DNA of 64,000 nt from Saccostrea echinata (taxonomy: Eukaryota): assembly GCF_033153115.1 (NCBI RefSeq), contig NW_026889757.1, forward strand, positions 5,580,001-5,644,000. The letters are read 5' to 3'. A program made the translations under genes and the position numbers. Below the pieces are notes generated by a model. The model was not told where the DNA came from, searched no databases, and saw only the letters and a program-made list of their open reading frames with translations. Shown one piece after another: positions 1 through 64,000 of this stretch (the stretch's first letter is position 1; each line of letters opens with the position of its first letter).

Positions 1-2020
1 ACCTTTAAAATGTTTACATATACATTTTGTAAATATTGGTGTGCACCTTAAGCAATATAATATAATCCTCCTTTGTATACAATATTAACATTATATAGGT
101 TACAAAGTCTATGGCAACAAAAGGTCAAGGTCATAGGTCAAATACAACATGAAACTGACAACAGTGGATCACAACCTTTAGAAAAACCTCCCCATTGGAT
201 AAATCCCTCCTGATAAATTATAAAAGTGACATTTTCTGTTACAAAACCTTATTCTTGATTAAAAATGATAATTTAATCATATCATGATTTTGATATATGA
301 TTTTCTATAAAATACACGCAAAAAAGATATGCCAATATGCAATAGATATATATATATTTTAACACACGTTTGTAGAAAGCCTTTTTTTTTTAAAACTTGT
401 AGACTATATCAAAAATGTTGTGGGGGAAATGATACCCCATCACCAGAGAAAAAAATCTTGGTATAATTTATCCTGTTAAAGGCACACATTGTGGCATCCA
501 CTCCTAATGCCAGCTACACAATTACAACTTATCTCCAGTTTCAAAATAGCTTATGGGAATAAAATATGAACAAAATATTAAATGGTCATACCATACTCAG
601 AGGATTTTCAGCTAAAGCTACATATACAGAGCCACAGTGTGTGAATTTACCTCAAAAGAACAAGGGTGCATTTGATTGGCATTCAGCAGGAATCTGGGCA
701 TACTTGAAGTGAAATTTCATTGCTCTGTTATGTGAAATTTTAGCATTCTTTTGATGTATCTGGTTCCTGTGAAGTAGGAAAGGGAAATATTTTCCTGATA
801 TTGTGTTTAGATTCGCTAAAAAATAACTCGAAAATATGCTAGATGAGTCATTTTGGTACAAACTGTTACACTTTTAAACACATTTTTTTAAATATTTGCG
901 ATCTCTGGGTCATCTCTCCTTGATATTAAAACGTTGTTATTTATGTTAACTGTTACTGTTGTCGTACATGTAACTATTAAGACTTAAATATTACAATCTG
1001 ACAAGGTATATCATAGTAAATATATCATTTTCATAAGTGTGAAACTTTGTAAATGTATGTCCATCTGTAGTCAGCCAACCAAATCACGGATATTTAAACT
1101 ATAAATGTTTCATACACATGATTCCTGCAGATCACATGCCAAATACACCCATCTTCTATCAACAAAAGCCTGACTAACCTCCCATGCATATCTGAATGAA
1201 GTCAGAATAAATCTTCATATCTATTTGATTGTCTGTTCTGTCAGCAAGAATAATCAACAAAGATTCTTTTTCTTTTTTTTCTTCATTGGACATTATCATA
1301 ACAGATTTTAAATTTGAAAGACAGAAAGAGTATAGAAGGAGTTGAATTATCAATTCATAAGGTGTTTGTCTCATATGTAACATAAGGTTCTCCAAGAGTG
1401 ATAACTCTGGTATTAGATATTTCATCAATGAATTATAAATGTATGTTACAATGGAACTGAAAATTTCATTCTTAATTTCAATACAAACACTTAAACAAAG
1501 CTAAAACCAAAAGAATTAATGGTAGATGTATTTATCAGAGTTTAAAAAGAAATAATAATGTTATTTATTCTATTAATCAAATATTTTCAAATATTTCCAC
1601 ATACCGGTATATAAAGTTCTGCTTGCTGCTATACATTTATTACAAACATTTAAAAAATGGGGTAATTATTAATTCAAATAAACTTTGTAAACTCTAAATA
1701 CTATAATGTGAAATTATAAGAAAAAAATTACTGTTTGTACACCAATAGTGCATGATGTTCTTCACTAAAATTTTTTGGAAAAGGTTTGGTCTTATAAGCA
1801 GGAATTTTTTTTTCTCACAAATGTTGACCCTCACACAAACATGTAAACTAGACAGTACACATACCAGTTTATATGTCCCTTAGAAACAATGTGCATGATA
1901 CACAATAATATCACACTATAAGAACAGAAATTGACAACATCATACACACTGGATATATACAGGTAGATGATGGTTTTAGATGATGTCATATCCCCCAAAT
2001 GAACAGCTGATAGTCACAGA

Positions 2021-2098
2021 TCATAGAAGCTGACATTTATGATTTTTTGTTCTAATTGGTTGTGGTTGCAACACTGCTCTACATGCTTCATCGAACAC
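2021..2098 (-). CDS. Mtl: Mtl last coding exon with CaaX box
   Basis: [25 protein letters not shown]-stop; tttttgcag acceptor. Confidence 0.92.
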   Translation of the reverse strand: MFDEACRAVLQPQPIRTKNHKCQLL

Positions 2099-5000
2099 CT
2101 GCAAAAACAAATTTTATTACATGGTATCCAGTTTTTGTCCTTCCAGAATATTAAACATCATTAGAATGGAGGCGTTTCTCACTGCACTACTTTTTAATTT
2201 CAGAAAGGTCAAAAACAGTAAACCAACTATTATTTTGCAACAACTTTTATTATTGGATTGTCAGTTAAAATCCATCCAAGACTTTTAAATTTCGTGACTG
2301 AAAAAACATTCTTCATAAATACATCATCAAATAGAGCAGTAACAGTTATTCATGAGTAAAAGAAGGTTGCTTAACTCATCAAGGATATTTCTAGCACATG
2401 AATAAATGTTGATTTACAGTATCCATATGAAACTCTTTTATAACATTCCAGACAGTAAAATTCATCCTTATAGTTGATATCCTAAAGAAGTACCTGCTTT
2501 AGACCTCTTTGAGTGAGTGCAGAACATTCCATGTATTTTACAGCTCGGATTTTATTGGCTAACTTGATACCCTGTTCACGCTTCACTGGAGATAAACCTT
2601 GGGCAGCTAGCTGTCCTATCGCCTCTTTATTTTCTCGTAAATCTATTTTAGTTCCTGAGAAAGCAAAAATCCTTCATATCAGAATCCTTCATTGTCTTTA
2701 ATACCTGCTGCTCAATTCTGTTGTTATTTTTTTTTTTTGAAATGCAGATGCATAGGACTTTTTTATTCCCCTCTTCATGGGAACTTCTTTTCAAAATAAA
2801 TTTTAAACGTTCATGAAAAATTGTTCTAAATAGAAATTAGGGATGTCAACGAATATTCGAACATTCGAATATTCCTTCGATGCGTTAATATTCGAATATG
2901 AATTTAAGATTCGAATATTCGGTGTTTTTCAGATTTCACATAAAAGAGTGCGAAATTATCCCCGTTATTTTTTTTTTATAACTAGCGATCATTTTCGATC
3001 GCCTGATTTCTTTCATACTTTCTTATCTAATATATTTTCTAAATTATTTTGATTCGAGTAAGGTAAAAATAAACAAGATTTATTAAGGTTTAATACAAAA
3101 AGTACTTTCAATAGCTTAATATGATCGAATCTAGGAAATAAAACTCTTCTTAGCATGTCTAGGGCCGGTACACACGGCAGGCTTGCCTTGTAAGTCATGG
3201 AACTTAACTTCTAACCTTATCGAGTGTACACCCTTAATACACGTTTTTTCGAGCATTACAAGTCTGACTTATGAATAGAGCACTGATTTAGACTTAGCTG
3301 ACCTTTTCTTCTCAGCCAATGAAAACATTCACCCAAGTGTCAATCTATTTTTATCAAACCATACAGGTGGGTAATTGAAGTAAACAAAAAGTATTTTCAA
3401 AAAAGTTTATGAGTGTATCCACAAATACACTGTTTAATCTTTTCCTCTTTTAAGAAGTACGAATGCATTGGTTAGTAAAATTATTACAGCGCCCTAGTAA
3501 TATCGTCTTCTACTTTAATGAATGAATGCACTGTTAAAGACTGAAAAAACGTGGAATATATGGAAATGTTTATAATATTGTAAGTCTTGCCTTAGCGTGT
3601 GGACATGAAAGCCGTACAGCCTCCAAAAAACGTAAGGTTTTTGACTTATAAGGCAAGCCTTACCGTGTGTACCGGTCCTATGAGACATGAAGAGTAAACT
3701 TGTGAAAATAAATTTTATTAATCTATGATAGAATCAGTCTGTCATATCTTAAAGGGTTCAATTATGCATCAATTAATTGATTATCTCGGGTTGAATATAT
3801 TCCTAAATTTTAAAATCATTATCGGACGCTAATGACCTATGAAAATAGTCTATGGAAGTGTTTGTTTATATTTTCAAAACATTGTATCAAAGAGATAATA
3901 TCTCTTATTAGGCAGGTAATTATAATTAATTACATGTATTCAAATCTGAAGAGTTAGCGACAATCTTGCCCCTGGTTAGACGACTGGTTCGTCAGTCTGA
4001 GCTTGTATTAATATTCTTTGTTAAAATTATACTTTAAGTTGTATACGCTTAAATCGATTAATTATTTCAAACATTGACAAATCTCAAATGTAGAATACTT
4101 TTATTATATGTAGAATAAGTATACACCTTCAAAGTTCTATATCCAGCTTTACTTCCAAAAATCGACGCAAAACCTGTCATGAGAGTATGATGATGCACAT
4201 TTAAAATAAACCAGATTATATCTATTTTATCGAATATTCGAATATATTCGAATACTTTCATCGAATATTCGAATATGAATTATTGACAAAATTGACATCC
4301 CTAATAGAAATCCATATTCCTTTTAAGTATATGTAAATTTGTGATCAAAATTATCCACAGAATCCAAGAAAACTGAACTAGCAAAATGTTATGTCAGCTA
4401 GTGTTTTCCAAAATATATTTCATCCACTCCATTTAATACCACACAGTTTGAAATCGACTCATTCCCATAACATTTTCTGTTGTGTGCCTGTGTGACATTT
4501 GGCACTACTTACCTACTAAAAGTATAGGTGCCTCAGGGCAATGATGTTTAACTTCTGGATTCCATTTTGTTGTTACATTTTCATAAGATGAAGGACTGAC
4601 TACACTAAAACATATTAAGAAGACATCCGTCTGCAAATTAAAACAAAATTTCAATTAGGGTCTTGATCTGTAAATGCAAACAATGAATAGCAAGATATTA
4701 TATATGTAATGTCACAAAATATTAAACCAGGGTTCAAATATAAAATAACTTTTTAGCTGCAAAACACTGTCCACCCCCCCCCCCCCCCCCCTAAAAAATA
4801 TTAAACCTCATGTTTATGATAAAATAACTATTACATTTTGACAAAGGGTTCAGTTTTTCATAATAAAATACTGAATCAATACAGTTACAATGTATAACAA
4901 CAAAACCTGTGGATATGAAAGTGGTCGTAATCTGTCGTAATCTTCTTGACCAGCAGTATCCCATAATCCTAAGCTGACCGGAACTCCATCTACCATCATG

Positions 5001-6598
5001 TTGGCAGTGTAATTGTCAAATCTACAGAAAAAAGGAATTATTTTTAATATTAAAAAGAAACTTATGAGCATTATGCTCAATAAAAGTGGGTACATGTATA
5101 TATACAGAATCAACTTCTTGAATTCATGCTGATCAAGGCCCCAAGTTGAGGGTATATTTTTACTAAAATCTTTTGAATTCAAGATGAAGATATGTATAAA
5201 AGAGATACCTACTTTGTTTTATGTTCAAAACACTGTATGTACATGTATCATTTGAACAAAACAAAAATCTATTGGGTCAAATATGGTATATTAGTCAATT
5301 GCAAGTACAGGAAAATAGATTTTATTGTGTAACAGAAAATTAAGAAGTTGTGATCAAATCTTCAAAGCTGCCAACATTATAAAATTAAAAATCGTAAGGA
5401 GGGGGTCCAGAGTCCACTTAGGTCCCTGGCTGCTGAAGAATTTTGAATTCCATTTTGTTTACTTTAAATGACTGAGATCTCAAGTTAGCATATAATGGTC
5501 AATGACAATACAAGCAAGCGCTATAAGGACCACGACTTTTATTATAATATTGAAAACAGAAGGTGGACAGCTATGTAAATACCGATATTTCAAATTTTTG
5601 ATGGAGTAAAATGGAAATCTTAAGAATAAATGGAGAATAATAAGGCATATTTAGATGCTCTAAACCATAAGACGTCCACCAAAATTGTAAGGGTTGGCAG
5701 CTCTGAATCTGAATTTGTTTTGTGTAAAGTTTCAAGAAATAACATGCCTCATTACATCAAACTTTTTAGTTTAGTGAAATCCTCAGTGGCTCTATTTTTA
5801 TTTTGTTAATTTTTTGTAATCCAGATTTATTCATTGTGTGCTTGTTATGAAATGATGATGTAAGAAATACTAAAATACATTTCCCTTTTTCCTGATACTG
5901 CTCTCTGTTTTTGAAATTCTCAAACCATGACCTTTTTTTTTTGGTTTTCTCTAACAAAAGTATGAACCCTTACATCTGATGCCTTGTTCAAAATTCCTTT
6001 GAAAGGTCATTGAGTGCATGTGTGTTGTATATAAGTGTGCAATTTAACTCTGAGGTTGACAATTGAGAACTCTCAATTCTCAAACTTGATGGGGCCAAGA
6101 AAAAGAACTTTGAGGATTTGAAATATTAAGACTCTAATACAGATAAACAGAGTTGTTTGGACTTTCAACTCACTTTGATCGATATATCCATCAGATAAAG
6201 ATATCAAAGATCAATTGTACATTGTCAACTCTTCATAACTCTTGTTCCATAAGATTTTTGACACAAGACTTATCAAGTGTCTCTTGACAATTCAAAAAAT
6301 TAAGTGACAAGAGTTGAAGGCATATCAGTATTGGAAACAGGTTAGGAATCTCTGTCATGTAAGAATTCTCAACTGAATTTGTTTCAGCACAGTTGCTGGT
6401 ATATATTCCCAAGGAAACTGTATATTTTGTTAATGTTACATCATTGATACATACATCCCTATAATATTAAATGTTGACTTACACTGTGGGCACATATTCC
6501 CCTGGAAAGCTGTCAGTGGTATAGGAGATCAGCATACACGTCTTTCCAACAGTACCGTCCCCAACTACAACACACTTGATTGGCCGACCCTGAGCCAT
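2021..6598 (-). CDS. Mtl: Mtl/MIG-2-like (Rac-related) Rho-family small GTPase, 195 aa, 5 coding exons
   Basis: Exons 6598-6483, 5021-4907, 4630-4513, 2654-2494 and 2098-2021 all have GT-AG boundaries with consistent phases and total 588 nt. Translation: [43 protein letters not shown]...[24 protein letters not shown]...GTKIDLRE...[48 protein letters not shown], SYTTDxFP and [14 protein letters not shown] are characteristic of Mtl/MIG-2; CQLL is a CaaX box. Confidence 0.93.
2215..2421. mobile_element. Degenerate MITE in Mtl last intron, same family as 62897-63114
   Basis: Ends cagtaaaccaactattattt and aataaatgttgatttacagta resemble the TIR ctgtaaaccaacttttattcgcg. Confidence 0.5.
2494..2654 (-). 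CDS. Mtl: Mtl coding exon 4
   Basis: [54 protein letters not shown]. Confidence 0.93.
2838..4303. mobile_element. Non-autonomous hAT DNA transposon in Mtl intron
   Basis: TIRs TAGGGATGTCAA and TTGACATCCCTA; perfect 8-bp TSD ATAGAAAT (2830-2837, 4304-4311); subterminal GAATATTC/TTCGAA palindromic repeats at both ends. Confidence 0.9.
4513..4630 (-). CDS. Mtl: Mtl coding exon 3
   Basis: [39 protein letters not shown]; tttgcag acceptor, gtaagt donor. Confidence 0.93.
4907..5021 (-). CDS. Mtl: Mtl coding exon 2 (switch II)
   Basis: [38 protein letters not shown], flanked by AG and GT. Confidence 0.95.
6483..6598 (-). CDS. Mtl: Mtl coding exon 1 (P-loop, switch I)
   Basis: gccATGg start; [20 protein letters not shown]...EYVPT; donor GTAAGT at 6482; acceptor after a poly-T tract at 6631. 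Confidence 0.93.
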
Positions 6599-6895
6599 GG
6601 CACACTTCTTATCAAACGATGTAATTTACTCTATCAAAAAAAAAAAAAAAAGGTGTACATACATCTTAATAAAAAATTGTGTACAGATGCCTTACTTAAA
6701 AACAACAACAGCATACAATATATTGTTTCACTGCATATTATCAAAAATTTAAATACAGTTATAAATACTATTCATCACCCTATAACATAATAAAATTTGT
6801 ATACATTCACAATATGTTACCAAATGCAATACTGAAAATTAACATTTTTAAAATTAATGAGCATAAATTATATTTTTAAATAAATATGTGTATAT

Positions 6896-7066
6896 CAGGG
6901 TTGTCCCTAAGAATTGAAATAGAAAGGGGACATTTAAAAAGTAGTTGGGAATCTTGGGTTCATCCCCTAATGGGGAGTTTAGGAGGAATACCAAAATAAC
7001 TGTGGGATTGCATTATTATATAGACCGGGAAATTCCCTGGCCCCCGGGTCTTAAGGGTCAACCCTG
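6896..7066. mobile_element. Small MITE
   Basis: TIR-like CAGGGTTGTCCCTAAG and CTTAAGGGTCAACCCTG, with GTATAT on both flanks. Confidence 0.55.
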
Positions 7067-10000
7067 GTATATGCTGATATGTAAGAATTTCATTTACTAT
7101 ACATGTTTAACAACCAAAGGACCTGATCATTACCGGTAGAATCCATAATTTACATGTATACAGTGGTAAATTTCTGTCAGTCAAGAAACAAATTAACAGA
7201 TGCTTAGGTGAGATAACTTGTGTTTAGACAGATCTTACAGCACTTCTGGGCTAGTCAAACAAATATCAATACTGGATATCTCACTCCAAGTACAGGGTAG
7301 CAATAAAACTATCTATAAATGTATATATATGCAACAAGTATATAAATATTAAACAACTTTCAAGTATATATTTTGCTAGTGAACCGACATATACAATATA
7401 GAAATAATAGATTTTTTAAGAACGTATTTAAAATATAGCTTGAAAATATGGAGTTTTAGTGTTTGTATTTCAAAAATCAAAAAGTTCCTTATTTTTGACA
7501 AAATAAGTTACAGTAATCAAATTTTGTACAACCCTGTAGCAGGCAAGTGTAACATGACCTGGGCAGTAAATATATGTGTGCGGCTTTTATCTTTGAGGTA
7601 CAGAGATAAGATGGTAGTTTACCATTTCCTCTGCAACCTACATGATGTCTGCTTGTCTAAATAGGAAATAAAACCCACTGATGATATTACAGTCCGTCTA
7701 TGAAAACATTTGTGCATGTTTCATCCAAACACTGACTGCATGCAATGCATGTATCTGTAAATCAGCATTTTAGTATAAATAGAAAACTTCAAATTTGAAA
7801 TAGATTTTTTTTTAGCTTCTATGTTAAGCTAGACCTCAAATGATTTCAGGACAAAACCTCTGGTTAACAACAATCTTCAGACACCTATTTCTCTTGAACT
7901 GATTTTTCAGCATCAACATTTTTTGCGTCTTAATTGTCTGTGACTTATAATTTATCCACAGTGACCATGCAGATGAGGATATTTTGGAAAAACCTCTGTT
8001 TTAAAACTTTTAATCCACTTTTTGATATATATATATTGATACAGTATATATATTTCTTATTTTCCAGTACGTTACACACATCTTAAATCAGACATCACTT
8101 TTCCAGGTAACCTTCATATTAGAATGTGACATCAGTGATTTAAATTTCTGGGCACAAAAAAACTGTTCATGGCATGGTAAAAAGTCTACATTTTTACAGT
8201 CACAAAGTAATGGCTATATTTTTTTTTCTTGATGACCTTGTCTAGTTTTCACAGTCACTGTAGTTCATAAACATTATAAACAGCCTCTGTATCAGAAAAG
8301 ATATTTCTACAGTTGTATTATACTTAATGACAAAAGTAGTTCATACAATAAAAATCTTTTATCTCCATAATGCACATGCATGTAAGAACTGTCTTTAATT
8401 CATTTTCACAGATGTCTTCCTCTCATTTTCTTTACTCTAAAAAATGAGTCTTAGACAAACATGCATTACCATAATTAAATCTTCTGACTTGGAGGTAATT
8501 AGATATGCATAATACAAGTACACAGTACACATAGTTACTAAAATAAATTAACAGTAAATTGGATAGAATGTTATACACAATAAAAGTCAACACATATCAT
8601 AAACAATACCTTTAATATTGATGCTTAACATTTTGCTATAAGCTTTAAAATATTAACTCAGAGCACCTATTTCTGTGACTATATTCAACATGGTCTACTT
8701 ATGATGGGGGGATTGAAATGAAAAGAGATATACATGCAAAGTATAACACTGGGGGGTGTCAGCAGGATTCTTGATCATTCTCACCATAACTCTGCCTTGT
8801 GAAATGAGTTCATTCAAGAATAAGATCTTGAATCATTCTATCGCAGTATCAGGGGTGTGCAATTACCATCACCCTACGCGCCGCAGGGTTACTGATTTTA
8901 AACGCCGGAGCGAACAAAAAAATCTATGCTGCATTAGTCCATTGGGCTAGTTAATGTAAAACAAAAGTACTTAAGTAGCCATATAATTCAAACTTGGAGG
9001 TAATTTAACTTTGTTGCCAAGATCCATTTTAAATGTATATACATTGTGTACTGCTAGCAACAGTCAGTTCAGAGACAAACAACGTGTAGGTGGTTACACT
9101 AATAAGGTTAGTGAAGCTCCAGAAACTGCCAAATAAATTGATTAATAATAAATTATATAAAACTGACCATTCTTTGCATATTCAATTTACTGTAAAAATA
9201 TGTATTTCTGTGGGGTCAAATTTTCAAGGTTTGATGAAAAAATATTGTTTTATGGGGATTTGATTTCATGGTTGGAGAAGTGTAGAGTAGTTATGTGTAT
9301 GAAAGTCTAGAGAATTCGGAAACCATGCCAAACTTGTTCTCTCTAGATTTTCTGTGTAATTCAATGGACGCCTCTACATTTTACTTAATCAGAAGCTTTC
9401 AGTTTCAGTACTAGGTATATGACGTTCTGGTTTACAAAGTGTTTTATACGTCAAGTTCAAATCGGCAGACTATTAAAGGGCATTATTCAATCATTTCTGA
9501 AGCTAGGTCTCACCCGACACCGATAGGAAATGTGTAGATATTGATTAATCAATTGATTAAAATAAGGTGTGAACCAAGGCACCTCCCTAAATCCGAGATG
9601 GCAACTGTCATACCTTCACTCTTTTTATATGATATTTTTTAAATGTGCTTATTTCAGCGATTTTTGATTTTTATTTTAATGAGCGTATTCAGACACACCT
9701 AGAAAAACACATAATACACAAAATGTACCCAGCGTTTTTTTTTCCTTCTTTAACTGGTACAGATAAATGGTACCATTTCCAATGCCAAAAAACATTAATT
9801 TTTCCCAATTTCGAGACTAAAAATTCCCAATTCAACTGCCAAGCAACAGACTACGATGACATTGTAATTCTTTTTATATGAAACACTGTACAAGTTGATT
9901 ATAAATCAAAAGTAGAGATTAGTCGTAATATGGCGGGACATGTGGTGTAGACAGCGTAGTGTCATATATTTTGACAAATTGAAAGCATGAAAATGTGAAA

Positions 10001-10938
10001 ACAGGGGATACTGATATGAAAAAAAATAAATATTTGTTGTTTATTCTTTAAAACACGGAGTAATAGGTAATGAGGTTGGAATAAACACAAAATATGTTTC
10101 ATTTGTTCAAATGAGAGAAAATTCTCCTTTGTTCTACTTTGATGCTATTTTTCCCAATTGAACCAGTACCGGACCCTTTCCCAATGGTTAGAAAAAAATC
10201 GCTGGCAACATCCTGAATCCAAGTGCCAATGTTCAGTGTCATAATCAGTAAACAAGAAGATGATGAGTAAAGAAGAATTGCACAGACAAGAAAATCATTT
10301 ATAACTGTTATTTATTTCGGTAGTTTTGTCCTCAACAAAACAAAACACTTATTAGGTTTGTGACTGACTGTCCACACTGAAATATGGCAAGTTGTTCAAG
10401 GACTTGAACAACCCGCCATATTTCTGTAGACAGAACTTAGTCACAAACCTTGTAAGTAATAATGTAGAAGTCCATTGTAATGACAAGCTAAGATGTTCAA
10501 AATAATTATTGGCTAAAATAAAAGACTTGAATTGTGAAGAAAACACAAATAAGGCTTTGAAAAAAAGAGAAAATAAGCATAATTTTCATCACAATCACCT
10601 CTTATATTATAACGCACACCTAATAGATATGTAAATCAATACTTCGTCGGAGGAAATTCGAAACAATTTCATTCATGCAAATTTTTATTTTACTCCGAGA
10701 TCGACTGTCACAGTAGAACTGCAATAACCAGGATTTCACATTAATCTTTAAGTATACATTCTATACTACACTTTTTATTTGGTTCTGTTCTAATATGGCG
10801 AATCTAAATATACACGAACGTGATGAGGTATGATTCAGCGACAGATTTTCATCATGGCCTCACCCGCCGTCCCTTCACACAAAGAAATCGGCAATAAAAC
10901 CCTTGCATTACTTATCAGTAAACAATTGAAATACTTAC

Positions 10939-11100
10939 GTATATATTCTCTTTCTTGTTATGTACCAGAAGATCATATAATCATTATTATCAAGTCTTTC
11001 TTAGCGTTAAATTTTAGAAGAATCGCAACAGAAATTGTTCAGACAGTTGCCATTTTTATGCATCGCAGAGATATGCTATTAATAACTGACCAATGAAAAT
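10939..11100 (-). promoter_or_regulatory. Putative non-coding first exon and promoter of Mtl
   Basis: Minus-strand GTAAGT donor at 10938, YY1-like AAAATGGC at 11056-11049 and a CCAAT motif near 11090. Coding exon 1 has an upstream acceptor, so a 5' exon is required. Confidence 0.45.
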
Positions 11101-13296
11101 GCCCAGTACAAAGATAGATTCGCGACTCCTTCCAAAAATATTCTGGATTTACACTGAAACATATTTCCATTATTTTTTTTTCATTTTTTACGCAAGATTA
11201 TTATTTAACCCTATTATTTACATTTAAAAATAATCATTTTTTCCACATGAAGAGCATAATTCTTTCCTTTTTTTTTGGGGGGGGGGGTTAATATAGATAC
11301 TTCTGATTAAAAAAAAATCTGTTATTTTTTTATTCCGGGGAGGGGGGGGTTAAAGAAAGTAAGGAAGGGAGTAGACCCCGTCCTTTATCATAGTAAAAAT
11401 ATGAATTACAGCATGATCAAACAATTTTCAGATGCGACCTCATTTACTGATGATAGGTGCATGACTTATAATTAATGAACCCCGGATTAAATCTGACAAC
11501 AATGTATCAACACTTGTTAAAAAAAAGAAATAAAAATAGAAAGATGTCGTACTCTTACCCCCCCCCCCCCAATTTTCTTTAATTACAGAAGGACGAGGAA
11601 TGTTAACGTTTTCTTCTCCTTTAACAGATATTTAATGTGTGTGTGTGTGTTTGCCTTTTTTATTTTATTTTATTTTATTATTTGGGGGGGGGGGGGAGGG
11701 TCACTTACAAGAAAACCATTTGCTTGATGGGATGTCCTGTAACCAAGAAACTGAAGGTATGCCTGTCCTTAAAGTCATTGTCTGGTGACGGTGGTGTTAG
11801 AGAGAGAGAAAGAGAGAGAGAGAGAAATTGTTTATAAAACAAGGAGTCTATTTTCTTTTCCTTTACATATCATTCCCTAGAGGGGGGGGGGGAAGCTTGG
11901 CATTATGGGGTCCATTTTTCTTAATGAAAGTGAGTTTAGTAACCCAAAGTTATCATGTAGGTATTTTTATCATGCATGTACATGTATATTTATCTAAATA
12001 AAATGAACATTTTCGGGGCTCTGAAACACGTTATCCCCATGTATATCCATTCTCATCACAGGTAGATCTGCTCAAAAATATAAGTTTTCTTGAACCTACG
12101 CAATCTTACCGGCATCTTTCGGAGGAAATTTTGTAAATAAAATTGTTTTCTAAGATCATAGTTCGTGTCAACATCTTTGTGAAAAGTATACAATTTACAT
12201 CCTAAGCATCTAAGCTGCAGACAACTCATCTAGTAATATAAGTAAAGCTTGTAGTAATTTTGTTTCAATGCATTTTTTTTAATGAAATTTTTTTCACGGA
12301 ACCTCCATGCAGAAGCCCCCCCCCCCCATGTGCACTGGGAATAAAATGACCGTTCCCTAACATATTACTTGTAAATACATATATGTATAATCGTAAATAC
12401 GTTCAAATATCGCAGAAGATACTATGTATTCCTTGTATTTAAATACGTCATACCTACATACCTGACAAGGCTGTAATCGTAATCAAAGAAGACAAGGAAA
12501 CTATAAATTGAAACTCTCTCCTTTTACTTTTCTCAGATATATCCAACTACATAAGTATCAAAAACATGTTTTTTTTCCCGGGTACCTATTTTTTTTATTA
12601 TATCCAACTTACTAGAAAAAAAAAATGCATACAGGTATTGGTGCTTTTTAATCACTTTTCTTTTTTTCCCATAGGCCTATAGATATGCTTGTAATGACTA
12701 TCACAATGATGAATTTTGAGGAAAAATGCATGCATAGATACATATTACTTTGTGATATTTTTCTAAGAATTTTACATGATGGCTTATTTTTAGAACCCAA
12801 GGGACAAACAATCTAACATTGTATAAATATAAGTAATAAATTAAACATCAATAAGTCACTTTTTATAACTTTCTTTAAACATTCCAAAATTACCACAAAC
12901 TCTGGAACCATCTTGTACACGTAGGAGGGAGTCATAACCTCACACTGCTTTTTTCAATTGCCCTATACATTTATCATGTTGTAAATTTTGAATATACCTC
13001 CCCCTAGTAAATTCAAAATTTACAACATGATACATTTAGTTCTGGGGAAGGTGAAAGTCCTGATAGAGGCCAAAGAATCTTGTATGGGGAAAAATGATGC
13101 TGTCCTCTTGTTGATGAGAATTTAATGTAATTTGTTGATTTGTAAAAAGAAATAGGATAATATATATTGATACATGTATATATATGTAAAGAATTTATTA
13201 ACTAGTTCTGTATATTTATTTTAGATTACATGTATCTCCTTTTATTTATACCCTACATAAAAATGCATGGGGAAAATAGAGTGACCGTTCTTTCTT

Positions 13297-13425
13297 CCAA
13301 TCACGTGACGTCACCTAGAAAGACTACTGTGACGTCGCTAAGGAATAATGCTATGACGTCACAATTGCTCACTCTTATCAGCGGATAAAAGTGGTGATTA
13401 TTTCTGTTACAAAAAATCCCGTACG
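13297..13425 (+). promoter_or_regulatory. CCAAT/E-box/triple CRE promoter and putative non-coding first exon
   Basis: CCAAT 13297, CACGTG 13302, TGACGTCA 13306, TGACGTCG 13330, TGACGTCA 13354; strong donor CG|GTGAGT at 13426. Confidence 0.5.
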
Positions 13426-14083
13426 GTGAGTATTTCTATTAGAAAATCCCGTATGCTAGTATTAGATTTATGAAATAACTTTTATTACATTTAAAGAATG
13501 TAGTGAAATTTAACGGACCTGCTGATTTACAGAGGGATTATACCAAAATAAAAAAAGACGAACGTGTGACTTGTGATGTAAGAGTTCTGTGGCACTCTTT
13601 TTTAAATAGTAGTGTCCGTCCACCAGTAAAAAAGGAGGGGGGGGGGGGAGGTCGACAATACTACTCTTCTTCCAGTTATTCAGATATTATGTGCAGCTTT
13701 TTTCTTTTTATTTAAATTTTCAGAACACACGGTAATACCGGGTAGAATTCTTTCTTCTTCAGCTACTAAGGGGTAATTTTCCTCACTTTTCAAATGTAAT
13801 GTTCATGTGATTTCGGATGGTCGTTCTTAATCTCGATTTTATAAAGAACAGTTGAGTAAACCATCACAAAAATTCCTTTTTGTTCTGTAAATATAATATC
13901 CCTTTTTAAGCTCACTTGTTGAAGTGAGATGAAATCATGAAAGTATGTTGTCTTGCTTCAGAGGCTCTGCCTGACTAGGTTATTTTTTCCCGACGAATAG
14001 TCACATTATTTTTGTTTTAATAATGCGGCTATTTTTTTTTTTTATTTAATAACTTTCCCCCCAGTGATCACTTTCGAACATGC

Positions 14084-17000
14084 ATGGTATGCATATATAG
14101 TTAAATGTAATAAGATTTTAACGATTATGAGTTTGTCCTTAATTTGATAATACTATATTGTCCTAAACGGACAAATTTAAATATTTGATATTAAATAATT
14201 ATTATGAAATTGTATTGCAGATCATTGCCGAAGAAGAAATATCTTTGGAAATCCACACACTCGTCCTTATTAAGGATCAAACGTATCAGCCTTATAAACT
14301 GAGCTTTGACACAGTTACACAGATCAACATATCTGAATCATTCCCATTAGTAAGAATTTAACAGAATTTCTATAATTGTAGACTTGATATTCTCCCACTT
14401 TGTTCAAACAAAACGTTAATTAAGTTTTCTGTCAGTTTCTTTCTTTCTAAATGTATGTTCTTTTTTGTCTTTCTTTTCTTTGTTTTTAGCGTATTGGCAA
14501 TTTTGAATTTTTTATTTCTTTGCTTATTTTTAGCTCACCTGAGCATTAATCCGTCGTCTGTAGGTATGTCGTGCTTGTCGTCTTAAAACTGCCTCATTTT
14601 CATCTTCTCCAAAACCACTGGGTCAGCTTCAATGAAACTTGGCACAAAGTATCCCTGAGTAAAGGGCATTAAAGTTTGTTCAAATAGGTACCAGTGTGTC
14701 CCTTTCCAGGTTCATACTTCATGTAAGAAGTCACGAAAATCAAAAGAAATGGGTTGGTGTTTGGTGTTTGCTCAAGATAGAGCTTCTGGTAAAGTCAGCA
14801 GCATTGAGAGGCATTTGTCTAAGACATAGCTTCTGGTAAAGTCAGCAGCATTGAGCGACATTTGTCCAACACAGAGCTTCTGATGAAGTCAGCGGCATTG
14901 AGCGGCATTTGTCCAACACAGAGCTTCTGGGTCAGCGGCATTGAGCGGCATTTGTCCAAGACAGAGCTTCTGGTAAAGTCAGCGGCATTGAGCGGCATTT
15001 GTCCAAGACAGAGCTTCTGGTAAAGTCAGCGGCATTGAGCGGCAATCGTCCAACACAGGGTTTCTGGTGAAATCAGCGGCATTGAGCGGCATTTGTCCAA
15101 GACAGAGCTTCTGGTGAAGTCAGCGGCATTGAGCAGCATTTGTCCAAGACAGTGCCTCTGGTAAAGACAGCGGCATTGAGCGGCATTTGTCCAACACAGA
15201 GCTTCTGGTAACTTCAGCGGCATTGAGCGGCATTTGTCCAACACAGATCTTCTGGTAACTTCAGCGGCATTTGTCCAACACACAGCGTCTAGTTAAGTCC
15301 AACACGGTACTTCTGCTAAAGTAGTTGCAAAGTTTAAATAACTTATATGAAAAGTTGAACTTTTTTCAAAAAAATGCTTTTATTCACTTTTGTACAATGA
15401 AAATTCTTTTGCCTTAAAAAGATTCACAGAAGGCCTGAAAAATTAATGTGTGCAACTGCATAAATAATGTTTTGTTTAGACCAAGGATAGAAGAATCTGA
15501 AATACAATTAATTCTTTTTCTACTGATAGAATTACTTATAATTAAGATAAGGTTTATCATTCTATCTATGAAAGGTACTGTAAAGATATTTGTTTTTCTT
15601 TAATGGCAAGGATTTGATCATTAATTAGCATTTATGTTTCCCCCTTTTCTTTTGATAATATTTTCATTAGTATCTAGATAATACCATAATATTAGACTAA
15701 ACTGACTTCACTAAATAGCATAATTCTGGCCTGTTATTAGTCAAGAAGCATGCTAATTAAGCATTAAAGTAATGGCAGTCAGATACATACTTATCACCAG
15801 TGTGTGATTCTGTCCCAAAATCTTAGCAAGTGTTTAAAACCCAAAGATGATTAGGCACATACTGTTAATCATCTGGCTTCAATATTCTAATTTTGTAAGA
15901 AATGTAATCATTGATATTGCTTGATTATCACTATTAACTTAAGGGCATCCCATGCATAAGTAGCAAAAATATATCTTTGATCTTTAATTTTAAAATTAAG
16001 GAAAATATGTAAAGAGTCCATAAATTGAGGTACATTAGAAAAAGCTTTACCATGAGATTTGTTTCAAAATTATCACAAAATAGATGTCTAATTAGAGTCT
16101 AAGGACTAATTAATGTCCCCCATTCAATATAAGTTAAACCACAAGAAAGAATGCCCCTTCCATATAAGGTCACTACATGAAGAATACCACTCAGTTTGTA
16201 TTAAGTCACTTCATAAACAATGCAGCTTATTCCGTATAAGGTCATTACATGAAGAAAGCTGCTTATTCCGTATAAAATTACTTCATGAAGAATGCCACTT
16301 ATTCCGTAAAAGTTCACTACATGAAGAATGCTGCTTATTCTGTATAAGGTCATTACATGAAGAATACTGCTTATTCCGTATAAGGTCACGACAGGAAGAA
16401 TTCTGCTTATTTTGTATAAGGTCACTACATGGAGAATGCTGCCTATTCCATATAGGGTCACTACAAGAAGAATGCTGCTTATTCCGTAAAAGGTCACTAC
16501 ATGAAGAATGCCGCTCTTTCCATATAAGGTCACTACATGAAGAATGCCGCTTATTCCGTTAAAGGTAACTACATGAAGAATGCCACTTATTCCGTAAAAG
16601 GTCACTACATGAAGAGTGCCGCTTATTCCGTTAAAGGTCACTACATGAAGAATGCCACTTATTCCGTAAAAGGTCACTACATGAAGAATGCTGCTTATTC
16701 TGTATAAGGTCATTACATGAAGAATACTGCTTATTCCGTATAAGGTCACGACAGGAAGAATTCTGCTTATTTTGTATAAGGTCACTACATGGAGAATGCT
16801 GCCTATTCCATATAGGGTCACTACAAGAAGAATGCTGCTTATTCCAAATAAGGTCACTACATGAAGAATGCCGCTCTTTCCATATAAGGTCACTACATGA
16901 AGAATGCCGCTTATTCCGTTAAAGGTCACTACATGAAGAATGCCACTTATTCCGTAAAAGGTCACTACATGAAGAATGCCGCTTATTCCGTTAAAGGTCA

Positions 17001-20000
17001 CTACATGAAGAATGTCACTTATTCCGTAAAAGGTCACTACATGAAGAATGCCGCTTATTCCGTTAAAGGTCACTACATGAAGAATGTCACTTATTCCGTA
17101 AAAGGTCACTACATGAAGAATGCCGCTTATTCCGTTAAAGGTCACTACATGAAGAATGTCACTTATTCCGTAAAAGGTCACTACATGAAGAATGCTGATT
17201 ATTCCGTATAAGGTCACTACATGAGGAACACTGCTTATTCTGTATAAGGTCACGACGTGAAGAATGCTGCTTATTCCGTTTAAGGTCACTACATGAAGAA
17301 TGCTGTTTATTCCATATAAGGTCACTACATGAAGAATGCTGTTTATTCCATATAAGGTCACTACATGAAGAATGCTGTTTATTCCGTATTAGGTCATTAC
17401 ATGAAGAATGCTGCTTATTCCATATCAGGTCACTACATGAAGAATGCTGTTTATTCCGTATTAGGTCATTACATGAAGAATGCTGCTTATTCCATATAAG
17501 GTCACTACCTGAAGAATGCTGCTTATTCCATATAAGGTCACTACCTGAAGAATGCTGCTTATTCCATATAAGGTCACTACATGAAGAATGCTGTTTATTC
17601 CGTATAAGGTCATTACATGAGGAATGCTGCTTATTCCATATCAGGTCACTACATGAAGAATGCTGTTTATTCCGTATAAGGTCATTACATGAAGAATGCT
17701 GCTTATTCCATATAAGGTCACTACCTGAAGAATGCTGCCTATTTCGTATAAGGTCACTACATGAGGAACACTGCTTATTCCGTATATGCTAATTACATGA
17801 AAAACTTGCTCATTCTGTTTATGGTCACTACATGAAGAATGCTGCTTATTCAGTATAAGATCACTACATGAAAAATGTTGCATTCCCGTATATGCTTATT
17901 AGATGAAGAATGCTGCTAGTTCTGTGTTGGACTTTACCAGAGGCACTGTGTTAGTCAAATGCTGCTCAATGCCGCTGACTTTATCAGAAGCACTGTGTTG
18001 GACAAATGTCGCTCAATGCCGCTGAAGTTACCAGAAGCTCTGTGTTGGACAAATGCCGCCCAATGCCGCTGACTTTACCAGAGGCACTGTGTTGGACAAA
18101 TGCCGCTCAATGCCGCTGACTTCACCAGAAGCTCTGTGTTGGACAAATGCCGCTGACTTCATCAGAAACTCTGTCTTGGAGAAATGCCGCTCAATGCCGC
18201 TGAAGTTACCAGAAGCTCTGTGTTGGACAAATGCCTCTCAATGCCGCTGTCTTTACCAGAGGCACTGTCTTGAACAAATGCCGCTCAATGCCGCTGACTT
18301 CACCAGAAGCTCTGTGTTGGATAAATGCCGCTGACTTCACCAGAAACTCTGTCTTGGACAAATGCCGCTCAATGCCGCTGAAGTTACCAGAAGCTCTGTC
18401 TTGGACAAATGCCGCCCAATGCCGCTGACTTCACCAGAGGCACTGTGTTGGACAAATGCCGCTCAATGCCGCTGACTTCACCAGAGGCACTGTGTTGGAC
18501 AAATGCCGCTCAATGCCGCTGACCTCACCAGAAACTCTGTGTTGGACAAATGCCGCTCAATGCAGCTGACTTTACCAGAAGCTCTGTCTTGGACAAATGC
18601 CTCTCAATGCCGCTGACTTCACCAGAAACTCTGTCTTGGACAAATGCCGCTCAATGCCGCTGAAGTTACCAGAAGCTCTGTCTTGGACAAATGCCGCTCA
18701 ATGCCGCTGAAGTTACCAGAGGCACTGTCTTGGACAAATGCCGCTCAATGCCGCTGACTTCACCAGAAACTCTGTGTTGGACAAATGCCGCTCAATGCCG
18801 CTGACTTTACCAGAGGCACAGTGTTGGACAAATGCCGCTCAATGCCGCTGACTTTACCAGAAGCTCTGTTTTGGACAAATACCGCTAAATGCCGCTGACT
18901 TTATCAAAAGCACTGTGTTGGACAAATACCATGTTTTGACTCTCAGAAAAGTTTTTAAAAACATCTTACCCAAGATATTTCTTAGTACTCGTAGTATTCT
19001 ATAAACTAAAAGTAATCTTTCGTGACTTCTTACATGAAGGAATAGCCCCCTTTCCAAGGGGAGAAAATCAAGAAAAGACAAAAACAGGTTGAGGTCATTA
19101 AAAAGATTTTTCCAGACAGCCACTGGGTCATAGAAATAAACTAATGTGAAAACTTCCTGATTAGTGTCAGTTCAGGTTGCTTCAGATCGGGTTACTGAAG
19201 TAGGCTGGGTCACGTTAAAGGATTACAAAATAACGTAGGGGTGCATAGGGCGAACACTAGTGCAAATTCAAATTTGTTCAAACCATAGCCCCGATGGGTA
19301 GGGTTGGGCCACAATAGGTAATTTAAGTTCTAAATGGAATACAAAGGAAAAATCTTTAAAAATCATTTCAAGAATAACAGGGTCGTGATTAAGCAAATCC
19401 TCAGGTAGTGTAGAATCAAACGTGTTCAAATCATTATCATGGCCCCCATGGGAAATGTGGTGCCACAAATGGGGGAGGGGCAAATTTAAGATGGAACCAC
19501 ATGTATGTAGAAAAAATGGTAAAAACCTTTACAGTAACTACACAATTTAAATCACATTATTATGCAATAATATGCCTCAGAAAATGCCGGTTTAAATTCA
19601 TTCAGACCATCTTCAAATGGTTTAGGCGATGCCAAGTAAAGGGTCAAATACTGGAATACGGTGTAAAGGAAAAAAAAATCTTTTAAAAATCCTTTTCTAA
19701 AAACTGCAGTACAACAATAATCATATTAGTTGTATGGAAGCATCCCAATCTAGTGCAGATTTTTATTTGTTCAAATCATGCCTTCTGGTATGAGGTGGGG
19801 ATGAAATAGGTTAAACAGTATTCAAAATTTCGATGAGAATATGTAGAAAATTTAAAAGCAAAACAGGGACAAACAGAGATCATATTGATATCTAGGGTGG
19901 AACCAAAATTTGGGAAATTTCACGGGAATATCAAGGGGATTAAAAAAAATAATAATAATCTTCTGAAGAAGTAGGGCCAAGATGACTCGGGTGAGCGTTG

Positions 20001-23000
20001 TGTCCCTTTGACCTTCGTTGGTCTTTAGATGGTAAAACATATCTGTGAGGTAATAGAAGTGCCTTGCCCCACCCTCGGTCACTTAGTTTCTTTCTTTAGG
20101 TTAAGATGCATCAACACCAGTTTGAATACCCCACTGTCATTCAGTTCTATCAATTTCTTTTCTAGGATAGATTGGATAAAATGGACCCCGGTTACAGGGA
20201 TAGCCCGAGCCTGGGCGTGATTGAGGTAACTTTTATCTATTAGTCGACTTTATGATTTGATTTTACTCGCTGTCCATCTTATATATATTTAGCATCACTC
20301 AGTAATGTGGGTGTGTACAAAGGCAGAATTACAGTAATTCGTCTTTTCTTCCTGTGTCAATACTTTTTGCGACTTTGCTTGTTTTTGCAACGATTAGTCT
20401 GTGTATCTTAACAATTATCATTACAGAAATCTAGAAATGGATTGGGGGGGGGGGGGTTAAACGAATATTCAAACTGGCGGATAATTTTTTGGTTTGCAGT
20501 GTTCGGCGTTTAAGAAGCTTTGAATGTACATCGTATTATGTAATAAAAATTGGACAAAGATGCAAAAGGAAATGTTTAACCTGCCCCTTTTCGTGTCAGA
20601 AAAGGAGAGGTGTCTACTTGTTAACAAATACAGAGTACATGTTGTTTCAGTTAAAGATCACTCTTGTTGGTCAATTAAGCTGAGGTTTACAGATATGCCT
20701 TTCCCATTAGAATAATTTCAGATCATAATAAATAAAATAAGAAATAAAATAAGAAAAAGATATGATTTACATGAATTTGTTGAATTAAAAAAAATCAATT
20801 TGACGTTCGTTCATATACAAATGTGCCTCTTTTATACAATATACATGTATATATATTACTGAGCTATAATTTGTACGACAGGAAGAAGATGTTGACGTTG
20901 AACAAGAAAACGAATCTACTCACATCTTATCGAGAAGGGAACTGGTAGGTGTCTAGATCACATTTGTAAGAAGGCATATGTATAAAATAATATATTTTGA
21001 CATTTTAGTGCTTTATATAAATTTCCATCCTTGACCTTGTATTAAGATATATTTTGACATTTTATGCTGCATTTAGAAGAAATCTTTTGTTGTTGTTGGT
21101 GGTGGTGGTGTTGTTGAATAATTTTGTGTTCCTTTAATATTTGACCTCTCTCTGCTCCTAGACGACCGCTAGCTCCACTATGCTCATGATGAACCTTGTT
21201 AAAGATGTACAACTAGAAAGCAGTTACGAGAGATTTAGACCGGTTAGATCTTTTCTGTCCAATTAGTAAATGAATAATTTTACAATAACGATTTAGCTAG
21301 ACTTAATTAAGTATAAAATAAGTGTAAAAACTCGATTGGCAATAAGAGAGATGGTAATAAAAAGAAGTATCGAAAGTTTGAACCCGGAATATCAGTAACT
21401 TTCACATTCGATATCTACTATATGCCACTTGAATATTTATTTAAATTAATATTATACAATTATTGCTGGTTTTTGAGGTCAATACGATGATTTAGACACC
21501 TGAGGAGTACAATATTCACCGAGCCCGAAGGGCGAGGTGAATATTGTACTTCGAAGGTGGCTAAATCATCGTATTGACCGAAAAAACAGCAATAATTGTT
21601 TTATTATATGATTCAATGATTAAATGACACACACTCATTAAGCAATCCGTGCCATCTTACTTGTTCACATCTACTGAAGTACTAGCCGAATATCAGAGAA
21701 ACGGAGTTAAAAAACCAGTTGTATTATTTTGAAAATTTTAATTCTAGTTTAGGTGCAATGTAGAAAAATAAATGTCAGGCAATATATAGGATTAATTTTG
21801 AAAAAGGGGGCATTAAAAAGGGAAAAAAATGACAACGTACCTGAAAACAAATCTTTGACTAGCCCCCCTCCCTAAAAAAGGAAAAGAATTCTCCCAAATC
21901 AAAATTTTATTTGGTGGGATGTAAAGGTACATAAACCTTTCGAGGGGAGGGGGGCTTACAATGAAATTTTTTATCCTTAAAATTTAAATTAAAACTTAAC
22001 ATTCTCAAAAGGTGGGGAGAGGGGCAGGACTCCTGCACCCCCCCCCCCTCCCCGACCCCTCACCCAAGAATCTATGTGCCTTAATGTTATGTTCATATGA
22101 GTGGATGTCATATGCAAGTGAAATAACTTTCCAAAACTATTTGCATCAATTTGGAATTTCCCTATCTATTTCTAGTCCAATGTAGAATAAATAATTCCTT
22201 ATATTGACCTGGAAGATCACGTGCAGGTCAATATAATGTAGTATTTTTCTAACATTGTTGGATCTCAGCCAATCAGAGAGATGGGAATTATTCAATCATA
22301 TAATAATCTTTTATGTTTACACTAGTCGTCAACTGCGGTTGTTTTGCCTACTATTTCCGAGGAGTTGGAGGTACTGGAAAAGGTAATCACGCTTGCGCAC
22401 TAATAACCAATGGAAACCGTGCATTTTTCTGTGTGTGTAGCAAAAATAGTAAAGGTCATTTTCAAAATAAATTGTCGGAATTTCTTTGTATAATTTGAGT
22501 ATTCTTTTTTATACAAAATATATATCATATCAATGAACAAATATGATGTTTTATCCTTTAGACCGGGCAGACCTCACCAATTTCCACCAAAACTGTCAAT
22601 TCTAAGGAGAGCATTGAGATGGAGGTAATGCTTTTTGAAAATTTTCACTAAAACTATTCATACACATTATATATGTGTTTTATTGGATTTCTGTGTAAAC
22701 CACAACCCTGTTTCAGTTAATGATATTTTTTCACTTAGGCTAGGAGACTGTCTATTACGGCTATACACAGTGCCTTTTCTGCCGCTGTAATGGTATCAGA
22801 GGGAGGTTGCCGAGCACGTGTAAAGGTAAGAAAACATGAACAAACATATTTGTATAAAAGTTCATTAAAAAAGTTATGAATTTTGGCGGATGACACCACT
22901 TTTTTCTTGCGGAGGAACTTATTTAATTTGACGTCTTCAAATGTTTACGAGGGTCGTTCAATAAATAATGCAATAGGTCATCTAAAAGTAAGAAAAGTAA

Positions 23001-24405
23001 GTAATACATATTCTAAATATTTTCAATCCCTCAAAGCATTCCCTGTTATCCTTTACATATGTCTTAAGTTTTTGTACCCATGACCAGAAAACCTCAGCAT
23101 ACCCATCTTTCGGGATGCCCAAAAGACACTGATGAATATCACTTTCCATGACATGTCTAATATTGTACAATCTTCCTTTGATTGTTTTCATGCATTTTTA
23201 GAATGAATCTCACAATGGCTGAGATCTAGCGAATATGGGGGATGGCAAAGCTCTGTTAAATTTCTTTTCTTCAGAATTTCATTTATTTCTCCGTGCTTAT
23301 TTGCAGCAGCTTGCCAGGTGCAAGAAAATTACCCTGGGTGTGGCATTTGGACTTCCTTTGCAAGAAATCTGTTTATCTTTCCTCAGTGCAATTTGAACAT
23401 AAAAGTTACCATTGATGGTCCTTCTTTTGGGTGTATCTACATGTTTTACTGGACCTCTTGAAAAAATGAAAACTAATAAAACATGCTTGGAGCCCTTGTT
23501 TCTCTTTACTGTAATAAGAACAATAGCTTTTTCTTTGATTCCACATTTTATTATTGATCTTACTTTTTGGCTATAAAAAGTGCACCCATGTTTCGTCATC
23601 CATCACACAATTTTAACAAATCTTCTATTTTGTTAAGATATTTGTTTTTAAGTAAACCGTTGGCACAATTAATGCGTATGTATCTCTTAGACAAGTTTAA
23701 GAAAATAAGGCACATATCTGATAGAAATATTATTATATTCATTTCCGTTGTCAGAGTTCTATAAAATGTCATGACGATGAAATGCTTAGTTTTTAGCAAT
23801 GTCTTTGGATGTAAATCTGACATTTTCAGATATCATATTGCACATTGCATCAATAATTTTTGGTGTCCCTACAAATTTCCATCGACCAGTTTGACTGTTA
23901 TATTTTAACTCTCCTTTTTTCTTTTGAATTTCTTAATCAATCTGAAAACTATACAGCGACTATTCTTTCCGCATAAAAAAATCATATCTTTAATATGAAT
24001 TCTTCGGCGATTTATGTAAAGAAGCACACTTTTCACATACGCTCTCATTTTCATCTTCTTGGCAGAGATCATTTTTAAACAGTTTTCAGCTCAGTGTAGT
24101 AACCATGCATACTTTAAAAGTGAATTTCTTTGCAAGGAAATAGGAAAAATCATGGAGTTTTCTGTGATTAGGAGCTCTTTAATTGAACGTTTCAACAGTG
24201 AAAAAATAAAATTGAATAGATCGACATTTACTATGATATACTGTTTGTTGCATTATCTATTGAACGACCCTCGTACTCCTTGGATAGTAATATGACCTTT
24301 ATTGTACGAACACTCCATTTTCAGCCCAAGCGTAACATCATCGGAAGCCTGGTGTCCTGCTTCCGTGCCTGCTTTGGATGCGCAAGAAATACAGATAGAG
24401 ATTAA
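14084..24405 (+). CDS. Uncharacterised multi-exon gene (~195 aa) with AKAP-like helix and Cys-rich C-terminus
   Basis: AG/GT-bounded exons, all multiples of 3 and open in phase 0: 14221-14349, 20029-20049, 20166-20225, 20882-20944, 21162-21242, 22562-22624, 22739-22825; terminal exon 24325-24405 ends in TAA. Possible ATG at the end of small exon 14065-14086 (start uncertain). Confidence 0.7.
14221..14349 (+). CDS. Exon of uncharacterised gene
   Basis: attgcag|IIAEEEISLEIHTLVLIKDQTYQPYKLSFDTVTQINISESFPL|gtaaga, 129 nt. Confidence 0.6.
14770..15320 (-). repeat. 47-bp tandem array, inverted relative to 17920-18930
   Basis: Unit gtcagcggcattgagcggcatttgtccaagacagagcttctggtaaa, about 11 copies. 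Confidence 0.95.
16110..17915 (+). repeat. 36-bp tandem array
   Basis: Unit aaggtcactacatgaagaatgctgcttattccgtat, about 50 copies. Confidence 0.95.
17920..18930 (+). repeat. 47-bp tandem array with 37-bp variants
   Basis: Unit ggacaaatgccgctcaatgccgctgactttaccagaagctctgtgtt, about 21 copies. Confidence 0.95.
20166..20225 (+). CDS. Exon of uncharacterised gene
   Basis: ttttctag|DRLDKMDPGYRDSPSLGVIE|gtaact, 60 nt; preceded by 21-nt exon 20029-20049 (MVKHICE). Confidence 0.6.
20882..20944 (+). CDS. Exon of uncharacterised gene
   Basis: cag|EEDVDVEQENESTHILSRREL|gtaggt, 63 nt. Confidence 0.65.
21162..21242 (+). CDS. Exon of uncharacterised gene
   Basis: ctctctctgctcctag|TTASSTMLMMNLVKDVQLESSYERFRP|gttaga, 81 nt. 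Confidence 0.65.
21456..22307. mobile_element. Hairpin-bearing non-autonomous element (possibly Crypton-type)
   Basis: Near-perfect 144-bp palindrome 21456-21599 centred on gcccgaagggc; second inverted pair ttattatatgatt (21601) and aatcatataataa (~22295-22307). Confidence 0.55.
22562..22624 (+). CDS. Exon of uncharacterised gene
   Basis: tcctttag|TGQTSPISTKTVNSKESIEME|gtaatg, 63 nt. Confidence 0.7.
22739..22825 (+). CDS. Exon of uncharacterised gene (amphipathic helix)
   Basis: ttttcacttag|ARRLSITAIHSAFSAAVMVSEGGCRARVK|gtaaga, 87 nt. Confidence 0.72.
22948..24273 (-). mobile_element. Full-length degenerate mariner transposon (transposase pseudogene)
   Basis: 26-bp TIRs CGAGGGTCGTTCAATARATAATGCAA, TA on both sides, 1326 bp. 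Minus-strand remnants DDETWVHF and HPPYSLDLSHC (YSPDLAP motif) with many stops and frameshifts. Confidence 0.9.
24325..24405 (+). CDS. Terminal exon of uncharacterised gene
   Basis: ccattttcag|PKRNIIGSLVSCFRACFGCARNTDRD-TAA. Confidence 0.68.
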   Translation, partial: PKRNIIGSLVSCFRACFGCARNTDRD

Positions 24406-25184
24406 TTTTAAGTTTGAGTATTTTTTTCAAGAACAGCTCAGTTTTGGGGGGTTAAATTTTTTTTTAAAGAAAACACTTTTATATTTTAAAAAAAAAATCA
24501 TTGATTGATATAGGAGACAATTTCAGTATTCGTGTAGCTTTATTATTATTATTTTTTTTTTACGCACGTGTTGTTTATATAGGGGTAAACGGAATTTCTA
24601 ATAACACTCCAATTTTTTGAATGGGTTAAGAAAATATATTTGTATTGTTTGAAAACATAATTATTTTCTCTACCCTCCATTCCTGATAATTTTTTGAAGT
24701 AATGATTCCAAAAATTTGACTCCGAAGAAATGAAAATGAAATGTTAATGTTTAAATTTTTCCAATGAAATTTATCACAAATTTACAAAATACTTGGAAAT
24801 GCATACAGGGCGGCTGAGATGGTTACATAAGATTGATTAGAATGATTATAATGATATTAGTAATTATACGATTTTTTTTTCAAATTATCTCTTATAGGGA
24901 GTCTTCGTGTAAAGACTGTTTTTGCATTATATCTAATTGCATGAAAGATATTTAGTAATGTCAGGAGAATTGCGTAACCCAGATAGCAAATATTTTAAGA
25001 TAAAGTCCCGTTTCTCTAAGTAGCTATTATAAATGAGGAGCGTTCGAAACTCTTCACATAGAATGTTTAATGGCTATTCCTACAAATAAGGCATCTCGCA
25101 AGCAGAGATCCTGATATAAATAAAACATTTTCTCGAGTTAAATAGGTTAGGAAAACGGTGAGGTAGAAACTGTTCCAATGATAG

Positions 25185-26335
25185 CGCAGACCAAGATGAG
25201 TATACAATTGAGATGCACTGTAGCTACGCTAGGAAAAGTGGCAAAGCTTTTATTAGTAATACAAACAAGCCAAGATTTGCAAGACTGGTGCTGAAAGAAT
25301 GAACGATTTTTTGTCATTCTGGGTTTAGGAAATACCTATGTTAAAGACAGAGATATTACTTTCCATAAGTTTTCCAAGAAATGTAGTATGGAGTCATTTA
25401 TCTGGGTTTTTTTTAAATATATATAGTTTGAGATAAAGCCCTGTTTCATAAAGCAGGAATTTTGAGATTAAAAAAACCTTTCTTGAAATAAAAGGTTGCC
25501 AAAAGGAGAGAGTTAAAAAAAACTCTTCCTGTGGTTGTGTTGGTCAAGATTAGGATCGAGGCACACTGTTGCTACGGCAGGAAAAGTAGCAACAAGACTG
25601 AGGCGCACTGTAGCTTCGCTAGGAAAAAACAATAGGATTAAGGAGCATTGCAGCTACTCTAGGAAAAATAGCAACAGGAATGAGGCGCACTGTAGCTAAG
25701 CTAGGAAAAATAGCAACAAAATCGAGGCGCGCATTGTAGCTACGCTAGGAAAAGTAGCAAAGCTTTCATTAGTAATACAAGCAAGACAAGATTTGCAAGA
25801 TTGGTGCACATGCTGTCAGAATGAATGATTTTTTTTGTCAATTTGGGTTTGAGAAATACCTATGTTAAAGATAGTGCTATCATTTTTCATAGGTTCCCCC
25901 CCCCCCCAAAAAAAATGTAGTATGGGGTCTCTTACCTGTCTTGTTTAAAAAGATATTTTTGAGATGAAGCTCTGTTTCTAAAAGCAGAGAATTTGAGATT
26001 TAAAAAACACCTTTCTCAATATACAGGGTTGTAAAAAAAAAAAGGAGAGAGTTGTAAACTCTTCTTTCTCTGGTTGCGCTGGCCAAGATGAGGATCTAGG
26101 CGCACTGTAGCTATGCTAGAAAAAATAGCAATAGGATTGAGGCGCACTGTAGCTACGCTAGGAAAAATAGCATTAGGATTGAGGCGCACTGAGGAAAAAT
26201 AACAAGGCTTTTATCAATAATACAAGCAAGCCAAGATTTGCAAAATTGGTCAATGATGCTAGAATGAACGATTTGAAAAAAAAAATTCGTTTGGTGAATA
26301 GCTTTGTTGAAGATAGTGCTATTATCTCCTAGAAA
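25185..26335 (+). repeat. Higher-order repeat: three modules, each headed by 1-5 copies of a 42-bp unit
   Basis: Unit aggattgaggcgcactgtagctacgctaggaaaaatagcaat, followed each time by ...aatacaagcaagccaagatttgcaa... Confidence 0.85.
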
Positions 26336-26749
26336 TGTTATATCAAGTAGCTTATCGATCTTTTTAAAACTTTATCAATAAATACATATGATGTTTATTT
26401 AAATGAAATGTTGACATGTTATTGTTTTATTATTTATTGTTGTTGATGCATGGGTGAGATTTTTTTATAATTGTATACAGTGTATAACTTGCTGGTTTTA
26501 TATAACATTTTAAATTTGTATTGTATTTTCATTAAATTTCTCAAAATGAATCTTATATTATGCAAAAAGTGTAAATAAAACCCATTGCAATATTCTCCTG
26601 TGTTTGGTTCTTTATTTTGGAATCGAAAGGAAGGGAAGGTATTGGTTAACCTTGTATCGTGCTGAATTGATTTATAATTTCTAGTTAAAACATTATACAG
26701 TATATGAATCGTTTGAAATTTTACGGATGTGGCACAAAAAGAAGAGACA

Positions 26750-26751
<2 letters not shown>

Positions 26752-26788
<37 letters not shown>
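26752..26788 (+). repeat. (CT)n microsatellite
   Basis: Direct read. Confidence 0.95.
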
Positions 26789-26791
<3 letters not shown>

Positions 26792-28229
26792 GAGAGACTT
26801 TTTGGTACCCTCTACACTGCACCACAATGTATTCCTCTCTCAAATTGAATTGCTTTTTACGGACCTGGTTAACTTAATCCAAAATGAGAATTTTAGAGAG
26901 TAAATGTCTTTTTTCGTGCTAAATTGAAAACTAAGGGAATATATCATAATGAATGAATGTCATCTTCCTTGGACATAATTTCATAAGATAGCCTTGTAAA
27001 ATTGAAATATATTGCGCAAGTATTAAGTCTCGGAGGCTATTTCAGGGGGATACAACAGTGCAATTAAGTTGCATATGTAGGCGTTTGAAATAGCATCATC
27101 ATATTGTCGTGATCTATCTCATTCGGGGTTCTCTATTGAGTTTCTTGGCACGTTAGGACAACAATCGGACATTTCCATAATAACAGTATTTGATTAGAAT
27201 TCTAAGGTAGTCCAAATATTAATTAATTTGCTATAAGCCTTAAGGAGAATTAAGTTTTATATTAGGTGTTATATTAAGGGACTGAGAAAGTTAATCGGGA
27301 ATACCGATTGGATAAGACGTTTTCATCCCGGATTGTACAAATAGAGTTTGTGGGAAGTTACTAATTTACTTGTAAATTGGCAGCCGTCGGATTTGTAGCA
27401 TTGGCAAGCAGTGCAGTTTATACCAAGGGGGTAAGTGCGGAAACAGAAACGCTTAAATACAAGCAGAACTCCAACCATTTATCAATGTGTATGTATAAAA
27501 ATTATAACAGTAACTCACTTTTTCTTGCTTTTATAATTGATGTTGTTAGGTACTTTCTTTGAATTTGACGTATTATTTCTCAACAGAGTCGTTTACACAT
27601 GATTTCAAAATATTTAAGTTTTGTCTTAGAAACATTGAGATTGAGAATGGTTCACGTCATTCAAAAGATTTTTGTGATTTTAGAGTTCAGGTTATAGTCA
27701 GTGTGTGGGAGTTTTGTTTATTATTGTTATTTTTTATGCATGTATTTATTTATTTTGGAAAACTGTGTTAAAAATATCTGTCAATAATTCTTTTTTGGAA
27801 AACTTCCGTTAGAGAACCATCATTTCAAAGAGATCTAGATGTTATCGTCTAGAAGCATGTTGCAAAAGAATTGCAAATTTCACCAAAATCGCATTTTCCC
27901 TTTTCTTTGTGGGTGTGTTTATATTTGTACAATTCTTTTGTGTTTTGGTAATTACAAAAATAAATGTCAAAATTTTTGGAAAACTACATTGCGTTTTGTA
28001 AATTTTAATTCACTTAGATCCTCTTGAATCATATAATTTTATATTGTGATTTTTTTTTATGTAAATATTTCTAGAGTTGTTTAAACAACACTTTCCCTTG
28101 ACGCTGGGGAAAATTTTGCACTAGCAATGGTTTTTTAATAATATCATTTAGCCATTTGCATCTGGATAGTTATAATTAGAAAATGATATACGGTATACTC
28201 GCCACTGTCGTTATTCTTTCAGGAACAAC

Positions 28230-31200
28230 ATGAACATTTTTCTATACCTTGTTGCCGCTGTTTGCAGCTGCAAGTGTTTTTTGGCCCACTCTTTGGCTCT
28301 CCCATACAGCACCTACGGCCTAAAGACTGCCAGGAAACGAAATTACGAAAACGACGCTAGCTGTGTCAGTATCCAACAGCTTGAAGGTAATCTACATAGT
28401 GGCCGTCCGGATGCGGCAATTGACGTGTAAATGTCTGATAGATCACGGCGATGGTGCTTCAACAGAAATCGAAGCGCCGTCATCGTAAATTTGGTTTGAT
28501 TAGGTGTTAAAATAATTAAGACTTATTGGATGCCATCATCTTAGATTATACATTTATTAGGAGTCCAAGAAAAAAAATAACCTTTTGACTGGAGAAAAAA
28601 CGATAAGTTTCAAGAGGGATGATACAATTATAATGTCGTAAAGAAAATGAAAAATGGAAATGAAGAAATAATGCTGATAGAAATTGCGCAACTTGATGTA
28701 ATTTACTCTGCAAAAGAGAGACGAAATGTTCAGCTTTCTCAACGTGTCACTAAAATTCATAAGAATCTCTTCTTTTTTTTTTAACTCAAAATGATGCAAT
28801 ACCTAGTGTAAATGCACTTATTTTGACGATAATCTTATATTTACGTGCTTTTCTAATTGCTCCTCTAAGTTATACATAGCCCTGCAAAAGACAATTTATT
28901 TTAAAAAAAAAATTGTTTTAAAATTGCTGATAGGAAATATGTATAGACTTTATTAATTAAGTGGATAGTGATATGACTTGTCAGATGAAAAACTACTCTA
29001 CGTTAATTTGGATAAGAACAGGAACTACACTGTTGGTATCAAGATATCTCAAAATCATGATGGTTTTAGTTTAAAGGAAGATGCCATAGATGCTTCCTGG
29101 TAAACGAATCACTCAATACAGGGGTAGGTCTAACTTCTGGGGAAAATCCTTCCTAAATGTCTTATGATTCCATGTGTTGGAAAACTGTATGCGATATCTA
29201 ACGGCCAATAGATGACGAGAACACGTGTTTGAGTAACTTTAATAAATACGTACATTCTCGCAGTGTTGATTGAGTTTTAAAATGTAGTAAATGGGGGGAG
29301 GGGGGGGGGTATTTAAAAAAAAATTCTCAAGAACAATAGGGCTACATTTTCTAATATTCGTATAAAATCTTCATACAGTGTCGATTTAAGTTTGGTTTAA
29401 TCAGGGTCCCTTGGGCTACGTTGAGGTTACAATAAAGCTGTTATTTTTTTATGTGAAAAATTAAATTATACTTTAAACACAGTTTCGCTGTGCACAATGT
29501 AAAAAAAAAAGGTTTATATTGTACATGTATAAACAATCTACATGTAGGTTTTGAGGTGAAACCACTTGACAACCAAAGTTAGTACTAGTTTTTCTGAGAT
29601 TAGATTTTTATTTATACATAAAATCTGTCTTTGGCAAATTCTTTCTAGCAGAAAGCTACGAAAGACTTGAAAAAAAGAAAATAAAATCAACCTAGTTTGG
29701 AATTGGAAATAATCAAAAATCTTAATTAAACCGTTAGAAAAAAAAATGTCACAATTAACGAGTTTCGTCCACTTCTCATTTTAAACTTCACGTTATGTTA
29801 AGTGAGTGGGCTATGAGTCTCTTTTTCCAAATAAGCAAAATATGTAGACAATGAAATTGAAAATTAAAGCAAAAACGTTTGTTTGTTTGTTTGTTTTAAT
29901 GTGTGAAAGGTAAGTGAAAATGAATGGTATTTTCAACATATGAGTTATCGTTCTTGTATTCACTGTAACCTAGCTAGTCAAATCATCTGGCTGTGAACTC
30001 TTTGGAATCTTGAGTAAAAAAAGTCTCAAAACAATAACGTATTCAAACTTTTGCAGGAGTAGCCTTCTGAAAGAATTTCAAAGAAATTTCTATTTTTAGT
30101 AACCATGGCAACACCATTATCAATTTCAAACTATGTATCTTAGTGTAGTCTACTTGTGTGCAAAGTTATATTGAAATCAAAACTGTGGGAGGAGTAGCGT
30201 TTTGAAAGTATTTCACAGAAATTTCTGTTTTTTATCAACCATGGCAACACTGTTCATCAAAAGCAAAAACCGATACACAGAATTATTTGATTTTGAAATC
30301 GCCTTGTGTGCCAAGTTACATTGCAGACTAAAACTGTAGGAGGAGTAGCATTCTGAAAGTATTTCACAGAAATGTCTTTTTTTTAATAACAATGACAACA
30401 CCACTCATCAAAATCAAAAACCAATGCACAGAATTATGTATCTTAGTGTAGTATACTTGTGGGCAAAGTTGTATTGAAATCAGAGCAAAAACTGAAGGAT
30501 TAGCGTTTTAAAAGAATTTCATAGAAATTTTTATTTTTAGCAACCATGGCAACACTGTTCATCAAAATTAAAAACCGATGCACAGAATTACGTACTTTAA
30601 TGTAGTCTACTTGTGTGTCAGATTATATTGAAATCAGATAAAAACTGTAGGAGGAGTAGTGTTTTAAAGGAATTTCACAGAAATTTCTATTTTTAGTAAC
30701 CATGGCAACACCGTTTATCAAAATCAAAAATTGATGCACTGGTTTATGTATCTTAGTGTAGTCTATTTATGTGCCTTGTTAAATTGAAATCAGACTAAAA
30801 CTGTAGGAGGTGTAGCGTTTTAAAAGTATTTCGGAGAAAATTCTATTTTTAGTAACCATGGCAACACCGTACACTAAAATAAAAAAATCTTTGCATTGAA
30901 TTACGTATCTTAGTGTAGTTTACATGTATGCCAAATTATACTGAAATCAGATCAAAACTGTAGGAGGAATAGCATTTTGAAAAATTGTTTACATACAGAT
31001 GGACAGACAGACAGACGGACACCTTATTATCGCATAAGCTCTTGTAGTCTCTGACCAGTAGAGCAAAAAACTCATTTCATAAACTTCGCTCCATTTCCCC
31101 GAAAAATCGAATTTCAGGTGAGGCACAAGAAATTTCTCGTGGGTTGTAAAAATTTCATAAGAAAATTGAAATGCCATTGCTTTCTGTGGTAAAGAAGTAA

Positions 31201-32145
31201 CATGCATTTTTAAAGGCTATTTTCTGATTAAGTATTTCAGGCCCAATTTCATAACTCAGTGGACAAAGACCGGGACGGAAAGGCAAGCTTTGAGGAAGTG
31301 AAACACTATCTATCTAAATACAACCCCGTTATCAAGGACTCCGAAGTAGGAAACTTCATCCAACGAAGAGATATAAATGGTAATTTATTTCAAATATCAC
31401 TCAAAGTATTTGAAATTGAGTGTTTCAAGTTTAAAATTAAATAAAACATTGTATTTATAATTAAATTGAAAGCTCAAGCTGTCTATTAAAATGACTTAAA
31501 AACAAGTAGTAACTTTGATCCTGAAAATTGTACATTGTTAATATACATCACTGATAGTTTAGTGGATCAAACTCATCCCATTCTTATTTCACTTTCTCTA
31601 TAACAGAAATTTTTCATTTACTGGCAGTTCTTTGAGGACAGTTTTAAAGTTTGTTTAAAAAAAAAAAGAAGATGTGTTTGTGAAACACTGATGCCCCCGT
31701 ATGGCAGCTTATGGCGAAGGTTAAAGTTTCTCAAATGCAAGTCAAACTCCAGGTCAAGAGATAAAAACTGTTGGTACCCGAAGAAAGGTCTCGTGTCGAG
31801 GAATATGCCTGTGAAATTTGAATCCCTAGTACCAACTGTTCAAAAGTTAAGATGAAGGTTAAAGTTTTGTAAAAGTAAGTAGGTCAAAGTCAAATGGGAC
31901 CCCAAGGAAAGGTCTTGTCGAAAGTGATACACATGTTCGTGAAACGTGAAAGCCCTAGAACCAAACGTTCACATGTTATGGCCAAGGTTTAAGTTTTTTT
32001 TAAAAGTAGGTCAAACTCCAAGGTCAAGTTTAATGCTAAAATTATTGGTATCAAAAGAAAAGTCTTGTCACAAGTAATGCACATGTGAAGTTTGAAAGCC
32101 CTAGCGCCAACTGTTTAAAAGTTATGGCCAAAGTTAAAGTTTTTC

Positions 32146-32176
<31 letters not shown>

Positions 32177-34962
32177 AAGTTGTTGATATCCAAAGAAGGA
32201 TTAAATATGTGAAGTATGAAAGCCCTAGCACCAACCATTCAAAAGTTATGGCCAAGATTAAAGTTTTTCAAAAGTAGGTCAGACTCCTAGGTCAAGGTCA
32301 AAGTGGTTGGTATCAAAAGGAAGGTCTTGTCACAAGGATTACATATATGAAGTATGAAAGCCTAGCACCAACCGTTCAAAAGTTATGGCCAAGGTTAAAA
32401 TTTTTCAAAAGTAGGTCAAACTCCTAGGTCAATGTCAAAGGGTCAAAGTGTTTGGTATCCAAAGGAATGTCTTGTAAGAAGAAATAGACATTTTAATATG
32501 AAAGCTCTAGCGTTAACGGTTCAAAAATTAAGGCCAAAGTTAAAGTTTTTCAAAAGTAGGTAAAACTCCTAGGTCAAGGTCAAAGGGTCAAAGTGTTTTG
32601 TATCCAAAGGAAGGTCTTATCACAAGAAATACACATGTGAAGTATGAAATCCTTAGCACCAACTATTCAAAAGTTATGGCCAAGGTTAAAGTTTTTTTTA
32701 AAAGTAGATCAAACTCCTAGGTCAAGGTCAAAGGGTCAAAGTGTTTTGTATCCAAAGGAAGGTCTTATCACAAGAAATACACATGTGAAGTATGAAAGCC
32801 TTAGCATCAACTATTCAAAAGTTATGGCCAAGGTTAAAGTTTTTTTTTTAAAGTAGGTCAAACTCCAAGGTCAAAGTCAAAGGGTCAAAGTTGTTGGTAT
32901 CTAAAAGAAGGTCTTGTCACAAGAAATGCACATGTGAAGTATGAAAGCCCAAGCACCAGCTGTTCAAAAGTTATGGCCAAGGTTAAAGTCTCATAATTTT
33001 TTGCAAAAGTGGGTCAAACTTCAAGGTCGAGGTCAAAAGGTCAAATATGATGGTACCCAAAGAAAGTTCTTGTCACAAATAATACACATGTGAAATATGA
33101 AAGTCATAGCTCCAACCAATCAAAAGTTATGGGCAAGGTTAAAGTTTTTGCGGACACACAGACAGACAGGCAGCTAGACAAACAGACGGACGGACAGGGC
33201 AAAAACTATATACCCCCGAATCTTCGATACGGGGGCATAAAAAACATTGTATGTGTATTTTCATCGCATTGATTTTCGTGAATCAAAAATGGGAAGGTGA
33301 TTCTTAGTTTATAACTATATTGTGACTATTATCTCAGTCAATTTTTCGCGGTAGGATGTGGGATTAATTTTGAGATTCGGTGGTTGATTTTGGAATGTGA
33401 TCCTCTGATAAGAAAAATGTCTCTTTCACTAAATTTCTAGGCTAAAAAATTCATCTTAATCAGGAATTGTCCTTGATTGCATGACTTTTTCAAACCATGT
33501 GTTTTTTTTCCAGTTTCAAAATTTTACACATTAAAAAAAAAACAAAACCACATAAAAATATATGCATGACCCCAATATCCTAAATGTCTTAAACTCAGAC
33601 TCCAGTTTGGTACAAACTCTAACCACGCAGGAGAAACTGTTGTTTTCATAAACAAACAAGATGCGTTTGTGAAGCAGCTCAAGGCCAAGTATAGAGTTTT
33701 TCAAATGTAGGTCAAACTCCAAGGTCAAGAGTTCAAAAATGTTGATATCCAAAGAAAGATCTTGTCACAAGGCCTAAGCATGTGAAATAGTCCAAGAATC
33801 AACCATTTAAAAATATTACCTAGGTTAAAGTTTTTCAAAAAGTAGGTTATACTACAAGGTCAATGTCATGAGGTCAAAAATATTGGTACCAAAGTAAATG
33901 TCTTGGCATAAAGAATACATAAGTGAAATATGAAAGCCTTAGCAGCAGCAACCGTTCAAAAGTTATGGCTAAGGTTAAAGTTTGGTAAATTTTTGCAAAA
34001 GTATGTCAAACTCTAAGGTCAAGAGGTCAAATAGGTTGGTACCCAAAGAAAGGTCTTGTCACAAGGAATACACTTGTGTGAAATTTGAAGCCCTGACACC
34101 AAGCATTTAAAAGTTAGGTGGCAAGAAGATGTACAGTACGGTTTTGAGTTTTGTTCCCTATGACCCACTTGCAACAAAAGTTTGGCATTAAGTTTTTAAA
34201 ATATTACGAAATTGGTATTTTTACAAACCCCCCTTTCTTTTATTCAATTGCCTGCTAGTATCAATATGGTTCGCTTTAAATTTTAAATAAATTAACTTGG
34301 TTTTTGGCGAAAAATTCTCTCTTCCAAAACTTGGGGGGATCTATTTCTTCGAGACAGAATATTATTATTCAATAATATACTAATAATTTCTGGAAATCGA
34401 ATTATGTATTAATAAGTAGACTACAAATCATATTTAAATCAGTAAAATGATATTCTTTATTTCGCAAAAATAGGTAATGGGATTATTGATTTTATCCCGG
34501 ACTACATAACAGAAGTTGTGTCCCCTTCTTATGGCCTCTCTAAGGCTAAGGAGTGGTTCCAGTTGGAAGATTCTAATAGAGATGGATATGTGTCCAGGGA
34601 CGAGTTGATTCAGATCGCTATTAATGTCGGCCTCTCCCCTCGGGACGCACAGGACACTGTGGACATGTTTTATATGACGGGGGATAAAAATGGCGATGGG
34701 AAACTTAATTGGGAAGGTGAGTATTTAATGTATATACTCTTTGTTTACTCATGTATATTTCTAGGTACTAAGTATTTGAAATAATATACACCGTTTTGAT
34801 ATGAGTATTTTCTAATTTATTATTTGTTCTAAATATTATTTTTCTCTGTAAAATGTATTTATCTGGAAAAAAAATTGTGAAAGAAAATTATATTAACTTG
34901 CATAAGAATGACTTTTGACATTTTCTGTTAATTTTACAGAATACTCCTCCGTAGTGATGTAA
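28230..34962 (+). CDS. Secreted 4-EF-hand calcium-binding prepro-protein (~189 aa)
   Basis: Exons 28230-28386, 31233(or 31241)-31379, 34474-34716, 34940-34962. Signal peptide MNIFLYLVAAVCSCKCFLAHSLA|LP; RKR site; loops DKDRDGKASFEE, DINGNGIIDFIP, DSNRDGYVSRDE, DKNGDGKLNWEE; AATAAA at 35039; probable 5' UTR exon ending at donor 27431. Confidence 0.85.
30040..31070 (-). mobile_element. HINE-like element with ~150-bp internal tandem repeats
   Basis: About 6 units tttagtaaccatggcaacacc...actgtaggaggagtagc; ends with GACA/GACG microsatellite and hairpin-like gctcttgtagtctctgaccagtagagcaaaaaa; related copy at 60500-60900. Confidence 0.7.
31233..31379 (+). CDS. EF-hand gene exon 2 (EF1 and start of EF2)
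   Basis: AQFHNSVDKDRDGKASFEEVKHYLSKYNPVIKDSEVGNFIQRRDIN; donor at 31380; 5' boundary ambiguous. Confidence 0.85.
31667..33244 (-). mobile_element. HINE-like element with ~145-bp ggtcaaggtcaa satellite-like array
   Basis: One end aagatgtgtttgtgaaacactgatgccccc; about 10 tandem units; GACA/GGAC microsatellite; other end cccccgaatcttcgatacgggggcataaaaa. Confidence 0.8.
33654..34115 (-). mobile_element. Truncated second copy of the same HINE-like family
   Basis: aaacaagatgcgtttgtgaa end plus about 3 units. Confidence 0.7.
34474..34716 (+). CDS. EF-hand gene exon 3 (EF2-EF4)
   Basis: GNGIIDFIPDY...EDSNRDGYVSRDEL...GDKNGDGKLNWE; tag acceptor, gtgagt donor, 243 nt. Confidence 0.9.
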
Positions 34963-35528
34963 GAGAGAAGGTCGAATGCAGGGAACAATTGTTATGCAGT
35001 GTTTCGCTATGTGGTTTTGTTTGCAAAGATTTTTCGAAAATAAACTTATTGACTCGATCGATGTGTTTCACCATTTCTGTCTCAGCTTTTTAAACGGTTG
35101 CTGTAAATGTTATCTAATTTTTCATGTTTTAGCTATATCTAGGTAATTGGGGGAGAATACCAATGATCGAAACAAAAAAGAACGACAAAAATTAACTGAC
35201 ATTTCGTGCAAAATTAGAAAGATTTTATGATAAAATATGGAATCTTAAAAATTGCCTGTTAATTGGTTTTAATTTTACGCTTATTATCATTCCTATAGGG
35301 TGACACTGTTACGTTCTGATATCGCAACATTGAAAAAGTGAATTTTTTCCACTCGGATGTAATTTTTCTAATAAGATATCTCAATACACATGCTCAGCTT
35401 GTCGTTAAACCAGTCAAAGTTTTTCATTTGTCATTCTAAGGGTTGATAGGGTATTACAGTCACCGAGAATGTTTTAAAACATATTTTGATTTCCTATCAA
35501 GAGAAATTTTTATAAACACATGTCTATG

Positions 35529-35777
35529 GCATGTCAAACGGTGCAATATTCGATCTTTTCCATTTGTATTGTATTATTTTCCATTTGTATTGTATAATTT
35601 TTCATTTGTATTGTATAATTTTATTTGTATTCTATAATTTTCCATTTGTATTGTTTAATTTTCCATTTTTTATTGTATAATTTTCCATTTGTATTCCATA
35701 AATTTCCATTTGCATTGTATATTTTTACAATACAAATGGAAAATGGAAAAGTTCGAATATTGCAACGTTTGACATGC
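35529..35777. mobile_element. Small MITE with internal 21-bp tandem repeats
   Basis: TIRs gcatgtcaaacggtgcaatattcgatcttttccattt and aaatggaaaagttcgaatattgcaacgtttgacatgc; internal unit ttttccatttgtattgtataa. Confidence 0.75.
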
Positions 35778-35869
35778 AAAAAACCTCTAGGTATTTGAAT
35801 AGAATGTTTTAACTCATTTGACGGTATCATTTCAGAGTTGTTGTTCTTTAAAGTAGGTTTGCTCTATGT

Positions 35870-36060
35870 CTGTTTGTGAATATTTCACTCATGATGTGAC
35901 GCCACCAATTGCCTGTGTAAGGCTGCAAATCTTTTAATTGTTCTCAATACTTACGGTCACTGAGCAGTAAGAGATTTTCTCAAGATAGTCTTTAGTCTTT
36001 AATACTACGTGGGACCTTAGTTTATTCGATCTTGTCCCGCGTTGTGATTCGAACCCATGT
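35870..36060 (-). mobile_element. Degenerate tRNA-derived SINE fragment
   Basis: Reverse B-box gattcgaaccc near 36046; body resembles a common bivalve SINE (from recall, not searched). Confidence 0.35.
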
Positions 36061-37184
36061 TCATTTATTTCGCTTACACCATGTCACTGGTACATGAGGT
36101 GCAATAATAAAAACAAGTAAAAATGATGCAAAGCATCAAATTGGCTGCAAAACAAATTTAGCATTTTAAAAAGTACTTTCACAAGTAAGCATTCAAGGAA
36201 AGCGCAAGTCATTTAAAGCTGAAAGAGAGAACATTTTTTTAGACTGTCTTCCATAAAAAGCAAAAATTGCAAGATAAATAGGAATGAAATTTCAGTGCAT
36301 TTTTTCATTAAGTTGATTCATCGATAATCAGTGATAAATGATAAGAATGTATTGTCATCAAGAAAGTGAACCACGCGCTGATACCCTGGATCTTTGTCAC
36401 GTGATCTGATGCCGATGGTTTCTGCAGACTATGCTTAACGGCGCGGAGATGGACAACACGATGCACTGTGTGGAAGAAAAATCATCCTTGTGTTATTCGA
36501 GCTGTAGCATATTCAAAACAATTTTTACTAGTTTTACCAACTTTTCAATTTTTATTCATCACTTTTTATCCGGAAAATCATAACGATTTATGAGGAGTAC
36601 CTATTGTAAACCCTTTTTATATAATCATAAATTAATAATGAGAAATCAAATTGAATTCAAAACATAATAACAACAATTAAGATTTAGTTCAAAAGAAGTT
36701 TTAAAAATATTTTGCTCAATTTTTATGCATGTTATGATAATATCATTAACGAATTATTTTACTTTACTGTTAAAGAAATAGCGTCTCATTTCCCCATGTG
36801 CACTTTCTAACACAACCACAAATAGACCGACCGCTCCAGCGGCCGATAATAAGTCGTCATGATTAATCGTGAAAATACAAGGGTATGCTACAACAACACA
36901 AGAGAGAGTGTACTACAAACTACAGCAACAAACAAGAAAAAGATACGGAAGGCCTTAAATGCCTTGTGTGAAAAATATTCATGGTTGCAATGACATTTCT
37001 TCATTATATGCTGATACTTCTTCATTATACGATTATACATGTGTGTCGAGATGAAACTTTGACATCATATGCTGATACTCACTCATTACTACTCATTATA
37101 TGTATCTGATGAAACATCTTTATGTAATGATACTTTCGTGTTGTCTTTCTTCTTTACATGAAGACTGCCATTTCGTGCTGCTAC

Positions 37185-39062
37185 TTCTTCATAATATGCC
37201 GATACTCCTTCATTATATGCTGAAACTCCTTCATTATATACTGATACTCCTTCATTATATGCTGATACTCCTTCATTATATGCTGATACTCCTTCATTAT
37301 TTGCTGATACTCCTTTCTTATATGCTGATACTCCTTCATTATATACTGATACTCCTTCACTATATGCTGATACTCCTTCACTATATGCTGACACTCCTTC
37401 ATTATATGCTGATACTCCTTCATTATATGCTGATACTACTTCATTATATGCTGATACTCCTTCTTTATATGCTGATACTCATTCTTTTATTATATGCTGA
37501 TACTACCTTATTATATGCTGATACTCCTTCATTATATGCTGATACTCCTTCATTATATGCTGATACTCCTCTTTTATTATATGCTGATACTCCTTCACTA
37601 TATGCTGATACTATCTTATTATATGCTGATACTCCTCCATTATATGCTGATACTCCTCTTTTATTATATGCTGATACTCCTTCATTATATGCTGATACTA
37701 CCTTATTATATGCTGATACTCCTTCATTATATGCTGATACTCCTCTTTTATTATATGCTGATACTCCTTCACTATATGCTGATACTACCCTATTATATGC
37801 TGATACTCCTTCACTATATGCTGATACTACTTCATTATATGCTGATACTCCTTCATTATATGCTGATACTACCTTATTATATGCTGATACTCCTTCACTA
37901 TATGCTGATACTACCTTATTATATGCTGATACTCCTTCACTATATGCTGATACTCCTTCATTATATGCTGATACTCCTTCATTATATACTGATACTCCTT
38001 CACTATATGCTGATACTACCTTATTATATGCTGATACTCCTTCACTATACGCTGATACTCCTTCATTATATGCTGATACTACCTTATTATATGCTGATAC
38101 TCCTTCATTATATGCTGATACTCCTTCATTATATGCTGATACTCCTTCATTATATACTGATACTCCTTCACTATATGCTGATACTACCTTATTATATGCT
38201 GATACTCCTTCATTATATGCTGATACTCCTTCATTATATGCTGATACTCCTTCATTATATACTGATACTCCTTCACTATATGCTGATACTACCTTATTAT
38301 ATGCTGATACTACTTCACTATATGCTGATACTCCTTCATTATATGCTGATACTCCTTCATTATATGCTGATACTCCTCCATTATATGCTGATACTCCTTC
38401 ATTATATGCTGATACTCCTTCACTATATGCTGATACTCCTTCTTTATATGCTGATACTACTTCACTATATGCTGATACTCCTTCATTATATGCTGATACT
38501 CCTTCATTATATGCTGATACTCCTTCATTATATGCTGATACTCCTTCTTTATATGCTGATACTCCTTCATTATATGCTGATACTCCTTCATTATATGCTG
38601 ATACTCCTTCATTATATGCTGATACTCCTCCATTATATGATAATACTCCTTCATTATATGCTGATACTCCTTCTTTATATGCTGATAGTCCTTCACTATA
38701 TGCTGATACTCCTTCATTATATGCTGATACTCCTTCATTATATGCTGATACTCCTTCATTATATGCTGATACTCCTTCATTATATGCTGATACTCCTTCA
38801 CTATATACTGATACTCCTTCATTATATGCTGATACTCCTTCATTATATGCTGATACTCCTTCATTATATACTGATACTCCTTCACTATATGCTGATACTC
38901 CTTCATTATATGCTGATACTCCTTCATTATATGCTGATACTCCTCCATTATATGCTGATACTCCTTCATTATATGCTGATACTCCTTCATTATATGATAA
39001 TACTCCTTCATTATATACTGATACTCCTCCATTATATGATATTACTCCTTCACTATATGATA
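37185..39062 (+). repeat. 21-bp minisatellite, about 90 copies
   Basis: Unit tatatgctgatactccttcat; generates the spurious long ORFs (YADTPSL, MLILLHY, GVSAYNE). Confidence 0.97.
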
Positions 39063-39339
39063 ATATTTAAAAGATTTGATGATTATTTGTTACTAGTACT
39101 GAGTATTTTCTGTCGAAATTCATGATATTTTGGTGTAATGTTGAGAATCAAAACTTCTGGAAAACAAGACGGGAGCTCATTTCTTCAGTGTGGAAAGCAT
39201 AATTGTGATTGCAGCATGCTTATGAATATTTTGAAAAGAAAAAAACCCCACCATATATCATTTGTAAGCTGTCTGTTCACGGACTTGAAGCCGTTGCTTG
39301 TTCAAATAGAGCCGAGATGATAAATCTAAGAATCGAGTG

Positions 39340-39830
39340 TGTCTCAATATATTTTCAATACACAGAGGATTTTTTTTTAAATCTCCAATCTATGTTTCAA
39401 GATCGTCTTTGTTTATGAAGGAAAAACTCACTTTTACTCAATTCATTGAGCGTCATTCTGCTACATATGGTTTACTCTGATACTCTAAAGGGTTTAGCAA
39501 TGTCAGCAATATCAAAGTCATTTTCAAGCAAATTCTCTAATGTTGGTTTTGGAATATTACACATAGGTGTCCTACATTCCCTGAATTCAGTCTGGTTGAG
39601 ACCCACCATACTTAAAACACTCGATTCTTCATCATCTCAGATGTATCTTAAATACCAACGTTTCAAATTCTCAGACAAACAGCAAACAATATCTGGCGTT
39701 ATTTCATTTTCTTTTTTCAAAAAGTTCATAAGCATATTTCTTATAAGCAATAAGCGATGCATGCAACAATGTTTTCGACACGTGTTGAATTTAGCCTTGT
39801 CTTGCTTTCCAGAAGTTTGTTTGTCAAATA
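39340..39830 (-). pseudogene. Degenerate N-terminal HTH fragment of an IS3EU/integrase-core-type transposase
   Basis: Minus-strand reading with stops and a frameshift: NIPKPTLENLLENDFDIADIAKPFRVSE*TICSRMTLNELSKSEF/SFINKDDLET*IGDLKKNPLCIENILRH, matching the HTH pattern IAxxLxVSxxTIxRR. Confidence 0.5.
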
Positions 39831-41724
39831 TTTCACAAAAATATTATAAATTTTATAGATTTTGTAAGAAAATGACAGAAAATCACCATATTATAAAGTA
39901 TCATTATATAATGAAGAAGCAGCAGCATGTAATATCTCGGGGTATACAACCAAAATAGAAGTGGTACATTTAAATTGAACAGGTATCTCTGCAGTTTAAT
40001 GAAAATTACATACAGTTTTTTACATCTAAAACATTTTTTTGTATTTTTGGATGAAGTTTTCTTAAATACTCACTGGTGTAGAGACTTTTGAGTTATTTTT
40101 CAAAACGTAAAAGTCTCGTTCCTTATATCTAAAAATCTGAAGGTTAAAGCAAAAACACTTTTAAAATTATTACGTGAATAACTAATTAATTTCATCTTTA
40201 TCTCTAACACGTACACTGTAAAAAAATAAGTGTTTTAAAAATAAACACCAAATTGCCACAGATAATAAACACTTCAACACGTTTAAAATTTAAACACCTT
40301 GTGAAGTGTTTAAGAAATAAACACGTTAGAATGTTTAAATTCTAAACACATAGATTTAACATTTAAATACTTCTTCTCATTCTGTTTAAATACTAAACAC
40401 TTCAAAAACACAAAATGTTTAAAGATTAAACACTGAATAAACACAAAGAGTTTACTTAATAAACACAGTACGTGTTTAAAATTTAAACATTTCATGTTTT
40501 ATTAATAAACACGTTCAACCTAAACACTTAAACACTTAAACATGTTTATTCGATGCAACAGATAATAATCACTTAAACATGTTTATACGTCAATTTTTAA
40601 ACACTTCAACGTGTTTAATTTACCAAATAAATAAACACTTAAACATGTTTATAAGTTTTCAACATTTTTATTAAAAACAAACATAAAACAGTACAAAACA
40701 CACTGTGCTTGATGATACATAGTTCAATTCAAGCTGAAAAATAGAATTATCAAAACAAACTAGCATGAACATGTAAAACCTGCATGTGAACTAAATTCCA
40801 ATAAAATTGGTGGTGGAAAGGGGGGGGGGTCTTTGAAATAGGGAAAAATACATACATTATCGCTTAATACAATGAAATATTTTTCAGGAGTAAAATTTTG
40901 AAATATTATTTTAAAAAAAGGGCAAGGGTGTCCTTTACATCATTTTTTTTTTAAAAATAAAACAAACAAATTCATAAATAAATATAATGCAAAAAGGCTG
41001 AAAATGTTATTTGTTGTCTGGGTAAGGGATATATATGTATTACACTAATAAATCCAGTTAAACATGTGACAAGTTTACTTTCATTAATATACAAAGTTTT
41101 AACCAAATGAAGAAATTTTCAAATTTTGACGTGTAAAGAACTAAATTCGTTAACTATTCTTGCAAACTGCCGGGGTATCACTCACTTTTCATATAATATT
41201 CTAACCGAGTTAAACAGTCTAGCTCCTCTGCCTGTGTGTAAAATTCAGGTTCTTCTGCAACGGATGATGATCTCCAGTTTTCCATTCTCCAAAATTTTAT
41301 TCACCCTTAGTAGTTCTAGTTCCTTCTTCTCATCAGAGATGTCCTGAAAAAATATTCACTATGCAAATTCAGAAAATTTTCTGTATGAGAAAACATTGAG
41401 ATCGAAAAAAAATTGTTATTCTTTACGCCAATTTTAATTATATAATTTATACTGAGAAACAAGTTTGGAATAAAAATCTGCAATACAAATAAATCATATA
41501 AGCGTACAAACTGTGTATACACTAAAAAATTAAATATTAATGTACCTGCAGGAGCAGCCCAACAGCAACAATTAAGAGAAGGGGAGGGGGTTATCCAGGA
41601 TATTTTCTATCATGTAAACCCCAAAAATGTAAAGTCTCCTTAAATTACGCGGGCTGGGGATGAAAATTATTGTTGGTACTTGCGCGATTATAGTATTGTT
41701 GCATGTTGTTAACGCTCATGTGTT

Positions 41725-44700
41725 TTGAACATATTTTATTGACATAAACAAATGGATCGGAAACAAGTTCTTACAACTTACTGGTTCCTCTCCTTAAATA
41801 TAACAATTGTCATGCAAAGAAAAAAAAATTGCATAGAAATATTAATTTAACAAGTAACATGATTGAAAGTTCTGTTCAATAACATAGCAATTTAAAATCT
41901 ACAGGTTTCATCAATAAATTTATGGACAGCAGCAAATATTGTGTGATTAGTTTGTAGAGGCAAATCTGTGTCACCCCAAAGTAACAAATTTGTGTCAATA
42001 TTGACCAACTCGTCAAGCAAAAACAGGCGGTTAAAAAGCTTATTTCTAGCATTTGGATAATTTCTACATGCAAAAAAGAAATGATAAACATCTTCGTATT
42101 TACCACATGAACAAAAAGGATTATCGATAATATTTCGTTTATAAAGATCATAATTAAGTAAACAGTTGTGTCTTAGTTTGGTATGAATTATGTTTGTATA
42201 GCGTTTACCAAAAGAAAAATATGTTGGCGGATTGCTGACTTTTGTAATAGACCATAAGTTTTTACGGGATGAATTAATTGAGATGGCTTCTCTCGCTTCT
42301 ACTTTTAATAAATTCCACTGCTTCACAGCATCTGGTACAAAGGACCTTTTGTATACTTCTAATCTACATCGTGGGACAATAAACTGTTCTTTATTACGGG
42401 TATTATATTTTGATACATTTTCATGCGTGTTGGGGACAATATTACTCAAATACATAGGAACATCCCCTTTATGAATTTTGAACATAGTAGTCATTTTTGC
42501 AATATAGCGCCTGGATTTTAAAGTTTCCCACCCAGTTTCTAAATAAAGTGTTTCTGAAGATACAAAAATAGGAAGCCCTGTGACAATTCTAGCGGCAGCT
42601 AGTTGCACTTTTTCAAGCTTATCAGCATCGTGTTTAAAGCAGCCATCCCAAACAATAGAAGCGTATTCAAGCGTAGGTCTAATGAAGGTAGTGTACAATT
42701 TTGAAAGGTTACTTCTACTCAGTTTGTACTTAAGTTTTTTCAAAAGCCCAAGTTTCTTATAAGCATTGTTTACAATACCGTCAATATATGTAGACCAGCT
42801 GAGGTTTTGTGACAAAAGTAGACCTAAGTGTCGATGGACTGGAACACATTCCAGTCTGTCACCTTTAAAAAATAATTGAGGCGTAACAGAAGTAGTTTTC
42901 GTGTTGAAAAAAAATAACCTTAGTTTTAGATGGGTTAAATTTTAGAAGCCACTTATTTGACCATAATTCCAAAATATGTAAATCGTGGTTTAACTTATAT
43001 TCAATGTCTAAAATATTGTATGAGGATTGTTGAAGCGAATTGTCAACCGCAAATAATCTACACATTGACAACATATTTTCAGCCACATCGTTTACATAAA
43101 TCAGAAATAAAAGTGGCCCCAAGACAGAGCCCTGGGGTACACCTGCAAATATATCAAGTTTTGACGATAACAAATCCTTATACATAACTCTTTGTGACCT
43201 ATGACTTAAATAACTAGAGAACCACTGAAGGAGATCACCAAATATACCATAAGTTTGTAATTTAAAAATAAGACCTTTGTGCCACACCCTGTCAAAAGCT
43301 TTTGAAAGATCACAAAAAACCATACAACATGATTTACCTTCATCAATGTTTTGTACAATGTTATGATAGGTTTCTAGTAATTGGTACACAGTAGAATGAC
43401 CGGGTAGAAAACCGGCTTGATATCGATAAAACAGATTATTGCTATGGAAATAATTGTACACATGTTTAAAAATAATTCTTTCCATAATTTTACTAACACA
43501 AGATAATAGTGACACAGGTCTATAATTAGACACCAAAGAGGGATCATCCTTTTTAAAAAGAGGAATAACATGAGCTAATTTCCATAAAGATGGAAATGTT
43601 CTTTCTAATAAAGACCTATTAAACAACATAGTAAGTGGTTTGACAACAGAATGGCATGTAGATTTTAACATCTTATGGCTAACACAGTCAGGACCTATAG
43701 CTTTGTTCACTGGGAGTATTGAAATAATGTCTACTACTTCCTGTTCTTCAATTGTAATTTTACAAAATTTGTCACTACACAGACTATACATGTTTGGCAG
43801 TGTTTCATTTGAATCATCAATAGCTGAAATAGATGAAAAATAAGAATTTAAAGCTTCAGTCTTGTCAAAATCAGAATAAGCCAGCTTTTTTACACCGTTA
43901 TCATTATGTATTTGTATTGGTGGTAATTCGTTAGAGAGTTTAACGTTAAATGAATCCTTCATCAACTTCCAGTAGAGTTTGTTATTATTTTTACTTGAAT
44001 CATTTAAGTATGTTTCTATATTATCGTAATAATTCGCCATCGCATGTTTTTTCATATTGTTAACCGAGTTTCGTACCTTTCTATATGCGGACCAGTCAGA
44101 ATCTTTTTTTGTTTTAAGTGCTTTATTACGAAGACGGTTTCTGATTCTTATTGTTTTTCGTAATACTGAATCAAACCATGGTTTGTCACGAGGACGAATG
44201 GTTACTGTTTGTTCCGGTACACATTCACGAACACTGGTAAGAAATTCAGATGTGAAATTTTCTGTAGCCAGATCTATAGTATCAGCTTCATTGATGATTT
44301 TATTCCAGTTACAATTCTCAATTAAATAGTTTAGTTTTTCAAAGTCCGCATTTTTATAAACCCACACTTTTCTTTTATAAGAACGATTATAATTTATATT
44401 TGAAGAAAGCGAGATATAAGTAGCTCTATGATCACTTATGGACGACTCCATTATTAACGTGCCCGATTCGGTAACTTGAATATCAACAGAAGTGAGAATG
44501 GGGTCAAGAAGCGTGCTCGACGTGTTCGTAGTTCTTGTTGGTTCATGGATATTGTTAACTAAATTGTGTGTTGTGATCATTTCACGGATGATATGTGTTT
44601 GTGGAGCATTAAAGAAATCAACATTAATATCACCGACTAATACTATCTTATTCGAATGTTCACCTACTTTATCAATACACCATGAAAGTTTGGTCCAGAA

Positions 44701-45119
44701 ACTGCTCTCGGAGTTCGAAGGACGATATACACAGCATAAAAAATATTTACAGGTATGGTTATCTATTTCGATCCATATGCATTCAACGTCAGCTGGTTCA
44801 AATTCCTGGCGCCTAACAGCCCGTATTTTATTAGATAAGTAGATCATAACACCACCCCCAAAACAGTTTCTATCTTTTCGCAAAATATTACAAAACCCAT
44901 CGAAGTGTAAATCATCATTGTGTACGGTATGGTCAAGATGGGTTTCAGTAAAACATAGTATGTCGAAATCATGAACAAACGAGTTTAAATGACCTATTTT
45001 GTGTCTAATACTTCGGATATTGAGGTGTAAAATGTCAAGGACATTTTCAATATTAGGCCCCGGATTGACCTCGATATCGCCACATGCCAGTAGAACAAAC
45101 GTAAATAATTGTAAATAAA
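41725..45119 (-). mobile_element. 5'-truncated CR1-group LINE (APE endonuclease plus reverse transcriptase)
   Basis: HLNIRS, TETHL, GDINVD and SDH endonuclease motifs; YRPVSLLS, DLSKAFD, GVPQGSVLGPLLF RT motifs; 14-bp TSD AACGCTCATGTGTT (41711-41724, 45120-45133); 3' end aataaaatatgttcaa. Confidence 0.95.
41892..45117 (-). pseudogene. LINE ORF2 with one frameshift and a catalytic mutation
   Basis: ORFs 42865-44883 and 41892-42815 join if one base is removed from the A8 run at 42907-42914; the catalytic FADD motif reads FAVD at 43053-43042. Confidence 0.88.
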
Positions 45120-47484
45120 AACGCTCATGTGTTGTGTATGGTCAGCAAATAATCATAATAATGCGTGATAGGGAGCATAAATTTTATCAAGGGCAGGTAA
45201 TTGGATTACATTTACATACCAGGAATCAATGGTGTGTGTGTGTGTAGGGAGGGGGGGGGGGTGACCCTTTCTCTTTGAATGCCCTTTAAACTCACCTCTC
45301 AAGGTTAAGTATGATCTTCGTTTAAAATCCCTTTCCTTTATCAAGTAATGTATACTTCTCAGGATTCACAATAACAGATGAACGTCCCTGCAAATTAATT
45401 AGATGTCAAAGTACTAAAAGACTACAAATATTTTATCGTCTACCGCTTTGCATGGCCGCATTGTACTCAGACGATTACTAACGATAGGAAACAATCCTGC
45501 ATTTCATAAATGAAAAGCATTAAAGATCTTTAATGTATTTAACAATCTTTTTTTTTCAGATTTTATAAAAAGAAATGTATAAATACCTCCTGTTTCCTTC
45601 CTAGATATGGTGTTTCTTGGCAGTATATGCGCGATTCTGCATCTTCTGCGTTCAAATGGCATGTTACGACATAATCAATTGCGTCATTTTCTATCATAAC
45701 GTATTAAACACGGGTGTTTAATTTGCAATTTCTATATAAATACCATGTGTTTAATTTATAAATAGGCCTATATGATGGTTAAGAAATGAACACTCGTGTT
45801 AAACACCGGTGATTAAAATATTGATAAAATTATAAAAATCATCATAATATATGTTTCTTTTTCCCCTTTAACAGTTTATGAAAATTATGATTTTTTGGTA
45901 CAAAATTACTATAAATTAATGTTAATTGTTAATGTTAATTGTAATTGCTATTGGTATGATCTAAAGTCAACATATTGCCTGGCTATTCGTATTTTTTTAT
46001 GTGTCGAAAAATATCTTCTATGTGCGGATTTACTTCATAAATTAAGAAATTATACAAATGGCAAATGCACACAGCAATACTGAGAAGCAACACCTAATTT
46101 ATTTTTTGATTTGATGCCTATGAACTTTACGAGTTTAAGATGGATGATTAAACACCATACTAATTGAACACCAGTTGAAATAGCAGTGTTTATTTATAAA
46201 ACGCTAATGTTTTGTATTTAAACCCACTATGTTTAATTGTAAAACACGACTGTTTAAAAATTAAACACACGTTAAACATCATTTTTTACAGTAAATCAAA
46301 AAACACCAATGTTTTTCTTGTTCCGCACATACAAATTTGTGTTGTGAAGACAGGGAGGAGATGAAATCTATAATTAAAGATTGATTTAATAAGGATGTTC
46401 ACCTAGTGTTGACCAGCGTCTTTTGTGCTGTTTTGATGGGAATTTCGAAAATGGATCGCTAAATAACCAAATATGCTATCAATGTTATGCAATCTAAATT
46501 GTGGTAGTAAAGATACCAAAAATGTTTGTTTTAGCTTCCAATACTCGAATTTCAATAGAAAGTTTAACATATTCCAGCAGTCCTCTTTTTGTTATTCAAT
46601 GTGAAATCAACATTGGTATGAAAATTTCAAGAACGAGTTTTCATTAAATGATTCATCTAACCAGAAGCATCTGACGTTATGACGTCAGACAATGATCTCC
46701 ATCAAATCTAATTCATAAGATATTGTCCTAAAGCAACAAATAATTCATGTGAGCATTCTAACTGAGTCCTTCCTCAAGTAAACGTCGCAGGTGGACTTTG
46801 TGAACAAAACACATTGAGACTGAAGATTTATTTTCAGTATTTATTATATACCAGAAGCTGGGAATTGTGCCATTGCAATTTATTATGAGTATTACAAGTC
46901 AGAATTGGGAAAGCTGCTTGTGGGCTTAGATAGAGGTATTGCTTCAAAAAGAAGGCATCAACGATTGTTTTTCAAAGAAATACAATGTTTAATGTTTCTT
47001 TTATTTATTTTGATTTCAAATTCGCCAAACATATATTTTGTAGATGTACAAAAAAAAATCAATGTTTAGGAAAATTATCTCGTTTTAATTCTCATCATCT
47101 TAAATAAGATTACTTTTAATGCATGATCATTTAAAAAAAAATAGAATTCTACTACAAAAATATTTGGTGCGTAAATTTTACAGAAAAGACAGATATCAGT
47201 TTATTTCTAGTCTTAAACACATTTGGTCAATCAAAATAGAAATTATTCACAAGAAATAATATCTTTGCAAAGTTAAGAAAACTAGCATTTATTCTACAAA
47301 ATATGAAAGCCTGATTTTGGTCGGTGAAAATGTCCATATTTATCCAAACATATCGCCTTTCATTAATCCATTTCACATCGGTCCCAGTTCCATCATTTAT
47401 TTGTAAATCAACATTTACAATTCAAAATGTAGACTCATTGTCAAAGAAAATCATCAAAAGCAATATTTCAGTTTTTCCATCGAA

Positions 47485-47982
47485 TCACCATCCACTAGCC
47501 TGGAATTTTCGCCTTTTCTTAACCTTCAGAATTTGTTGGATTATTTTCATAATTTCCTCTCTGGACAATTTGTTTGAAGTATCGCGCTTTTTACGTTTCC
47601 AGCCACTCGAGTTAAATCTGTAAGTACCTTGTCTTTTTTGCTCTTTGTTCACCAACATTTGATTTCTAATCTGCATGAGGAACGCAACACATTCATCCAA
47701 GCTATCATCGTCGCCGGTATTCCACAAAATTCGACAAAAAGTCATAGGCTTTTGTTCGACCATAGTACCGAGAAGCAAGATCAAGTCATCTGTGTTTGAA
47801 CGAGGTTCTCCCAAAATTCCGGCGCTTTTGGCGAGTTCCTTCTTGAACAGTTCGTTGGATACTCTTGATAAAATTTCTCCAAATTTGTTGTCATTCTGTG
47901 TACCCCATTTAGGAAAATCTTCCAGAGAAAGCGCCAAGCCTGTACAGATCCAGAAAAACACAGCAAACAGCATTTTCTCCAT
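47485..47982 (-). CDS. Putative neuropeptide/peptide-hormone precursor, 165 aa, single coding exon
   Basis: Acceptor taacag|tcATG; signal peptide MEKMLFAVFFWICTGLALS; Cys pair; KR-QGTYRFNSSGW-KRKKR and KKRR-KFQASGW-stop. Confidence 0.8.
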   Translation of the reverse strand: MEKMLFAVFFWICTGLALSLEDFPKWGTQNDNKFGEILSRVSNELFKKELAKSAGILGEPRSNTDDLILLLGTMVEQKPMTFCRILWNTGDDDSLDECVAFLMQIRNQMLVNKEQKRQGTYRFNSSGWKRKKRDTSNKLSREEIMKIIQQILKVKKRRKFQASGW

Positions 47983-48100
47983 GACTGTTAAAATAAAATG
48001 AAAAAAAAAGTTGTAGAAGCAGAACAATTGGTGTCGGAATCAAATATTTTTTTAAGAGAGAGAGAGATAACTTACTGCCTGTAAAGACATATATGTTTAC

Positions 48101-48227
48101 CTGTTGGGTTTGCTATATACTTGAACCTTATGGAGTCCCACGCTACGAAATAATAAAGATTTTTCAGCTCCTTGTTCAGATTTATCGAAATAATAAATTC
48201 CATAAGCTGCAGGTGTAATTTTTATAG
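48101..48227 (-). promoter_or_regulatory. TATA box and non-coding first exon of the precursor gene
   Basis: Minus-strand CTATAAAAA at 48227-48219; donor CAG|GTAAAC at 48100 (alternative GTAAGT at 48075). Confidence 0.6.

Positions 48228-64000: not shown

What the first reader, a model, noticed from the sequence alone, without database searches (positions are those of the whole stretch)
14084..24405. Hidden all-phase-0 gene encoding a candidate membrane-anchored AKAP-like protein
Seen: eight short exons (129, 21, 60, 63, 81, 63, 87, 81 nt), each bounded by AG and GT or a stop, each a multiple of 3 and open in phase 0, threaded between transposons. The ORF track essentially misses the gene. The C-terminal part reads ...SKESIEMEARRLSITAIHSAFSAAVMVSEGGCRARVKPKRNIIGSLVSCFRACFGCARNTDRD*. 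Established: PKA-anchoring helices follow A-x-x-L-(V/S)-x-x-(A/I)-(I/L)-x-x-A, and small membrane AKAP has YAHRLSQDILCDA (from recall). Inference: EARRLSITAIHSA fits this pattern and contains a PKA site (RRxS), and the basic, hydrophobic CxxxCxxC tail could be palmitoylated. This could be an undescribed lineage-specific, self-regulating PKA anchor.
Basis: partly seen in the sequence, partly recalled or inferred. Interest (0 to 1): 0.85.

Follow-up and report, generated by a model that had tools for sequence, protein, structure and literature searches.

The report
Small oyster gene, AKAP role unproven
The hidden gene is real and transcribed in a rock oyster, and it encodes a 158-residue divergent member of a small uncharacterised protein family found so far only in Saccostrea, but nothing beyond a loose motif match supports the idea that it anchors protein kinase A.

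Summary
Gene: real.

Corrections to the model:
- The 21-nt exon (20029-20049) has no support.
- A 57-nt exon (22326-22382) was missed.
- The 129-nt exon lies at 14221-14349, not 14084. It is probably 5'UTR.
- The likely start is the ATG at 20181, giving 158 aa in seven phase-0 coding exons.

Family: the genome is Saccostrea echinata. The helix exon has at least four, probably five, paralogues there. Each is followed by a Cys-rich terminal exon. The annotated products are about 150 aa, named "uncharacterized protein LOC...", and were found only in S. echinata and S. cucullata. The window gene is the most divergent copy. It keeps the Ser/Ala-rich helix (R-[LM]-S...IHSAFSAA) and the basic, Cys-rich tail.

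AKAP reading: not supported, and not excluded.
- The motif fits by residue type, but chance gives it in 7-11% of shuffles.
- Three of eight paralogues break it.
- The F/Y-A determinant of type I AKAPs is absent.
- The helix is only weakly amphipathic.
- Pfam and PDB searches give nothing.
- The complex prediction gave no verdict.

The likeliest role is a lipid-anchored small adaptor. The spliced protein was never joined or searched whole.

The parts
14221..14349 (+). 129-nt exon, probably 5'UTR. It follows an AG acceptor, so at least one further upstream exon exists and was not found.
   Evidence: The X2 loose end before 20166 equals the last 30 nt of this exon, and contig lengths in X1, X4 and X5 fit it. 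There is no ATG in any frame. The frame is open, but shuffles give that in 3% of cases. The DNA is unique in the genome.
20166..20225 (+). 60-nt exon. The likely start codon is at 20181 (context AAAATGG), the first ATG of the known leader.
   Evidence: Junction 20225|20882 in 4 runs. ATG analysis. The product starts M-D, as all family members do. This is an inference.
20882..20944 (+). 63-nt coding exon, acidic.
   Evidence: Junctions 20225|20882 and 20944|21162 in 4 runs.
21162..21242 (+). 81-nt coding exon. It is the same size as the family's most conserved exon and keeps the T-x-A-S-x-M-x-M-M motif.
   Evidence: Junctions. Comparison. The similarity is weak on its own.
22326..22382 (+).
   Evidence: Junctions 21242|22326 and 22382|22562, GT..AG, in 4 runs. 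Open in phase 0.
22562..22624 (+). 63-nt coding exon, at the position of the family's first helix exon but without the helix (it contains Gly and Pro).
   Evidence: Junctions. Ranked 5th of 3372 six-frame pieces against the family profile, at the colinear profile positions 83-102.
22739..22825 (+). 87-nt coding exon holding the RRLS site, the Ser/Ala-rich helix and a basic linker. It is the only part significantly similar to the paralogues.
   Evidence: Junctions. Paralogue matches. Profile E = 1.1e-5, rank 1. No differences from the window in the X1 contig.
24325..24405 (+). Terminal coding exon with a basic, hydrophobic tail carrying Cys-x3-Cys-x2-Cys, then the TAA stop. In sample S1 an allele reads the stop as CAA and ends two codons later.
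   Evidence: Junction 22825|24325 in 4 runs. Other letters at 24403 and 24406 in X1 and X4. Rank 2 in the profile scan, colinear.
24406..25500 (+). 3'UTR, at least 1.1 kb. Contigs run on beyond 25500.
   Evidence: Continuous contigs from 24323 to 25500 in 4 runs (table 8).
20029..20049 (+). It is not part of the observed transcripts.
   Evidence: X2 joins 14349 to 20166 directly. Depth over it is 0 in X1, X2 and X5.
21448..22307 (.). Intronic repeat of about 860 bp, with many copies at 90-97% identity.
22946..24275 (.). Intronic repeat of about 1.33 kb, with many copies at 85-90% identity.
14773..18927 (.). Intronic satellite block: a 36-bp array flanked by two 47-bp arrays in opposite orientation.

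Best explanation
This is a real, expressed gene of the rock oyster Saccostrea echinata. It has at least one 5'UTR exon and seven coding exons, all in phase 0, spread over about 11 kb between transposons and satellites. It most likely encodes a 158-residue protein starting at 20181.

The gene is the most divergent copy of a small family of about six loci in this genome. The other products are about 150 aa and are annotated only as uncharacterised LOC proteins in S. echinata and S. cucullata. These share a disordered acidic N-terminal half, one long helix, a short polybasic linker and a hydrophobic tail with 2-3 cysteines.

What the window copy still shares with the family shows what matters: the Ser/Ala-rich helix with an invariant serine, and the tail.

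My best reading is inferred, not shown. The protein is a peripheral membrane adaptor. The basic, hydrophobic tail holds it at a membrane, probably with S-acylated cysteines. The small-residue helix is a close-packing contact surface, either for a partner or for itself. The invariant serine, which usually sits behind basic residues, is a phosphorylation switch. A PKA regulatory subunit is only one of several possible partners.
For: Gene and splicing.

Start codon: first ATG, strong context, no upstream ATG in the 144-nt leader, and M-D as in the family.

Species: contig lengths 53466550 and 36248625 equal those recorded for the S. echinata proteins P0004 and P0007.

Family:
- Paralogous helix exons, each with a Cys-rich terminal exon about 130 nt downstream.
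- Eight database proteins, all from Saccostrea.
- About six loci in the genome.
- Matching exon sizes: 81, 57 vs 54, 63, 87 vs 90.
- In a blind profile scan of the window, exons 7, 8 and 6 rank 1, 2 and 5 of 3372 pieces, in colinear order.

Architecture: in the AlphaFold2 model of P0002, residues 1-60 are disordered and 72-123 form one helix at pLDDT about 95. Exon net charges run from -6 in the N-terminal part to +4 and +3 in the last two exons. The tail region has the highest hydrophobic moment in the paralogues, 0.5-0.65.

Conservation: S5 and S-A-F-S-A-A are invariant across the window gene and 11 family sequences. Within the family the tail is 0.77 identical and the helix core 0.76, against 0.44 for the N-terminus.
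Against: - No experiment and no recognised domain back the mechanism.
- S-acylation and membrane binding are inferred from composition only.
- The window copy has lost the family's first helix exon motif, and its stop codon is polymorphic, so it could be drifting.
- The most conserved family element is the Met-rich and acidic 81-nt exon (identity 0.82). My model does not explain it, and it is largely lost in the window gene.
- The 5' end is unresolved. An upstream in-frame ATG would lengthen the protein, because the 129-nt exon is open in frame.
Confidence: 0.5

Rival explanations
1. The helix in exon 7 docks into the docking/dimerisation domain of a PKA regulatory subunit. The palmitoylated tail places the kinase at a membrane. 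PKA phosphorylation of the RRLS serine inside the helix releases the kinase. This would be a lineage-specific, self-regulating AKAP.
For: - Positions 2, 5, 6, 9, 10, 13, 14 and 17 of the helix are A, L, S, A, I, A, F and A. That is the small or hydrophobic pattern described for AKAP helices (PMC12083921; sequence).
- The RII-type motif (recalled from memory) matches exon 7 and 5 of 8 paralogues.
- The helix and tail are the parts kept between the window gene and its paralogues.
- The serine is invariant.
- The genome encodes both RI and RII docking domains.
- The paralogues carry a second helix, A-R-[QR]-L-S...A-L, that resembles my recollection of the smAKAP helix.
Against: - The motif arises by chance in 7-11% of shuffles and at 0.15 per 100 aa in random open frames. 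It fails in P0003, P0004 and P0005.
- The F/Y-A determinant of type I AKAPs is absent. Mutating it in smAKAP abolishes RI binding.
- The hydrophobic moment is about 0.2 for the window helix, and about 0.1 (mean-subtracted) for the paralogues' 52-residue helix. Isoleucine, valine and methionine also sit on the 'polar' face.
- Both faces of the helix are invariant, whereas AKAP orthologues conserve mainly one face.
- The basic residues before the serine vary: KQ, SR and KR all occur.
- There is no sequence relation to any AKAP in Pfam or PDB.
- smAKAP is reported to be restricted to vertebrates.
Confidence: 0.12
2. The Ser/Ala-rich hydrophobic helix is itself membrane-embedded or packs against a membrane protein through small-xxx-small contacts. 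The family would then act as small regulatory subunits of a transporter or channel, switched by phosphorylation next to the membrane. This works like phospholamban or FXYD-type micropeptides, without being related to them.
For: - The 16-17 residue stretch is moderately hydrophobic (mean Eisenberg H 0.4-0.47), weakly amphipathic, and flanked by charges.
- A-x3-A-x3-A and S-x2-S spacing is invariant.
- A basic and cysteine-rich segment follows directly.
Against: - The stretch is too short for a normal transmembrane span and contains His and several Ser.
- AlphaFold2 draws it as the end of a long soluble helix.
- There is no hydrophobic tail anchor.
Confidence: 0.13
3. The window copy is a transcribed, decaying or functionless paralogue of a young, fast-evolving orphan family. 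The retained frame and motifs reflect history, not present function.
For: - It is the most divergent copy. Only exon 7 is significantly similar.
- The first helix motif is lost.
- The stop codon is polymorphic.
- At least one other locus (C54) shows frame disruptions.
- The family was seen only in one genus.
Against: - All seven coding exons keep frame, splice sites and exon sizes despite deep divergence.
- The X1 contig shows 0 differences in exon 7 and at most 1 in the coding part of exon 8, against 5 at the stop and the first 100 nt of the 3'UTR.
- The gene is expressed in three samples from two studies.
Confidence: 0.15

Closest known systems
Saccostrea 'uncharacterized protein' family (S. 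echinata LOC133179286, LOC133196300, LOC133196792; S. cucullata LOC134253599 and others; P0002-P0009)
   Same: Phase-0 exon plan with matching exon sizes. M-D start. The T-x-A-S-x-M-x-M-M motif. The helix R-[LM]-S...I-H-S-A-F-S-A-A. A basic linker. A terminal exon N-I-x-x-x-x-x-S-C-x3-C-x-G.
   Different: The window gene is far more divergent: about 50% identity in the best exon and little elsewhere. It lacks the family's first helix (A-R-Q-L-S...A-L-A-E-E-F) and the long acidic run. Its tail is longer and ends in an acidic N-T-D-R-D. It is spread over about 11 kb instead of about 1.5 kb.
smAKAP (C2orf88), the small membrane-anchored type I AKAP of vertebrates
   Same: A small protein with a lipid anchor. 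It has an A-x-R-L-S start to a helix with small or hydrophobic residues at the AKAP positions, and a serine inside the helix. The smAKAP sequence is from my recollection. The YA61 position is confirmed in PMC12083921.
   Different: No detectable homology. smAKAP is anchored at its N-terminus, and this protein has no Gly2. The essential Y-A pair is E-A here. smAKAP is reported as vertebrate-only. R-subunit binding is untested here.
AKAP7/AKAP18 alpha (lipid-anchored type II AKAP; helix recalled from memory)
   Same: R-L-S followed by paired hydrophobic positions in the same register. A short protein with acyl anchoring.
   Different: No sequence relation was found. The polar face here is Ser/His/Ala rather than charged. 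The anchor is C-terminal. The comparison rests on memory and was not tested.
Proteins held at membranes by a polybasic stretch plus palmitoylated C-terminal cysteines (general class, from textbook knowledge)
   Same: A basic cluster directly followed by a hydrophobic segment with 2-3 cysteines at the extreme C-terminus.
   Different: No CaaX box. Acylation is untested. There is no homology to any named member.

Membership tests
AKAP (functional class) | A 14-18 residue helix with small or hydrophobic side chains at positions 2, 5, 6, 9, 10, 13, 14 and 17 (PMC12083921). | tested here: met
   Window exon 7 gives A, L, S, A, I, A, F, A at these positions. A looser recalled motif matches by chance in 7-11% of shuffles, so the fit carries little weight.
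AKAP (functional class) | The helix is amphipathic: a polar opposite face that is less conserved than the hydrophobic face. | tested here: not met
   The hydrophobic moment is 0.18-0.28 for the 18-mers that cover the core helix (0.37 only where the window runs into the basic linker), and 0.12-0.24 in the paralogues. Ile, Val and Met lie on the other face. H, S, S and A of that face are invariant.
AKAP (functional class) | Direct binding to the docking/dimerisation domain of a PKA R subunit. | not testable with these tools
   The single complex job gave no verdict. It counts neither for nor against.
Type I (RI-selective) AKAPs, including smAKAP | F or Y at helix position 1 and Ala at position 2 (97.7% conserved; the YA-to-LL mutant loses RI binding). 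| tested here: not met
   Glu-Ala in the window gene, and Glu-Ile or Glu-Thr in the paralogues.
smAKAP (C2orf88) orthologue | Sequence homology, and an N-terminal Met-Gly-Cys acylation motif. | tested here: not met
   No Pfam or PDB hit for exons or family proteins. The N-terminus is M-D-P/Q.
Saccostrea ~150-aa uncharacterised family | The helix motif R-[LM]-S-x3-I-H-S-A-F-S-A-A in a phase-0 exon of 87-90 nt. | tested here: met
   Profile E = 1.1e-5.
Saccostrea ~150-aa uncharacterised family | A Cys-rich basic terminal exon directly after the helix exon, and colinear exon sizes. | tested here: met
   Tail exons. Exon 8 ranks 2nd and exon 6 ranks 5th in the blind scan, at colinear profile positions. 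Each alone is not significant (E = 2.3 and 8.1).
Saccostrea ~150-aa uncharacterised family | A Met-rich plus long acidic 81-nt exon (the most conserved family element). | tested here: inconclusive
   Same exon size and the T-x-A-S-x-M-x-M-M start, but the acidic run is gone. tblastn E = 11.
SNARE-like or coiled-coil helix with lipid anchor (considered) | Heptad a/d hydrophobic periodicity over about 53 residues. | tested here: not met
   No register stands out, and there is no peak near 103 degrees. No Pfam SNARE hit.

The most novel reading that the evidence does not exclude
The Saccostrea family, including this gene, is an invertebrate-born class of C-terminally S-acylated mini-AKAPs. Their anchoring helix carries its own PKA site, so the anchored kinase can switch off its own tether. 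The paralogues would offer two such helices in tandem and the window gene one.
Probability: 0.1. Interest if true: 0.6.

Novelty: new member of a known kind. Interest (0 to 1): 0.3.

Why it matters
The result adds a correctly spliced model for a short, intron-rich gene of the kind that annotation easily misses. It shows that the gene belongs to a genus-restricted family of small proteins with a lipid-anchor-like tail and a conserved phosphorylatable helix.

If the family anchored PKA, it would be an independent invention of a membrane mini-AKAP outside vertebrates. A recent survey places the burst of selective AKAPs in vertebrates (PMC12083921).

As things stand, it is an orphan family with a testable but unproven biochemical guess. 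Its value is mainly for oyster genome annotation.

Tried and rejected
- The search of protein representatives with the 129-nt exon gave only a spurious repeat protein (P0001, 27% identity). That fits the exon being UTR.
- The search for homologous proteins with the open frame around exon 8 was blank. That search sees only proteins of 34-107 aa, so the blank says little.
- Pfam and PDB sequence searches with single exons and with the family alignment gave nothing above noise.
- ESM Atlas look-alikes of P0004 gave only unnamed clusters below the useful score.
- Complex prediction with two copies of the oyster RI docking domain (L016:1441-1605) and window exon 7 scored 0.07 and 0.25, below the mark of 0.34. 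The tool's verdict is 'no answer', which is no evidence either way. The partner chain was window:22739-22831, exon 7 plus two intron-coded residues, to reach 30 residues. RII was not tried because the cap is one job.
- A SNARE-like or coiled-coil reading of the long helix was rejected for lack of heptad periodicity.
- The spliced protein of the window gene was not joined, searched, folded or looked up as a whole. All searches were exon by exon, by reference or with database proteins. I therefore cannot say whether this gene is already annotated in NCBI.
- One literature search for the recalled RII motif found nothing relevant, so that motif stays 'from memory'.


Full report
**What is in the sequence.**

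Each follows a pyrimidine-rich tract and AG. The first two are followed by GTAA.

The other exons can be placed from the stated lengths: 14221-14349 (129 nt), 20166-20225 (60), 20882-20944 (63) and 21162-21242 (81). The stated start, 14084, is wrong. 14084-14212 has several in-frame stops. The 129-nt exon begins at 14221 behind an acceptor, so it is an internal exon.

Short AG..GT-bounded open segments are frequent here.

**RNA evidence.**

One search found runs holding about a fifth of the words of 19900-25400. Contigs from four of them (three samples, two studies) were laid on 19700-25500. All four show the same six GT..AG junctions:
- 20225|20882
- 20944|21162
- 21242|22326
- 22382|22562
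- 22624|22739
- 22825|24325

Intron bins have zero depth, for example 20282-20863 and 21252-21445. The runs are therefore RNA, although their record does not say so. The assembly holds no second copy of exons 7 or 8 that could be a retrocopy.

This changes the model in two ways.
- The X2 contig runs from 20166 straight into the last 30 nt of the 129-nt exon, so the 21-nt exon 20029-20049 is not used. Contigs drop rare forms, so rare use cannot be excluded.

Contigs continue unbroken from 24323 past 25500, so the 3'UTR is at least 1.1 kb. Two contigs end 7 nt upstream of 14221, so the 5' end is unresolved. Read laying was capped at one call.

**Repeats.**

The exons lie in unique DNA between repeats. 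A roughly 860-bp element lies at 21448-22307 and a roughly 1.33-kb element at 22946-24275, each with dozens of copies. Intron 1 holds a satellite block at 14773-18927. The 129-nt exon is unique in the genome.

**A gene family.**

A search of the window's own genome with exon 7 found four weak hits. Read in frame, they are clear paralogues of the whole exon: T-R-R-M-S-L-I-A-I-H-S-A-F-S-A-A.... After fetching 20 kb around each, I found three shared features:
- Each paralogous exon is followed about 130 nt downstream by a terminal exon of the type P-N-I-F-R-R-F-F-S-C-C-x-S-C-x-G-R-R.
- Each is preceded by a 63-nt exon, A-R-[QR]-L-S-E-x-S-x-K-x-A-L-A-E-x-F.
- Further upstream lies an 81-nt Met-rich and acidic exon.

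Using the open frame around one paralogous exon as query gave a 150-aa database protein from Saccostrea cucullata. Using that protein as query gave eight proteins of 128-155 aa, all named 'uncharacterized protein LOC...'. All came from S. cucullata or S. echinata.

Two of these sit on contigs of 53466550 and 36248625 bases. Those are exactly the lengths of contigs C1 and C30 of the window's genome. The genome is therefore S. echinata.

A profile of the eight proteins finds about six loci in the genome, on C1, C30 (three to four) and C54. The window gene is the weakest match.

A blind scan with that profile over all 3372 open six-frame pieces of the window gave these ranks:
- Exon 7 ranks first (E = 1.1e-5).
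- Exon 8 ranks second.
- Exon 6 ranks fifth.
- Each lies at the colinear profile position.

Exon sizes also match: 81, 57 vs 54, 63, 87 vs 90 nt, all in phase 0. The window gene is thus a divergent member of this family.

**Start codon.**

The family proteins begin M-D and have two short N-terminal coding exons. In the window transcript, the first ATG in any frame of the known 189-nt leader is at 20181, in the context AAAATGG. It is followed by Asp. The product is then 15+21+27+19+21+29+26 = 158 aa, close to the family's 150.

The 129-nt exon is open in the same frame. Shuffles give that in 3% of cases. It found no relative among 1.84 billion representative proteins. I read it as 5'UTR, while an N-terminal extension from an unseen exon remains possible.

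**What the protein looks like.**

AlphaFold2 on the family alignment gives a disordered first 60 residues. It gives one helix over residues 72-123 at pLDDT about 95, and a low-confidence helix in the tail.

The window protein is acidic in its first five coding exons and basic in the last two. Its exon 6 contains Gly and Pro and has lost the family's first helix motif. Its helix is therefore roughly the last residues of exon 6 plus the first 20 of exon 7.

Across the window gene and 11 family sequences, the serine of RRLS/RRMS and the run S-A-F-S-A-A are invariant. R, [LM], I and H are nearly so.

Mean pairwise identities within the family are as follows:

| Part | Identity |
|---|---|
| 81-nt exon | 0.82 |
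| Tail | 0.77 |
| Helix core | 0.76 |
| First helix | 0.70 |
| N-terminus | 0.44 |

They are among the conserved parts within the family. They are the only parts the window gene clearly retains.

**Testing the AKAP idea.**

A 2025 survey describes AKAP helices as 14-18 residues with conserved hydrophobic positions 2, 5, 6, 9, 10, 13, 14 and 17 and a less conserved polar face. It reports an almost invariant F/Y-A at positions 1-2 in type I AKAPs such as smAKAP. The smAKAP Y61A62-to-LL mutant loses RI binding, and smAKAP arose in vertebrates (PMC12083921).

Points for the AKAP idea:
- In the window helix the eight positions read A, L, S, A, I, A, F, A, which fits.

Points against:
- Position 1 is Glu, and the paralogues have Glu-Ile or Glu-Thr.
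- The hydrophobic moment is only about 0.2.
- Bulky hydrophobic residues also sit on the other face.
- The 'polar' face (H, S, S, A) is as invariant as the hydrophobic one.
- The RII-type motif that I recall from the literature matches exon 7 and five of eight family members, but fails in three. It turns up in 7-11% of shuffled sequences.
- The basic residues before the serine are not fixed: KQMS and SRMS occur.
- No Pfam family or PDB chain is related.

The genome does encode RI and RII docking domains. One complex prediction, with RI docking domain x2 and exon 7, ended below the mark. The tool says it must not be used either way.

The AKAP reading is therefore a possibility at about one in eight, not a finding.

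**Best reading.**

Three things are shown:
- an expressed gene whose frame and splice sites are kept despite deep divergence;
- membership in a Saccostrea-restricted family;
- a conserved small-residue helix and a conserved basic, Cys-containing tail.

Three things are inferred:
- the tail holds the protein at a membrane, through polybasic and hydrophobic residues and probably S-acylation;
- the helix is a tight-packing contact surface;
- the invariant serine is a phosphorylation switch.

The rivals are an AKAP, a membrane-embedded micropeptide-like regulator, and a drifting paralogue.

**Limits.**

I therefore cannot say whether NCBI already annotates this very gene.
- No eukaryotic genome search beyond the window's own assembly was available. 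The protein search needs shared 5-residue words, so 'Saccostrea only' is a lower bound on the family's range.
- The run ids are coded. RNA-seq of S. echinata ganglia and gonads and an older whole-animal set exist (PMC12564202). They may be the studies seen here, but I cannot confirm that.

Noticed in passing
window 24403-24411: In the contigs of runs X1 and X4 (one sample), the TAA stop reads CAA and the next codon TTT reads ATT. That allele ends two residues later, at the TAA at 24409-24411. X2 and X5 keep the stop.
   Followed up: partly
window 14773-18927: Intron 1 holds a 36-bp satellite (about 49 copies, 16158-17917). It is flanked by two arrays of a 47-bp unit that are reverse complements of each other (14773-15271 and 17930-18927). 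The mechanical ORF list shows a 386-aa frame running through the satellite.
   Followed up: no
window 37176-39059: A 21-bp tandem repeat with about 89 copies at 90% match creates open frames of 543-656 aa. It is probably a minisatellite, not a gene.
   Followed up: no
window 41892-44883, minus strand: A 671-aa open frame with a reverse-transcriptase domain (RVT_1, E = 1e-28), followed by a 306-aa frame with no Pfam match. This is a retrotransposon copy.
   Followed up: partly
G000:C9:5462539-5462646 (L018, minus strand): A PKA RII-like regulatory subunit lies in an uninterrupted 386-aa frame. It starts with the docking domain, then the RRQS inhibitor site and the start of the cyclic-nucleotide-binding domains. 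A second RII-like docking exon lies on C15 and an RI docking exon on C53. The C9 copy may be an intron-poor duplicate or a retrogene.
   Followed up: no
G000:C54:18735253-18736200 (L008/L012): The family copy on C54 needs frame changes in the first-helix exon and in the tail exon. It may be a pseudogene or carry assembly errors.
   Followed up: partly
L007:9552-9620 and L009:8986-9012: In paralogues A and B, the 54-nt exon region also reads, in another frame, as a Cys-rich end (C-F-R-R-C-P-A-C-A-C-C...stop). The database proteins use the other frame, so this is probably a coincidence of composition.
   Followed up: partly
window 25190-26191: Copies of a 42-bp or 82-bp repeat unit lie inside or just after the 3'UTR. 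The RNA contigs show 'goes back' joints there, so the transcript's 3' end cannot be placed from contigs.
   Followed up: no
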